64,000 nt of DNA, taken from an uncultured delta proteobacterium. Its GTDB lineage: Bacteria; Desulfobacterota; Binatia; Binatales; Binataceae. This document shows positions 1 through 64,000 of the stretch, piece by piece. A program made the translations under genes and the position numbers. Below the pieces are notes generated by a model. It made no database searches, was not told the DNA's origin, and saw only the letters and a list, made by a program, of their open reading frames with translations. How positions within the stretch are numbered: position 1 is the first letter of the stretch; each line of letters starts with the position of its first letter. Location of the stretch: positions 1,344,001 to 1,408,000 of the forward strand of contig CAVRVY010000004.1 in NCBI GenBank assembly GCA_963724765.1, given 5' to 3'.

Positions 1-1
1 G

Positions 2-598
2 CACATCGGCCTCGAAGAGACCGGCGCGCCGTACGAAACCAAAATGGTCTCGTTCGCCAACGCCGAGCAACGCACCGAGGCCTATCTCAAAATCAACCCG
101 CGCGGCAAGGTGCCGGCGCTAAGCGTCGATGGGGCGATACTGGTCGAGAACACCGCCATCCTGACCTACCTGGCGAAGAAATACCCCAGCGCGAGGCTGC
201 TGCCCGCCGATCCGTTGGTCGAGGCGCGATGCATCGCGACCATGGCCTGGTTCTCCAATACCGTGCATCCGTCCTTCACCCATATTAACCGGCCCGAGCG
301 TTTCGCCGACGACCCCGCGGTGCATGCGAACCTCAAGGAGACCGGACGCAAGAATTTCTGGGCCAACCTTCAGGAAATCGAGGCGATGCTGAAGGGAAAG
401 GACTGGATCATGGGTGCGCAGTACACGGTCTGCGATGCTTACGCGCTGGTCTTCTATGGCTGGGGCATGCGGATCAACCTGCCGATGAATGAACTCGCCG
501 CTTACACGGCATTCAAGGACCGGATGCTGCTCCGGCCGGCCGTGCGCAAAATCCTGGAGCGCGAAAAGAGCATCCTGCTGGCCGCTGCTGCCGCGTAA
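2..598 (+). CDS. Glutathione S-transferase family protein (5'-truncated by window edge)
   Basis: Frame is open from base 2 (HIGLEETGAPYETKMVSF...); GST motifs INPRGKVPAL, ENTAILTYL and C-terminal YTVCDAY. Confidence 0.9.
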   Translation, partial: HIGLEETGAPYETKMVSFANAEQRTEAYLKINPRGKVPALSVDGAILVENTAILTYLAKKYPSARLLPADPLVEARCIATMAWFSNTVHPSFTHINRPERFADDPAVHANLKETGRKNFWANLQEIEAMLKGKDWIMGAQYTVCDAYALVFYGWGMRINLPMNELAAYTAFKDRMLLRPAVRKILEREKSILLAAAAA

Positions 599-634
599 TT
601 TCCGCTTCAGAATCCGGCAGGTCGGCGGGCCGCT

Positions 635-1018
635 CTACGAGCGCTTGCGCGCGATCGCGTCGATTTCAATCCGCGCACCACGCGGGAGCGCCGCCACCTG
701 CACTGTCGCCCGTGCCGGGTAGGGCGCGTTCAGATGCTCGCCATAGATTCGGTTGACAACGTCGAACTCGCCGAGGTCGATCAGGTAAATCGTGGTCTTC
801 ACGATATCGCTGAAATGAAGACCCACCGCGCCCAGCACCTCGCGCAGGTTCTCCATCACGCGGCGCGTCTCGTGCTCGACTCCGCCCTCCACCAGCCGGC
901 CGCCGGCCGGGTCGATCCCGATCTGCCCCGAGCAGAAGACCCAATCCCCGTCTCCGATCGCCTGCGAATAGGGACCAATCGCGGCCGGCGCCGCGGGCGT
1001 CGAAATCTGATGTTTCAT
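635..1018 (-). CDS. ridA: RidA/YjgF/UK114 family reactive intermediate deaminase
   Basis: MKHQISTPAAPAAIGPYSQA, SGQIG, PYPARATVQVAALP, IEIDAIA; ATG at 1018. Confidence 0.92.
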   Translation of the reverse strand: MKHQISTPAAPAAIGPYSQAIGDGDWVFCSGQIGIDPAGGRLVEGGVEHETRRVMENLREVLGAVGLHFSDIVKTTIYLIDLGEFDVVNRIYGEHLNAPYPARATVQVAALPRGARIEIDAIARKRS

Positions 1019-1050
1019 CGATGGCTCCGGATGAAGAATCTTTGCGGCGC

Positions 1051-3279
1051 CTAGACGCGATGACCGTTGCTGTTGCCCATCCCGACCCGCGCAACGCGCA
1101 TCACGCCGTCGATCGCGGCGATCTGATGGATAAGTCCGTTGAGCTGGCGCGCGCTGCCGACACTCAACTCGAACACCGATAGCGCCCGCCCGTCGTTGCC
1201 AGTGCCTTTGACCTCGGCGGTCGAGATGTTGACCCCGGCCGAGGCGATGGTCTTGGACATCGCGGCCAGCAGCCCCGGCTGGTCGATGCTCAGCACCTCG
1301 AGCCGGATCGGCCGCGGGGTGTCCTCGCCGTCCTTCCATACCACCGGCACGCGGCGCTGCGGATCACTCACCATCGCGTGCGGACATCCCTTCAGATGCA
1401 CCGTGACGCCACGCCCGCGCGTGATGAAGCCAATTATCTCCTCACCGGGCAGCGGGCTGCAGCATCGCGCAAAGCGCACCAGCATGTCGCCCACGCCCGA
1501 GACGATCACAGCGTTGCCGCTCGGCGCTCGGCGCGTCTCGCGCGCCGGCCGGCCGCTGTCCGAGGACGCCGGGGGCGCCGGCGCCTTCTCGGCGCGGTAG
1601 AGTTTGAGTTCGTCGGGGGTCAGCAGCTTGGCCAGCAACTGAGCCGCGGTGATGATGCCGTAGCCGACCGCGGCCAGCAGGCTATCGACATCGCGGTAGG
1701 AAAACTCCTTCAGCACCGGCTCGAAGCGCTTGCCGGGGCGCAGTTGCACGACCGTGAGCCCAAGCGGCTCCAGTTCGCGGTCGATTAGCGTGATGCCCCA
1801 CTTGATCGAGCGCTCGGCCTGCTGCGCGCGCAGCCACTGGCGGATGCGGCTCTTGGCGCGCGCGGTGACCGCGAAGCTCATCCAGTCCTTGCCCGGGCTC
1901 TGCCGCTCCGAGGTGACGACTTCGATCGTGTCACCGGACTTCATCCGGTAGCGCAGCGGCACCATCCTGCCGTTGGCGCGCGCGGCGCTCAGATGCTGCC
2001 CGACCTGGGAATGGATGCGGTAGGCGAAATCGATAACCGTCGCACCCTGCGGAAAGTCGAGTACGTCGCCCTTGGGCGTAAAAACGAAAACCTCTTCGGA
2101 AAAGAGATCATCCTTGACGGTGGAGAGGAATTCCTGCGGATCCTTGAGGTTCTGCTGCCACTCGATGAGCCGGCGCAGCCAGGCGAAGCGCTCGGTGTCG
2201 CGCAATTCGCTGGTGCCGCCTTCCTTGTAGCTCCAGTGCGCGGCGATTCCTTCCTCGGCCACCTTGTGCATCTCGGCGGTCCGGATCTGCACCTCCATCC
2301 GCTGCCCCTGCGGGCCAATCACCGTGGTATGCAGCGACTGGTACATGTTGACCTTGGGCAGCGCGATGTAATCCTTGAAGCGGCCGGGAATCGGCTTCCA
2401 ACTGGCGTGGGCCACGCCCAGCGCCTCGTAACACTCGCGCAGCGTCGCGACGATGATGCGGAAGGCGACCAGGTCATACACCTGGTCGAAGTGCAGCCCC
2501 TCCTCCTGCATCTTACGATGGATCGAATAGATGTTCTTGGGCCGCCCGGTGACCTCGGCCTTGACCCCGGCCTCCTCCAGGCGCTGCGCGATGATCCCGA
2601 TTACCGCGCGGATGTACTCCTCGCTCTCAGCCATCGTGCGCGCGACGTGGGCCTTGAGCGTGGCGTAGGCGGTCGGATTTAGGTAGCGGAAGGCCGCGTC
2701 CTCGAGCTCCGACTTGAGCCAGTAGATGCCGAGCCGATGCGCGATCGGGGCGTAGATTTCCAGCGTCTCGCGCGCGATCTCCTCCTGGCGGTCGCGCGCC
2801 AGGTGCGAGAGCGTGCGCATGTTGTGCAGGCGGTCGGCGAGCTTGATGAGCACGACCCGGATGTCGTGCGCCATCGCGATAACCATCTTGCGGAAGTTCT
2901 CGGCCTGCTTCTCGGCGCGGCTGGAAAAAGTGATCTTGGAGACCTTGGTGACGCCGTCGACCAAGGTGGCGACTTCGCTGCCGAAGAGATCGCGCACCTC
3001 ATCGATCGAGGCCATCGTGTCCTCGACCACGTCGTGCAGGAGGCCGGTGATGATCGAGGGCAGGTCGAGCTTGAGCTGCGCGATGATTAGGGCGACGTTC
3101 AGCGGATGGATGACGTAGGGCTCGCCCGACTCGCGCTTCTGCTCGGCGTGCATCCGCGCCGAGTATTCATAGGCGCGGCGGATTAGTTGGATGTCAGCCT
3201 GCGGATTGTACGCCTGAACCCGGGGCAGGAGTTGTTCGAGCTCCGCAGGCTCGCTGGCGGCGACGGCTAGTTCTTCCAC
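1051..3279 (-). CDS. spoT: Bifunctional (p)ppGpp synthetase/hydrolase (Rel/SpoT)
   Basis: Intact HD motif LLHDVVEDT, KLADRLHNMRT, RFKDYIA, YQSLHT, TGS domain (VFTPKG...DFAYRIH), CCxPLPG and C-terminal ACT domain. Confidence 0.95.
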   Translation of the reverse strand: MEELAVAASEPAELEQLLPRVQAYNPQADIQLIRRAYEYSARMHAEQKRESGEPYVIHPLNVALIIAQLKLDLPSIITGLLHDVVEDTMASIDEVRDLFGSEVATLVDGVTKVSKITFSSRAEKQAENFRKMVIAMAHDIRVVLIKLADRLHNMRTLSHLARDRQEEIARETLEIYAPIAHRLGIYWLKSELEDAAFRYLNPTAYATLKAHVARTMAESEEYIRAVIGIIAQRLEEAGVKAEVTGRPKNIYSIHRKMQEEGLHFDQVYDLVAFRIIVATLRECYEALGVAHASWKPIPGRFKDYIALPKVNMYQSLHTTVIGPQGQRMEVQIRTAEMHKVAEEGIAAHWSYKEGGTSELRDTERFAWLRRLIEWQQNLKDPQEFLSTVKDDLFSEEVFVFTPKGDVLDFPQGATVIDFAYRIHSQVGQHLSAARANGRMVPLRYRMKSGDTIEVVTSERQSPGKDWMSFAVTARAKSRIRQWLRAQQAERSIKWGITLIDRELEPLGLTVVQLRPGKRFEPVLKEFSYRDVDSLLAAVGYGIITAAQLLAKLLTPDELKLYRAEKAPAPPASSDSGRPARETRRAPSGNAVIVSGVGDMLVRFARCCSPLPGEEIIGFITRGRGVTVHLKGCPHAMVSDPQRRVPVVWKDGEDTPRPIRLEVLSIDQPGLLAAMSKTIASAGVNISTAEVKGTGNDGRALSVFELSVGSARQLNGLIHQIAAIDGVMRVARVGMGNSNGHRV

Positions 3280-3890
3280 GCTGCGAAATCCTCGCGCAGC
3301 CGTGCCACTCTCAGCCGCTCCGCCTCCACCACGGCCTTCAGACGAATCAGTGAATCTTCGAGGTCGGCGTTGATTATGAGGTAGTCGTACTCGGGATAGG
3401 CTTGCGCTTCCTCGCGCGCGCGCCGTAGCCGCTCGGCGATCGCGGCCTCATTTTCGGTGGCGCGCTTGCGCAGGCGCCCCTCGAGTTCGGCGAAGCTCGG
3501 CGGGAGGACGAAAATCGTGACCGCGTCGCGCGGGTACTTGGCCTTTATCTGGCTCGCGCCCTGGATATCGATGTCGAGCAGGATGTCGTGTCCCGCAGCG
3601 ATTGCACGGTCCAGCGCAGCGCGAGGCGTGCCGTAAGAAGCCTCAAAGACCCGGGCCCACTCCGCCAGTTCGTCAGCATCGCGCCGCCGGATGAATTCCT
3701 CCTCGTTCACGAAAAAGTAGTCGAATCCTTCGACCTCGCCGTTGCGAGGCCTTCGTGTGGTCAGCGACACGGACGCTTCCAGGCCGCCAATCGCCTTGAG
3801 CGCCGCGCGAGAGATAGTGGTCTTGCCGGCCCCCGACGGGGCCGAGAGAATGAAGATTATCCCGCGGCGAGGCGCCCCCGTATGCTCCAT
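3267..3890 (-). CDS. gmk: Guanylate kinase
   Basis: SAPSGAGKTT P-loop, TTRRPRNGE, YGTP, LDIDIQGA, PPSFAELEGRL. Confidence 0.96.
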   Translation of the reverse strand: MEHTGAPRRGIIFILSAPSGAGKTTISRAALKAIGGLEASVSLTTRRPRNGEVEGFDYFFVNEEEFIRRRDADELAEWARVFEASYGTPRAALDRAIAAGHDILLDIDIQGASQIKAKYPRDAVTIFVLPPSFAELEGRLRKRATENEAAIAERLRRAREEAQAYPEYDYLIINADLEDSLIRLKAVVEAERLRVARLREDFAAWKN

Positions 3891-3943
3891 AACCAAGCCT
3901 ATAAAAGCCGCAAGCCCTTTGCAATCAAGGTGTTTTTCGCGCT

Positions 3944-4819
3944 CTACTCGACGTTCTGCACCTGCTCGCGCATCTTTTCGACTTCGCCCTTGAGCCCCAC
4001 GATTATCCGCGAGAGCGCCGCGCTCTGCGACTTCGCCCCCATCGTGTTGATCTCGCGGTTAACCTCCTGCAGCAGAAACTCGATCTGCTTGCCCACCGTC
4101 CCCTCGCTTTCCACCAACTCGCGCAGGCCGTGCAGATGGGTCCGCAGGCGGGTCACTTCCTCGGTGATATCGGCGCGCTGTGCGGCGTCAGAGGCCTCCT
4201 CGTAAAGCCGCTTCTCATTGACCGCCAGGTCGGCAATAAGATCGCGCAGCCGTGTCTGAAAGTTCCCCACAATTTCGCTGCGTGACGCCTCCGCCAGCCG
4301 TTCGATCTTAGGCACCGCCTCGGTAATGGTTTTGATTCGAGCGAGAAAGTCGGCGCGCAGCGCTTTGCCCTCGCGCTTGCGATCGGTCTCGAGTGCCTTG
4401 AGTGCGCGCGCGATTGCGGCAAACGCCAACTGCACGCCCGGGCGAGAATCGGTCTCCTCTTCACTGACCTGGAAAATCTCAGGACGATGCAGCAGGACCT
4501 CGATCCCAGCCTTGCCGGAAAGACCGAGGCTGCGCCCGAGCCGCCCAAGCTCCTTGACGTACAGCGCTGCAAGGCGGTCGTTGACGCGCAGCGTCGTGGG
4601 CGGCGGGCCAAGCGGTGTGCATCGGACAAAAAGCTCGACCCGGCCGCGCGCGATAACACCCTGGACCAGTTTGCGGATTTCGGCCTCGTGCTCGCCCCAG
4701 CTGCGCGGCAGATTGAGTTTGAGCTCGAAAAAGCGCTGATTGAGCGTGCGCACCTCCGCCGCGACACGCACCTTTCCGCGTTCGATCTCCGCCCGTCCAA
4801 AGCCGGTCATGCTGCGCAT
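3944..4819 (-). CDS. yicC: YicC/YloC family endoribonuclease
   Basis: MRSMTGFGR N-terminus, DITEEVTRL, QEVNREINTMGAKS, EKMREQVQNVE C-terminus; upstream of gmk. Confidence 0.93.
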   Translation of the reverse strand: MRSMTGFGRAEIERGKVRVAAEVRTLNQRFFELKLNLPRSWGEHEAEIRKLVQGVIARGRVELFVRCTPLGPPPTTLRVNDRLAALYVKELGRLGRSLGLSGKAGIEVLLHRPEIFQVSEEETDSRPGVQLAFAAIARALKALETDRKREGKALRADFLARIKTITEAVPKIERLAEASRSEIVGNFQTRLRDLIADLAVNEKRLYEEASDAAQRADITEEVTRLRTHLHGLRELVESEGTVGKQIEFLLQEVNREINTMGAKSQSAALSRIIVGLKGEVEKMREQVQNVE

Positions 4820-4844
4820 TTAGCTGATCATCCTTTACGGCTCC

Positions 4845-4960
4845 CGCCTATCCCTCTATGGCTTTCGCTTATCCCCTCGCGGCTTTCGCCTATCCCCTCG
4901 CGGCTTTCGCCTATCCCCTCGCGGCCTTCGCCGACGCCTTCGCGGCTTTTGCCGATGCCC
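4845..4960. repeat. 21-bp tandem repeat (~5.5 copies) spanning the GT4 stop codon
   Basis: Units cgcctatccctctatggcttt / cgcttatcccctcgcggcttt / cgcctatcccctcgcggcttt / cgcctatcccctcgcggcctt / cgccgacgccttcgcggcttt. Confidence 0.9.
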
Positions 4961-6131
4961 CAGTCTGAAGGCAAGCCCGGTAAAGCTCAACCGTCCGGCG
5001 AGCCATAGAAGCCATCGAGAAATGCTCCACTGCACGAGCCCGCGCCGCCGCACCCATCGCGATCCGCGCCGGCGCGTCGGCACTCAAATCCCCCAATGCG
5101 CCGGCCAGCGCATGCGCATCCCCCGGCGCGACCAGCCTCCCGGTGCGCCCCTCGTCCACGGCGTCGACGATCCCGCCGACGCGCGAGGCCACGGCGGGAA
5201 GCCCACAGGCCATCGCCTCGAGCAACGCGACGCCGAGCCCTTCGCTTAGCGACGGCATCGCGAAAATGTCGAGCGCCCATAGAACCGCGCGCGGGTCGTC
5301 GATGCGGCCGACTAACCGGACGGCGCGAACGGGGCGAACCGCATCGCCCACCCGCAGGCGCCGAATCTCCGCCGCAAGCGGGTCGCGCAGCGACCCGTCG
5401 CCGCCGATGATCGCGACAACGCCCCCGCAGGAAGCGGGGGCGTTGCGCCCGAGCAGGGCCATCGCTTCCACCAGGTAGCGATGGCCCTTGCGCGGCTCGA
5501 GCGCGCCGACCGCGCCGACAGCGAGGTCGGCGTCGCCGAGGCCCAGCGCGGCGCGCGATTGCGCGCGTTCGTCCGCCGTCGGCGGACGAAAATGCGCGCA
5601 GTCGACGCCGCTGGGAATTACCGTGATGCGCTCGCGCGCGACTCCGGCGCGCGCGAGCGCGTCGGCGACCGCGGCTGAAATCGCCGCGACGCCGTCGACC
5701 GCGCGGCCATAAAGCCACGGCGCGAACAGCCGGTTGGGCACGTAATCCATCCGGCGCGTCACCACTGCCGCGCGCACGAGGCCGCGCACCCACGGAGCCA
5801 TCGCATGCGCCCGCGAGGTGTGGAAATGCACCACATCATAGAGCCCATCGCGGAGCGTGCGTCTCAATGCTGCGGCGGCCACGAGGTCGAGCGCGTTGCG
5901 GATGGGCAAAGGACAGCAGACGACGCCGGCCGCCTCTGCACGCCGCCACAGTTCACCCGCCGGATCGCACAGCAGCTCTGCGCGATGGCCCATCGCGCGG
6001 AGCTCCAGCGTAAGTCCAAGTACCTGGGTCTCGCCGCCGGCGAAATTGCGCTCGGGATCGACCCCGGCGATGCTGAGCGGCGCCGCCGCCGCAGGTGTAG
6101 TGGCCGCCTCGGCCGGACGCGAACATTCCAT
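4911..6131 (-). CDS. Glycosyltransferase family 4 (GT-B), probably LPS core
   Basis: GGETQV, VVHFHT, RKGHRYL, PSLSEGLGVALLEAMACGLPAVASRVGG. Confidence 0.9.
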   Translation of the reverse strand: MECSRPAEAATTPAAAAPLSIAGVDPERNFAGGETQVLGLTLELRAMGHRAELLCDPAGELWRRAEAAGVVCCPLPIRNALDLVAAAALRRTLRDGLYDVVHFHTSRAHAMAPWVRGLVRAAVVTRRMDYVPNRLFAPWLYGRAVDGVAAISAAVADALARAGVARERITVIPSGVDCAHFRPPTADERAQSRAALGLGDADLAVGAVGALEPRKGHRYLVEAMALLGRNAPASCGGVVAIIGGDGSLRDPLAAEIRRLRVGDAVRPVRAVRLVGRIDDPRAVLWALDIFAMPSLSEGLGVALLEAMACGLPAVASRVGGIVDAVDEGRTGRLVAPGDAHALAGALGDLSADAPARIAMGAAARARAVEHFSMASMARRTVELYRACLQTGASAKAAKASAKAARG

Positions 6132-6134
6132 CGC

Positions 6135-6827
6135 TCAGTCGGCGAACCGGTAGTAAAGGATCGCCCCGATCGCGGCGATCGCATCGCGCCAGCCGATCTT
6201 CTTGCCCTCTGCGTAGGTGCGGCCCGAGTACGAGATCGGCACCTCATAGATGCGCCATCTGGCGCGCGCCGCCTTGGCGGTTATCTCGGGTTCGAAGGTG
6301 AAACGGTCGGCGCTGAGCTTGAGCATAATCAGCTTGTCGCGCCTGAACGCCTTCATCCCGGTCTCCATGTCAGTCAGGTTGAGGTTGCACAGAACGTCGG
6401 AAACCAGCGTCAGGAAGCGATTGCCAACATAGTGCCAGAAGAACAGCACGCGATGAGGTCCGCCGAGAAAGCGCGAGCCGTAAACCATGTCCGCGCGGCC
6501 GTCGATGAGCGCCTCGAGCAGATGCCGGTAGTCGCGCGGATCGTACTCGAGGTCGGCGTCCTGGACCACAACGTACTGGTTGCGCGCCGCCGCGAAACCC
6601 GTGCGCAACGCCGCGCCTTTACCGCGATTGACCGCGTGATAGAAGCAATGGACCTGCGGATGCTCGAGCGAGCGCAAGTATTTAGGGGTGTCGTCGGTTG
6701 AAGCGTCGTCGACCACGATGACCTCGGTCTCGAAGCCGCATTCCAGCACGCGCTTGATGACCTCGCCGATTGTGCCGGCTTCGTTGTAGACCGGGATCAC
6801 AACGGAAATCTTTACCGCATCGTCCAT
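6135..6827 (-). CDS. Glycosyltransferase family 2 (polyprenol-phosphate glycosyltransferase-like)
   Basis: ISVVIPVYNE, VVDDASTD, NRGKGAALRTG, QDADLEYDP, TDMETG, FEPEIT; ATG at 6827. Confidence 0.92.
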   Translation of the reverse strand: MDDAVKISVVIPVYNEAGTIGEVIKRVLECGFETEVIVVDDASTDDTPKYLRSLEHPQVHCFYHAVNRGKGAALRTGFAAARNQYVVVQDADLEYDPRDYRHLLEALIDGRADMVYGSRFLGGPHRVLFFWHYVGNRFLTLVSDVLCNLNLTDMETGMKAFRRDKLIMLKLSADRFTFEPEITAKAARARWRIYEVPISYSGRTYAEGKKIGWRDAIAAIGAILYYRFAD

Positions 6828-6861
6828 CGCTCTTCCCCCACTCTTCCTCCCGCCTTGGCTC

Positions 6862-7710
6862 TCACACCGCGCGCCGCGATGCACCGCCGCGAGCGGGCTC
6901 TGTTCCGCCGCCCACAGTATCGCGAAGCCGGCGCGCCCGCAGCATCCTGGTGACCCGCCGAATCAAACGGCTCGGCACATCGCCCATCGCACGACCATAA
7001 GCGTCGATAACTCGCAGCCGGTTGGTGCGGCCCATCCCCTCCAGGTCGAAGCGGCAAAGCTGCACCAGGTTGCGCAGCCGCCGGCGCTCCCACATAAGGC
7101 GCGGCTCGGCCGTGCGTTCGTGATCGATCAGGCTGAAGCGCACCGGCGCGCCGTTTGCGACAAAGATGTTGTAGGGCGTGAGGTCGCCATGGATAAAGCC
7201 GGCGGCATGGAGCCGCGCGACTTCGGCGCCGAGCGCGCGCAGCACCTCGCGCCTGTGCGCCGGAGCGCCGGACACGCGCCGTAGAAAGCGCGGCAGCGGC
7301 TCGCCCGCCACGCGCGCGGTCACCATCATCGTGCGCCCGCTTCCGCGCTCATCGCCGAGCATCAATATTGGCGCCACCGCGAACCCCGCCGCGACCAGCG
7401 CGTCGAGTATGGCCTGCATCCGCTCGGCGCGCGGGCGAAGGAACAGCCGGCGAACCGCCTTGAGTCCGCGCGGCGCGTCGAGCAGCTTGACGAAGACCTC
7501 GGTCTCGCCGGAGAGCGGCGTGCCGAGCCGAATCTGGTAGGTCGAGGCATGGCGCGAGCGCCGCAAGGGCCGGTCGTCCGCGCCACCGGCAATTTTGAGT
7601 GCGCGATCGATAAGCTCCAGGCCCAGCCGTGAGGGAAGTTCGGCCAGCGCGGGCGCCAGCAGCAGCGACCATCCGTCGCGCTCGACACGCGCCCGAGCGG
7701 CAACCGTCAC
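6862..7710 (-). CDS. Lipopolysaccharide kinase (Kdo/WaaP/InaA family)
   Basis: VFVK, LHAAGFIHGDLTPYNI, LIDHE, RNLVQL; lies within the LPS glycosyltransferase cluster. Confidence 0.8.
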   Translation of the reverse strand: MTVAARARVERDGWSLLLAPALAELPSRLGLELIDRALKIAGGADDRPLRRSRHASTYQIRLGTPLSGETEVFVKLLDAPRGLKAVRRLFLRPRAERMQAILDALVAAGFAVAPILMLGDERGSGRTMMVTARVAGEPLPRFLRRVSGAPAHRREVLRALGAEVARLHAAGFIHGDLTPYNIFVANGAPVRFSLIDHERTAEPRLMWERRRLRNLVQLCRFDLEGMGRTNRLRVIDAYGRAMGDVPSRLIRRVTRMLRARRLRDTVGGGTEPARGGASRRAV

Positions 7711-8942
7711 GGGCGCTCCTGGCCTTGCCGCGCAGGCTGGATCGCGCCGCCCGCTTCGGCAGCCGGCGGCAGCGGACGCGGCCGGTCATCCGCAAGCGCG
7801 CCGATGGCGCGTGGGGCCGCCAGCGCACGTCTTAGGACAGCCGCGACATCGCCTGGAGCGATCCGCCGCATGCATTCGCGGCCGATCGGGCACTCGCGCA
7901 GGTAGCATGGATGGCACGGAATCGCGCCGCTCAGCGCCAGGTCGGCAAATCCCCACGGCGCGGAGCGCGCGGGCGCGGTCGCACCCCACAAAGAAACCAC
8001 GGGACATCCGGCCGCCGCCGCGATATGCATCGGGCCCGAGTCGGGGCCAAAGGCCGCGGCGCATTCGGCGAAGATCGCGACCAGGTCACGCAAACCGGTG
8101 CGTCCGGTCAAATTGAGTACGGGCTGGTTAAGTACGGGCGGGTTGAGCACGGGCGCGCCTGCGAGATTTGCGACTACCTGCTCAGCCAGCGCCACTTCGT
8201 CGCGGCCGCTTCCGATCAGCACCGGAAAAAGCGCGGGAGACCCGTCGCGCGCCATCGCCATTTCACGAATCACCGCCGCGACCGAGTCGGGAAAATAGAT
8301 CCGGCTCGGCCATGACGAGCCCAGGATGACCGCCAACAACGGCCGCGGCGCGCCCTCGAGCATCGCCGCCGCGCGCGCCCGCTCGGCAGCCGAAGCGAAG
8401 AGGCCGAACTCCACCGGCGCCGGTGCAAGCCCGAGCGCGTCGCCAAAGCCCTGGTACTGCATCAGCTTCAGGCGCATCGGCGGCTGCGGCGCAATTTGTC
8501 GGGAGGAGAACAGATGGTTGAATTCCTTGCCGTTGGAGCGATCGAAGCCGAGGCGCGTGTGAGCTCCGGAAGCGATCGAGACCACGCCGCTCTTCAGGTG
8601 TCGCTGGAGGTCGAGCGTGAGATCGAAATGGCCCGCGCGCACCCGGACAAGGAAGGGCAGAAACGAAAATGGTGCGCGGCGGCGGTTGTAGACGACTAGC
8701 TCATCCACCCAGGGATGGCCCTCCAGTACCGCCTGCGACTTGGGCTCGACCGCCCACGCGATATGCGCGGCCGGCCACGCGCGTCGGATACGACCGAGCA
8801 GCGGCAGTGCGCGCACCACGTCGCCGATCGCGCCGAGCAGAATAATAAGGACGCGGCGCGGCGCGGCGCCAGATGCGGTTGGAGACGCGGGAGTGACGGA
8901 TTCGGCGGTCGGATAGGCGGCAGTCTTATCGGGGGCGGTCAT
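7707..8942 (-). CDS. Glycosyltransferase family 9 (ADP-heptose:LPS heptosyltransferase)
   Basis: LGAIGDVVRALP, DLQRHLKS, GPDSGPMHIAAA, LWGAT, CHPCYLRECP. Confidence 0.9.
   Translation of the reverse strand: MTAPDKTAAYPTAESVTPASPTASGAAPRRVLIILLGAIGDVVRALPLLGRIRRAWPAAHIAWAVEPKSQAVLEGHPWVDELVVYNRRRAPFSFLPFLVRVRAGHFDLTLDLQRHLKSGVVSIASGAHTRLGFDRSNGKEFNHLFSSRQIAPQPPMRLKLMQYQGFGDALGLAPAPVEFGLFASAAERARAAAMLEGAPRPLLAVILGSSWPSRIYFPDSVAAVIREMAMARDGSPALFPVLIGSGRDEVALAEQVVANLAGAPVLNPPVLNQPVLNLTGRTGLRDLVAIFAECAAAFGPDSGPMHIAAAAGCPVVSLWGATAPARSAPWGFADLALSGAIPCHPCYLRECPIGRECMRRIAPGDVAAVLRRALAAPRAIGALADDRPRPLPPAAEAGGAIQPARQGQERP
8111..8155. repeat. In-frame 15-bp tandem triplication (PVLNP-PVLNQ-PVLNL) inside GT9
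   Basis: Visible in both the protein translation and the DNA. Confidence 0.8.
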
Positions 8943-9057
8943 GCGGCTTCGGGCTATCCTGGCAGCCGAGCTTAGCAGCCGACGATGGTTGCCCGAAGCC
9001 GTCCGCTCTATTTTCTGATCCCGCGCCGCGCTAATACCTGAGTCGCCCTCTTCTCTT

Positions 9058-9082
9058 GTAGGGGCCGTTCGTGAACGGCCCT
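9058..9082 (+). repeat. GTAG-family REP-like palindrome, copy 1
   Basis: GTAG followed by hairpin GGGCCGTTC-GT-GAACGGCCC; near-identical copy at 33208. Confidence 0.75.
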
Positions 9083-9194
9083 GTCTGCTCCGCCCTTCGG
9101 CTGTAAGGATCAGGAATTTTTTAAGGAGCTCAACCTGCCCTCTCCTGCGACGATGCGGCCGAGGGCATAAGAAGTCGACGCGAGCGGTCAGGGC

Positions 9195-9551
9195 TCAGGT
9201 CCAATCAAGCGCGCCGCGCTGCCAGGCGTAAACGAGGCCAACCGTGAGGATTGCGATGAAGACCAGCGCTTCGACCAGGCCGAACATCCCCAGATGGCGC
9301 AACTCGACCGCCCACGGGTAGAGGAAAACCACCTCGACGTCGAAGACCACGAACAGCAGCGCAGTCAGATAAAAGTGCACCGAAAAGCGTCCCCACGCCG
9401 CGCCGCTTGGCGGATTACCGCACTCGAACGGCTCGCTCTTGATCTTGCCGGGGCGCCGCGGCCCGGTCAGGAGGTTGATCGTGACCATGCCGCCGACGAC
9501 AATCGCCGCGACCGCGAGCGTTACCAGAATCGGAAACCAGGTGAGCAGCAT
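9195..9551 (-). CDS. nuoA: NADH-quinone oxidoreductase subunit A (stand-alone)
   Basis: KSEPFECG, FSVHFYLTALLFVVFDVEVVFLYPWA, YAWQRGALDW. Confidence 0.95.
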   Translation of the reverse strand: MLLTWFPILVTLAVAAIVVGGMVTINLLTGPRRPGKIKSEPFECGNPPSGAAWGRFSVHFYLTALLFVVFDVEVVFLYPWAVELRHLGMFGLVEALVFIAILTVGLVYAWQRGALDWT

Positions 9552-9682
9552 CCCGGATAAACCTTCGCCTGTGGCCTCTCAGCAAGCGTCGCTAATCACA
9601 TTATGAATAGCGGATTAGACCGCCTTTTCCAACGCAACCGCGATCAAGGCGGTAGGGGCTTTTTGTCGCGGTTCTATCGCGA

Positions 9683-10843
9683 TCAGAGCGACGCGTAGGC
9701 TGCGGCGATGAGCGCCTTGGCGCGCGGGTCGAGCAGGATTCCCCCGCCCATCCGGTTCATCGCGTAACCGAAGCCGATTTTCGCCTCGGGGTCTGCGAAC
9801 CCGAGCGATCCGCCGGCGCCCGGATGGCCAAACGCACGCGCGTTGGGCCCCATCTCCTCGTCTGGCTGCGAGAGCATGAAGCCGGACGAAAAACGCGTCG
9901 AAATCAGCAGCACCTCGTCAGGGCCGCGCGACTCCTCCACGTGACAGGCGGGAATCTCGCGCGCCGCCATCACACGCACGCCGTCGACCTCGCCGCCGCG
10001 CGCGAGCGCGCCGTACAATCGCGACAGCGCGCGCGCATTGGTATGGCCGTTGGCGGCTGGAATCTCGGCACCGCGCCATCCGCGCGAGTTCACCGTCGCC
10101 ATCGAGAGCACGAGCGGGTTCATGAACGTCTTCGCGGTGACGGAGTCGGGATTTTTGGCCATTTCGGCGAACAGGTTGAATTCGCCCGGCGCGGGCGGCG
10201 GCGCGCCGATCATCTCGGCGACGCGGCTGTCCTCGCGCGCCTCCAGCCCGATATGTGCGTCGATCTTGAGCGGCGCCGCGATTTCGTCCTTGAAATAGCT
10301 GCCGGCGCTCTTACCGGTGATCCGGCGGATGACTTCGCCGACCAGGTAGCCGAAAGTGAGCGCATGGTAGCCGTGCCTGGTGCCCGGCTCCCACCACGGC
10401 TCCTCGGCCGCCAGCGCGTCGGTCATCGTTCGCCAGTCGTAAAGGTCCTCGGGCACAAGCGGTTTGCGAATCGCGGGCAGGCCGGCGCGATGGTTCAGCA
10501 GTTGGCGGACGGTGATTCGATCCTTCCCATGGGCGGCGAACTCGGGCCAAGACTTCGCGACCGGCGCGTCGAGGTCGAGCCGGCCTTCACCGGCGAGCCG
10601 ATGGGCGCAAATCGCGGTGAGGCCCTTGGTGGTCGAGTAGACGTTGACGATCGTGTCCCGCGTCCACGGCCGCGTCCGCGCCTTGTCGGCCCATCCGCCC
10701 CATAGATCCACGACGATACGGCCGTCGAGCGCGAGCGCGGCCGACGCGCCGGTCTCGCGGCGGCTGGCGAAGTTGTCGACAAACGCCTCGCGCACGCGCG
10801 CAAACCGCGCGTCACAGGTTCCTTCGATCGTGACGTCCGCCAT
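9683..10843 (-). CDS. Serine hydrolase, beta-lactamase/EstB (family VIII esterase) type
   Basis: SxxK motif YSTTKG, LLNHRAGL, GYHALTFG, FGHPGAGGS; ATG at 10843. Confidence 0.9.
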   Translation of the reverse strand: MADVTIEGTCDARFARVREAFVDNFASRRETGASAALALDGRIVVDLWGGWADKARTRPWTRDTIVNVYSTTKGLTAICAHRLAGEGRLDLDAPVAKSWPEFAAHGKDRITVRQLLNHRAGLPAIRKPLVPEDLYDWRTMTDALAAEEPWWEPGTRHGYHALTFGYLVGEVIRRITGKSAGSYFKDEIAAPLKIDAHIGLEAREDSRVAEMIGAPPPAPGEFNLFAEMAKNPDSVTAKTFMNPLVLSMATVNSRGWRGAEIPAANGHTNARALSRLYGALARGGEVDGVRVMAAREIPACHVEESRGPDEVLLISTRFSSGFMLSQPDEEMGPNARAFGHPGAGGSLGFADPEAKIGFGYAMNRMGGGILLDPRAKALIAAAYASL

Positions 10844-10860
10844 TACTTCCTCTGAATTTT

Positions 10861-11883
10861 TTATGGATCTACCAGGGCGCCGCCGCAGCTCGAGCCCGCG
10901 CCGGCGGTGCATCCAAAGCAATGCGCGCCGGTCGCGATTGGCGCTCCCGCGAGCCCGTCGAGATCGTCGATATCCCACACCGTGAACGCCCCGCGCCTGG
11001 CCGCCGCGCCAATCGGCATTTCGAGCATCTGGTTGAAGTCACAATCGTAAAGCCGCCCGTCCCATCCGACGCTCACCAGACCGCGGCACATCAGGCCCTC
11101 GACCGTCCCCGGATTGAAATGATTGACCAGCAGCCCCATGTAGTCCGCGTACTTGTCCCATTGATGCAACTGGCGGGCGAAGCGCGCGATCGGCATGTTG
11201 GTGATCGTCAGCAGGCGATCGAAGCGGACGCCGTGTGCTCCGAGTTCGCGCCGATAGTCCGCTTCGAGCGCGGCCTGCGGCGGCGGCAGCGCGGGACCAA
11301 CGGGATTGTAGACCAGGCTGAGCTCGAGGGGACCTGCGCCGTAGCCAAGAGCGTTGAGCTTTTGCAGCGCCGCGATGCTTTTCTCGAAGACGCCGCGCCC
11401 GCGCTGGCGCTCGACATTCGCAGCGCTGTAGCACGGCAGCGAGCAGACCAGCACCACGCGATTGTCACGGTAGAATTCGCCGAGCCGTTCCATCCCGGGC
11501 TCGAACATCACCGTCAGGTTGCATCGGACCATCACCTCGCGCCCAGCGCGACGCCCGCCCTCGACCAGCATCCGGAAATTCCCGTTGAGCTCGGGTGCGC
11601 CGCCGGTCAGGTCGACCGTGCGTATCGCGGGGCTGTGTGCGAGCACTTCGAGCAGGCGGTCGGCCGTCGCACGCTCCATCCGCTCAGTGCGCGCGGGACC
11701 GGCGTCAACGTGGCAGTGATGGCACGCCTGGTTGCAGAGCTTGCCGAGGTTGACTTGCAGGGTAGTGGCTTTCGCGCGCGTCAAAGCGTCCAACCCATGC
11801 CGATTCAGCATCTGGTCGAAGTTCGCAGCGGACGCCGGCACAAGCTCGCGCGCCGCCTGTGCATCAGCCTCCATCGCGCGCAT
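10861..11883 (-). CDS. arsS: Radical SAM/Cys-rich protein of the ArsS (DUF3641) family
   Basis: LQVNLGKLCNQACHHCHVDAGP, DLTGGAPELN, LYDCDFNQML, HCFGCTAGAGSSCGGAL. Confidence 0.85.
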   Translation of the reverse strand: MRAMEADAQAARELVPASAANFDQMLNRHGLDALTRAKATTLQVNLGKLCNQACHHCHVDAGPARTERMERATADRLLEVLAHSPAIRTVDLTGGAPELNGNFRMLVEGGRRAGREVMVRCNLTVMFEPGMERLGEFYRDNRVVLVCSLPCYSAANVERQRGRGVFEKSIAALQKLNALGYGAGPLELSLVYNPVGPALPPPQAALEADYRRELGAHGVRFDRLLTITNMPIARFARQLHQWDKYADYMGLLVNHFNPGTVEGLMCRGLVSVGWDGRLYDCDFNQMLEMPIGAAARRGAFTVWDIDDLDGLAGAPIATGAHCFGCTAGAGSSCGGALVDP

Positions 11884-12009
11884 GCCTCTCAGTCATTTGA
11901 TTCGACTCTCCGCTCAAATATCAGGTCTCCGCAGCGCCATTATATGTTATTGGTATCGCAAGTTGAGCGCTCTTCATAACCCCACGCGCGATCCGAGGCG
12001 CCGGCAGTC

Positions 12010-13032
12010 ATGAGCCGCGAACGGCCCCCTGCCGTTTCGTCCCTTCGCGGACCCTACCGGCTCGCCGGAGAGCTGATCGCGCTCGTGTACATCGCAATCA
12101 TCGCCGAGATCGCCTGCGCAACCGGCGCTGTTTATGTTCTGTTCCCGGAGCTTGGTGCGCTCTCGCACGACGTGATGACGCGTCCGCGTGGGACCTGGGC
12201 CAACGCGCCGCTGCTACTCGCGATCACGCCCGCGCTGACCGGCGTGGTCGGGATCGTCTTTACGCGAAGTCTCCCGTACGGGTACCTCTCGGTCCTGCTC
12301 ACCGTCGCCGGCGCGATCGCGATCATCTTCGCCCTGCGCTCGCCTATCGCGCCTGCGATTTCCGCGGGCCTGCTCCCGCTGGTGCTGGGGGTGAAGAGTT
12401 GGTGGTACCCGCCCGCGATTCTGCTCGGGACGACATTGCTCCCGACGCTCTCAGTGCCGTGGAAGAAATATTGCGCTGCGCGCTTGGTGGCGGCGGCGCC
12501 CGCAGAGAGCGACGAAGCGCGCGACGATCTTCTCGACGACCTTATCGAGGAGACGCCGAGCGGCTACGGATGGCTGGTGGTGCTGATGGCGTTCGTCGCG
12601 GTGGCGGTCTTTTTCGTAAAGCTGACCGGGCTTCGCTTTGTGCTGTTCCCGCCGCTGGTGGTAATCGGATTCGAGATGCTCGGGCACACGGCGATATGCC
12701 CGTGGGCGGACAAGCCGCTGCGGCTGCCGCTCGCGTGCTTCCTTACGGCGCTCGGCGGATTCGTTTCGTGGCACTTTCTCGGGGTGACGCCGCTTGCCGC
12801 GGCCTGCAGCATGGCTTGGGGAATCGCGGTGCTGCGCGGGTGCGACCTTCACGTGCCGCCGGCGCTGGCCGTCGCCTTGCTGCCGCTGGTGATGGACAAG
12901 CCGACGCTCGCCTATCCGTTCGCGGTCGGAATCGGCACCACGCTGCTGTCGCTCTGGTTCCTCGCTTACCAGCGGCTTTCGCGCGGAGCGCTCAGTATCC
13001 CTTGGGCATCCCGAGCAGCCGCTCGGCAATGA
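12010..13032 (+). CDS. HPP-family-like polytopic membrane protein with internal duplication
   Basis: Two hydrophobic halves (LFPELGAL...PAISAGLLP and LFPPLVV...HVPPALAVALLP) separated by an acidic linker. Confidence 0.65.
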   Translation: MSRERPPAVSSLRGPYRLAGELIALVYIAIIAEIACATGAVYVLFPELGALSHDVMTRPRGTWANAPLLLAITPALTGVVGIVFTRSLPYGYLSVLLTVAGAIAIIFALRSPIAPAISAGLLPLVLGVKSWWYPPAILLGTTLLPTLSVPWKKYCAARLVAAAPAESDEARDDLLDDLIEETPSGYGWLVVLMAFVAVAVFFVKLTGLRFVLFPPLVVIGFEMLGHTAICPWADKPLRLPLACFLTALGGFVSWHFLGVTPLAAACSMAWGIAVLRGCDLHVPPALAVALLPLVMDKPTLAYPFAVGIGTTLLSLWFLAYQRLSRGALSIPWASRAAARQ

Positions 13033-14185
13033 TGCTGCGCTGAATCTCCGAGGTGCCCTCCTCGATCGTGTTACCGCGCGCGCGCAGCGTCCCATACTGC
13101 CATCGCCCGCCCTCGACCACGTGCGGCGATCCTTCCTCGAGCACCGCGCGCGGACCCTGCACGGCGAGCGCGAACTCGTTCATCCGCTGATTGAGTTCGC
13201 TCCACAGCAGCTTGGAAATCGAGCCCTCGGGGCCCGGCGTGCCACCGCGCAAAAGGCGCGAGAAGTTGCGGTACGCAAGGTACTTCATCGATTCGACGTC
13301 AATGTAAAACTGCGCCAGCGCCTGGCGGATGACGCGCGGGCTAAGCGGTGTCGTGCCCGCTTCGAGCGCGCCGAGCGCGAGGCGCTTTAGGTCCTCGAAA
13401 GTGTTCCCGAAGCGCGCGACGATCGAGAGCGACAGCGTCGCCCGCTCGTTCATCAACGTGGTCAGCGCGACACCCCATCCGCCGCCCTGCGGCCCGAGCA
13501 GGTTTTTGCGCGGCACGCGCACGTCGTCGAAGAAAAGCTCGTTGAATTCCTCCTCGCCGGTCATCTGGCGCAGCGGCCGCACCGTAACCCCGGGGCTGTG
13601 CATGTCGACCAGCAGGTAGCTAAGTCCGCGATGCTTGGGCTTGTCGGGCTCGGTGCGCACCAGCAGCATGCACCAGTCGGCGATTTGGCCATGCGAGGTC
13701 CAGACCTTCGCGCCGTTGACGACGAACTCGTCGCCCGCAAGCTCTGCGCGGCTCTTCAGCGCGGCCAGGTCCGAGCCCGAACCGGGTTCGGAGAATCCCT
13801 GGCACCAGATTTCCTCGCACGAGAGAATTTTCGGCACAAAGCGGCGCTGCTGCTCGTCGGTGCCGTGCTCCAGGATCGTCGGCCCCGCCATCGAGAGCCC
13901 GATCAGGTTGAGCGCCGACGGCGCGCGCACCCGCGCCATCTCTTCGCTCAAGATCGCGCTGTAAACGATGGTCTTGCCCTGGCCGCCGTACTCGACCGGC
14001 CACGAGAGGCCCAGGAAGCCCGCCTCGAAGAGCCGGCGCTGCCAATCCCGCAGCGTCTGGATCGACGCGGGGTCGGTCGGCAGCGAGAAGCCGCGGTCGG
14101 GGATGTCGCGCGGCGCGTTGGCCTCGAGCCATTGACGCGCACCGAGGCGAAAGGCTTCCTCGTCGGGAGTGTAGCTGAAGTCCAT
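12992..14185 (-). CDS. Acyl-CoA dehydrogenase family protein
   Basis: MDFSYTPDEE, WCQGFSEPGSGSDLA, NGAKVWTS, FNELFFDDVRVP, TIEEGTSEIQR. Confidence 0.93.
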   Translation of the reverse strand: MDFSYTPDEEAFRLGARQWLEANAPRDIPDRGFSLPTDPASIQTLRDWQRRLFEAGFLGLSWPVEYGGQGKTIVYSAILSEEMARVRAPSALNLIGLSMAGPTILEHGTDEQQRRFVPKILSCEEIWCQGFSEPGSGSDLAALKSRAELAGDEFVVNGAKVWTSHGQIADWCMLLVRTEPDKPKHRGLSYLLVDMHSPGVTVRPLRQMTGEEEFNELFFDDVRVPRKNLLGPQGGGWGVALTTLMNERATLSLSIVARFGNTFEDLKRLALGALEAGTTPLSPRVIRQALAQFYIDVESMKYLAYRNFSRLLRGGTPGPEGSISKLLWSELNQRMNEFALAVQGPRAVLEEGSPHVVEGGRWQYGTLRARGNTIEEGTSEIQRSIIAERLLGMPKGY

Positions 14186-14373
14186 TTTTTGCTTCCGTTC
14201 TTTTGCGCGTCTCTTCGGCTCTCTAGTGTCTACCGCAAAAACGTTGGAATTGTCATGCGGCACACGCGCTCTCTCAGCTTTGTTTGGGGCGGGCTGCGAA
14301 ACGGGCTAAACTTTGTTCGCACGTCATTTCATTCGATTCAAACGTCCGGGCGAGGAAGCCGGAGGTATCATCG

Positions 14374-14769
14374 ATGAGCGCAACAGGCACAATTTCTCGC
14401 GGCGGATGCCATTGCGGACGGGTCGCTTTCGAAGTCGAGGGCCGTCCCGAGCGTGTCAGCGAATGCAACTGCTCGATCTGCACGAAGAAGGGATATCTCC
14501 ATTGGATCGTGCCGCGGGAGAGCTTCCAGCTGCTGACGCCGGCGGAAAATGTCTCGACCTACACCTTCAACACCGGCGTCGCGAAGCATCATTTCTGTCC
14601 CAACTGCGGCGTCGCGGCGTTTTATATTCCGCGCTCCGACCCGGACAAGGTCGACGTCAATGCGCGATGCCTTGACGGAATCGAACTCGCCGGGCTCAAG
14701 GTCGAGCGTTTCGACGGACGGAACTGGGAATCGGCGATCGCGGGCCACCGCGCGGCCCCCAAGGACTAG
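14374..14769 (+). CDS. GFA family protein (Zn-binding, Gfa/CENP-V)
   Basis: GGCHCG, CNCSICTKKG, HHFCPNCG, VNARCLD. Confidence 0.92.
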   Translation: MSATGTISRGGCHCGRVAFEVEGRPERVSECNCSICTKKGYLHWIVPRESFQLLTPAENVSTYTFNTGVAKHHFCPNCGVAAFYIPRSDPDKVDVNARCLDGIELAGLKVERFDGRNWESAIAGHRAAPKD

Positions 14770-15390
14770 ATGGCAGGGCTGGGCTTTACGCCGACCGACT
14801 TCGCGGTCTTCAAGGTCGAGGGCTTCAGCGCGCGCATGCAGGAGATATATGCGCGCGTGCGGCCCAAGCTGGTGAGGCTCGGCGACGAATTGGCGCCGGA
14901 GCTGGCGCGCAAGCTCCGTCTGGAGTTCTTCCCTCACGTCGCGAGACACGCGCGCCGCACCGTCAATCCGCCGCCTGAAACGTGGGCCGCCTTCGGGCCG
15001 TCGCCCCGGGGCTACAAACGCTACGGCTACCTGGCGCTATGCATCTCGGGCGCCGGATTGCACGCGCGCATGGTGGTCAAATCGGAGGCCGACCGGCGGC
15101 CTGACATGGCGCGCGGGCTTGTGAGCAATGCCGCCCAGCTCGCAAGGTCGCTGCGCGGAACGGGAGTCGCACGGTACGAAAAATGGGATTTCAAAGCGCT
15201 GCCCGCGGAGATGCCGGCCGACGACGAGCTTTTCACGGCGCTCGCCGAGGGGCTCGGCAAAAAGACCGGCGGGATAGACCTCGGATTCGGATGGAGCGTG
15301 CGTGACGCGCTGCGCCTGGATCGTGCGGAGCTGCTCGACGCCTACCGCGAACTCGAGCCCATGTACCGAATCCTCAGGGCCGTCGCATAG
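14770..15390 (+). CDS. DUF1054/YktB family protein
   Basis: FTPTDFAVF, HVARHARRTVNPPPETWAAF, RGYK. Confidence 0.8.
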   Translation: MAGLGFTPTDFAVFKVEGFSARMQEIYARVRPKLVRLGDELAPELARKLRLEFFPHVARHARRTVNPPPETWAAFGPSPRGYKRYGYLALCISGAGLHARMVVKSEADRRPDMARGLVSNAAQLARSLRGTGVARYEKWDFKALPAEMPADDELFTALAEGLGKKTGGIDLGFGWSVRDALRLDRAELLDAYRELEPMYRILRAVA

Positions 15391-15454
15391 CGCTCACGTG
15401 TCGGACGCCGAGGCCACTCCAGCGCCGTCGCGGCGCGCAGCAAGGCATAAGAAG

Positions 15455-16462
15455 ATGAGCACGATAGCGGTTCTGGGAGCGGGCGCGTGGGGCACGGCAC
15501 TCGCCGCCGCGCTTGCCCGCGGCGGGGGTCATCGCGTAACCCTATGCGCGCGGCGCGCCGATCACGTGGCGGCGATGCGCGAGCGGCGCGAAAACGAGTC
15601 CTACCTGCCCGGCGTCGCACTGCCGGAGACGATCGAACTGAGCGGTCGATGGGCCGAGGCGGCGGGCGCGAGCGAGATCGTGGTGATGGCGGTGCCGTCG
15701 CGTTTCGCGCGGGCGGCGATGTCGCCGGTCGGCCCGGCGCTCGGCGCGGACGCGACGCTTATCAGCGTGACTAAAGGTGTCGAGGGTGACTCGCTCAAGA
15801 CGATGACCGCGATGCTGGCCGAGGTTGCGCCGCGGGTGAAGAGGCTGGCGGTGCTGTCGGGGCCGTCGTTCGCCGCGGAAGTGGCGCGCGGCAGGCCGGC
15901 CGCGATCGTCGCGGCGGCGCGCGACGAGGCAGTCTCGCGCGGCGTGCAGGATCTGTTCGCCTCACACACGCTGCGCGTCTACCGAAGCGCCGACGTCGAC
16001 GGGGTCGAGTTGGCGGGCGCGGCCAAGAACGTGATCGCGATCGCCGCCGGCATCAGCGACGGCCTCGGCCTCGGCTCGAGCGCGCGGGCGGCGCTCATTA
16101 CTCGTGGCCTGGCCGAACTGACCCGCCTGGGCCTGCGCGCCGGTGCGCGCGCCGAGACCATCTATGGGCTCGCGGGGTTGGGCGACCTCGTCCTGACCTG
16201 CACCGGCGACCTTTCGCGCAACCGCGCGCTGGGACTTAAAATTGGCCAGGGCGAGAGCATCGCCGGCATCGCAGCGGGCACACCACCGGGCCATCCGGTG
16301 GCCGAAGGCATCTCCAACGCGCGCTCGATAAGCAAGCTGGCCGAGCAGATTGGCGTGGAGATGCCGATCGTCACAGCGGTCTGCCGGGTGCTCTATGAAG
16401 GCGCGCCCGCAAACGCTATGGTCGATGAGCTGCTGAGCCGCGAACTGAAGGCCGAATTCTGA
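15455..16462 (+). CDS. gpsA: NAD(P)H-dependent glycerol-3-phosphate dehydrogenase
   Basis: GAGAWGTALA, YLPGVALP, LSGPSFA, KNVIAIAAG, GLGDLVLTCTGDLSRN. Confidence 0.96.
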   Translation: MSTIAVLGAGAWGTALAAALARGGGHRVTLCARRADHVAAMRERRENESYLPGVALPETIELSGRWAEAAGASEIVVMAVPSRFARAAMSPVGPALGADATLISVTKGVEGDSLKTMTAMLAEVAPRVKRLAVLSGPSFAAEVARGRPAAIVAAARDEAVSRGVQDLFASHTLRVYRSADVDGVELAGAAKNVIAIAAGISDGLGLGSSARAALITRGLAELTRLGLRAGARAETIYGLAGLGDLVLTCTGDLSRNRALGLKIGQGESIAGIAAGTPPGHPVAEGISNARSISKLAEQIGVEMPIVTAVCRVLYEGAPANAMVDELLSRELKAEF

Positions 16463-16519
16463 CCCCGGCCGAACCCCCTGAGCGGTAATCGTAAAAACGC
16501 ATTTGAGAGAAGAGAGTTA

Positions 16520-16786
16520 ATGGCGAACAAGGGAACCTGCAAGGCCACAGATTGCAACCGCGAGGCGGTCGCGAGGCATTACTGCCGTATGCATTACCGG
16601 CTGTGGCGCCACGGCGAGATGCCCAAGCCGCGCTACAGAACCTGCACTTTCGAGAAATGCCGCAAAAAACGGGTTCGCGGCAGCCTGTGCGAGGAACACT
16701 GGACCGCAAAGCACGGCAAGGCGGCCGCGGCGGCCGTTCCGGCTGCGCCCGCCGCTCCGGCTGCGCCCGCGGCCGAAAGCGCGTAG
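16520..16786 (+). CDS. Small basic protein with two C-x4-C-x9-C-x2-H motifs and an Ala/Pro tail
   Basis: CKATDC...YCRMH and CTFEKC...LCEEH; purine-rich sequence upstream of ATG; fills the gpsA-dapB gap. Confidence 0.75.
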   Translation: MANKGTCKATDCNREAVARHYCRMHYRLWRHGEMPKPRYRTCTFEKCRKKRVRGSLCEEHWTAKHGKAAAAAVPAAPAAPAAPAAESA

Positions 16787-16898
16787 CGAACCCCGGACTG
16801 GAGACTCGGATTCGCGCCGGGTCAATCTGGGCCGGGTCAGTCCGCGCTGCATCTGGCGGCTCGCGCCACGCTGGCGCCCCCGGATACGGAGAGGCACG

Positions 16899-17696
16899 AT
16901 GGCCAACCTGATTGTTGCTGGCGCAGCGGGCCGGATGGGCCGCCTGCTCACCTCGCTCATCGCACAGGATCGAACGCATCGCCTGGCCGGCGCGCTCGAG
17001 GCGCACGAGGCCCCGGCAGTCGGCAGCGACGCGGGCACGCTCGCCGGTGTGGGTCCGCTCGGCGTACCGATCACCGCGGATTACGCGGCGATTGCCAAGC
17101 CCGACACGATCACCCTCGATTTCACCATCGCGAGCGCCGCGCTCGAGCATCTTGAAGTAGCCGCCAGGACCGGCGCCGCGATCGTGCTGGGCACCACCGG
17201 CCTCACGCCCGAGATGGAAGCGCGGGCCCGCGAAATCGCGCCGCGCACGCGAACCGTTATCGCGCCCAACATGAGCGTCGGGGTCAACGTGCTGATGAAA
17301 ATTGTCGCCGAGGTTGCCAAAATTCTGCCCGACTTCGACGCCGAGGTGATCGAGATACATCATCGGACCAAGGTCGACGCGCCGAGCGGGACCGCGGTCG
17401 CACTGGGACGTATCATCGCGGCAGCGCGCGGTCAGGACTTCGCCGCCAACGCGATTTATGGACGCGAGGGGATAACCGGCGCGCGGCCGGCCGGGAAAAT
17501 CGCGGTGATGGCGCTGCGGGCGGGCGACGCGGTCGGCGACCACACCGTCATATTCGGCGGCCAGGGCGAGCGGCTGGAGCTTATCCATCGCTCCCAGAGC
17601 CGCGATTCGCTGGCGCGCGGGGCGCTGCGCGCGGCGGCATGGCTGGAGAAGCAGCCGCCGGGCCTGTATTCGATGCGCGACGTGCTGGGTCTGTAG
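16899..17696 (+). CDS. dapB: 4-hydroxy-tetrahydrodipicolinate reductase
   Basis: GAAGRMG, GTTG, APNMSVGVN, EIHHRTKVDAPSGTA, RAGDAVGDH. Confidence 0.96.
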   Translation: MANLIVAGAAGRMGRLLTSLIAQDRTHRLAGALEAHEAPAVGSDAGTLAGVGPLGVPITADYAAIAKPDTITLDFTIASAALEHLEVAARTGAAIVLGTTGLTPEMEARAREIAPRTRTVIAPNMSVGVNVLMKIVAEVAKILPDFDAEVIEIHHRTKVDAPSGTAVALGRIIAAARGQDFAANAIYGREGITGARPAGKIAVMALRAGDAVGDHTVIFGGQGERLELIHRSQSRDSLARGALRAAAWLEKQPPGLYSMRDVLGL

Positions 17697-17764
17697 GTCG
17701 TACCTTTAGGTCGGTCGATGCGGGCGGGGCGGGCGCATCTCGCGTGTGCCCGCCCCGGAGTTTT

Positions 17765-18721
17765 CTAGTTACGCCGCAGTTGCAGAACTTCCCAACGGTC
17801 GCGGAACCGCGCGAGCCATCCGCGATGCCGGGTTTCGAAATAGCTCAGCATCGCGACTATCGCCAGTACGTTGCCAACGAGGATCTTCCAGAATCCCAGT
17901 GCGGTAAGCGCCGCCTGATCGAAGAGCGCCAGCGCTCCGACGAAAAAGATCTCGAAGATCGCGAGCAGGAAAATCGCGGCGAGCGCGAAAACCGGCTCAT
18001 AGTCGGCCGCGAGCAAGAGCACCGCGGTCGCAATCCCGAACATCACAAAGATGAAGAAGTGCAGCGCCGTATAGCCCAGCACCAGGGGCAGCGTGACCCG
18101 CACCTGTCGCGGGTCGAAGATGCCCTGGAAGATCGCGGCGCCCATGAGCGCCGGCGTACGAAAGATCTCGCCCGCCGCGACATCGCAGACCAGGAACCAT
18201 ACCGCAACCACCACCGCGCCGATTATGCCCGCCAGCGCGCCCTCGCGGGCTACGCCCGTCCACGGGCCTTCCATACGACGCGCCAGCGTGGGATGGCGTT
18301 CGAGAAAAAACGCCAACATCGCCGACGTCGCCATCAGATCGCCGATCAGGAACTTCCACCACGGCAGCGACACGTGGGCGGACGGCCCGATCAGCATCAG
18401 GATCATGATGCAGAAGATCTCGAAGACCGGGACCAGCAGCATCATGGTCGGGAAGAGCGTCTCGTCGTACTCGGCAGTCTCGAGAATCACCGCGGCGACG
18501 ACTCCGATAAGTGCAAAGACGCAAAAATGGAAGATCAGCCGGCCGAGCATCAGCGCCGCGCCCGCCCGCGCGCCGCCGAACAGCGTCGCGGCCAGCGATC
18601 CAAGGGAACCGAGCGGCTGGCCCCTGGCAGCGTCGAAGATCAGGTACCACAACGCGATCACGAACGCGCCAATTATGCCCGCCACAGCGCCATCAACGAC
18701 CATGCGTACTCTCTGGTTCAT
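17765..18721 (-). CDS. Uncharacterised internally duplicated integral membrane protein
   Basis: Two homologous halves (DGAVAGIIGAFVIALWYLIFD and EGALAGIIGAVVVAVWFLVCD); RBS aaggagga before ATG 18721. Confidence 0.75.
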   Translation of the reverse strand: MNQRVRMVVDGAVAGIIGAFVIALWYLIFDAARGQPLGSLGSLAATLFGGARAGAALMLGRLIFHFCVFALIGVVAAVILETAEYDETLFPTMMLLVPVFEIFCIMILMLIGPSAHVSLPWWKFLIGDLMATSAMLAFFLERHPTLARRMEGPWTGVAREGALAGIIGAVVVAVWFLVCDVAAGEIFRTPALMGAAIFQGIFDPRQVRVTLPLVLGYTALHFFIFVMFGIATAVLLLAADYEPVFALAAIFLLAIFEIFFVGALALFDQAALTALGFWKILVGNVLAIVAMLSYFETRHRGWLARFRDRWEVLQLRRN

Positions 18722-18949
18722 CGGATCCTCCTTTCCGAAGGGCGCCGAGAGCCAAGAGTGCCGCAAGGGGAAAACCATGCCGTCCGGAGCAAGCCGGCGG
18801 TGTCGCAAGCGGATGATGTAACTCTTGGGGGCCCAGGTCGGCGCCCTTAATTCCACCAATATGCCTTGCGCCAGAGTGAGGGAAGCGGGCCGGAAAAGAG
18901 CTTGGCCGTTTATGACGTAGCTATTTGCTACGTGAAAGCTTACTGAGTT

Positions 18950-19753
18950 TCAGGCGCGGGCGTTGCGTAACGGGCGCAGGACGCGCAATTCGGGCGCGCG
19001 GCGCAGGTTTACCGGCGGTACTTCGATTTCCTCGTCGCGCGCCCAGCGGAAGAAGATGAGCGTGGTGATGAGCATCAGATAGAAGCTGTCAGCGACCCAC
19101 ATCAGGATTCCGCCGATGACCTGATCCTGCCGCGGCGAGAGGCCGAACGGATGCGGCGCGACCGCATACCAAGGGTAGGTGACCGATTCGGCCAGCGTGA
19201 TTGGCGCCGCCACCGCGGTCATCGGCACCATCAGCAGGAACAGGTAGAGAATCTGCGCCGGGTAGCTAAGCCGCGGAAACTCCGCCATCGGGCTCAATAG
19301 CGGCCAGAACAGGATGGTGCCGCCGACCATGAAGGCGATGTGCACCGCGATATGAACGGCCGCGCTGGTCATCATCAGGTTGAAGACCGGCGGATCGTGG
19401 GCGAAGACGTAGATGGTGGTGAAGGTCACGAAGGCGACCACCGGGTTGGTGAAAAACCGCGCGAGCGGCCGGATCGGCCTACTCATCAGGACCGGCCGGA
19501 ACATCCAGTCCGGCACCGAGAGCAGTAACAGCGGCGGGATGATCCAGCTCTGAAACGAGTGCTCGAGCATGTGCGCCCAGAACGAGCGCTCGTCCGCCAG
19601 TTCGTCGAGCGGGCCGAAAGTGATGAGCATCGCCAGGATGAGCAGGCAGAAAAAGAATACCTGGCGCTGGGTGGGCCGGCGCTTGAGCTGCCGCGCCGCG
19701 AGCGTGTAGATGACCGCCAGCAGAACGATACCAATGGCTGCGGATGGGTCCAT
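18950..19753 (-). CDS. ctaG: Cytochrome c oxidase caa3 assembly factor (CtaG type)
   Basis: PLDELADERSFWAHMLEH, PPLLLL, DQVIGGILMW; follows the cox genes. Confidence 0.85.
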   Translation of the reverse strand: MDPSAAIGIVLLAVIYTLAARQLKRRPTQRQVFFFCLLILAMLITFGPLDELADERSFWAHMLEHSFQSWIIPPLLLLSVPDWMFRPVLMSRPIRPLARFFTNPVVAFVTFTTIYVFAHDPPVFNLMMTSAAVHIAVHIAFMVGGTILFWPLLSPMAEFPRLSYPAQILYLFLLMVPMTAVAAPITLAESVTYPWYAVAPHPFGLSPRQDQVIGGILMWVADSFYLMLITTLIFFRWARDEEIEVPPVNLRRAPELRVLRPLRNARA

Positions 19754-19805
19754 TTTTAAAATCTACGTTGAGCCGGCTTACGTTCCAAGCCTGGCCCGGA
19801 TTGAT

Positions 19806-20153
19806 TCAAAGAGCCAGACGACCCTCGAGCGCTGAGAAGATCATCAACAGGGCGGCGCCGATGAAACATGCAAGGATCAGCGGGAAAACGAAAAAGATGG
19901 TGAAGATTTTTTGGTCGTAATAGAGATGCATGTAGAATCCGCCGACCAGAAGGAACTTGGCGATCGCCAGCAGGATCAGAATCGGCACTAGCAACGGCTG
20001 CAGGAAGCTGACGTAATATACCGCCAATTCCATCAGGGTCAGGATCACCAGCGCGACCGCGATGATCGCGTAGAGTGCAGGCCCCGGATGCCCGGATACG
20101 TGCTCGCCCGGCACAAACTGCTCGTGTCCAGCCGCCGCTACATTCTCGCTCAT
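19806..20153 (-). CDS. Cytochrome c oxidase subunit IV family protein
   Basis: LTLMEL, LAIAKFLLVGGFYMHL; three TM segments; follows subunit I/III. Confidence 0.85.
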   Translation of the reverse strand: MSENVAAAGHEQFVPGEHVSGHPGPALYAIIAVALVILTLMELAVYYVSFLQPLLVPILILLAIAKFLLVGGFYMHLYYDQKIFTIFFVFPLILACFIGAALLMIFSALEGRLAL

Positions 20154-22645
20154 GCGTTATGCACCGACCTCATCAGGTAGATCAAAGTGAAGATCAAGAT
20201 CCAGACCACGTCAACGAAGTGCCAATAGAGCCCGACGATTTCGACCGAGAGCGCCCTCGATTTACCCGCCCTGCCGGTGGCCGAGGCGACCGCCATCACT
20301 ATCAGCCAGATGACCCCGATCGCGACGTGGGTGCCATGCGTGCCGACCAGCGTATAGAAGGTCTGGCCGAAGATGCTGCCCTGCATCGAGAGATGGTCGT
20401 GCAGGAAGAGGGTCGAAAACTCGTAGTACTGACCGCCCAAGAAGATCAATCCGAAGAAAGCGGTCCCGGACAGCCAGATGGTCGACCACTTTTGATCGCC
20501 GCGCTGCGTGGCGGCCAGCGCCAACACCATCAGAAAGCTCGACATCAGCAGGATGAAGGTGCTGAACGAGGTCAGCGGGATGTTGAGCACTTCAGCGCCG
20601 ATACCTACGTTGCGCGGCTTGTAGACCATGTAGGTCGAGATGAGACAGGCGAAAAATACGCACTCGGAACCGAGGAACGCCCACATCCCGGCCTTGCGAT
20701 GGTCGATGCCGCGATAGGTCGGCGGATCCTCGTGGACGTGCTCCTCGCCATGGTCCGGGTACTCGAACGCCATCCCGATGATCGAGAAGAACAGCAGGAG
20801 AGCGGCGAGCACGTCGATCCTGATCCAGTTCATCATCGCGCCCGCCCCGCCGACCACCAGGCCAAGCGCGAACAACAGCGGGTACAGCGATGGCGCGGGC
20901 ATGTGAGGCGTGCCGTGCCCGGAAGTATCGTGAAGCTCGGCGACGACCGGCGCGCCGGCTCCCGAAGTCTCGCCGTGAGCGGGCATGCTGGCGTGGCCGT
21001 GGCCCTCGACCATCACGCCGTACTTTTCGGCCCACAACGCGTCGCGGCCACGAACCAACGGTACGGTTTCAAAATTATAGGGTGGTGGCGGTGAGGGAGT
21101 CGCCCACTCCAAAGTGCGCGCGTCCCACGGATCGGCCTCGGCCTTCTCGCCGTAAAACAGGCTCGCGATGATGTTGTAGGCGAAAATCACGAAGGTGAGG
21201 AACAGCAGGTAGGCACAGGCCGTCTCGAATCCGTTCCAGAAATCCCATCCCATTCCTGGCGCATAGGTGTAGATGCGCCGCGGCATGCCCCATACGCCGA
21301 GAAAGTGCATCGGAAAAAAAGTGCCGTTGAAGCCGACGATGGTCAGCCAGAACTGCCACTTGCCCATCTTCTCGTTGAGCAGCCGGCCCGTGATCTTGGG
21401 CCACCAGTAATAGAATCCGCCCAGGATCGCGAACATCATCCCGCCGAACAGCACATAGTGGAAATGCGCGACCACGAAGTAGGTGTCGGTCTGCTGGAGG
21501 TCGATCGGCACGCTGGCGTGCATGACTCCGCTCAGTCCGCCCAGCGTAAACTCGAGGACCGCGGCGATGCCGAAGTAGAACGCGACCTTCATCCTCAACG
21601 AGCCGCCCCAAACGGTCGCAACCCAGCTGAAAATCTTGATCCCGGTGGGAATCGCGATCAGCATCGTGGTGATCGCAAACGTCGAGTCCGCCACCGGACC
21701 CATCCCGGTCGCGAACATGTGATGCCCCCACACGCCGTACGACAAAAACCCGATCAGCACCATCGAGTACGCCATCCCGGCATAGCCGAACAGGGGCTTG
21801 CGCGAGAACACCGGCAGAATCTCCGACATCATCCCGAAGGCCGGCAGCGCCATGATGTAGACCTCGGGATGGCCGAACAGCCAGAACAGGTGCTGCCACA
21901 GGATCGGCGTGGCGCCCAACTCCACCACGTAGAAGTGCGTGCCGATGAAGCGGTCGAGGAACAGGAAGAGCAGGCCCACCGTCAGACACGGGAAGGCGAG
22001 CAGGATGAGGATGGTGGTCACCAGCATCGCCCACATGAACATCGGCATCCGCATGAAGGTCATGCCGCGGGCGCGCATATTGACGATGGTGACGAAGAAG
22101 TTGAGGCCGCTCAGCAGGGTCGAGATGCCGAGGATGAGCAGGCCGATATTCCACAAGTCGATGTTTATGCCCGAGGAGTAAGGGCGCTCGGTCAAATTGG
22201 CATAGCCGAACCATCCCGCGTCGGGCAGCGACAGGTTGAGCCATCCGAGATTCATGAACAGCGCGCCGAACAGGAAGACCCAGAAGCTCAGCGCGTTGAG
22301 CCGCGGAAAAGCGACGTCACGGGCGCCAATCTGGAGCGGGATGAGGAAGTTCGCGAAAAACCCCAGCTCCAGCGGCATGACCACCATGAAAATCATGGTC
22401 GTGCCGTGCATCGTGAACATCTGGTTGTACGTGTTGGCTGAGAGGAAGGTGTTGTTCGGCACCGCGAGTTGCGTCCGGATGGCCATCGCTTCGAGGCCGC
22501 CGATGAGCATAAAGGCGAGCGAGGCCACGAGATACAGGATCGCGACGCGCTTATGATCGACAGTGGTCAGCCAACTGTAAATCCCCGACTCGGCCGTCAG
22601 GTAATTGTAATGTTCCAGCGGAAGCTGTTTGGGTTGCGCAGCCAT
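20150..22645 (-). CDS. ctaD: Heme-copper oxidase (type A1) subunit I fused to subunit III
   Basis: DHKR, TMHGT, WLFGHPEVY, VWGHHM, VAHFHYV, GMPRR; C-terminal subunit III motifs FLGSECVFF, GTHGTHV, YWHFVDVVW. Confidence 0.95.
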   Translation of the reverse strand: MAAQPKQLPLEHYNYLTAESGIYSWLTTVDHKRVAILYLVASLAFMLIGGLEAMAIRTQLAVPNNTFLSANTYNQMFTMHGTTMIFMVVMPLELGFFANFLIPLQIGARDVAFPRLNALSFWVFLFGALFMNLGWLNLSLPDAGWFGYANLTERPYSSGINIDLWNIGLLILGISTLLSGLNFFVTIVNMRARGMTFMRMPMFMWAMLVTTILILLAFPCLTVGLLFLFLDRFIGTHFYVVELGATPILWQHLFWLFGHPEVYIMALPAFGMMSEILPVFSRKPLFGYAGMAYSMVLIGFLSYGVWGHHMFATGMGPVADSTFAITTMLIAIPTGIKIFSWVATVWGGSLRMKVAFYFGIAAVLEFTLGGLSGVMHASVPIDLQQTDTYFVVAHFHYVLFGGMMFAILGGFYYWWPKITGRLLNEKMGKWQFWLTIVGFNGTFFPMHFLGVWGMPRRIYTYAPGMGWDFWNGFETACAYLLFLTFVIFAYNIIASLFYGEKAEADPWDARTLEWATPSPPPPYNFETVPLVRGRDALWAEKYGVMVEGHGHASMPAHGETSGAGAPVVAELHDTSGHGTPHMPAPSLYPLLFALGLVVGGAGAMMNWIRIDVLAALLLFFSIIGMAFEYPDHGEEHVHEDPPTYRGIDHRKAGMWAFLGSECVFFACLISTYMVYKPRNVGIGAEVLNIPLTSFSTFILLMSSFLMVLALAATQRGDQKWSTIWLSGTAFFGLIFLGGQYYEFSTLFLHDHLSMQGSIFGQTFYTLVGTHGTHVAIGVIWLIVMAVASATGRAGKSRALSVEIVGLYWHFVDVVWILIFTLIYLMRSVHNA

Positions 22646-22655
22646 TGCCCTATAC

Positions 22656-23699
22656 CTACTTCAGGCTCTCGAGATAAGCGACGAGGTCATTAAGGTCTTT
22701 GCCCTTCAATCCGAGCGTGGGCATGTTGGCCCCGGGTTTAACCTTGTCCGGGTCCTGAATCCACTTGGCCAGGTTCTCCGGCGTGTTTTCCAAGATACTG
22801 CCCGCCAGCGTCGTGCGCGAGCCGAAATGCGTCAAGTCGGGGCCCTTGAAGTTACCGCTATATTGCGAGGAAAAGCCCGAAAGACCTCTGACCGTATGAC
22901 AGATCGCGCAGGGCGCGTTGGCGAAAATCTGCGCGCCAGCCGCGGCCGACCCGCCCGTAGGCGTCACCGGCGGCGATTGCTGTTGCTTGACCCATTTGTC
23001 GAAATCGTCCTTGGTCTGGACGAAGGCGCGCAGACGCATGTTGGCGTGTGAATCACCGCAGAACTCGACGCACTGTCCATAAAACATGCCGAGTTGGTCG
23101 GGCGTGTAGGTTATCGAATTGATCTGACCCGGCACCACGTCGCGCTTGCCGCCCAGGGTCGGAACCCAGAAGCTGTGAATGATGTCCGCCGACTCCATCG
23201 AGAAGTGAACCATGCGTCCGGCTTGAAGATGAACTTCGTCGGCGGTGTCGATATTGTACTGCGGATACTGGAACTCCCACCACCATTGATGCGCGATCAC
23301 CTTGACGGCCAAGGCGTCGGCCGGCCATTGGTCGGGCTGCGTCGCCCAGATGGTGCGGATGGTCGGCACCGTGATGAAAACCAGGATGAGCGCGGGAATC
23401 GCGGTCCACGCGACCTCCAAGCGGATGTCAGACGTCACCGTGGACGGTTCGCCGGGCTCGCCAACGCGGGTCGAGAACCAGAAAATCGCCAGGAACATCA
23501 CCGTGACCACGATCAGCATGATTACGAAGTCGATCCAGTTGACGAAGACGTAGATCGAGTGGATCCGCCGTGCGAAGTCGGACCCGCGGCTGAGCGTGTC
23601 CATCGGGTAACTCGGCGAGCAGCCCATCATACCCGCCGTCAGCGCCACGATGACGCTTACCAGCGAAGCCCTGTTGGTGAACCGAGCCAGAGGCTTCAT
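22656..23699 (-). CDS. ctaC: Cytochrome c oxidase subunit II with C-terminal cytochrome c (caa3 type), lipoprotein
   Basis: Lipobox-like MMGC, LEVAWTAIP, HQWWWEF, DIIHSFW, CuA motif CVEFCGDSHANM, heme motif CAICH...MP. Confidence 0.93.
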   Translation of the reverse strand: MKPLARFTNRASLVSVIVALTAGMMGCSPSYPMDTLSRGSDFARRIHSIYVFVNWIDFVIMLIVVTVMFLAIFWFSTRVGEPGEPSTVTSDIRLEVAWTAIPALILVFITVPTIRTIWATQPDQWPADALAVKVIAHQWWWEFQYPQYNIDTADEVHLQAGRMVHFSMESADIIHSFWVPTLGGKRDVVPGQINSITYTPDQLGMFYGQCVEFCGDSHANMRLRAFVQTKDDFDKWVKQQQSPPVTPTGGSAAAGAQIFANAPCAICHTVRGLSGFSSQYSGNFKGPDLTHFGSRTTLAGSILENTPENLAKWIQDPDKVKPGANMPTLGLKGKDLNDLVAYLESLK

Positions 23700-24910
23700 C
23701 AGTGCGATTCTCCGATCGGCTCCATCGCTGCCGCCGATGCCATTTTCAAGCCGGGATAAGAGCATAGCCAAAAAGCGCCAAGGAATCCGGCCGTGACCAG
23801 GATCTCGATCCATCCGAACGGAACCGTCCGCGGTGAGAGCGAGGGCACGACCAGTACGTAAATCTCAGACCAGATACCGACCATTCCAAGCAACGCCACG
23901 GTGCCCAGAATCGCGGGCGTTTTCTTGGGCCGGATTCCCAGCAAGACGACGAACGGGATGGCCCACACCAGGGTCACCGTCATCCACGACATAAAAGCCC
24001 ACGGCATGTAGTGCACGCGCAAGGCGATGAAGAAGGTCTCCATCGGGATGTCGGCATACCAGATTACAATATACTGGGCGAACAGCGTGTAAACCCAGAA
24101 GACCGAAAACGCAAATACCATCAGCCCCAGGTCGCGCATGATGCGGCCTTCGGTGAAGATGTTACCCTTGCCCAGCGCGCGCCGCAGGCAGACCGCCGTG
24201 AACGCCATCGTGACGATCCCGCTCCAGAACGTGCCGGCGAAAAACCACCAGCCAAACAGCGTCGAATGCCACAGCGGCGACAGCGACATCACCAAGTCGA
24301 AGGAGAGCAACGAATAAACCACCGCGAAGCAGATGCACACCGCGGGCGCCAGCCGGCGTATCTTCGGCGGCGGCATCAGGATATCGGCCGAACTCTCCGC
24401 CCACTTGCGGGCCTCCGGGCCGCGCGAGACCGATAGGAACGACAGGCTCAAAAGCGTCATCACGGCGAGCGCGATACCGTCGCGGGCGAACAGGAACGGC
24501 ACGTTGAGCCACGCCGACTTGGACGGGATCGGATGCTGAATCCAGGGGAAGATCGATTCACGGCCCAGGAACAGAAACCAGAACAGGATGAATCCCGGGA
24601 TAAGAAAGCCGCTGAAGGCCTCGGCCAGGCGATAATGCGCGCGGCCGGCCCAACGTCCCTGGGTTAGGTAAAAGGCGGCGGAAACAACCACGCCACCCTG
24701 CGCGACCCCCAGCCAGAACAGCAGGTTGACCAGGAATACCTCCCACGCGCGCTGGGCGAGGCCGTGCGTGGCGGCGATGGCGAAGGCGATCAGCCCCAGC
24801 ACGATCAGCACATAGGCGATCGTGGTCAGCGGCTGCGCCGGCAGGTTGGCCGCAGGAGGCGTTCCCGAAGCGCCGGAGCGATGCGAAGCGGTCTCAGAGT
24901 TGGGGCTCAT
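23699..24910 (-). CDS. actF: Alternative Complex III subunit ActF (NrfD-like membrane protein)
   Basis: FPW, WLNVPFLFAR, DLVMSLSPLWHSTLFG, FAQYIVIWYADIP; position in the act operon. Confidence 0.85.
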   Translation of the reverse strand: MSPNSETASHRSGASGTPPAANLPAQPLTTIAYVLIVLGLIAFAIAATHGLAQRAWEVFLVNLLFWLGVAQGGVVVSAAFYLTQGRWAGRAHYRLAEAFSGFLIPGFILFWFLFLGRESIFPWIQHPIPSKSAWLNVPFLFARDGIALAVMTLLSLSFLSVSRGPEARKWAESSADILMPPPKIRRLAPAVCICFAVVYSLLSFDLVMSLSPLWHSTLFGWWFFAGTFWSGIVTMAFTAVCLRRALGKGNIFTEGRIMRDLGLMVFAFSVFWVYTLFAQYIVIWYADIPMETFFIALRVHYMPWAFMSWMTVTLVWAIPFVVLLGIRPKKTPAILGTVALLGMVGIWSEIYVLVVPSLSPRTVPFGWIEILVTAGFLGAFWLCSYPGLKMASAAAMEPIGESH

Positions 24911-24964
24911 TCGTTATTCCAGGGCTCGTGATTCCAAGGCTCGTTGTAATGCGGACAGCATGCG

Positions 24965-25474
24965 CTAGGCCGCCTCACGCGTGATCTCCTGAGCGCCGGC
25001 CTCGCGCAACATCGACTCGAAGCGCGGCGCGTCATCTTCGGCGCAGCGCACCACCAGGCCAAACTCGTCGCTCGAAAAACGTGAGCGATAGCCGCTCAGC
25101 GGCTCGAAGCTCGGCAGGTTGGCGAGCAGGATCCAGCTGGTCAGGGCCGAAATGCCGCCGAACAGCACCATCAGTTCGAAGGCGATGATGATGTATGGGG
25201 GCAGCGAAGCGATCGGTTTGCCGCCGGTGACCAGGTTCCACTCCAGTGAGGTGCCGATGGTCAGCGTAAAGGCCGTGACAATGCCACTGATTCCTCCCAG
25301 CAGCACGAACCAGCGCACGAAACTCGACCGCTTGTAGATGGCCTTGTTGATGTGCTCGCTCGGGATCGGCGAGAAGACGCGAAATTGCGTCTGGGCCGCC
25401 TGGAGCTGTCCGATGCAGTGGACCAGCCGCTCCTCCTCGGTAAATGCGCCTACCAGTTCGACTTCTGCACTCAT
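24965..25474 (-). CDS. actD: Alternative Complex III subunit ActD (DUF3341)
   Basis: FSPIP, GGKPIASLPPYIIIAFELMVLFG, RFSSDEFG; ATGA overlap with actC. Confidence 0.88.
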   Translation of the reverse strand: MSAEVELVGAFTEEERLVHCIGQLQAAQTQFRVFSPIPSEHINKAIYKRSSFVRWFVLLGGISGIVTAFTLTIGTSLEWNLVTGGKPIASLPPYIIIAFELMVLFGGISALTSWILLANLPSFEPLSGYRSRFSSDEFGLVVRCAEDDAPRFESMLREAGAQEITREAA

Positions 25475-26832
25475 GCTGCTTTGGCATATCCCTGGCGCAG
25501 CGCCTGCTTGAGCCAGGTAATGCCCTCCTTCAACTCGGTCATGGAAATGATCGGCATGAATCGGGCGAACAGTGAGAACAGCATCACGAACCAGGCGAAG
25601 GAGCCCACGGTGATTCCCATTTCGGTGATCGACGGATGCCAGAAACGCCACTGCGAGGGCTCGAAATTGGTCGCCAGCGAGCCGGCGATGATCACGAAGC
25701 GCTCGAACCACATCCCGATGTTGACGAAAATCGTGATGATGAAAAGCGGGACGGTGCTGGTGCGGATGCGCGGTGAGAACAAGCTGAGCGGGATTACGCA
25801 GTTGCACGCGACCATCACCCAGAACATCCAGCCCCACGGCCCGAAATAGCGCATATGAAAGGTCATCAGCTCGATCGGGTCCTGGCTGTACCAGGCCATG
25901 AACGACTCGACCACGTATGAATAGCTGACGACGAGCGAGGTCAGCAGAACCACCTTGGCCAGGTTGTCCAGGTGCCAGGGCGTGATCAAATCCTCGAGAC
26001 CCATGATCCAGCGCATCGGTATAAGCAGCGTGATGACCAGCGCTACGCCCGAGAAGATCGCGCCGGCCACGAAGTACGGGGCGAAGATCGTGCTATGCCA
26101 GCCCGGCAACTGCGCCATCGCGAAATCCCAGCTCACCACGCTGTGCACCGAGAGCACCAGCGGCGTCGCCAGCCCCGCCATCAGCAGATAGGCCATCGAG
26201 AAGTGGCGCCACTGGCGGTCGCTGCCCTGCCATCCCAGTGCGGCGATGGTATAGAGCTTCTTGCGCCAGCCGGTTGCCACCTCGCGCACGTTAGCCACGT
26301 CCGGAATCAGGCCGGTGAACCAGAACAGAGCGCTAATCGTGAGATAGGTGCTGATGGCGAAAAAGTCCCAGGTCAGCGGCGAGCGGAAGTCAGGTTGCAG
26401 GAAGCGCTCGTTGGGATACGGCGCGAGCCAATAGAAGAACCACGGGCGGCCGAGATGGATGACCGGGAACAGACCGGCGGTGGCGACCGCGAAGATGGTC
26501 ATGGTTTCGGCGGCGCGATAGACGGCGGTGCGCCAGCGCGTGCGGAACAGGTAAAGAATTGCCGAGATCAGGGTGCCCGAGTGCGCGATACCGACCCAGA
26601 AGACGAAGTTGGTGATATACACCGCCCACATCACAGGGTCGCCCAGGCCAGTCACCTGCAGGCCATTGTAGATCTGATTGGTCCACAACCCCCCGGCCGT
26701 GAGGGTCAGCACCAGCAGAAACGCGATCCATAGCCAGAACTTCCAGCCGGGCGGCTGCAGGATCGCACGGACGCTGCGGTCGATATCCGCAAACGTCGGA
26801 TCCAAATTGATATCCTTTACCGCGGCAGCCAC
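25471..26832 (-). CDS. actC: Alternative Complex III subunit ActC (NrfD/PsrC quinol-binding subunit)
   Basis: YITNFVFWVGIAHSGTLISAIL, RAAETMT, HLGRPW, SPLTWD, LSVHSVVSWDFA, GMWFERF. Confidence 0.93.
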   Translation of the reverse strand: MAAAVKDINLDPTFADIDRSVRAILQPPGWKFWLWIAFLLVLTLTAGGLWTNQIYNGLQVTGLGDPVMWAVYITNFVFWVGIAHSGTLISAILYLFRTRWRTAVYRAAETMTIFAVATAGLFPVIHLGRPWFFYWLAPYPNERFLQPDFRSPLTWDFFAISTYLTISALFWFTGLIPDVANVREVATGWRKKLYTIAALGWQGSDRQWRHFSMAYLLMAGLATPLVLSVHSVVSWDFAMAQLPGWHSTIFAPYFVAGAIFSGVALVITLLIPMRWIMGLEDLITPWHLDNLAKVVLLTSLVVSYSYVVESFMAWYSQDPIELMTFHMRYFGPWGWMFWVMVACNCVIPLSLFSPRIRTSTVPLFIITIFVNIGMWFERFVIIAGSLATNFEPSQWRFWHPSITEMGITVGSFAWFVMLFSLFARFMPIISMTELKEGITWLKQALRQGYAKAA

Positions 26833-29748
26833 TTACGCTTTTCCTTTCGTCTGATAGATGTCGCGCAGATAGGTCACGTTGGGCCCGACATTGATTTCTT
26901 CCAACACCAGGTACCTGCGAAGCTTGTTGTCGACCCGCCGCCGCATCATCGCGCTTTGCGGATCGTCCTCGTCGCCGAAGGTCATCGCCTTGGAGGGGCA
27001 GGCCTGCACGCAAGCCGGCTGAATCTCACCGTCGCGCACCGGACGTTTTTCGATGAGTGCGTTGAGCTCGGAGTACGTGATGCGCTGGATGCAGAAGGAA
27101 CACTTTTCCATCACGCCCGCGCCGCGCACCGCCACGTCGGGGTTGAGCTGCAGGTTCAGCGGCTCTTCCCATTCGGGCAGCGACCAGTTGAAGCGCCGCA
27201 CCTTGTAGGGACAGTTGTTGTTGCAGTAGCGGGTGCCGACGCAACGATTGTAAACCTGCTGGTTGAGCCCTTCCTTGGTATGCGCCGAGGCGAACACCGG
27301 GCACACCGGCTCGCATGGCGCGCGGTCGCACTGCTGACAGAGCATCGGCGCCACGTGCATCAGCGGCGCCTCTTCAGCCTTCTCCTTGGGCGGGAAGTAG
27401 CGCTCGACCCGAATCCACGACATGATCCGCCCTATCTCGACGTAGTCCTTGCCCACCACGTGGAGATTGTTCTCGGCATAACAGGCGGCCACGCAGGCGC
27501 TGCATCCGGTGCACGAATTGGTATCGATGGTCATCGCCCACTTGTGCACGGGGTACTCGTACGGCGCGTACAACTCATAGGGCTGCGGGGGCTTGGGTTC
27601 GTCGGATGGCGGCAGCACGCCCTTGGCGAGGTCGTCGATACTGATGGTCTGCACGATCCCGCGCTCCATCTGATCGGCCGCGAACGTCGGCGAGACCAGC
27701 CGGCGCACGTCGCCGGTCGGACGCGCCTTGACCGCGACCGCCCTGTCCCACTGCGGCAGCACCGACCAGACGTTGGCGCCCTTGCCGTTGGCATAGCGTC
27801 CGTAGGCGGTATGTCCCTGTCCGGTTGGCACCGCGAATACGCCGGGGCGGACGTGTTCGGAAATCATCGCGGGCACCGCGATCGCGCCGGCTGCCGAGCG
27901 CAGTTCGACGATCCCGTTTTGCGAAACGCCTAGGCTGCGCGCGGTGTCCGGATGGATCTGCACCCACGAGTCCCACACCAGTTGCACGACGGGCTCGGGA
28001 ATTTCCTGCAGCCAGGGCTTGTTGGCGCCGCGCCCGTCGTAGAAAAAGATATGCGGCACGGCGATCAGCGTGAACCCCGTAGGGGCCTGGGGCGCCGGCA
28101 CGTTGGCCTCGAAGACCTTGCTATCTAGCTTGACTGCGGCCGCCTTGACCTCTTCGTACTGACCGCCGTTGCGACGCGCCTTCTCCCAGAACTCGTCGAA
28201 CGTGCCGCCGGCCTTGGCGCCGACTTCCTGCCATGCCGCGTTGACTGCGTCGGCCGTGTTCTCCCATGGCACCTGTTCGGTCTTGGCGCCCCCGGCGTGG
28301 GCCGAGGCCAGCAGGAGGTCGCCGAGCGGGCGCGAGTCGAATACCCGCGCCATCACCGGCTGTCCCAGCCCGCGCACGCCGGCTCGCGGCTGCGTATCGT
28401 GCCAAGTCTCCAGCGCATGGTCAGTGGGGATGCGCAAATGAGCCGCCGCCGCGGTTTCATCGGGGACGGTGCCCATCCAAGCCACGAAACCGACCTTGCC
28501 CATTGCCTCGTTGAACTTTTGCGCAACCGGCATCGAGAACAGCGGATTGCCGCCCGCGATCACCAGCACGTCGACTTCGCCAGCCGCCATCGCCTTGACC
28601 ACGGCCTCGATGTCCTCTGGCGAGCTTGCGGGCGCCGGCGCACCGGCGGCGAAAACCACGGTCTTGCCGAAATTGCCGGTGACCGCATTGAGGATGGCGA
28701 CCGCGTTATGCAGGGCCGGGTCATCGGTGCCGGCCATCGCGACCGCACTCTCGGACTGACCCAACGACTCACCCATGCGCATGATCGACTCGGCCGATAC
28801 CCCGGTCTTCTGCGCCACCGTGGCCGGCTCGAAATCGGCGGTCAGTTTGCGTAGCGCGTCAAGGTCGACGCCCGAGTTATGCGACACCCATCCCTGCTTG
28901 ACCAGCACGTTGAGCACGCTCAATGCGACAGCCGCTTCGTCGCCCGGGGTGGTGGCGACCCACTCGTCGCACTTGGCCGCGGTCATGGTCATCACCGGGC
29001 CGACGTAGGTAGCTCGCGCAAGGGTCAACTGTCCGCGGCGCTGCTTGGGCGTGCGGAAGGCCGCGTATTGGCGATGGAATTCGACGGGCGAGACCCAGGT
29101 ACTCAGGAAATCGGCGCCGAAGGAAATCAGCGCGTCGGCCTGGTCGATACGATAGATAGGCAGGTCGTCGCGCCCGAAGCTGGCCTTGGCCGCGGTGCGG
29201 GCCGCGTACTCGGCGAGCCGCTCGTAAGTCACCATCCGGCTCGAGCCGTAGGCGGCGAGCCAAAGTTGCGCGATTTTGGTCTGGGTCGGACCCAGCGGTC
29301 CACTGATGAACGCGACCCTGTCCTTGCCAGCCTTGGCGGCCGCGTCAAGATGTTCGTTGAAAGTCTTGAGCGCTTCGTCCCAACTCGCCGGCTCAAAGGA
29401 TCCATTTTGGGCGCGACGCTGAGGTCCGGACAGACGGTCGGGGTTGTAAACTTCCTGCAGCGCGGCCTGGCCACGCGCGCATATGGAGCCCCGGCTTATC
29501 GGGTCAGCGGGATTGCCCTCCAGCTTGATCACCCGACCCTCGCGCACACGCGCCACCAATCCACATCCGGCCGGACACTCGGTACATGCCGTCGCGTAGA
29601 AGGTCGGCATGCCGGGAATCACGTTTTCGTCGGGGACGACGTAAGGAATCAGGTTGCGGGCGGCCGGCTCGCATCCCGGTATCGCCGCCGCTGCTCCAGC
29701 GGTGGCGGCGAGCTTGATAAACGACCGCCTGGACAAGCCCTCTGACAT
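26833..29748 (-). CDS. actB: Alternative Complex III subunit ActB (molybdopterin-oxidoreductase-like plus 4Fe-4S fusion), Tat lipoprotein
   Basis: Tat motif SRRSFIK followed by IPGC; CTECPAGC; CTGCSACVAAC, CQQCDRAPCEPVCP, CVGTRYCNNNCP, MEKCSFC; ATG at 29748. Confidence 0.92.
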   Translation of the reverse strand: MSEGLSRRSFIKLAATAGAAAAIPGCEPAARNLIPYVVPDENVIPGMPTFYATACTECPAGCGLVARVREGRVIKLEGNPADPISRGSICARGQAALQEVYNPDRLSGPQRRAQNGSFEPASWDEALKTFNEHLDAAAKAGKDRVAFISGPLGPTQTKIAQLWLAAYGSSRMVTYERLAEYAARTAAKASFGRDDLPIYRIDQADALISFGADFLSTWVSPVEFHRQYAAFRTPKQRRGQLTLARATYVGPVMTMTAAKCDEWVATTPGDEAAVALSVLNVLVKQGWVSHNSGVDLDALRKLTADFEPATVAQKTGVSAESIMRMGESLGQSESAVAMAGTDDPALHNAVAILNAVTGNFGKTVVFAAGAPAPASSPEDIEAVVKAMAAGEVDVLVIAGGNPLFSMPVAQKFNEAMGKVGFVAWMGTVPDETAAAAHLRIPTDHALETWHDTQPRAGVRGLGQPVMARVFDSRPLGDLLLASAHAGGAKTEQVPWENTADAVNAAWQEVGAKAGGTFDEFWEKARRNGGQYEEVKAAAVKLDSKVFEANVPAPQAPTGFTLIAVPHIFFYDGRGANKPWLQEIPEPVVQLVWDSWVQIHPDTARSLGVSQNGIVELRSAAGAIAVPAMISEHVRPGVFAVPTGQGHTAYGRYANGKGANVWSVLPQWDRAVAVKARPTGDVRRLVSPTFAADQMERGIVQTISIDDLAKGVLPPSDEPKPPQPYELYAPYEYPVHKWAMTIDTNSCTGCSACVAACYAENNLHVVGKDYVEIGRIMSWIRVERYFPPKEKAEEAPLMHVAPMLCQQCDRAPCEPVCPVFASAHTKEGLNQQVYNRCVGTRYCNNNCPYKVRRFNWSLPEWEEPLNLQLNPDVAVRGAGVMEKCSFCIQRITYSELNALIEKRPVRDGEIQPACVQACPSKAMTFGDEDDPQSAMMRRRVDNKLRRYLVLEEINVGPNVTYLRDIYQTKGKA

Positions 29749-29770
29749 TTGGATGGTCCCTCTCGCTCCT

Positions 29771-30295
29771 CTAGTGATGGCAGACGTAGCAGTCCTGGGT
29801 GGCTCCGCGCTTGGTATGGCAGTCGATGCAGAACCCCATGTTGATCTCATGCACCGGCTGGATTCTTTCCATCGTCTCCACCGGGCCGTGGCACGTCTGG
29901 CAGGCCACGCCGGCGTTGATATGCGGCCGATGCGTAAAGCGTACGAAGTCGGGCAACGTATAGACCCGGTTCCAGCGGATTTCGAAATTGGACTGTGTGT
30001 GATCGGTCCAGGGACGGGTCACTGGCAACAGCCCACCGCTCTTCTGGCTGCCGTGGCATCCTACGCAGCGCTGCACGGGCGGCACGCCAGAGGTCGAGGA
30101 GCGCCGCGCGTACTCGTGGCAATACTGGCAGGGGATTTTGTTAACCCCCGCGTGGATACGATGGCTGAAGGGTATCGGCTGCTGAACATCGTAAAGCGGG
30201 GCCCACGGCCGTTGCGAGAAGGCGATCACGCTCACCCCGCCGGCGAACATCACCAGGGCCAGCGTTAGTAATGTGCGGTTCAGATTCAGGTTCAT
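29771..30295 (-). CDS. actA: Alternative Complex III subunit ActA (pentaheme cytochrome c)
   Basis: N-terminal TM, QPIPFSHRIH, five CxxCH motifs (CQYCH, CVGCH, CQTCH, CIDCH, CYVCH). Confidence 0.92.
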   Translation of the reverse strand: MNLNLNRTLLTLALVMFAGGVSVIAFSQRPWAPLYDVQQPIPFSHRIHAGVNKIPCQYCHEYARRSSTSGVPPVQRCVGCHGSQKSGGLLPVTRPWTDHTQSNFEIRWNRVYTLPDFVRFTHRPHINAGVACQTCHGPVETMERIQPVHEINMGFCIDCHTKRGATQDCYVCHH

Positions 30296-30702
30296 TTCAA
30301 ATCCGGTAAAACGCTCCCCCCAAAGCCCGCGCGCGGCGCGGCCGTGCTGGGCCACGATGCGCACGCGGACACTGCCGCGTGCGCGACTCTATCTCCGCAC
30401 GCGGGATCAACCGGCCTGGCCGCGCACTCAATTCTCAAGCTCTCAAGTCTCATGCAAGCCGGGATTACGAAACCGCAAACGGCAAGATAACTAACATTGC
30501 TCGGTGCGTTCGGCAAGAGAAAGTAATGACCAAAAATAAATTTCGGTTTGCGCGCCCGCGCCACCTTCTCCGGCAGTGCCTCGTATAGTCCGGAGCGCGG
30601 TTGGACGCGCGCGCCAGCGCGAGGTTGCCCACAGGTACCGCGATGGGCTGTGGGCAGGCGCGGTCAAGCGATGTTTGTGTGCCGGGCCAAGTGTGGTAAG
30701 TA

Positions 30703-31905
30703 GTGTACGAACTGAAATCCGGAGACCAGCTCACAAAGGTGCAGATAAAGCCCGCCGCCAGACTCGGACTGCTGCCGCCATATCTTTTCGCCGAACTCGA
30801 CCGTCTGAAAAAAGAGGTCCAGCAACGGGGCGTCGACGTCATCAGCCTCGGCATCGGCGACCCCGATCTGCCCACGCCGGCCCATATCGTCGCGCGTCTG
30901 CAGTCAGCCGCCGCCGACCCGGTCAACCATCGCTATCCCGACTACGAGGGGCTCGAACGCTTTCGCGCCGCCGCCTCCGGATGGTATCGGCGCCGCTTCG
31001 AGATCAAACTCGACCCGGCCCGCGAGGTCTGCGCGCTGCTTGGCTCCAAAGAAGGAATCGCCAATTTTCCGACGGCGGTCGTCGACCCGGGCGATATCGT
31101 GCTCATCCCCGACCCCGGCTATCCGGTGTATTATTCGGGATGCGTGTTCAATGGGGGCGAGCCCTACTTCATGCGGCTCAGCAAGCAGAATGCTTTTTTG
31201 CCGGATCTGGCAGCGATTCCCGCCGAGGTCGCTGGCCGGGCCAAGCTGATGTGGATCAATTATCCGAACAACCCGACCGCGGCGACTGCAGAGCGTTCCT
31301 TCCTAAAGGACGCGGTTGATTTCTGTCTCAAGCACAACATCATTCTCGCCCACGACTTCGCCTACTCCGAGATCGCGTTTGACGGCTATCGTGCGCCGAG
31401 CGTGCTCGAGATCGACGGCGCGCGCGAATGCGCGGTCGAGTTCCATTCGCTGTCCAAGACCTACTCGATGACCGGATGGCGGGTCGGATTCGTGGTCGGC
31501 AACGCGGCGGCCGTCAGCGCGATGGGTAAGGTCAAGACCAATATCGACTCTGGCGTCTTTCAGGCGGTGCAGGAGGCGGCTATCGCGGCCCTGGAGGGCA
31601 GCGAGGACACGCTGCACGAATACTGCGCCATCTACCAGCAAAGACGCGACCTGATGGTCGACGCGGTGCGCAGCCTGGGCCTGGAATGCGCGAAGCCGCG
31701 TGCGACCTTCTATATCTGGGCCGAGGTTCCCAAGGGCTACACCTCGGTGTCTTTCACCGAGCGCGTGATTAAGGAGACCGGCGTGGTGGTGACGCCGGGT
31801 TCCGGATTCGGCAAGGGTGGCGAGGGATTCGTTCGCTTTTCGCTGACGGTGGCGAACGATCGGTTGAAAGAGGCTGTGGAACGAATCAAGGCGTTGCGGT
31901 TTTAA
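30703..31905 (+). CDS. dapL: LL-diaminopimelate aminotransferase (start may be GTG 30739)
   Basis: LPPYLFAEL, SLGIGDPD, GSKEGIA, NYPNNPT, EFHSLSKTYSMTGWRVG, NIDSG. Confidence 0.85.
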   Translation: MYELKSGDQLTKVQIKPAARLGLLPPYLFAELDRLKKEVQQRGVDVISLGIGDPDLPTPAHIVARLQSAAADPVNHRYPDYEGLERFRAAASGWYRRRFEIKLDPAREVCALLGSKEGIANFPTAVVDPGDIVLIPDPGYPVYYSGCVFNGGEPYFMRLSKQNAFLPDLAAIPAEVAGRAKLMWINYPNNPTAATAERSFLKDAVDFCLKHNIILAHDFAYSEIAFDGYRAPSVLEIDGARECAVEFHSLSKTYSMTGWRVGFVVGNAAAVSAMGKVKTNIDSGVFQAVQEAAIAALEGSEDTLHEYCAIYQQRRDLMVDAVRSLGLECAKPRATFYIWAEVPKGYTSVSFTERVIKETGVVVTPGSGFGKGGEGFVRFSLTVANDRLKEAVERIKALRF

Positions 31906-31914
31906 ACGGCGGGG

Positions 31915-32478
31915 ATGCCCCATAGGGCTTTCATCGGTTTAGGGACTAATCTCGGCGACAGGGCGGCCAATTATCGTGAGGCCGTCCAGCGCATCGTGGC
32001 GCTGCCTACTACGCGGGTGGTGCGCCAGTCCTCGATCTACGAGACCGAGCCGGTAGGCGACATCAAGGGCGCGTTCATCAACGGCGTGGTCGAGGTCGAG
32101 ACCGAGCTTGCGCCCGACGCCATGATGCGCCGCTTGCTCGCAATCGAACGGGTGATGGGACGCAAGCGGGTGCGCGGCAAGAAGCCCGCTTCGAGCCGCG
32201 CCAAGTACCGGCCGCGCATCATCGACCTTGACTTGCTTTTCTTCGACAACGAGATTATCGACACCCGAACGCTCAAGGTGCCGCATCCGCGGCTGCACGA
32301 GAGGCGTTTCGTGCTGGCGCCGATGAGCGAGCTTGCGCCCGCGCTGATCCATCCGAAGCTCAACGCTTCGATTTCGGAATTGCTCGCCGCGCTCAAATCA
32401 GCGCACCGGGTTACGCTGGCGCGGGCGGACCTTCTAAGGGCGCCGTCCGCCGCAGGAGGAGGAGTGGCTTCGCGATGA
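31915..32478 (+). CDS. folK: 2-amino-4-hydroxy-6-hydroxymethyldihydropteridine diphosphokinase
   Basis: [42 protein letters not shown]. Confidence 0.95.
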
Positions 32479-33125
32479 AGTTTTTTATCGACACGGCCGA
32501 TGTCAACGAGATTCGCGAGGCCGCGACCTGGGGCCTGGTCGACGGCGTCACCACCAATCCGAGCCTGATTGCGAAGACCGGGCGCCCGTACGCCGACGTC
32601 CTGCGCGAGATTTGCGAGGTCGTGGACGGACCGGTGAGCGCCGAGGTCGTATCCACCGAGGCCCCGGCGATGCTCGAGGAGGGCGAGCGCCTGGCCCACC
32701 TGCATCCCAACATCGTGGTCAAATGCCCGCTCATCATCGAGGGATTGAAGGCCACGCGCGCGCTCAGCAACCGCGGCATCAAGGTCAACGTGACGCTGGT
32801 GTTCAGTCCGCTGCAAGGGCTGGCGGCGGCCAAGTGCGGCGCAACCTATCTTTCGCCCTTCGTCGGGCGCCTCGACGATATCGGCCACGACGGCATCGCG
32901 ATGGTCGATCAGCTCGTGCGCATCCTGCGCAATTACGGCTACCCGACGCAGGTGCTGGTGGCCTCGATTCGTACCCCCGTTCATCTGTTGCGGGCGGCCG
33001 AGATGGGCGCGCACGTCGCGACGCTGCCGTTCGCCGTAATGAAGCAGATACTGCATCATCCACTGACCGACATGGGACTGGAGAAGTTTCTCGCCGACTG
33101 GCGCGCGACCAAGCAGAAGATCTGA
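32475..33125 (+). CDS. fsa: Transaldolase / fructose-6-phosphate aldolase (FSA/TalC type)
   Basis: [49 protein letters not shown]. Confidence 0.94.
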
Positions 33126-33207
33126 TCGCACCGCGGTTGTGCGACGCTCGCCATTAGCTGCGCAATCCGCGAATCCGCACCTAAGGTCTTTGGCTTGAGC
33201 TTCTGTT

Positions 33208-33229
33208 GTAGGGGCCGTTCGTGAACGGC
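33208..33229 (+). repeat. GTAG-family REP-like palindrome, copy 2
   Basis: 33201-33229 matches 9051-9079 at 28 of 29 positions. Confidence 0.7.
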
Positions 33230-33286
33230 GGCAGCCTTCGCTCAGGATGACCCCGAAGGAGCCAAAAGCGGAATCCGAGCCGGGAA

Positions 33287-33961
33287 CTACACCATCTCGA
33301 TTCCGCCCCACAGGAACGCGAGCGAGATCGCGCCGTTGCGCGAGTTGACGTTGTGCGTACAGCCGTTGGGCCGGATGCTCATGTTGCCGCTCGCGACTTC
33401 GCCGCTCTCGTCGGCATGCGAGCCCTCGACCATGTAAAGCAATTCCTCGCCGGTGTGGCGATGGCGCGGCAGCGCGGCACCGGGCTCGAACAGCGCCAGT
33501 ATGGCGCGGCGATTGGTCGCCTTGTCCTCCCAGATGAGTTTCTGGCGCACCCCGGGCAGCGTGTCGCGCCAGGGAATCTCGCTGACCGCGAAAATCAACG
33601 AGCGCGGCGCATTGCCCGGTTCCTTGGCCGGCTCGACCCCGCCGGTGACCACGGCCAGCACCGTCGCTCCATTCCTGCTGCTCACATTGTGCACGCAGCC
33701 GTTTGGCCTGTAGCCCATGTTGCCCGCGCTGACGGTGCCGGATTCGTCCGCGATCGCGCCCTCGATCACGTACAGAATTTCATCGCCGGCGTGACGATGC
33801 GTCGGCAGGCTCGCGCCGGGCTCGAAGCGGCTCAGCAGAGCCCGCCGCTGGGTTACCGGATCGGACCATAGCGCCTTCTGACGTATGCCCGGCAGCGTCT
33901 CGTGCCGCTTCCACTCGATGTCGGGGACCGCGATGATTCGTGAAGGTGGGTTTTCGGCCAT
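33287..33961 (-). CDS. Bicupin (ChrR/cupin_7-like tandem domains)
   Basis: Two repeats of W..TLPG.RQK.. / PGA.LP.HRH.G.E.LY..EG / RPNGC.HNV. Confidence 0.85.
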   Translation of the reverse strand: MAENPPSRIIAVPDIEWKRHETLPGIRQKALWSDPVTQRRALLSRFEPGASLPTHRHAGDEILYVIEGAIADESGTVSAGNMGYRPNGCVHNVSSRNGATVLAVVTGGVEPAKEPGNAPRSLIFAVSEIPWRDTLPGVRQKLIWEDKATNRRAILALFEPGAALPRHRHTGEELLYMVEGSHADESGEVASGNMSIRPNGCTHNVNSRNGAISLAFLWGGIEMV

Positions 33962-34041
33962 GGCAGCATCCCTCCGCGCCGTGGGCTCGTGCGCGCGCCG
34001 CGGCTTGAGGGGCGCGCCGGTTTTTGTTCAGATCTCTTTGC

Positions 34042-35313
34042 TTACGACGCCTGGGTCTGCGGCGCGGCCGTAAGCGCCCGATCGCGCACCAGCACGCCCT
34101 CGGAATATAGCGCCCGGATCCGGTCCTCCGACATTCCGAGCACCTCGTGCAGCACGCGCTCGTTGTCCTCGCCGAGCAGCGCCGCGCGCAGATCGAGCTT
34201 GTCCGGCCATGCCGAAAACTTGACCGGGACGCCCGGGACGTCGAGTTCGCCGAGGAAACGGTCCTTCACCCGGCGCACAGTGTTGCGCGCGCGCAGGTGC
34301 GGATGCTCCATCGCTTCGTTGAGCGAGAGCACTGGCGCACAGGCTACGCGTTCCTTGTCGAGCGCGGCCAGCGCTTCCTCGCGCGTCGGAAAGCCGCCAA
34401 GCCACTGCTCGATGATTTCCTTGAGCGCCTCATTGTTGTCGCGCCGTCCGCGGGCGCTGCGAAAGCGGGGGTCGCTCGCCAGTTCCGGCTTGCCCATCGC
34501 ACGCACCATTTGCGGCCACTGATGCGGCATCACGGCCAAAAAAACGTAGTGGTTGCCCTGGTAGCGGAAAATTCCGGTGGGACCGCCGCCCGGATGCTGC
34601 GAGCCGCTGCGGGTGGGACGGTATTTGCTGCCGCGCAGCGAGACCATCGGCACGTTGGCCTCGTGCATGTGGAAGTAGGTGTCGAGGATCGAGGCGTCCA
34701 TGTACTGGCCCTCGCCAGTGCGCTCGCGATGCAGCAGCGCAAAGCCAATCGCCATCGCCGCCGACATCCCGGTCGACACGTCCCCGATCGCCATCGTGAC
34801 GATCGCGGGGGGCCGGTCGGCCTCGCCGATGCCGTCGGTTATCGCGGCATAGGCCTGTCCCATGTAGTCGTAGCCGACCTTGTAGGCGAGCGGGCCGCTC
34901 TGCCCAAGGGCGGAAATCGAGCACATGATGATCTTCGGATTGCGCGCGCGCAGCTCGTCGTATCCGAAACCCATCTTCTTGATGATCCCGGGGGCGTAGT
35001 TTTCCACCACTACGTCGATTTTCGGAATCATCGAATAAATTAGCTCGCGCGCGCCGGGCTTGTTGATGTCGACCGCGAGGCTGAGCTTGCTGTGGTTGTG
35101 CTGGAAGTAATAGCTGCTCTGGCTGGAGTCCTTGTACTCGGGTGAAAGCGGCTTGAGCCCGGCGGCGCGCACGCGATCGCCGGACGGCGCGAGTTCCACT
35201 TTGATGACCTCGGCGCCCATCTCGGCCAGCACGCGCGTGCAGGTCGGCCCGGCAACGAACTGGGTAAAGTCAAGGACTCGATAGCCTTGGAGCATCCGCG
35301 GTTTATCGGGCAT
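34042..35313 (-). CDS. Class III CoA-transferase (CaiB/BaiF family)
   Basis: LQGYRVLDFTQFVAGP, GAEVIKVE, DVVVENY, GYDYMGQA, GDVSTG, LGEDN. Confidence 0.92.
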   Translation of the reverse strand: MPDKPRMLQGYRVLDFTQFVAGPTCTRVLAEMGAEVIKVELAPSGDRVRAAGLKPLSPEYKDSSQSSYYFQHNHSKLSLAVDINKPGARELIYSMIPKIDVVVENYAPGIIKKMGFGYDELRARNPKIIMCSISALGQSGPLAYKVGYDYMGQAYAAITDGIGEADRPPAIVTMAIGDVSTGMSAAMAIGFALLHRERTGEGQYMDASILDTYFHMHEANVPMVSLRGSKYRPTRSGSQHPGGGPTGIFRYQGNHYVFLAVMPHQWPQMVRAMGKPELASDPRFRSARGRRDNNEALKEIIEQWLGGFPTREEALAALDKERVACAPVLSLNEAMEHPHLRARNTVRRVKDRFLGELDVPGVPVKFSAWPDKLDLRAALLGEDNERVLHEVLGMSEDRIRALYSEGVLVRDRALTAAPQTQAS

Positions 35314-35546
35314 GGTTTCAAACCTCCGTGCGTGCGCGGCCGACTGCATACGTTCGGGCTTGGCGCCGGTTACGCCACACTACAAAAAGCCGGGTGGGCT
35401 GTAAAACCGCTCGCGGCGAGCCGTTTTGCGATCAACGCCAGGGTAATTTTTGCGATCTGTACTTTTTGGGGTGACGTGCGGCAAATCCGGGTTACCCGCT
35501 TTTCGCGCGTTGTGCGAAACCGTGCGATTCGCTGGCCTTCTTTCGC

Positions 35547-35562
35547 TGGCACCCTTGATGCT
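35547..35562 (+). promoter_or_regulatory. Candidate sigma54 (-24/-12) promoter
   Basis: TGGCACCCTTGATGCT with GG-N10-GC spacing; 23 nt upstream of ATG 35585; RBS-like ggtgagg between. Confidence 0.6.
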
Positions 35563-35584
35563 CCTTCGGGGGGTGAGGCGAACG

Positions 35585-35914
35585 ATGATGAGGAACAAAT
35601 CTTATCCTGCCAAAACTTATTCTGCCAAAATCTATCCTGCGTTGAAGGCATTGATTTTCGTGGCTGGAGCGGCGTTGTTACAGGCCTGCTTTTACGGCGG
35701 CGGGCATCCCTACTACGCGGAACCGGCGCCTTATGCCTATAGGCCGCCGTCCTCTTACGCTTACGCCGCGCCTCCTGCCTACGGCTACGCAGTGCCGCCG
35801 CGAGTCGGCGACTATGACGAGCATCATCAGTGGCACGATCGCAGCTGGTGGGTGCAGAACAACCGTCGGTGGGTGCAGCAACATCACCCGGACTGGATTG
35901 GACATGGTCGATAA
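35585..35914 (+). CDS. Small putative lipoprotein with Tyr/Pro-rich linker and His/Trp-rich C-terminus
   Basis: Lipobox LLQAC; GDYDEHHQWHDRSWWVQNNRRWVQQHHPDW; followed by a terminator. Confidence 0.7.
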   Translation: MMRNKSYPAKTYSAKIYPALKALIFVAGAALLQACFYGGGHPYYAEPAPYAYRPPSSYAYAAPPAYGYAVPPRVGDYDEHHQWHDRSWWVQNNRRWVQQHHPDWIGHGR

Positions 35915-35999
35915 TGACCGCGACCGTCACTAACATGCGTTTGTGCGGTTAACCTGCTCGCGGCGCGCTTGCGCACGCAGCGGGATGAGATAGGGCAAG

Positions 36000-36047
36000 A
36001 AAAGCAGAGCCGAGCCGTATGTAGAAACGACTCCGCTCTGCTTTTTA
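36000..36047. terminator. Intrinsic (possibly bidirectional) terminator
   Basis: aaaagcagagc...gctctgcttttt imperfect hairpin flanked by A and T runs. Confidence 0.7.
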
Positions 36048-36205
36048 CAGCACCACTCCATCAACCTGCACGAGCGGGCCGGCGGATTTTCTAAAATCCG
36101 CTCTCAAGGTCTGGCATCGTCCGAAATAGTGCTTATGTTTGTTGGGTAGGTATCACCGAGATTTAACACTTCTTCGGCACTTGCGCATTTCCGCAGTTAC
36201 GTCAG

Positions 36206-36883
36206 ATGAGCAAACACAAAGACGAAAAACATCGCCACCAAGAGCCAGCAGCCGAATGGAGCCTGGGCCACGATGAGCGCAGGCCCGCGACCGACGATCC
36301 GGCACAGAGCCCAATCGAACTTAGCCCCGACGACCTGGCCGGGCCGCAGTCCTCAGACGCGGCCGCGCTTCACGAGCAACTCGCCAGCAAAGACAAGGAA
36401 ATCGCCGACCTTAAGGACAAGTACCTGCGCGCCCTGGCTGACACCGACAATATCCGCAAGCGGATGCGTCAGCAGAGCGAGGACACTGTGCGCCTGCAGC
36501 GCGAGAATCTGCTGCGCGACCTGCTGCCGATAACCGATAACCTCGAACGCGCGGTCGAGGCAGCGCGCGGCGGCGGCGATGGCAAGCCGATCGTCGAAGG
36601 GGTCGAGATGGTGCTGCGCTCGCTGCTCGACCTGCTGCGCACCAACGGTGTGATTCCGCGGGAATCGGTGGGCCGGCCGTTCGATCCGCAGTTTCACGAG
36701 GCCGTCGACCACGTCGAGAGCGGCGCGCATCCGCCCAACACGGTCATCAGCGAGTTTCATCGCGGCTACCAGGTCGGCGAGCGCGTGCTGCGCCCGGCGC
36801 GAGTGGCGGTCGCCAAGGCGCCGTCGCGCGACGGCCCGTCGCAAAAGAACGGTGAAGACGGCGGTGGCGTTGACAACAGTTAG
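36206..36883 (+). CDS. grpE: Nucleotide exchange factor GrpE
   Basis: YLRALADTDNIRKR, LLPITDNLERA, FDPQFHEAV, GY...RVLRPARVAV. Confidence 0.96.
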   Translation: MSKHKDEKHRHQEPAAEWSLGHDERRPATDDPAQSPIELSPDDLAGPQSSDAAALHEQLASKDKEIADLKDKYLRALADTDNIRKRMRQQSEDTVRLQRENLLRDLLPITDNLERAVEAARGGGDGKPIVEGVEMVLRSLLDLLRTNGVIPRESVGRPFDPQFHEAVDHVESGAHPPNTVISEFHRGYQVGERVLRPARVAVAKAPSRDGPSQKNGEDGGGVDNS

Positions 36884-36956
36884 ACGGTCAAACAGTTAGA
36901 TCGTTGAAAACGTCAAAATAATGATTATTTGGAAAAGTTAGAGGCTTCTTAAAGAC

Positions 36957-38897
<1,941 letters not shown>

Positions 38898-38926
38898 GCG
38901 GCGGCTTCATTACAGTGGCAAAGCTA

Positions 38927-38968
38927 CGGACCCCGGTGCCAGCCTGTGCAACAGAGCGCCGGGGTCCG
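38927..38968 (+). terminator. GC-rich hairpin after dnaK (terminator or mRNA stabiliser)
   Basis: cggaccccgg...ccggggtccg followed by cttacttt. Confidence 0.55.
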
Positions 38969-39005
38969 CTTACTTTCAGCGGCGGTGTAGTCTAGAATTG
39001 CGCTA

Positions 39006-40136
39006 ATGCCCTCCCAGGCCAAAAAACGCGACTATTACGAGATCCTTGGAGTCGACCGCGGCGTCGGCGAGGAGGATCTCAAGAAAGCCTACCGCCGCCT
39101 CGCGATCCAGTCTCATCCCGACCGCAATCCCGGCGACAAACAAGCAGAGGAGCGCTTCAAGGAACTCAACGAAGCCTACCAGGTGCTGTCCGACGCGGAG
39201 CGTCGCGCGCAGTATGACCGTTACGGACACGCCGCCTTCCAGGGACCGCAGGGCAACGGCTTCGGTTTCGAGTTCACCCAGGGTTTCGAGGAAGTCTTCT
39301 CGGATATTTTCGGCGACTTCTTCGGCACCGGACGCGGACGCACCCGCTCGCGCTCGCGGCGCGGCGACGACCTGCGCTACGATCTCGAAATCGGATTCGA
39401 GGAAGCCGCGCGCGGTGCCGAGAAAGTGATCAGGTTCCAGCGCCTGGCGACCTGCGACGCCTGCTCCGGAAGCCGGGCGCGCGGCGGCGCCGAGGGCGCT
39501 CGCACCTGCCCCAACTGCCGCGGCACCGGACAGGTTCGCACCCAACAGGGCTTCTTTTCCATCGCCACCACCTGCGGCCAATGCCGCGGCGAGGGTACGA
39601 TCATCGCCGACCCCTGCCCCAAGTGCCAGGGCCAGGGACGCACCCGCCGTCCGGAGTCGTTGTCGGTAAGGATTCCGCCCGGCGTCGACAACGGGTCGCG
39701 CCTGAAGCTGCGCGGCGAGGGCGAGGCCGGATGGGGCGGCGGACCGTCGGGCGACCTCTACGTGGTAGTCCACGTCAAGGAGCACGACCTCTTCGTACGC
39801 CAGGATAACGACGTAATTATCGAAATGCCGATGAGCTTTCCGCAGGCCGCGCTCGGCACCGAGGTCGAAGTGCCGACGCTCGACGGTAAGGTCAAACTGA
39901 AGATCCAGGCGGGCACGCAATCGGGCAAGGTGTTCCGGCTCAAAGGCAAAGGCTTTCCCGATCTCCACGGCTATGGACGCGGCGACCAGCTCGTGCGGGT
40001 GGTGGTCGAGACTCCGCGGCGGCTGACCGCGCGCCAGCGCGAGCTGCTCGAGGAGTTCGCGGGCATCGACGGCGAGGCCATCAACCATCCGCTCTCCAAG
40101 GGCTTCGTGGATAAGCTCAAAGAGATGTTCGGCTAG
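39006..40136 (+). CDS. dnaJ: Chaperone DnaJ
   Basis: [12 protein letters not shown] motif, G/F region, four CxxCxG repeats. Confidence 0.98.
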
Positions 40137-40185
40137 CACGACCGGACTGTCGCTCCGGACGTTTCGCACAGCACTCTTACGACCA

Positions 40186-41175
40186 TCAAGCTGACCGGTC
40201 TCGCAATGAGCGGCCCAGGCGCTCCCATAGCGCGCGGCGCATCACGCCCGGCGGCGGCGCCACGCCGTTGAAAAGCTCGAATGCGAGTTCACCTTGATTC
40301 ACTAACATCCCGGCTCCGTCGGCCGCTCGCCGTCCAAGCGCACTCGCGGGCCGCAAAAAAGCCGTCGGTTGCGCCGCATAGATAAGATCGTAGAAGAAGC
40401 ATTCGCGAGAAGTGCGCGCGTAGTCGATTCGTGCAAAGCGCGCCTGCGTGAGCCCCATCGGCGTCGCGTTGATCACGATAGCGGCGCGCTCTAGCAGCGA
40501 CGTGTCGGCCAGCGCGTCGAGTCCGCGCACGGAAAACGCCGCGCTGCCAAGCGTGCGCGGGAGCCGTGCGCGCAGACGGCGCGTCAGCGCGGTGGCGCGC
40601 GCCGGCGTGCGATTGGCGATCGCAACCTCGCCCGCACCGCAGCGCAGGCAAGCTACAACCGCCGAGGCGGCCGCGCCGCCCGCGCCGATCACGATCGCGG
40701 TCGCGCCCTTAAGCGCGATACTCAAGCTGTTGAGGTCGCGCTCGAGGCCGCGCGCGTCGGTGTTGTCGCCGTAGAGACCCGCGGGACGGTTCACGATGCA
40801 ATTGATCGCGCCTAGCATCTGCGCCTCGGCGCTCAGCTTCGCGACCATCCTGAGCGCCCGCTCTTTGTGCGGCACGGTCAGGTTAACGCCCAGGATCTCC
40901 AGTGCTGGAAGCGCGTGCAGCGCCGCCGCGAGCATCGGGGGCGTGACGTGAAACGCCGCGTACACGCGATCCAGACCGAGCGCGGTATACGCCGCGTTAT
41001 GCATTGCGGGCGAGAGCGAATGCTCGACCGGATCTCCGAAGACGGCGGTGAGGCGGGTCGCGCCGCCAAGCGGCGCGACCCGCCTCACCGCCACCGTATC
41101 CGTCGCAGGTGCGCGCGTTGCGGCGCCTCCTGCTGCGGCGCGCGTCGCCCCGCGCCGGCGGCGGCGCTCAGCCAC
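40186..41175 (-). CDS. aroE: Shikimate dehydrogenase
   Basis: GDPVEHSLSPAMHN, NLTVPHK, NTDARG, GAGGAA, INATPMG, YDLIY, GAGMLVNQG. Confidence 0.93.
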   Translation of the reverse strand: MAERRRRRGATRAAAGGAATRAPATDTVAVRRVAPLGGATRLTAVFGDPVEHSLSPAMHNAAYTALGLDRVYAAFHVTPPMLAAALHALPALEILGVNLTVPHKERALRMVAKLSAEAQMLGAINCIVNRPAGLYGDNTDARGLERDLNSLSIALKGATAIVIGAGGAAASAVVACLRCGAGEVAIANRTPARATALTRRLRARLPRTLGSAAFSVRGLDALADTSLLERAAIVINATPMGLTQARFARIDYARTSRECFFYDLIYAAQPTAFLRPASALGRRAADGAGMLVNQGELAFELFNGVAPPPGVMRRALWERLGRSLRDRSA

Positions 41176-41743
41176 CGCCGATTCGTGCGCGCTCGGCGCG
41201 CACTTCCTCGGCGGTGAAGAGCCATCGATAGTCGAGGCCGGCGGCGGCGAAGGCCGCGGCCGCGCCTTCGCCGCGATCGACCAGCGCGAAAGCCTTTGTC
41301 ACCGTCGCGCCGGCCTCCTTGAGCGCGGCGGCGGCCTGCAGGCTCGAGCCGCCGGTGGTAATCGTGTCGTCGATCACTGCGGAGCGTAGCTCATTTCGGA
41401 ATGCGCCTTCGATCTGCTGCTGCAAGCCATGCGGCTTCATCTCCTTGCGCACGAAGAAGCCGCGCAATTTGGCATCATGATTGTGGGCCGCGGCGATCAG
41501 CGCGTCGGTGACCGGCAGCGCGCCGGCCGCCATCCCGCCGATCTGTTCGATTCCCTCGGCCAGCACCAGTTCGAGCATCAGCTCGCCGGCCAGATACGCG
41601 CCGCGCGGCAGGTAGAGCGTGCGTTTGCAATCGATGTAGTAGTGAGACGACCGCCCCGAGGCGAGCGTGAGCGCGGCGGAGCGCTCGAAGTAGGACTCGC
41701 GGGCAAGCAGGGTGAGCAGTTCGCTACGTTGGCTTTGATTCAT
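41168..41743 (-). CDS. pyrE: Orotate phosphoribosyltransferase
   Basis: TLASGRSSHYYIDCK, FFVRKEMKPHG, VIDDTITTGGS, LVDRGEG. Confidence 0.93.
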   Translation of the reverse strand: MNQSQRSELLTLLARESYFERSAALTLASGRSSHYYIDCKRTLYLPRGAYLAGELMLELVLAEGIEQIGGMAAGALPVTDALIAAAHNHDAKLRGFFVRKEMKPHGLQQQIEGAFRNELRSAVIDDTITTGGSSLQAAAALKEAGATVTKAFALVDRGEGAAAAFAAAGLDYRWLFTAEEVRAERARIGGG

Positions 41744-41860
41744 GGGGGTCTTGAGCGCGATTTTACCTGCCGGCGCGCCGCGCACAAGAGCCGCCGCGAT
41801 ACGCCGGTGCGCGCAGGCGACGCGTGCCACTGGAGCGGCGGCTTGGTATCATCGTCGACC

Positions 41861-42547
41861 ATGTTCTTCGCGCCATTTCTTTTTCTGTACGCGATAATTT
41901 TCTTTTTCGCACTCGCCCTGCTGTTCGGATTGCTCGAGCTCGGCGCGATCGACTACGCCTTCAACGCGCTGGGTCTGCCACCTCATGCGGCGTTCTGGGC
42001 GCTGATCATCAGTCTGCTCGGCAGTTACATCAACATTCCCATCTCGCGCATCGAGCACGGCGGCGAACCTTCCGCGCCCGACGTGGTCGGCTACTTCGGG
42101 ATGCGCTACCGGGTACCGGCACACCTTGCGGCGGGACGTTCGACAGTGGTGGCGATAAACGTGGGCGGCGCGATCGTGCCGCTATGCATCTGTGCGTGGA
42201 TATTCGCGGCCGACCCTGCAGTGTTCCTGCGGGCGGCCCTGGGAACCGCGATCGTGACCTTCATAGTGCATCGCGCGGCACGGCCGATCCCGGGGATGGG
42301 AATCGCCACGCCGATGTTCATCCCGCCGATCGTCGCCGCGCTCGTGGGAATGTTGTTAAGCGGCGGTGTTCCCCATCATGCCGACGCGATCGCGTATATC
42401 AGCGGGGTGATGGGAACGCTCATCGGCGCCGACCTGATGAACCTCGGACGATTGAGCGAGCTTGGCGCGCCGGTCGCGTCGATCGGGGGCGCCGGGACGT
42501 TCGACGGAATTTTTCTGACCGGGATTGTCGCAGTGCTGCTCGCGTAA
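41861..42547 (+). CDS. DUF1614 domain membrane protein
   Basis: GSYINIP, AINVGGAIVP, ARPIPGMGI, GTLIGADL, SIGGAGTFDGIFLTG. Confidence 0.88.
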   Translation: MFFAPFLFLYAIIFFFALALLFGLLELGAIDYAFNALGLPPHAAFWALIISLLGSYINIPISRIEHGGEPSAPDVVGYFGMRYRVPAHLAAGRSTVVAINVGGAIVPLCICAWIFAADPAVFLRAALGTAIVTFIVHRAARPIPGMGIATPMFIPPIVAALVGMLLSGGVPHHADAIAYISGVMGTLIGADLMNLGRLSELGAPVASIGGAGTFDGIFLTGIVAVLLA

Positions 42548-42586
42548 AGATACCGCGCGCACTTCGCTCCGAAACCGCTCGCGCGT

Positions 42587-42988
42587 TCAGGCCGGCTTGA
42601 ACTTGACCAGCGTATGCTCGGGCGTCACGTCATCGAACTGCACCACCACCGGCATCCCGACCTTCACGCTCTCGGGCGCGGCGACGATATTGCTCGTCAT
42701 CCGCGGCCCCTCGTCGAGCTCGACGATCGCCAGCACGTAGGGTTGATCGGCGAACGAGCGGCTCGAGGCGCGGCGCACCACCGTGTAGCTGTAGACCTTG
42801 CCGCGGCCGCTGACGCGCTCCCACGAAAGGTGGTCCGAAAAACAGTGCGGACATCGTTCGCGCGGATAATAAATGTACGCCTTGCATGCGGCGCATCGCT
42901 GGAGGCTCAGTTCATGGCGTCGCGCCGCCTCCCAGAACGGGTGGCTGGTCGGCGTCGGCTTGGGCAGTGGTTTGTTATATTCGCTCAT
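42587..42988 (-). CDS. Zn-ribbon/OB-fold protein (DUF35, ChsH2-like)
   Basis: PFWEAA, QRCAAC...CPHC, GKVYSYTVV, PYVLAIVELDEGPRM; ATGA overlap with the thiolase gene. Confidence 0.92.
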   Translation of the reverse strand: MSEYNKPLPKPTPTSHPFWEAARRHELSLQRCAACKAYIYYPRERCPHCFSDHLSWERVSGRGKVYSYTVVRRASSRSFADQPYVLAIVELDEGPRMTSNIVAAPESVKVGMPVVVQFDDVTPEHTLVKFKPA

Positions 42989-44145
42989 GAGCGCCGCTCC
43001 AGGATCAGGCTTGCCTGCTCGCTCATGATCCCGCCGTTGCCATTGACGTAGGCGAGTTGCGCGTCCTTGACCTGGCGTTCGCCGCCGCGGCCCATCAACT
43101 GGCGCACCGCTTCCGTCACGTGACTCATCCCGCCGCCCAGTCCCGGCTGTCCGAAAGAGAGTTGGCCGCCGTGCGTATTGCATGGAAAGTCGCCGGCGTA
43201 CGACAGATCGTGATCCCACACGAATTTGCCGCCCTGCCCTTTCTTGCAAAACCCGGCGTCCTCGAGCGTCACGATCACCGTGATGGTGTAGCAGTCATAC
43301 GGACAGACCAGGTCGATGTCCTTGTGGGCGACACCGGCCATCTTGAAGGCCGTCTCGGCCGCAATTTTGACAGGAGAGTCGGTCAGCGACGGCGCGTAAG
43401 TGATCGACGCGTGATTGGAGTATTCGCCCGCGCCGAGTAGCCAGGCCGGCGGATGCTTGGCGCGCCGCGCGACCTCGGGCGAGGCCACGACCACCGCCGA
43501 TCCGCCGCTGCACGGGCTGACGATTTCGTAGAGATGGAGCGGGTCGACGATCATGCGCGAATTGAGCACGTCGTCGATCGTGAGTTCGCGATCGTTGAAG
43601 GTCGCAAGCGGATTCTTGACCGCGCTCTTGCGCTGGTCGACCGCAACCTTCGCCATCTGCTGCGCCGTGGTCCCGTACTCATACATATGGCGATTGGCGA
43701 TCATCGCGTAGCCGCAGTTGGCGCCGATATTTCCGTAGGGCGCCTCGAACTCGCGCTGCACCGAGATCACCGGCGGCTTCTGGTCGCCGAACTTGTTGAG
43801 GTCGCCGACCACGCACAGCACCGCGTTGCACATCCCGGCGTGAATCGCCGCCGCCGCCCGCCATACCATCCCGGCCGGACTCGCGCCGCCGATATCGACC
43901 TGGTTGAGCATCCGCGGATTGATCCCCATCACCTCGGCGACGCTCGCCGGGTACAGCATCCCGGCATCCGCAAACGCCATCCCGCAGAGGAACCCGTCGA
44001 TGTCTTTGGTCTCGAGCCCCGCATCCGCGATCGCCTCGGCCGCCGCGTTCGACATAAGGCCGAGCGCGGTCGCGTCGGGCGGCGCGTCCTTGGTGGGCTT
44101 CAGTTCGCCGATTCCGACCACGGCGGCCGTTCCTTTAAGACTCAT
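42985..44145 (-). CDS. SCP2/Ltp2-type thiolase-fold protein
   Basis: AAVVGIG, YDCYT, LEDAGFC, NTHGGQLS, HVTEAVRQL. Confidence 0.9.
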   Translation of the reverse strand: MSLKGTAAVVGIGELKPTKDAPPDATALGLMSNAAAEAIADAGLETKDIDGFLCGMAFADAGMLYPASVAEVMGINPRMLNQVDIGGASPAGMVWRAAAAIHAGMCNAVLCVVGDLNKFGDQKPPVISVQREFEAPYGNIGANCGYAMIANRHMYEYGTTAQQMAKVAVDQRKSAVKNPLATFNDRELTIDDVLNSRMIVDPLHLYEIVSPCSGGSAVVVASPEVARRAKHPPAWLLGAGEYSNHASITYAPSLTDSPVKIAAETAFKMAGVAHKDIDLVCPYDCYTITVIVTLEDAGFCKKGQGGKFVWDHDLSYAGDFPCNTHGGQLSFGQPGLGGGMSHVTEAVRQLMGRGGERQVKDAQLAYVNGNGGIMSEQASLILERRS

Positions 44146-44302
44146 CGCAACACGCTCCGGTTCTGTTTCATTGCTTCACTGCCAATCGCTATCGACTACC
44201 ACCGAACTACCACAATCTTGGCGCGATCGGTAAACGGGAGCGGGCTGACAGCGCCGCCGCTTTCGGCTAGCGTGGTCGGATTCTCAAGGAGAGTTTTAAA
44301 CG

Positions 44303-44482
44303 ATGGCTTTTGTCATGTGCGACGACCATAACCTCTCCGTCGAGGCCGACGGAATGGACGTGGCCACCGCCAAGCAGACTATGTTGGGCGACCCCAAGCC
44401 GAATCCGACCGCGATCGAAAAGGAGCTGAACGAGTTCGGCCGCGCCCATCGCGATTGTAATTTGCGCATCGTACCCGATTGA
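44303..44482 (+). CDS. 59-aa small protein with CxxH...HxxC motifs (absent from the ORF track)
   Basis: RBS aaggagag; MAFVMCDDHNLSVEADGMDVATAKQTMLGDPKPNPTAIEKELNEFGRAHRDCNLRIVPD*. Confidence 0.65.
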   Translation: MAFVMCDDHNLSVEADGMDVATAKQTMLGDPKPNPTAIEKELNEFGRAHRDCNLRIVPD

Positions 44483-44560
44483 ACGGAATGCCGGATTGAA
44501 CGGAATCCCCGATTGAACGGCATCCCCTGACTGACGGAGACTCGCGACTGACGGAATCGG
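44474..44560. repeat. ~17-bp degenerate tandem repeat overlapping the stop of the small ORF
   Basis: cccgattgaacggaatg / ccggattgaacggaatc / cccgattgaacggcatc / then two degenerate gactgacgga copies. Confidence 0.8.
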
Positions 44561-44563
44561 ATC

Positions 44564-45772
44564 ATGTACGACGCGATCGTAGTGGGCGCGCGATGCGCCG
44601 GGGCGCCGACGGCGATGCTGCTCGCGCGCGCGAGCCATCGCGTGCTGCTGGTAGACCGGGCGACGTTTCCCAGCGACATCATGTCGACGCATTACATCCA
44701 TCAGCCGGGCGTCGCGCGCCTAATGCGATGGGGCCTGCTCGACGCGGTGCTCGCCACCAACTGTCCGCCAATCGAGCGCATCCGGCTCGACGCCGGGCCG
44801 CTCGCGCTCGAAGGCGCGCCGGTGCCATATGAGGACACCGCGATCGCACTCTGTCCGCGGCGCGTGGCGCTCGACAAAATCCTCTTCGACGCGGCCGCGC
44901 GGGCGGGCGCTGAAGTGCGCGACGGGTTCGTGGTCGACTCGCTGAGTTTTGAGGACGGCCGCGTGACCGGAATTCGCGGCCGCGATCTCCGTGGCGCGAA
45001 GGAGTGTCACGAGCGGGCGCAAATCGTGATCGGCGCCGACGGTCCGTGGTCGACGGTCGCGCGCGCAGTGAACCCGTCCGAATACGAGACCGTGCCCGCG
45101 ATGACCTGCGGCTATTACAGCTACTTCAGCGGCGTGCGTCTGAGCGCCTGCGAAGTTCATCCGCGCCCCGGATGCTCGACGCTCGGCTTTGCCACCAACG
45201 ACGCGCTCACCTGCGTCGCGATCGAGCGGCCCAAGGCCGAGTTCGAGGCCTGGCGCGCCGATATCGAGGATGGATTTTTCAAGGCGCTGGAATCGGCGCC
45301 GGACCTGTGCGAGCGAGTGCGCGCGGGCAAGCGCGAGGAGCGTTTCGTCGGCACGGGCGGGATCGCGAATTACTTCCGCAAGCCATACGGCCCCGGATGG
45401 GCGCTGGTGGGCGACGCCGGCTATCACAAGGATCCAATCACCGGCTTCGGCATCACGGACGCGCTGCGCGACGCCGAGCTTTTGGCCGAAGCCGCCGGTG
45501 CGGGACTCGCCGGGCGCGAGCTGATGGAGCAGGCGCTCGCACGCTACGAGAGCGCGCGCAACGCCGCCTCGATGGAACTCTACCGCTTCACCTGCGACCA
45601 GGCGCGGCTGGAGGGGCCGTCGCCGATGATGCTGGCGTTGATGGCCGCGCTCAGCGCCAACGCCGCCGATACGCGCCGCTTCATGGGCACGGTCGCCACC
45701 ACCGTCGCGATGTCCGAGTTTTACGCGCCGAGCAATCTGATGCGGATCATGCGCGCGGCCGGCCGCGCGTAG
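44564..45772 (+). CDS. FAD-dependent oxidoreductase (GG-reductase/monooxygenase-like)
   Basis: YDAIVVGARCAG, DRATFPSD, IGADG, LVGDAGYHKDPITGFGITDA. Confidence 0.9.
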   Translation: MYDAIVVGARCAGAPTAMLLARASHRVLLVDRATFPSDIMSTHYIHQPGVARLMRWGLLDAVLATNCPPIERIRLDAGPLALEGAPVPYEDTAIALCPRRVALDKILFDAAARAGAEVRDGFVVDSLSFEDGRVTGIRGRDLRGAKECHERAQIVIGADGPWSTVARAVNPSEYETVPAMTCGYYSYFSGVRLSACEVHPRPGCSTLGFATNDALTCVAIERPKAEFEAWRADIEDGFFKALESAPDLCERVRAGKREERFVGTGGIANYFRKPYGPGWALVGDAGYHKDPITGFGITDALRDAELLAEAAGAGLAGRELMEQALARYESARNAASMELYRFTCDQARLEGPSPMMLALMAALSANAADTRRFMGTVATTVAMSEFYAPSNLMRIMRAAGRA

Positions 45773-45843
45773 TCGCCACAGCGACGCGCTAAGCGATGCG
45801 GCACGTTACGCGATGCGATGGGCGGCATCGGCGGCGAGTCGTG

Positions 45844-45873
45844 TTGACCCTGCTCATCGCGCGCCGCTAGTAT
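45844..45873 (+). promoter_or_regulatory. Candidate sigma70 promoter of the tRNA
   Basis: TTGACC-N18-TAGTAT ending 5 nt before tRNA position 1. Confidence 0.55.
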
Positions 45874-45878
45874 GCCGG

Positions 45879-45955
45879 GGCGGGGTGGAGCAGTCTGGTA
45901 GCTCGCCGGGCTCATAACCCGGAGGTCGAAGGTTCAAATCCCTCCCCCGCAACCA
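45879..45955 (+). tRNA. tRNA-Met(CAT), initiator type
   Basis: Cloverleaf GGCGGGGTGGAGCAGTCTGGTAGCTCG-CCGGGCTCATAACCCGG-AGGTC-GAAGGTTCAAATCCCTC-CCCCGCAACCA; three G-C anticodon pairs, A11:U24, 1/72 mismatch, encoded CCA. Confidence 0.93.
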
Positions 45956-45989
45956 AAAAACCCGCGCTGATGCGGGTTTTTTATTTTTT
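45955..45989 (+). terminator. Intrinsic terminator after the tRNA (bidirectional geometry)
   Basis: aaaaaacccgc-gctgat-gcgggttttttatttttt. Confidence 0.85.
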
Positions 45990-46053
45990 CCTGCAAACGT
46001 CCATCCGAAATCGCGCCGCCGGCGCGCGTCATCGTAGCGCGCGGCACAGCGCA

Positions 46054-47328
46054 TCAAACAATCTTGCGCGCGGTTTCCTGGATCCGATCCATCCACATCG
46101 TAAGCGACGGCGCGTAAACCTGCGGCACGCATTCCGCGCAGATGTCGTCGGCGAGCGTGCGGATGTTCCTGAGCGCGTTGTCGAGCGTAACGGCACGGGC
46201 GAAGCCCAGCGGCAGACAGACCAGAACGTCGCTCAGCGTGCGCAGGGCGGACGCGAGGGCGATCAGAATAGCTTCGAGCACCGCCTCCTCGGGCGCGCGT
46301 TGCGGGCTGTAAAGGAGCGCATGGATTGCACGAAGTTCGCCGCCGAACACCAGCACCGCGCTCTCCAGCCGTGTGCCGACTCGTTGCGGCTGGCTCACGC
46401 CCTCGTCGCACATCATCGCGATCGACTGCAACTCTGAGAGCACCAGGTGAAGGTTGGTCTGCACGCGGTCAAGCCGGGCCTCGAAGGTGACGTTGTAGAT
46501 GTCGCGCACCAGCGCGTCCTGGCGGCGCGAGACGAACTTGGCGACCAGCGCGCCGAAGATGAGCAGCCCAATGACCGCCTCGAAGATCGAGAGGATCCTT
46601 ATCGGCCCAATCGGCAACACGTCGCCGTAGCCGACCGAGGTGGTGGTGACGAAACTGAAATAGAGCGCGCTCAGCAGCCCGTCAAACGTCCCCGCGATCG
46701 GCCTGCCGCTATCGACCAGCCCCGGACGGCGCGAAAACCCGGTCAGCCAGTAAAGGCCTCCGCACACCACGACCATCCCAAGCCATACGAAAAAAATCTG
46801 CGCGGGCGAGAGGCTTTCGATCAGATCGAGCAGCGCGTTGCCCCAGTGCCGGCTGCGCGACAACACCGGTTGCTCCGGCCGTGTCCGGCGCGCCGGCGAG
46901 GGCGTGAATTGCGCAGCCGATTGCAGCGCGGGCGGCGGCGACGGCTCGGCGCTGGCTGGCGCGCTCTTTACCGGCAGACCGGCCTCTTTCCAATCGGCGA
47001 TACCACCGCGGTAGTGCCGCACGTTGATATAGCCGAGCTGCTGGAGCAGGCGGACCGCCTGTGCGCCGGCCGTTCAGGTGAACTTCGCGCAATAGGCGGC
47101 GATGTCGGCGTTGCGGTCGGGCAACACCTGCGGCGCGCGATGTTCCACTTCGGCCAGTGGCAGATTGATGGCGCCGGAGATGTGCTCGGCCGCATATGCC
47201 TCGCGCGGGAGCACGTCGACCAGCAGCAGCGTCGTCTCGTCGAGACGGCGCCTGATCTCGTCGCGCGAAATCTCGCGGACTTCCTCCGCCGGAGCGGCGC
47301 CGGCATTCTCAGCCGAGGTTTGATCCAT
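46054..47328 (-). CDS. Rhodanese-domain / 2-TM potassium channel fusion with in-frame TGA (probable selenocysteine) at 47074-47076
   Basis: ORFs 47074-47328 and 46054-47022 are in the same frame with only the TGA between them. Read-through gives DVLP..Y...HISGAINLP...YCAKFT-U-TAGAQAVRLLQQLGYINVRHYRGGIADWKEAGLP (complete rhodanese), a Pro linker, then ALYFSFVTTTSVGYGDVLP. Confidence 0.8.
47031..47073 (-). promoter_or_regulatory. Candidate bacterial SECIS element
   Basis: mRNA UGA-ACGGCCGGCGCA-CAGGCG-GUC-CGCCUG-CUCCAGCAGCUCGGCU: perfect 6-bp upper stem with a G-led loop ~18 nt after UGA, plus a possible lower stem GCCG/CGGC. Confidence 0.65.
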
Positions 47329-47495
47329 ACTCGAACAGAATACGGCGCGGTATGGCGGTTGTCACGGCCTGAGCTTTTTTAGGTTTCGCTATTTTTCCGT
47401 TTCTTCGGATGACTCTTGTTTGCGCCGTGTCCGGCCATGATATGATTGTGGTCAGCCTTCCAAGCGCCGGCCGGCGCGACGGGGTGCCCAAAATT

Positions 47496-48962
47496 ATGGC
47501 AGACGCCAAGCGCGTACTGGTCGCTGAAGACCATCCGAGGACACGGCACGCATGGGCCGAGCTCATCGCCTCGTGGGGCTTCAAGGTCGAGGCCGCCGAA
47601 GACGGCCAGCGTGCGATCGAATTAATCGGGACTTTCGAGCCGCACATCGTGCTGCTCGATCTAAAGCTGCCGGTGAAGGACGGCCTCGAGGTGCTCGGCG
47701 AAATTCGCCAGCGCGGCCTTCCGATCACGACCATCGTAATTTCCGGCGAGGGCGATATTCCCGACGCCGTGCAAGCGATCAAGCTCGGCGCCTACGACTA
47801 CCTGCGCAAACCCGTCGATCCGCCGCGGCTGCGCCAGACGCTCAATAACCTGAGCGAGCATCTCGCGGTAAGCGAAGAGAACCAGCGCCTGCGGCTGCGC
47901 CTGATGGGCGTGGGCGAGCTGGGACCGATCATCGGGCAATCGCAGGCGATGCGCCGCGTGATGGCGCTGGTGGAACAGGCGGCGCCGAGTTCGGCCTCGG
48001 TCATCATCCAGGGCGATAGCGGCACCGGCAAGGAAATCGTGGCGCGCACGATCCATGAGTCCTCGCCGCGGCGCGGCGGCCCCTACGTGGCGATCAACTG
48101 CGCCGCGCTGCCCGAGGGCCTGCTCGAGAGCGAGCTTTTCGGCCACGAGCGCGGCGCGTTTACCGGGGCCGATCAGCGGCGCGCCGGATGCTTCGAGCTG
48201 GCCAACGGCGGCACGCTGCTGCTCGACGAAATCACCGAAATGAAACCCGAGCTGCAGGCCAAGCTGCTGCGTGTAATAGAGGACCGCAAGCTTAGACGGG
48301 TGGGCGGCAGCAGCGACATCGCGCTCAACGTGCGGGTGCTCGCGGCCACCAATCGCGATCTGGCAGGCGCGATCCAACAAGGGCGGCTGCGCGAGGATCT
48401 CTACTACCGGCTCAACGTATTTACCATCACGCTACCGCGGCTGGTGGAGCGTCTCGACGATCTGCCGACACTGGTCGATCATTTCGTGCGCGAGTTCGCT
48501 CGCGCCAATTCCAAGCAGATAAGCGGCGTGGACAACGAGTGCCTGGAAGCGTTGAAGACGCGGCGCTGGCCGGGCAACGCGCGTGAATTGCGCAACGTTA
48601 TCGAGCGCGCCGTGATCGTCAGCGCGGGCCCGCTGATTACGATCACCGACTTGCCTTCCGAGGGCGCGCTTGCGGGGCCTGCGGCGCAAACCGCCGCCGC
48701 GCCGCCGCGGGCGTCCGAAACTTCCGCGCAATCGGCGCCGTCCGCGTCCGGTTCGCCGGCGCCGGAATTGCCGGTAGGCCAGCCACTGCGCGAGGTGGAG
48801 CGGCAGCTCATCTTAAAAACGCTCGAGATGGCTGGCGGCAACCGGGTGCGGGCGGCGGAAATTCTCGGCATCAGCCCCAAAACTCTGTACAACAAGCTCG
48901 GCCGGTACCAGGCGAAATCCGAATCTGAAAAATCCGAGCCCGAGCCGGCCGACGAAGTTTAG
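47496..48962 (+). CDS. Sigma54-dependent response regulator (NtrC/AtoC family)
   Basis: Receiver domain (LVAED, LLDLKLP), [33 protein letters not shown], Fis HTH. Confidence 0.95.
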
Positions 48963-49004
48963 GAACCCGACCGCCGCCACGCGCCAATCGGGGTAATCCC
49001 GGCC

Positions 49005-50825
49005 ATGGGCCTGCGCACCAAAATCGCCGCCATCTTTGTCCCCCTGCTGGTCCTCGCGGTATTGGCAGTCAGCGCCACCGAGGCCAACCACGCGGTGGGC
49101 GTGATGGTCGAGAGTCTGGGCGACTCCGGCAAGGTGCTGGTCGACGAGACCTTCGAACAGATTCGTACCGCCCTCGAACATTCCCAGGGTGACCCAGTCG
49201 CGATCCTGCGCCAGGACAAATCGCTGGCCGCGCTGCTCGCCTCCTCGCGCGCCTTCGGCAAGGGCGTGGTCTACGCGCGGGTGGTCACGCTTAACGGTGA
49301 ACTGGTGGCGGGAACCAGCGGTGACCCGGTCAGCGACGCTCCGCCGCGGCCGTTCGTGGAACTGCAGCGGGCGGCCTCGCGATGGTCGCCGTTGCAGCGA
49401 ATCCGCCCATTGTGGGGCGAGCACATCTACGAAATCAGCACGCAGGTCGAAATCAACCGGCAGCCGTTCGCGCTTATCAAGGTCGGCCTCTCGACGGCGC
49501 TCATCGCGACCGAGGTCCGCCATGCGGTGGGCAACGTAGTGTTCATCGCGGCCGCGGTGCTCGCGATGAGCCTGCTGGCTGCGCTGCTGGCCGGCGCGCT
49601 GCTGCTGGCTCCGGTGGCCGCGATTACCGCCGAGGTCGAGCGGCTGGCCGCCGGGCGCGATAGCGGCAGCCTGCTCATCCGCGGCCGCGACGAGCTGAGC
49701 GCACTGGCGCGGAAGTTCAACGAGCTCTCCCATCGCGTGCGCTCCGACCGCGTGCAATGGGAGGACGAACGCGGCCGTTTCATCAATATCTTTCGCTCGA
49801 TCGACGACGCCGTGCTGCTGCTGGACTCCGAGGGCATCGTTCGGTTCTCCAACAACGACGCGCAGGGGCGCCTCGGACTTCCCGCCGGCGGTCTCGCCCA
49901 GGGCAAGGCGCTCGCGGCGCTGATTGGCGAGAGCCATCCGCTGGTCAGGGTCATGCGCACGGCCAGGGCGGCGGGTACGGAACTGCGCGACGTGGCGATC
50001 GAGGAAGGGCTCGGCAAGGACAAGACGCGCCTGCTGGTTTCGATCTTTCCGCTGGGCGGCGATCGCGCACGCGCCGGGCAGCTCGTGATCGTGCGCGATC
50101 TTGGCCCGGTCCAGCAGCTCGAAAGCGTAGTCGACAATTCAGAGCGCCTGGCGCGCCTGGGCGGGCTTTTCTCCGGCGTGGCCCATCAGATTCGCAACCC
50201 GCTCAACGCGATCACGCTCGAACTCGAGCTGCTGAGCCAGGACGCACGTGAATCGAAACCGGTCGAAGACCACGTGCACGCGGTGCGCGAGGAAATGAGC
50301 CGAATCGATTTGGTAATAGAGGCGCTGATGCGTTTCATGCGGCCTGGCCAGTTGAAAATCGAGCGGGTTGCTGCCAACGATCTGGTGAGCGAAGTCGCCA
50401 AGGGTGTGAACGATCCGCTGATCGAGGTCAGGTGCAATCTCGATCCGGCGGCCGCATTCATCAAGGCCGACCACGGGGTGCTGGTGGAAGCGTTGCGTAA
50501 TGTCGTGCAGAACGCCGTCGACGCGATGCCCAAGGGCGGCAGGCTCACGCTTACCAGTGCGCTGGTCGAGGGCTCTGTGGAGCTCTCGATCTCGGATACC
50601 GGAGAAGGCATCGCGCCCGAGCATCTCGAGAATATCTTCCAGCTTTATTTCACCACCAAGGAGGACGGCAACGGCGTCGGCTTACCGCTGGCGCTGCGCG
50701 CGGTCGACCTGCACGGCGGCACACTGAACATCGAGTCCAAGCTAAACGAGGGCACTTCCGTGCGCATCCGGCTGCCGCTCGACGACCACGCCTCGCGGCC
50801 GGCTGCGGACATCAACGCCAACTAG
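49005..50825 (+). CDS. Membrane sensor histidine kinase (periplasmic-HAMP-PAS-HisKA-HATPase)
   Basis: Two TM segments, RDELSAL HAMP, PAS (IDDAVLLLD), H-box VAHQIRNPL, NAVDAM, DTGEGI, FTTK, GVGL. Confidence 0.93.
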   Translation: MGLRTKIAAIFVPLLVLAVLAVSATEANHAVGVMVESLGDSGKVLVDETFEQIRTALEHSQGDPVAILRQDKSLAALLASSRAFGKGVVYARVVTLNGELVAGTSGDPVSDAPPRPFVELQRAASRWSPLQRIRPLWGEHIYEISTQVEINRQPFALIKVGLSTALIATEVRHAVGNVVFIAAAVLAMSLLAALLAGALLLAPVAAITAEVERLAAGRDSGSLLIRGRDELSALARKFNELSHRVRSDRVQWEDERGRFINIFRSIDDAVLLLDSEGIVRFSNNDAQGRLGLPAGGLAQGKALAALIGESHPLVRVMRTARAAGTELRDVAIEEGLGKDKTRLLVSIFPLGGDRARAGQLVIVRDLGPVQQLESVVDNSERLARLGGLFSGVAHQIRNPLNAITLELELLSQDARESKPVEDHVHAVREEMSRIDLVIEALMRFMRPGQLKIERVAANDLVSEVAKGVNDPLIEVRCNLDPAAAFIKADHGVLVEALRNVVQNAVDAMPKGGRLTLTSALVEGSVELSISDTGEGIAPEHLENIFQLYFTTKEDGNGVGLPLALRAVDLHGGTLNIESKLNEGTSVRIRLPLDDHASRPAADINAN

Positions 50826-50856
50826 GGCTGCCCACTGCACGGGAGCGGTAAGTAGG

Positions 50857-51399
50857 ATGAAGGGCCGGTTTTTGCGGCGCGTCGCCGCCGCGGGACTTCT
50901 GTGCCTGGCGCACTCGGGATGTTTCGGGCCGGGCGGAAGCTGGCAGCTTCCGAGCTTCATGCACTCCTCGCCGCCGCCCGCGCCGGCGACTCATCTTTAC
51001 CAGCCCAGCGCGGCCGGAGAAATCAATAGCACTCCTCCCGCCGCTGAAAATGGAACCCCTGTCAGAAGGGTTCGTTCGCGGCGTCCTCCCGATCACGGAG
51101 TACCGGCCGCCGTGGCGACTCCATCGCCGCCCGTCCAGCCAATGCCGACATCGACCGTTACACTGGCGGACGGCCCTTCCAAGCAGAGGGCTCTGCGCCT
51201 GCTGGATGATACGGGAGCGAAACTGGCCAAGGTCGATCGCAACACGCTCGGCGCCGACAGCGCGACCACTTACGATCAGGCCAATAACTTCTTGCAGGCT
51301 GGCCGCAGGGCGGCGACCGAAGAGGACTACGTCGCGGCGTCAGGCTTCGCCGAGAAGGCCGCCGTGCTGGCGGCCAAGCTGGCGCCGGCATCGCCCTGA
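50857..51399 (+). CDS. Putative lipoprotein (Pro-rich linker plus helical C-terminal domain)
   Basis: Signal peptide ending AHSGC; RBS agga; co-directional with the kinase gene. Confidence 0.7.
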   Translation: MKGRFLRRVAAAGLLCLAHSGCFGPGGSWQLPSFMHSSPPPAPATHLYQPSAAGEINSTPPAAENGTPVRRVRSRRPPDHGVPAAVATPSPPVQPMPTSTVTLADGPSKQRALRLLDDTGAKLAKVDRNTLGADSATTYDQANNFLQAGRRAATEEDYVAASGFAEKAAVLAAKLAPASP

Positions 51400-51517
51400 A
51401 CCTTTCGCGCCGCGCGTCGCAGCCCTCGCTCTTTTGCAATCCTGGCTGCGATGAAACTGTCGATGCATTACCGCCGCGCGCGATGACCCAGCGGCACCTC
51501 GGGCTGTGCGGGAAGGC

Positions 51518-52606
51518 TCATCTTGCGCCAAAGGACACGTCATCGACGGTGGGGACTACCGGCCGCAGCGGAATCCCTGGGCCGGTCATATAGTAGCCCT
51601 CCGCTGCGTGCCGGATGGCCGTTCCACCAAGGCTTGCATGCGATGGATTGAGCGTGACCCAGGATTGCGACCAGATGAAGAGCGCGCCGGCCACGGCCAG
51701 CGCGAGCGCCGTCACCGCCAGCGCGGCCCGCGTCAGACGCGCGCGCGGATTCGCTTCGCTCGCCGGCCCGTCGGCGGCAGTGCGTACGCCTTTGGCGCTG
51801 AGCAAATCCTCGTATTCGCTGACCGCGCTCTTGACCATCGCCAGGCTGACTTTTCTGCCTCCCGCCGCGTATCCCTGCAGCATCGAATTGTGGCTGAGCA
51901 CGTTCACCTGGCGTGGAATTCCACCGCTGTGGGCGACCAGATGGCTGAGCGCGGCGGATGCGAATATTTTCCCGGCACTCCCGCCCTTGGCGCGCAGCCG
52001 GCAATCGATGTATTCGCGCACCTCAGCCGGGCTTAGCGGCTTGAGCAGTGCGCGCGCGCCGATCCGCTGGTTCAGACTCTGCATCGCCGGACGCGCCAGC
52101 CGCGCGATCAGCTCAGGCTGTCCCACAAGGATTATCTGCAAGCGGCGCTCTTCAAAGGTGTCCGCATTGGACAGCAGACGCAGGCCCTCCAGCGCGTCGT
52201 CGCTCAATTCGTGGGCTTCATCGATAACAATCGCGATCCGCTCGCCTGGCGCCAGATCGTCGAGCAATTCGGCGAAGCCCTCGGTCAGCTCCAGCCGCGT
52301 CTGCCCGCTCCAGCCGGGAGCGAGCTGCGACATCACTATCTGCATCATCTGGTCGAAATCGAGCGTGGAATTACTCAGCAGCGCGGTCCGCACGTTGCGA
52401 TGGTGTCGCGTCAGGATCGAGCGGATCAACGTAGTTTTGCCGACGCCACTCTCGCCCACCAAAAGGGTGAAGCCGGTTGGTTCGTGGAGCATCCCCCATT
52501 CGAGCGCGGCGAGGGCTTCGCGATGCGTGTGGCTGAGGTACAAAGCGTCAGGCGCGGGGGTGAACTGAAAAGGCGGTCCGCTCAGGGCAAAGTGACGATG
52601 ATACAT
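51518..52606 (-). CDS. ExeA/GspA-like AAA ATPase with C-terminal TM anchor
   Basis: MYHRHFAL..PPFQFTP, GESGVGKTT, VIDEAH, ILVGQPEL, LNQRI, SGGIPRQVN. Confidence 0.88.
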   Translation of the reverse strand: MYHRHFALSGPPFQFTPAPDALYLSHTHREALAALEWGMLHEPTGFTLLVGESGVGKTTLIRSILTRHHRNVRTALLSNSTLDFDQMMQIVMSQLAPGWSGQTRLELTEGFAELLDDLAPGERIAIVIDEAHELSDDALEGLRLLSNADTFEERRLQIILVGQPELIARLARPAMQSLNQRIGARALLKPLSPAEVREYIDCRLRAKGGSAGKIFASAALSHLVAHSGGIPRQVNVLSHNSMLQGYAAGGRKVSLAMVKSAVSEYEDLLSAKGVRTAADGPASEANPRARLTRAALAVTALALAVAGALFIWSQSWVTLNPSHASLGGTAIRHAAEGYYMTGPGIPLRPVVPTVDDVSFGAR

Positions 52607-52877
52607 AACGGCGTCAGCGCGCGACCGCGCACAACGTTCCGCATTCAGGCGATGGACGCGTCAGCCATCGGCGCTGGCGCGCCCGCATATCACCATGGCG
52701 GCGATTATATGGCGGACTTTTCATCGCATTACGTTCTTAATCTCGGCATTACGTTGAATGGCTCGTCTCCTCACTTGGTGGCTATGCCGTTTGACGAAAC
52801 GCGCCGCCACGCAACAGCCCGTCGGGCCCTCTACATCCGGAGCGGCTGCCGGGCCCGCTCCCTCTTCTCATCTAAGG

Positions 52878-52892
52878 GCAAAGTCCATGCCC
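52878..52892 (-). promoter_or_regulatory. Candidate sigma54 promoter oriented toward the ExeA-like gene
   Basis: Minus strand GGGCATGGACTTTGC with GG-N10-GC spacing. Confidence 0.5.
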
Positions 52893-53154
52893 ATTAGCGG
52901 CTCTCGGGATTGCGGGTTTTGCAGTATGCATTCGCGAAGATGCGGCAAAGCTTACCGAGTTCTCGCAGTAAAACTTTCCTAGACGCCGGTAAACGCCAGA
53001 CCTCCGCTGCATCGGCAGAGCGGCGGCCGAAGCAGCGGCGCTCCTTTGGCGCGCGCCGCGTAGTTGAAAAAAAGAAATAGCCGCGGCTCCGACTGGACCG
53101 CAGCTATTACTTGGAAACGTGCCTTGCGAAATGCGTCTGAGCGACGCGCCGGTT

Positions 53155-54288
53155 TCAGGCGAGCAGCGACTTCGCCACGGTCTCACGATGGATCGGCGCG
53201 TTACCGAAATTCGCCTCACCGGCAAGCGCGCGGCGATGGTACAGATGCATGTCGTGTTCCCAGGTGAAACCGATCCCGCCGTGCACCTGGATCGCTTCGC
53301 TGGTGACGTTCTTGGCCATGTCGGAGGCATACGCCTTGGCCATCGGCACCGCAGTGGCGGCCTCGGGCAGCCGCTCGTCGACCGTCCAGCAGGCGTAGTA
53401 AGTGAGCGAGCGCGTGTTCTCGACCGCCACCATCATGTCGACGCACTTATGCTTGATCGCCTGGAACGATCCGATCGGTTTGCCGAATTGCACCCGCGTC
53501 TTGGCGTAGTCGACCGCGATATCGAGCGCCTTCTGCGCGGTGCCGACCATCTCGGCCGACAACGCGGCGGTTGCGATATCCAGCGTGCGGCGCAGGATCG
53601 GCCATCCGTGGCCCTCCTTGCCGAGTAAATTCGCGGCTGCGACAGTGACGCCGTCGAACTTGACGTGACAGAGCCGCCGGGTCATGTCGACGGTCTTGAG
53701 CTGGGTTATCGTGACGCCTTTTTGTTTCGCCGGCACCATCAGCAGCGTCACGCCGTCCTCGCCGCTACCGGCGCTGCGCGCGGCCACCACGATACAGTCG
53801 GCGACGTGCGCGTCGGGCACGAAAAATTTCTCGCCCGAGAGCGTGTAGTCGGCGCCCTTTTTCTCCGCCTTCAATTCAATTCCGCCCGCATCGAAACGCC
53901 CCGCCGCCTCGGCGATCGCGACGGTCGCGATGTATTCGCCCTTGGCCATCTTCGGCAGCAGTTCTTTTTTTTGCGCATCGGAGCCGCCGTCGATCACGAT
54001 CGGCGCGCCGAGCAGCGCGGCCGCAAAGAAGGGACCGGGGACCAGCGCCTTGCCGGCTTCCTCGGCGATCACCGTCATGTCGAGAAAGGTGCCGCCCTGG
54101 CCGCCGTACTCCTCGGGTATCAGCAACCCGGGCCACCCGAGATCGACCAGCTTGCGCCAGAAGCCCGCGTCGTGCGCGCTCTCATCGGCCATCATCTGCC
54201 GCACGAACTTGGTCGAGCAGGTGTCGGCCAGAAAGCGCTTGGCCGCATCACGCAACATCTCTTGTTCTTCTGAAAATCCGAAGTCCAA
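53155..54288 (-). CDS. Acyl-CoA dehydrogenase family protein (partner-subunit type)
   Basis: TTG start LDFGFSEEQEMLR, LGWPGLLIPEEYGG, RVQFGKPIGSFQAIKH, IQVHGGIGFTWEHD. Confidence 0.92.
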   Translation of the reverse strand: MDFGFSEEQEMLRDAAKRFLADTCSTKFVRQMMADESAHDAGFWRKLVDLGWPGLLIPEEYGGQGGTFLDMTVIAEEAGKALVPGPFFAAALLGAPIVIDGGSDAQKKELLPKMAKGEYIATVAIAEAAGRFDAGGIELKAEKKGADYTLSGEKFFVPDAHVADCIVVAARSAGSGEDGVTLLMVPAKQKGVTITQLKTVDMTRRLCHVKFDGVTVAAANLLGKEGHGWPILRRTLDIATAALSAEMVGTAQKALDIAVDYAKTRVQFGKPIGSFQAIKHKCVDMMVAVENTRSLTYYACWTVDERLPEAATAVPMAKAYASDMAKNVTSEAIQVHGGIGFTWEHDMHLYHRRALAGEANFGNAPIHRETVAKSLLA

Positions 54289-54427
54289 CTTGGCTGTTCC
54301 TCCGCTGCCGGCTGGAATGCGCCCTGCGCAAAATCCACGCCAGAGCCAGATTCCAGCTACCACTAACCGTTTGGGCCCTGCAAGCGCGCCGCCTGCCAGC
54401 TATCCTGCGACGGGCAGCCTTCGCCGC

Positions 54428-55609
54428 TTAGACGGCTTTGCCGCTGACCAGCGCCAGCACCCCCGAATATTGAAGCGTCCCGTAGCCGTCGCCCAGCGGG
54501 CCGATTTCGAAACCCGTGAAAAAGCCGGCGATCGGCAGATGGCCGAGATAGCGGCCGATGTACGCCGAGTCGTGGTCGGGAATGTTGTACAGCGCGGCGC
54601 CGCGCGAGACGCAATCGAAGTACAATCCGAAAGCCGGCGGCGCAACCGCGTGCGCCTGCATCTCCTCGAGCGTCGCCTTGAGCTCGTCGCGCGAGCGCTC
54701 GCCATTGCGCAGCGCGAAACCCACCCGATCGCCAATCTTCGGACGATGAGCGACGGCGATCACCCCATGCTCGGTGCTCGCGCCCACAATGTTGCGTACC
54801 AAGTAGCGCCCGCGTTCCATCTGTTCGGCGTCCGGGTCCAAGGGGACGCCCAAAAAGACAAAGGCGACGGCGCGCTTGAGGTCCTCGGCAAGCGGGCCGG
54901 CCGCCTCGGCGAAGACCTCGAAGGCGCGCCGCCCGTCGAGCTCGACCAGTATATTGTCGCGCACGGCGGTGACCCGATGGGTCTTGCCGAGCGGCGTGCA
55001 GGCCAACGAAGCGCCCAGGTTGAGATCGAAGTCGCCCGCGAGCAGCATCCCGGCCACTGCGTTGGAACTGACGGTGTCGCCGCAGAACTGAAAGGTCTCG
55101 CCGATCGAGCCATCCTCGCTCGCTCCGCCTCCCACCACCATCACGCCGGGCAGCTCGCGCGCGAGCCCGGCCAAAAGCGCGTCGGGCTCCGTATTGTAGG
55201 TGTCGGCGAATATGCAGAGCAGGTTGTTGTTGCCGAGCGCCGGACGCACGGCGGCGGCGATCTCGCCGGCGGCCTCGCGCGCGCGGCCGCGCAACGAGGG
55301 CACGAACAGCCGCTTGGCGCTGAGTGAGCTGCCACCGAAGACCATCACCGCAACCGCGGGGCCCGATTCGATCTCGCGCTCGGCCGCGATCACGCCCACA
55401 CTGGAGCATCCGGCCACTTCGCGCGTGCGCGCCTCGGCCGCGACCGTGCGCGTGATCAGCCCGAAGGCCGCGCCGTGAGCCGTGGTCGCAAAGCACAGCG
55501 CGCCGGCCGCATGATGCAACCCCGCCTGGCGCATCGCCCCCCGCGTGGCTTCGGCGGCGGCCACCCTGGGGTTGTTCGAGATCGAGTATCCGACTCCTGC
55601 GTGCAGCAT
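54428..55609 (-). CDS. FIST N/C domain protein (NosP-like)
   Basis: VAGCSSVGVI, VGGGAS, ELDGRRA, YLVRNIVG, YFDCVSRG, AGFFTGFEIGP. Confidence 0.88.
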   Translation of the reverse strand: MLHAGVGYSISNNPRVAAAEATRGAMRQAGLHHAAGALCFATTAHGAAFGLITRTVAAEARTREVAGCSSVGVIAAEREIESGPAVAVMVFGGSSLSAKRLFVPSLRGRAREAAGEIAAAVRPALGNNNLLCIFADTYNTEPDALLAGLARELPGVMVVGGGASEDGSIGETFQFCGDTVSSNAVAGMLLAGDFDLNLGASLACTPLGKTHRVTAVRDNILVELDGRRAFEVFAEAAGPLAEDLKRAVAFVFLGVPLDPDAEQMERGRYLVRNIVGASTEHGVIAVAHRPKIGDRVGFALRNGERSRDELKATLEEMQAHAVAPPAFGLYFDCVSRGAALYNIPDHDSAYIGRYLGHLPIAGFFTGFEIGPLGDGYGTLQYSGVLALVSGKAV

Positions 55610-55641
55610 AATCCCTATGTCCCGCCTCTCATCCGCGCTTC

Positions 55642-57123
55642 TCAGCTTCCGCCCACGAAGCGCAACAATTCAACCATCCGCCGGATGCCGTTGCCCAGCT
55701 CTTTCACCTCGATCCGCTCGTTGATCCCGTGCACGGTATGCTCCTGGGCGGTAGTCAATTCCACCGGCACAAAGCCGTAAGCAATCAGGCCACTCGCGCG
55801 AAAGTAGTGGCTGTCGGTGAAGCCGGCGATCATCGTCGGAATAGCTGCATCGTGGCCGTCCTGCCACGCGACCGCGTTGATCGCGTTCATCAGGATCGAG
55901 CGTGGAGGTGAAGAAACCGCGGGAAAGTTGAGCAACACTTCGACCTTGATCGTGTCGTCGCCGATCACATGGCGGATCTGATCGAGAAATTCTTTGGGAT
56001 CCGCGCCCGGCAACAAACGGCAATCGATCTCGGCGTAGGCGGTCGGTGCGATCACGTTGGTTTTCTGGCTGGCGCCGAGCACGGTCGGCGTGACGGTGTC
56101 ACGCACCATCGCGCTGTAGCGCGGGATCGCGAGGAAATTCTGGCGATAGGCCGGCTTGCGCAGCGAGATTACCAGGTTCTTGAATTCGCTCGGGCCGCCG
56201 TCGAGCTTGGCGACCGCGCGAAAATAATCGCGCACTGTGTCGATCACGTGGACCTGCGGGCGGTACGCGATAAGCTTGCTCAGCGCCGCCGTTAGGTGCG
56301 TAACCGCGGTGTCGTTGGGCGGCACCGCGGCGTGTCCGCTTGGTCCCTGGGCCGTCAGCCGGATCCACATCGGGGTCTTCTCTGCCAGCGAGACCGCATA
56401 GAAGCGATGGTGGCCGGGGGTCTCCTCGATCCCGCCGCCCTCGTTGAGCAGGTAGCCGGCATCGGCAAAGACCTGCTTCTCGTGCTGCACGAACCATCCT
56501 GCCCCGTTGCGTCCGCCCCCCTCCTCGTCGCCGGTCGCAATGAAGATCACGTCGCGGTTGAGCAGGATGCCGGCGCGTTTGATCGCCAGCATCGCCATCA
56601 TTTCGATTACGCCGGGACCCTTGTCGTCGATCGCCCCGCGCCCCCAGATGTCGCCGTCCTTGACCTCGCCTGAGAATGGCGGCACTTGCCATTGCTTGGG
56701 ATTGGCCGGCACGACATCCATGTGGCTCAGCAGCACAATGGCCTTGGTGTGCTTGCCGATGCCACGCAGGCGCGCCGCCACTACTCCGCGGCCAGGCATC
56801 GGCTCCCATACCGTGGCCGGAATTCCGTCGGCGAGAAATCTCTCGCGCAGCATCCGCGCCGCGCCGAGTTCGTTACCAGGTGGATTGGTGGTGTCGATAC
56901 GGATGTACTGGGAGAGCAGCGCCGTCGCCTCCTGAGTCAGCTTCTCCCAGTTGAACGTCTTGGCCGCCGAGGCGTCGCTTACCCCTGCCCCGCCCGTACC
57001 GCTTGAGGGCTCGGCCGCCCATCCGATGCCGATACCCGCGCCGGCCCCCGCGCCCAGCGACAGCGTCAGTATGGCCGCCGATGCGACGACCCACGATGCG
57101 GCGCGCCTCTTTCCGTTGCGCAT
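55642..57123 (-). CDS. Secreted M20/M25/M40 family metallo-hydrolase
   Basis: Signal peptide; IDTTNPPGNE, LLSHMDVVP, GRGAIDDKG, DEEGGG, NEGG, FTDSHYFR, HGINERI. Confidence 0.9.
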   Translation of the reverse strand: MRNGKRRAASWVVASAAILTLSLGAGAGAGIGIGWAAEPSSGTGGAGVSDASAAKTFNWEKLTQEATALLSQYIRIDTTNPPGNELGAARMLRERFLADGIPATVWEPMPGRGVVAARLRGIGKHTKAIVLLSHMDVVPANPKQWQVPPFSGEVKDGDIWGRGAIDDKGPGVIEMMAMLAIKRAGILLNRDVIFIATGDEEGGGRNGAGWFVQHEKQVFADAGYLLNEGGGIEETPGHHRFYAVSLAEKTPMWIRLTAQGPSGHAAVPPNDTAVTHLTAALSKLIAYRPQVHVIDTVRDYFRAVAKLDGGPSEFKNLVISLRKPAYRQNFLAIPRYSAMVRDTVTPTVLGASQKTNVIAPTAYAEIDCRLLPGADPKEFLDQIRHVIGDDTIKVEVLLNFPAVSSPPRSILMNAINAVAWQDGHDAAIPTMIAGFTDSHYFRASGLIAYGFVPVELTTAQEHTVHGINERIEVKELGNGIRRMVELLRFVGGS

Positions 57124-58445
57124 CAGCGCTCGCCAAAGTTGAAAATCTCGATGACCGTCTGAAGGAATTGCGCGGCTGGCGCGCCGTCGATCAACCGATG
57201 GTCGAAGGTCAGGCTGAGTGTCAGCATCGAGCGCCGCGCGATCTCGCCGCGATGGACGACCGGCTTCTCGATGATCCGGCCGACGCCAAGAATCCCGGTC
57301 TCTCCGGTATTGATGATCGGCGTAAACGCGTCCACCCCGTAGGTGCCGAGGTTGGTAATCGTAAACGTTCCGCCGCTCACCTCTTCCAGGCGCAGCTTGC
57401 CCGCGCGCGCGCGCTCGCCCAGTTCGCGCGTCAGCACGGCGATCTCCCGCAGCGATTTCCGGTCGGCATCCACGATCACCGGCACGATCAGCCCGTCCTC
57501 GAGCGCCACCGCCATTCCGACGTTGACCTGCGGCATGATCGCGATCGCGTCCTGCACCAGCCGCGCGTTCATCCGCGGATGACGCAGCAGTGCACGCGCC
57601 ACTGCCTGAATCAGCAGGTCACCGTATGTGAAATCGAACTGACGCATGAGCCTCTCCCGCAGTTCGACGGCGGCGGTGACGTCGGCCTCGCTGGTGATGG
57701 TGAGCTGGGCGCTCTCGCGCAGGCTCTGCGACATGCGATCGGCGATGGTCTTGCGCATCCCGCGCATCGGGATGCTGCGCGCCTGCGGCTTGCCCGCGGC
57801 GGCGGGGGCAGACGCGGGCGATGCTGCGCGCGCACCGGCCGCCGGGCGCACGCCTTCGGCCGCGCGTTCGACGGCTGCACTTGTACTGGACGCCGAGCGC
57901 GCGCCTTCGGCCGCGCGCTCGACGTCTTCGCGCGTGATGCGACCGCCGGGGCCGGTGCCGACGACGCGCGCAAGCTCGACGCCGAGTTCGGCGGCGAGCT
58001 TGCGCGCGACCGGGCTGACAGCGCGGCGCGCCCCGGCGTCGTCCGCCGCCGAAGCGGCGGACGACGCCGGGGCGGCAGTCGCGGCGCCGCGAGCGCCAGC
58101 GTCGCCAGATGAGCGGGCGGGAGCGCCCGCCGCCGTGGCGGCGGGCGCTCCCGCCCGCGGCCCCGCGCCGTCGCCGTAGCGCGCACCGACCGCGGCCGCG
58201 TCCTCGCCGCTCTCGGCGATTACCGCGATTACAACGCCGCACTCGACCGTCGCGCCCTCCGGAAACAGAGCGGCCGCGAGCGTGCCCGAGGCCGGCGCCT
58301 CGACTTCGTATAGCACCTTCTCGGTCTCGACCTCGTACAGAGGCTCGCCCGCACGCACACTCTCCCCGGGCGCCTTGAAGTAGCGTTGGATCGTCCCCTC
58401 CTGCATCGTGAGGCCGAACTTGGGCATAGTCACTTCGACGGGCAT
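57123..58445 (-). CDS. Dihydrolipoamide acyltransferase (E2) of a 2-oxoacid/acetoin dehydrogenase
   Basis: Lipoyl domain MPKFGLTMQEG..ETEKV, E3-binding SPVARKLA..GTGPGGRI, catalytic FDHRLIDGA. Confidence 0.93.
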   Translation of the reverse strand: MPVEVTMPKFGLTMQEGTIQRYFKAPGESVRAGEPLYEVETEKVLYEVEAPASGTLAAALFPEGATVECGVVIAVIAESGEDAAAVGARYGDGAGPRAGAPAATAAGAPARSSGDAGARGAATAAPASSAASAADDAGARRAVSPVARKLAAELGVELARVVGTGPGGRITREDVERAAEGARSASSTSAAVERAAEGVRPAAGARAASPASAPAAAGKPQARSIPMRGMRKTIADRMSQSLRESAQLTITSEADVTAAVELRERLMRQFDFTYGDLLIQAVARALLRHPRMNARLVQDAIAIMPQVNVGMAVALEDGLIVPVIVDADRKSLREIAVLTRELGERARAGKLRLEEVSGGTFTITNLGTYGVDAFTPIINTGETGILGVGRIIEKPVVHRGEIARRSMLTLSLTFDHRLIDGAPAAQFLQTVIEIFNFGER

Positions 58446-58529
58446 AGGAATCTCAACCAGACGCGGATGTGCGGTTCGTCATAAGGAAGCGGTTCCCATC
58501 CGCCAAGGATAGTGCTGCGAACGCGGGCC

Positions 58530-59501
<972 letters not shown>

Positions 59502-59563
59502 CGTCATCACCTCGTTCTGCGTCCGCACCTTGCTCTGCGTGCGAATCGTTTTGCCGCGCGCAC

Positions 59564-60538
59564 CTATGCGAAAACGTCGTCGGTGACTTCGGACGGATCG
59601 GGCAGGGTGCCCTTGCGAGCGAACTCGATCGCGGCCTCGAGTTCGGCTTGCGTTTCATTCACGATGCGATCGAGTTCAGCGTTGCCGATCTTGCCGCCCT
59701 CGAGCACGAATTTTTCAAATTTGATGATCGGGCATTTCTTCTTCCAAGATTCGACTTCCGCCTCGGTACGATAGCCAGCGGAGCCCAGGAAAGCCTGCTC
59801 GCCGACCACGTGCCCCTCCCATCGATAGGTCTTGCACTCCAGCAGGGTCGGCCCTTCGCCGGCCCGCGCCCGCGCGATCGCTTCGCTGGCATAGCGATAG
59901 ACCTCAAATACGTCGTTGCCGTCAACGATGTGGCCGGGAATTGCGTAGGCTTGCGCGCGCACCGCGATGTCTTTGACTGAAGTGACGGTTTCCATCGGGG
60001 TGAATTCGCCATAGCCGTTGTTCTCGCAGACGAAAACCACCGGCAGCTTCCAGACCGCGGCGAGGTTGAGCGATTCGTGAAAGGTGCCCTCATTGGAAGC
60101 GCCGTCGCCGAAGAAGCAGGCGGTGACGTCGTCGCGCCCCGAGATTTGTGCGGCCAGCGCCGAGCCGGTCGCGATCGGTAGTCCGGCGCCGACGATCCCA
60201 TTGGCGCCCAGGATGCCGAGTGCGAAGTCGACGATATGCATCGAGCCGCCTTTGCCCTTGCAGTAGCCTTCACGCTTGCCGTAGAGCTCGGCCATCATGC
60301 GGTCGAGCCTGCCGCCCTTGGCGATAAGATGGCTGTGGCCGCGATGAGTCGAGGTGATGCGGTCGGTTTTGCGCAGCGCCGCGCACACGCCGGTCGCGCT
60401 CGCCTCCTCGCCGATCGAGACGTGCACGAAACCCGGAAGCTCGTTGGCGATCGCAAGATCGCGCACCCGCCCCTCGAATTGCCGAATCCGCTGCATCGAG
60501 CGGTACATCTCGAGCATCAGGTCTTTGCCGAGGTCCAT
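59564..60538 (-). CDS. 2-oxoacid/acetoin dehydrogenase E1 alpha subunit
   Basis: PGFVH..GEEA, STHRGH, GKGGSMH, TPP motif FFGDGASNEG...CENN, TYRWEGH. Confidence 0.94.
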   Translation of the reverse strand: MDLGKDLMLEMYRSMQRIRQFEGRVRDLAIANELPGFVHVSIGEEASATGVCAALRKTDRITSTHRGHSHLIAKGGRLDRMMAELYGKREGYCKGKGGSMHIVDFALGILGANGIVGAGLPIATGSALAAQISGRDDVTACFFGDGASNEGTFHESLNLAAVWKLPVVFVCENNGYGEFTPMETVTSVKDIAVRAQAYAIPGHIVDGNDVFEVYRYASEAIARARAGEGPTLLECKTYRWEGHVVGEQAFLGSAGYRTEAEVESWKKKCPIIKFEKFVLEGGKIGNAELDRIVNETQAELEAAIEFARKGTLPDPSEVTDDVFA

Positions 60539-60673
60539 CGCTAAAGCCTCCCCGTGTTGGCGAACGCTGACGGCGGCCAGCGCGCCAGCGAGAGGAAGGT
60601 ATTACCGTTGAGGCTCAGCGTCAAACGAACACCGGTTCTTCCCCGCACGCCGGCCATGCTAGAGGTGAGCGCT

Positions 60674-61432
60674 ATGGCGTCCGCGAGCAAGATGCTTCGC
60701 AAGGCCGCGCCGCACTCGCGCGCGGACGGCGCCGCGCCGCAGACCGTCAAGCGGCGCTCGGGCGGCGGCGATCTCGTAGATCGGCGCACCGTAGGCCGTG
60801 TACTCAGGCTGCTGCGGCGCGAGGCCAAAGGATGGAACGCGCCGGTGATGGCTCTGGAAGCCGCCGAGCATGGCGACCCGTTCCGCACACTCATCGGATG
60901 CATCCTGAGCCTGCGGACCAGGGACGAGACCACCGCCGAGGCGGCGCCGCGACTGTTCGCGCAAGCGGCGACGCCGCAAGCGATGCTCAGGTTGGGCGAG
61001 GACGCGATCGCGCGGCTTATCTATCCGGTTGGTTTCTATCGCACCAAGGCCGCAGTGATTGCCGGAATCTGCCGCGAGCTTATCGCCCGCTTCGGCGGAC
61101 TCGTGCCTGACTCGATCGACGCGTTGCTGACGCTCAAGGGGGTGGGCCGCAAGACCGCCAACCTGGTCGTAACCCAGGCCTACGGCAAACCCGGCATCTG
61201 CGTCGACACTCACGTCCATCGGATCTCCAACCGATGGGGCCTGGTCGGGACGCGCACGCCGGATGAGACCGAGACGGCGCTGCGCGCGGCGCTGCCGCGC
61301 CGCTACTGGATCGAATACAATACGTTGCTCGTGGCTTTTGGCCAGACGATCTGCCAACCGCTGTCGCCGTGGTGTTCGGGATGTCCGGTCGCACATCTGT
61401 GTCCGCGCCTGGGAGTAACCCGCTCGCGATAG
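60674..61432 (+). CDS. nth: Endonuclease III
   Basis: PFRTLIGCILSLRT, LKGVGRKTANLV, VDTHVHRI, Fe-S motif CQPLSPWCSGCPVAHLC; start uncertain. Confidence 0.92.
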   Translation: MASASKMLRKAAPHSRADGAAPQTVKRRSGGGDLVDRRTVGRVLRLLRREAKGWNAPVMALEAAEHGDPFRTLIGCILSLRTRDETTAEAAPRLFAQAATPQAMLRLGEDAIARLIYPVGFYRTKAAVIAGICRELIARFGGLVPDSIDALLTLKGVGRKTANLVVTQAYGKPGICVDTHVHRISNRWGLVGTRTPDETETALRAALPRRYWIEYNTLLVAFGQTICQPLSPWCSGCPVAHLCPRLGVTRSR

Positions 61433-61495
61433 CCCGCGGTAATTACGGTCAGCCGGCGCGATACACGCCCAACCCCCGGAGAAGGAATTACTACT

Positions 61496-62389
61496 ATGAG
61501 CACTGAAATCGGATTTATCGGATTGGGCGCGATGGGCGAGCCGATAGCGGCCAATCTCGCCGCCGCTGGCTACAAACTGCGCGTCTACAACCGTACGGCA
61601 TCGAAGGCGGACGCGCTGGTCGCAGCCGGCGCGACGCGCGTCGAGCGGCCGGGCGACGCCGCGCCGGCGGGCGCAGTGGCGATCACGATGCTCGCCGACG
61701 ATGCCGCGCTGGAGCAGGTGACGCTCGGCGCCGACGGTCTGGCCAAGCGACTCGGTTCCGGCGGAATCCATATCTCGATGAGCACGGTCGCGCCGGCGAC
61801 CGCGCGCCGTCTGGCACAGCATCATGCCGACTGCGGCAACACTTACATTGCGGCGCCCGTGTTTGGCCGTCCCGATGCCGCCAAGGCAAAGCGGCTGTGG
61901 GTGCTGGCCTCGGGGCCGGCGGCGCAAAAGACCGCGATACGGCCGCTGCTCGAAGCGATCGGGCAGGGGATTTTCGACTTCGGCGAGGACCCCGGGGCCG
62001 CCAATGTCGCCAAGCTGGCGGGCAATTTCCTCATCGCCGCGAACCTCGAAGCGATGTCCGAAGCATTCGCGATGGCCGAGAAGCAGGGCGTCGATCGCGC
62101 CGCCGTCGCCGACTTGCTGGCGAAGACGCTCTTCGCATGCCCGATTTACCAGGGCTACGGCAAGGCGATCGCGGAGAAGCGCTTTACGCCGGTAGGCTTC
62201 CGGATGCCGCTCGGACTCAAGGACGTGGAACTGGCGCTGCGCACCGCCGCCGAGGTGACGATGGCGCTGCCGATCGCGAGCCTGGTGCGAGATCGATTCC
62301 TCGCCAGCCTGGCCAAGGGACGCGCGGATATGGATTGGTCGGCGATCGCGCTGAGCGTGCTCGACGACGCCGGGCTGAGTCATCAATAG
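61496..62389 (+). CDS. NAD(P)-dependent beta-hydroxyacid dehydrogenase family protein
   Basis: IGFIGLGAMG, YNRT, MSTV, APVFGRP, AKLAGN, KDVELA. Confidence 0.92.
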   Translation: MSTEIGFIGLGAMGEPIAANLAAAGYKLRVYNRTASKADALVAAGATRVERPGDAAPAGAVAITMLADDAALEQVTLGADGLAKRLGSGGIHISMSTVAPATARRLAQHHADCGNTYIAAPVFGRPDAAKAKRLWVLASGPAAQKTAIRPLLEAIGQGIFDFGEDPGAANVAKLAGNFLIAANLEAMSEAFAMAEKQGVDRAAVADLLAKTLFACPIYQGYGKAIAEKRFTPVGFRMPLGLKDVELALRTAAEVTMALPIASLVRDRFLASLAKGRADMDWSAIALSVLDDAGLSHQ

Positions 62390-62515
62390 CCGCAGCCAGT
62401 AGCGGCGCCCGCGCCAGTCGGGTCTAAAACATTCAAGTTGCGCACGCCGCGGGCCTAAATTATCCTGATCGATACCAAACCGCTGATCGGCAGCGTGGCG
62501 GTGGCGCTTTCCCAT

Positions 62516-63877
62516 ATGGATTACGGACCCGCACAAGCACGTGGCGAGGAGAAGTTTCAACTAATCCTTGGCCAGGTCGCTGCGATTCGCAGCCGGCTCA
62601 ACGCACTGGCCCTGCAACAAGGGATATTTGGCGGGCTCACTTTCGTCCTTTGCGCCGCGGTGCTGATCGTCGGGGCCGCTTTCGCCTTCAGTCCGCTCAC
62701 TTTTCTCCTGCTTGGCGTCGCCGTCACCGCCACCGCCATCGCCGCAGTCGCGCGCACGGCTCGCCGGGCGTGGCGGATGCGCACCAGTGCCGAGCGCGCG
62801 GCACTTATCGCCGACGAACGCGCGGTGCTCAAGGGCCGGCTGACCACGATGGTCGACGCGGCGCGAGTCGAGCGGCGCTCCGCGCTGTGGCCCTTTCTGA
62901 TCGAAGATACCCTGGCGCGGCGTGAGGAATTCGTTGCCGCCAGAATCGAGCCGCGCCGGGTTTCGCGATGGCTGTGGGCAGCGCTGGTATCGTGCGCGAT
63001 CGCGGCGCTGGTGATGCGTCTCGCCTACGGCGTGCGCAACTCAAGGATGCTCGCCAACAATCGCGTCGTCAGCGCGCCGGGCGAAGTCACCGCCGACCTG
63101 GGCGACCTCGACATCCGGCCCGCCGATCCTTCAGCTGAACCGGGCACGGCAATAGACGCGGACCCGGCGACGCTGCGCAAGCTGGCCGACAAGCTGCGCG
63201 AGGCCCAGCGCGGTGGCCAGCAGAGCAGCCCGACCTCGCGCCTGATGGCCAATGCGCGCGACGCCGCCAGTGCGCTGCAGAACAAGCTTACCGGGGGCAA
63301 GCCGCTCCAGCCTGCGCCACGCCTGAGGCTTACCTACAGAAAGGGCGCCAACGCGGGCAAAGGCGGAGCGCAAAATCCGGATCACCAGCAGGCGAACGGT
63401 GCCCAGGATAATCCGCAAAGTCCCGGCAGCGGACAGCAATCCGATCAGAGCCAGACGCAACAATCCAACAGTGCTCCGACTCCCGGAGCGCCGGACATGA
63501 GCGGATTGGCCGCGCTCAACGGTCTCAATAACGACGACCCGAACCCCAGCGGCTCTGTCGCCCAGAACACGCCGCCCAACTCACGCAAACTTCCTCAAGC
63601 CGGCTCGATGGGCGCGGGCGGCGCGGACCATGGCTCAGGAAGCGACCCCCAGCATCTTTATGGCGATCCCGAGAGGCCGCCGCTGGGCAACGACACTTTC
63701 AAGATTCCGGTCGAGGTGGGACCATCCGACGACGGATCGAGTAACACCGCTCCCGCCTCCGTACCCCAACGGATAAAGAGCACGCTCAACGCGAGCCAGG
63801 CTCCCGACGAACCCTTCGAGCGCGCATCCATCCCGGCCTCCGACCGGGTGACGATTAAACGGGTGTTTGAACGATGA
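62516..63877 (+). CDS. Hypothetical membrane protein with low-complexity Gln/Gly/Pro C-terminus (MoxR-associated)
   Basis: Three N-terminal TM segments, AALIADERAVLKGRLTT; translationally coupled to the MoxR gene. Confidence 0.7.
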   Translation: MDYGPAQARGEEKFQLILGQVAAIRSRLNALALQQGIFGGLTFVLCAAVLIVGAAFAFSPLTFLLLGVAVTATAIAAVARTARRAWRMRTSAERAALIADERAVLKGRLTTMVDAARVERRSALWPFLIEDTLARREEFVAARIEPRRVSRWLWAALVSCAIAALVMRLAYGVRNSRMLANNRVVSAPGEVTADLGDLDIRPADPSAEPGTAIDADPATLRKLADKLREAQRGGQQSSPTSRLMANARDAASALQNKLTGGKPLQPAPRLRLTYRKGANAGKGGAQNPDHQQANGAQDNPQSPGSGQQSDQSQTQQSNSAPTPGAPDMSGLAALNGLNNDDPNPSGSVAQNTPPNSRKLPQAGSMGAGGADHGSGSDPQHLYGDPERPPLGNDTFKIPVEVGPSDDGSSNTAPASVPQRIKSTLNASQAPDEPFERASIPASDRVTIKRVFER

Positions 63878-64000
63878 ATGCAGTTGCCGCCGGCGAAGCG
63901 CCCAGCGTGGGCGACTTCATGCGCACGTTCCGCCACGTTCAGGCCGAGATTCACAAGGTGATCGTGGGCCATCAGCAGGCCGTCGAGGAACTCTTGAGCG
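63874..64000 (+). CDS. MoxR-family AAA ATPase (3'-truncated by window edge)
   Basis: MNAVAAGEAPSVGDFMRTFRHVQAEIHKVIVGHQQAVEELLS, matching the typical MoxR N-terminus; ATGA overlap with the previous gene. Confidence 0.75.
   Translation, partial: MNAVAAGEAPSVGDFMRTFRHVQAEIHKVIVGHQQAVEELLS

Follow-up and report, generated by a model that had tools for sequence, protein, structure and literature searches.

Selenoproteins are, to our knowledge, almost all soluble redox enzymes. In the part of its main text available to us, a 2026 selenoproteome review names pumps, permeases and binding proteins as the transport-linked selenoproteins, contains neither a channel nor a CxxxxU form, and ties the selenocysteine (Sec) of transporter-linked members mostly to metal or metalloid resistance, possibly as a metal ligand (PMC13188914). 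No selenoprotein ion channel was found in the literature searched, which agrees with the remark of a sequence-only reading of this DNA that it knew of none, and the gene product described here appears to be the first.

The closest described relatives on the sensor side are rhodanese selenoproteins. Forms 1-4, with the motifs UxxS, UxxG, CxU and UxxG (PMC13188914, PMC9312934), are rhodanese-fold selenoproteins predicted by the same Sec/Cys logic as ours. As listed in the available parts of these sources, U either opens the motif or lies two residues past the Cys and no fusion is named, whereas the present protein keeps the canonical Cys, carries Sec at +5 and is fused to a channel. Its score against the CxU family rhodanese_LYCAU (NF041203) is 39.9 bits with a cut-off of 115, the motif here being CxxxxU. 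TsoB (NF045694) is a rhodanese/DsbD fusion-like selenoprotein with the motif UxxxxU, termed 'rhodanese form 5' in the part of the review available (PMC13188914). Like the channel protein, it joins a membrane domain to a rhodanese loop with two chalcogen residues five apart, and the two rhodanese parts align at E 3.6e-13. In TsoB both positions are Sec and the membrane part is DsbD-like, whereas the channel protein has Cys first and a K+ pore; its 48.5 bits against a cut-off of 805 place it outside TsoB.

On the channel side, KcsA, MthK (RCK), SthK (CNBD) and KirBac have the pore architecture and TVGYGD-type filter in common with our protein, which differs from them in its N-terminal rhodanese and in a C-terminal helical bundle without known relatives. 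Closely related too are Cys-form rhodanese-K+ channel fusions (P0064-P0121), which have the same three-part architecture at 47-57% identity, a YCxxxTC loop, and the filter and C-terminal CxxC of the Sec form, but in which Cys stands where the present protein has Sec and the in-register hairpin described below is missing. Databases label them 'rhodanese-related sulfurtransferase' or give them no name, and no papers on them were found in the literature searched.

One reading frame with an internal TGA

In the window (the whole 64,000-nucleotide stretch of DNA analysed), ORF analysis of the minus strand gives an 84-aa ORF (47328..47074) and a 322-aa ORF (47022..46054) in one frame, parted by a sole stop, the TGA at 47074-47076, just as the sequence-only reading had it. 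When this TGA is read as U, the product has 424 residues and the loop YCAKFT-U-TAGAQA. The gene's own termination codon is also TGA, and UGA therefore does not generally stand for an amino acid here. The main features of the gene are as follows.

46054..47328, minus strand: predicted selenoprotein coding sequence, 424 codons plus the stop TGA 46054-46056, with an N-terminus (MDQTS...) kept in close relatives
47074..47076, minus strand: in-frame TGA, taken to encode Sec85; among 87 distinct orthologous loci, 73 have TGA here and the other 14 have Cys
45955..45985 (limits approximate), minus strand: likely intrinsic terminator 3' of the stop, a GC hairpin followed by a T run, read from the sequence

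From N- to C-terminus the product comprises a rhodanese domain, a linker that is disordered, a K+ pore of the 2-TM type and a bundle of five helices. Around its gene lie genes for an NtrC-type regulator and a histidine kinase, and others that are thiolase-like and FAD monooxygenase-like; the neighbourhood has none for sulfur, selenium or metals and so offers no functional clue.

In a survey of the order to which this genome belongs, 69 of 165 genomes had a full-length match at E <= 1e-100. Exactly one in-frame TGA was present in 61 of these orthologs, two in one and none in seven, and the one-TGA orthologs align over residues 1-424 at 46-86% identity. Further Sec forms come from records whose titles name Acidobacteriota and Eisenbacteria. 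Of 352 relatives found, the best 80 were kept. The Sec column of the 87 distinct orthologous loci contains TGA or Cys (TGC/TGT) and nothing else, the very alternation that had been expected from the sequence alone; the recurrence of the same TGA at the same column in 73 loci is far beyond chance. Among full-length database homologs, the column is Cys in 29 of 30. In a phylogenetic tree, Sec forms extend across the whole tree and Cys forms occupy five places, at least four Sec/Cys switches being forced by the starred branches, and the Acidobacteriota Sec forms adjoin Vicinamibacterales Cys forms. Some relatives contain frameshifts (G132, G133 and a second copy in G129).

Only one base parts TGA from TGC or TGT, and together with those frameshifts this could suggest a nonsense mutation (pseudogene) or an assembly or sequencing error. 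That explanation is effectively refuted: the same TGA recurs at 73 distinct loci, drawn from several phyla and many assemblies, protein-level conservation extends over both halves, and contigs from two runs of different, independent studies span the TGA with 0 differences, in favour of the base that the earlier reading wanted confirmed. Of two further runs, one yielded a contig that ends short of the TGA and the other yielded none; no RNA run was among the sequencing runs listed. By these comparisons, together with the machinery and hairpin described below, TGA 47074-47076 is almost certainly a selenocysteine codon.

Sec insertion competes with termination, and translation might instead end mostly at the UGA, leaving an 84-aa fragment and a separate 322-aa channel started at an internal GTG (47022). 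Gene callers give exactly such products. The 62 closest database proteins (among the best 120 listed) are 292-341 aa long and comprise the channel domain only, a splitting that the sequence-only reading had foreseen; every Sec-form member among the matches listed is annotated as a truncated "ion channel" (about 325 aa) or "hypothetical protein", and no NCBIfam model claims the read-through protein. Such a split, however, would cut the rhodanese fold midway, at the active-site loop. The 17 codons that lie between TGA and GTG are conserved, in the same frame, and encode the helix after the loop. Nor does termination account for a TGA column that alternates with Cys only, or for a stop kept at one column in 61 genomes at identities down to 46%. 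We consider termination highly improbable as the main outcome, and sequence comparison makes it very probable that one gene spans the locus and encodes a single polypeptide of 424 residues, a rhodanese-K+ channel with Sec.

Selenocysteine machinery and a SECIS-like hairpin

All four of selA, selB, selC and selD, the genes named in the sequence-only reading, are present in the same genome. selA scores 516.9 bits, SelB was found by its wing domain, tRNA-Sec scores 70.2 bits against a gathering score of 47, and selD (388.3 bits) adjoins selB and has an in-frame TGA of its own. Within the order, selA occurs in 154 of 165 genomes, and the channel ortholog is absent from 10 of the 11 genomes without selA, the sole exception being a genome that is 64% complete; this co-occurrence test has little power because selA is nearly universal in the order.

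A reading of the UGA as another amino acid, such as Cys or Trp, through a suppressor-type tRNA or near-cognate read-through, was also considered. Aragorn predicts a second tRNA with a UCA anticodon in the genome (contig C1), which would favour this, but by Rfam score it is an ordinary tRNA with an irregular anticodon loop, and it occurs in one of the 165 genomes of the order as against 61 with the TGA form. With a complete Sec system present, and a hairpin at a selD-like distance from the UGA, this reading has a very slight probability.

The hairpin lies shortly downstream of the TGA.

47047..47061, minus strand: core SECIS-like hairpin, a 6-bp stem CAGGCG/CGCCUG with the loop GUC, proposed from in-register pairing, the contrast of Sec and Cys forms and the selD distance
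47031..47071, minus strand: extended stem around the core in the minimum free energy (MFE) fold, predicted for this sequence only and not kept in the folds of relatives

Counted from the U of UGA, the core stem occupies +16..+21 and +25..+30, and the loop +22..+24. Across the alignment, 81.5% of cells pair in register as against 38-54% in slid registers; covariation is modest, with 21 of 500 shuffles reaching the observed score. On average, 5.61 of 7 pairs form in 62 Sec forms versus 3.82 of 7 in 11 Cys forms. Because the sequences in such Sec/Cys contrasts are related, a Mann-Whitney p of 0.006 makes the difference look stronger than it is. In 47 of the 62 Sec forms the start of the hairpin falls at offsets 12-15, as against scattered offsets in the Cys forms, and further loci comprised 11 Sec forms with 5-7 pairs and three Cys forms with 2-5 pairs. 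The selD hairpin of the same genome is spaced almost identically, its distance from its own UGA differing by at most 1 nt. The hairpin overlaps conserved coding sequence (QAVxL), in which all 38 CUN codons at Leu94 are CUG, whereas the adjacent Leu95 takes all four third bases; synonymous-site constraint this strong was seen in only 9 of 194 windows, which is suggestive and not decisive.

An Rfam scan of 45800-47500 at E <= 10 returned no SECIS family, only tRNA-Met and chance matches, and the MFE of the 86 nt around the TGA was ordinary for GC-rich DNA when compared with shuffles (z = -0.73). The informative comparison for the hairpin is the positional one, with the Cys forms and selD, and not the MFE of the whole segment. 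A second SECIS control was sought through the molybdopterin Fe4S4 domain (Sec formate dehydrogenase), and none of its eight matches had a stop inside this short domain. Taken as sequence patterns, these results suggest that a hairpin at +16..+30 is retained in Sec forms and not in Cys forms, as a putative SECIS.

Rhodanese loop, potassium pore and C-terminal bundle

The domains of the read-through product were delimited with profile searches, alignments and an AF2 model.

46981..47265, minus strand: rhodanese domain, residues 22-116 (PF00581, E 1.4e-16; AF2 pLDDT 94-97; PDB fold matches at rmsd 1.3-1.8 A)
47089..47091, minus strand: Cys80 codon TGC, the canonical rhodanese catalytic Cys, which lines up with the loop Cys in PspE and in further rhodaneses of solved structure
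46858..46965, minus strand: Pro/Ala/Ser-rich linker, residues 122-157, poorly conserved in the alignment; residues 133-156 are predicted to be disordered (AF2 pLDDT below 50)
46735..46806, minus strand: outer transmembrane helix TM1, residues 175-198, an AF2 helix (175-198) of hydrophobic sequence
46621..46647, minus strand: K+ selectivity filter TTTSVGYGD, residues 228-236, with S231, G233, Y234, G235 and D236 invariant
46525..46602, minus strand: inner helix TM2, residues 243-268, part of an AF2 helix (243-309) that runs unbroken into the C-terminal domain
46057..46533, minus strand: C-terminal five-helix bundle, residues 266-424 (pLDDT 91.4, pTM 0.84)

The Pfam Rhodanese match scores 61.2 bits against a cut-off of 22.2, covers model positions 2-102 of 102 and crosses the TGA without interruption, which bears out the earlier proposal that read-through restores an intact rhodanese within 424 aa. 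The AF2 rhodanese domain superposes on solved rhodaneses at the rmsd given above, and a Foldseek search with the whole model returned 39 matches at E <= 0.001, those listed being rhodaneses only. Position 80 is Cys in 29 of 30 full-length homologs and corresponds to the loop Cys in PspE, 6mxv and others. Sec85 follows five residues later, and the active-site loop, C80-x4-U85, is two residues longer than in the ordinary single-domain sulfurtransferases PspE and 6mxv, so sulfur transfer is not assured. The nearest sequence relatives of the domain are nevertheless sulfur-transfer rhodaneses, namely the MoeB rhodanese module, TsoB and PspE. Assignment as a PspE/GlpE-type single-domain thiosulfate sulfurtransferase was rejected on the longer loop and on equivalog scores below cut-off (PspE models, 45.7 bits against 102 and 43.5 against 126.3; GlpE, 18.2 against 102).

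In the pore, Ion_trans_2 (PF07885) matches residues 217-267 with 51.3 bits against a cut-off of 22.5. The AF2 model has helices at 175-198, at 215-230 and from 243 onward, and the filter lies between the pore helix and the inner helix. The best matches among PDB sequences are K+ channels (such as Lmo2059, KirBac3.1, K2P, hERG, KcsA and SthK; E 4e-5 to 4e-3), and the filter aligns with TVGYGD of Lmo2059. The filter motif named in the sequence-only reading stands, while the coordinates attached to it there (46621-46650) were one codon too long. Because TSVGYGD is intact and invariant in all 31 aligned sequences, we argue that conduction itself is under selection; from the family, K+ selectivity and tetramer formation would be expected.

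The Pro-rich linker and helical C-terminal domain proposed earlier both appear in the AF2 model. In the alignment, the bundle has an invariant C397-x-x-C400 and a nearly invariant C307 and H336. Generic helical bundles alone were recovered for it by profile against PDB sequences (best E 0.013), by a Pfam scan of 30 members (nothing consistent) and by Foldseek against PDB (0 matches at E <= 0.001), and Pfam and fold searches found no RCK or CNBD domain in the protein. Complex prediction between the rhodanese and the C-terminal part of a Cys-form homolog gave 0.01 against a mark of 0.32, and this value carries no weight either way.

A candidate Sec sensor on a potassium channel

UGA-85 is most probably decoded as selenocysteine by the SelA, SelB, SelD and tRNA-Sec of the same genome, with the hairpin from 16 nt past the UGA as the likely guide. 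Judging from its domains and models, the product would form a tetrameric K+-selective pore like other 2-TM/P-loop channels, and each subunit would carry two cytoplasmic modules, the N-terminal rhodanese with Cys80/Sec85 and the C-terminal five-helix bundle with its CxxC. By taking up a persulfide, or through oxidation to a selenenylsulfide, the Cys80/Sec85 pair might change channel opening, which would tie K+ flux and membrane potential to the redox state of sulfur and selenium. The gating of a K+ channel through a CxxxxU sensor of sulfur/selenium or redox state, as proposed in the sequence-only reading, is a plausible idea. That the pair serves as a redox or reactive-sulfur switch altering channel opening is a tentative proposal, at somewhat less than even odds. 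To the full reading, namely a first Sec-sensor ion channel gated by the persulfide/selenenylsulfide state of the Cys-x4-Sec rhodanese loop, with the CxxC bundle relaying to the gate, we assign a probability of about 0.35.

The same selenoprotein channel could instead use Cys80/Sec85, perhaps with the C-terminal CxxC, Cys and His, as a site for soft metals or metalloids (As(III), Hg, Cd, Cu(I) or selenite-derived Se), and would then respond to metal or metalloid stress and not to sulfur redox. The loop two residues longer than in PspE-type sulfurtransferases speaks for such a site, since longer rhodanese-fold loops go with the arsenate-reductase/Cdc25 branch. The conserved Cys and His residues of the bundle point the same way, as does the role in metal and metalloid resistance that the available part of the review gives to most transporter-linked selenoproteins (PMC13188914). 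The absence of metal-resistance genes next to the channel gene and the kinship of the domain with sulfur-transfer rhodaneses argue against it, and on balance we regard a metal site as unlikely, if worth keeping in view.

Another possibility is that the rhodanese is a working sulfur or selenium transferase or carrier, anchored in the membrane by the channel part or acting on the CxxC domain, and gates no pore. Its catalytic Cys is kept and its rhodanese score is full-length, and in TsoB, too, a membrane domain is attached to a rhodanese, there with a UxxxxU loop, as far as the available account of it goes. Against an anchored enzyme stands the intact K+ filter, invariant in every aligned sequence. 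Cytoplasmic domains on 2-TM K+ pores are, in the cases known to us, regulators (RCK, CNBD). We therefore hold the anchored enzyme to be improbable.

Since every Sec form of this widespread family among the matches listed is mis-annotated and no NCBIfam model rescues it, many annotations would be put right by a family model that allows for a Sec exception. Sec and Cys forms paired by nature in one family offer ready comparisons for what Sec adds. With a Sec-bearing sensor on a K+ channel, channel biology would gain a new class of gating domain, of a sensor type not known from any described channel, and selenium would be brought into the biology of ion flux and membrane potential. If the proposal is true, bacteria of several phyla in soil and peat tie their membrane potential directly to redox or reactive sulfur/selenium status.

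Reading frame, homologs and the TGA column

The single reading frame and domain architecture of the minus-strand gene at 46054..47328 were established directly. Two ORFs of 84 aa (47328..47074) and 322 aa (47022..46054) share one frame, the sole stop between them is the TGA at 47074-47076 (codon 85), and the read-through product of 424 residues terminates at a second TGA (46054-46056), in agreement with the sequence-only reading, which had described two ORFs split only by this codon. At 61.2 bits (cut-off 22.2), the Pfam rhodanese match covers model positions 2-102 of 102 on residues 22-116; it is complete and spans the TGA without interruption, and the Ion_trans_2 pore, scoring 51.3 bits (cut-off 22.5), occupies residues 217-267. 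The intact rhodanese and K+ pore expected from read-through were thereby recovered. The rhodanese loop reads YC(80)AKFT-U(85)-TAGAQA, and the selectivity filter TTTSVGYGD lies at residues 228-236 (46621-46647). Alternatively, two separate products could be made, with a stop at the TGA and an internal GTG start; however, this cuts the rhodanese fold at its active-site loop and leaves unexplained the in-frame conservation of the 17 codons from the TGA to the GTG.

Among the best 120 database proteins listed, the closest 62 (292-341 aa, 68-100% identical) consist of the channel domain only; gene callers therefore cut them at the same place, the split that had been foreseen. More distant relatives among the same 120 (47-57% identical, 388-452 aa) carry rhodanese and channel in one protein. 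When 30 such full-length proteins were aligned, the residue at the TGA column was Cys, within the motif YCxxxTC, in 29; the single exception, database protein P0105, lacks both loop cysteines (YASQTGS) and keeps the architecture. In another database protein, P0074 (634 aa), the rhodanese and channel are preceded by a fused methyltransferase domain.

A six-frame search of 165 genomes of the order, with a full-length match defined as E <= 1e-100, returned such a match in 69, the window's own genome included. Exactly one in-frame TGA was present in 61 of these, two in one and none in seven. Of the 130 loci fetched, 50 came from the order's genomes and 80 from a scan in which each species was represented by one genome; together they yielded 87 distinct sequences around the loop. 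At the column, which was likewise observed directly, the codon is TGA in 73 and a Cys codon in 14 (nine TGC, five TGT), with no other codon, as anticipated from sequence inspection. Beyond Binataceae-type relatives, orthologs with TGA (Sec forms) occur in records titled Acidobacteriota, Holophagales and Candidatus Eisenbacteria; those with Cys (Cys forms) are found, by record title, in Vicinamibacterales, Methylococcaceae, Myxococcota-labelled bins and one Binatus clade. Cys forms fall at five positions in a maximum-likelihood tree of 73 rows, where well-supported branches force at least four switches between Sec and Cys. A TGA/Cys column that switches repeatedly while the sequence on both sides stays conserved is the usual signature of a selenoprotein family.

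Given its conservation across genomes, the TGA cannot reasonably be attributed to misassembly or to a nonsense mutation of recent origin. Contigs of two public sequencing runs from different studies (X2, covering 46981-47133, and X5, covering 46954-47115) also have no differences at 47074-47076, albeit at low depth and with one run possibly being the source sample, and to that extent the same base was confirmed in other data. A second copy of the channel gene in a relative's genome (G129:C11:11969-13240, fetched locus L069) keeps the TGA and is broken into three frames, and two further orthologs are split near the C-terminus (G132:C1:778841-780111 and G133:C39:3896-5168); these could be decaying copies or long-read assembly indel errors.

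Selenocysteine machinery and genomic context

The Sec machinery was also established directly, and the selA, selB, selC and selD that a selenoprotein reading called for are all present in the window's genome. selA scores 516.9 bits, the SelB-specific wing domain lies within a 652-aa frame, and tRNA-Sec scores 70.2 bits against an Rfam gathering score of 47. selD (contig C3:1462704-1463874, fetched locus L053; 388.3 bits) directly adjoins selB and has an in-frame TGA of its own in the motif AAG-U-AGK. Across the order, selA was found in 154 of 165 genomes and the ortholog was absent from 10 of the 11 selA-less genomes, the exception being a genome 64% complete. This co-occurrence fits Sec decoding, but the power of the test is low, since almost every genome of the order has selA. 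The tallies include seven genomes flagged unpublished, which contribute none of the 69 counted orthologs.

The TGA might instead be read by a second tRNA with a UCA anticodon, and aragorn does predict one of 74 nt in the window's genome (contig C1:1040840-1040913, minus strand). By Rfam score it is an ordinary tRNA, its anticodon loop is irregular, and aragorn draws it with an 8-bp acceptor stem and an A at position 33. Only one of the 165 genomes contains this tRNA, which therefore cannot explain a TGA conserved in 61 and, for the same reason, probably belongs to an accessory or mobile element. Adjoining it is another tRNA, of 95 nt, whose anticodon could not be read (fetched locus L057, 122-216); by Rfam score it, too, is a plain tRNA. 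Use of UGA as a general sense codon was ruled out, since the channel gene itself terminates with TGA.

The channel gene is the only one of nine tblastn matches to its rhodanese domain in the window's genome with an in-frame stop. A second rhodanese there (contig C4:1102527-1102844) has an all-Cys loop, YCSGGDC, with the same spacing; thus, the CxxxxC loop also exists in this genome as an ordinary protein. Several genomes of the order contain small rhodanese matches (35-41% identical to the channel's domain) with one in-frame TGA in a frame of about 228 aa. These may represent a separate rhodanese selenoprotein, and tblastn with the channel's rhodanese domain found no such gene in the window's own genome. 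Among those listed for the order are also rhodanese matches with one in-frame TAG in open frames of 700-880 aa, several in selA-less genomes (G025, G041, G016, G002, G011) and others in genomes with selA (G036, G043).

Examples of additional rhodanese matches with in-frame stops in relatives' genomes
G135:C1:267764-268096, small rhodanese with TGA
G078:C86:21023-21346, small rhodanese with TGA
G025:C2:901105-901446, rhodanese with TAG
G041:C5:61684-62028, rhodanese with TAG
G016:C60:8887-9228, rhodanese with TAG
G002:C35:58211-58555, rhodanese with TAG

The neighbors of the channel gene (a thiolase-like gene, an FAD monooxygenase-like gene, tRNA-Met, an NtrC-type regulator and a histidine kinase) gave no functional hint. 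The tRNA-Met gene (45879-45955, plus strand) and the channel gene face each other tail to tail, and a GC hairpin with a T run in the intervening sequence (about 45955-45985) could terminate transcription of both.

Candidate SECIS hairpin

A hairpin positioned downstream of the UGA was observed directly:
47047-47061, minus strand, candidate SECIS hairpin CAGGCG-GUC-CGCCUG, 6 bp, +16 to +30 from the U of UGA

In a codon-for-codon alignment of 41 Sec-form sequences, 81.5% of cells are standard pairs in the 7-pair register, versus 38-54% in registers shifted by 1-3 nt; covariation is modest, its observed score being reached by 21 of 500 shuffles. Because the stem also encodes the conserved residues Q-A-V-x-L, the Cys forms served as the control. 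Of 7 pairs, 5.61 are kept in Sec forms (n = 62) versus 3.82 in Cys forms (n = 11). In 47 of 62 Sec forms the best hairpin begins at an offset of 12-15, whereas in Cys forms its start is scattered from +7 to +28. Loci added later had 5-7 pairs (11 Sec) or 2-5 pairs (3 Cys). Folding energies were -12.5 +/- 2.5 kcal/mol for Sec-form windows versus -9.6 +/- 2.9 kcal/mol for Cys-form windows (Mann-Whitney p 0.006, computed on non-independent rows). The third base of Leu94 pairs in the stem, and all 38 CUN codons at this residue are CUG; all four third bases occur at the adjacent Leu95. Synonymous constraint equal to that of the hairpin codons was seen in only 9 of 194 windows. As an internal control, the UGA of selD in the same genome is followed by a 6-bp hairpin at +15 to +29, offset by 1 nt from that of the channel gene. 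In E. coli fdhF, the apical loop of the SECIS is likewise of the GGUC type and lies at about +22 to +25. The post-UGA hairpin of the channel gene is probably a SECIS.

Protein anatomy, proposed working and known selenoproteins

An AlphaFold2 model of the 424-aa protein, built with a 31-sequence alignment (mean pLDDT 86.2), comprises a rhodanese domain (pLDDT 94-97), a disordered linker (133-156), TM1 (175-198), a pore helix (215-230) followed by the filter, and an inner helix (243-309) that runs unbroken into a helical C-terminal domain. The modeled rhodanese superposes on solved rhodaneses with an rmsd of 1.3-1.8 A. In sequence alignments with PspE and others, C80 aligns with the canonical catalytic Cys, and Sec85 lies within an active-site loop 2 residues longer than theirs. 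The closest solved pore relatives are the K+ channels Lmo2059, KirBac3.1, K2P, hERG, KcsA and SthK (E 4e-5 to 4e-3), and the filter aligns to TVGYGD. Residues 266-424 modeled alone form a confident five-helix bundle (pLDDT 91.4, pTM 0.84), for which neither PDB sequence profiles nor Pfam gave a significant relative and Foldseek gave no match at E <= 0.001. C397-x-x-C400 is invariant, and C307 and H336 nearly so, in 30 diverse members.

From what is known of these families, Sec insertion would be SelB-dependent, the pore tetrameric and K+-selective, and both soluble modules cytoplasmic. We tentatively propose that the C80/U85 pair may be a redox or reactive-sulfur switch altering channel gating, either because C80 takes up a persulfide that U85 then resolves or because the pair is oxidized directly to a selenenylsulfide, with the signal perhaps reaching the pore via the CxxC bundle, into which the inner helix continues. 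As a function for the channel, soft-metal or metalloid sensing is unlikely, and a rhodanese that acts as a membrane-anchored sulfur/selenium transferase with no gating of the pore is less likely still.

A table in a 2026 review of prokaryotic selenoproteomes has five rhodanese selenoprotein forms (UxxS, UxxG, CxU, UxxG, TsoB); the review gives TsoB a UxxxxU motif fused to a DsbD-like domain and lists several transporter-linked selenoproteins, and "channel", "potassium", "PF07885" and "CxxxxU" are absent from its main text (PMC13188914). In the pertinent passages of a 2022 review (PMC9312934) and in a table of the 2005 Sargasso paper (PMC1088965), rhodanese selenoproteins appear only as sulfurtransferase-type proteins. 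The analogue closest to the channel protein is TsoB, which likewise joins a membrane domain to a rhodanese whose loop has the i/i+5 spacing; the channel protein falls far below the TsoB model (48.5 bits against a cut-off of 805), and no NCBIfam model was at or above its cut-off. A selenoprotein rhodanese-K+ channel was not found in full texts of open-licence papers and bioRxiv, where an earlier supplementary listing is possible; supplements aside, the sequence-only reading's statement that it knew of no such description holds for this literature.

We place the probability that the gene encodes a single Sec-containing rhodanese-K+ channel polypeptide at roughly 80%. It joins a known kind of selenoprotein domain to a K+ channel. 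The selenoprotein family itself is real and widespread, and annotation to date has captured it only in truncated form.
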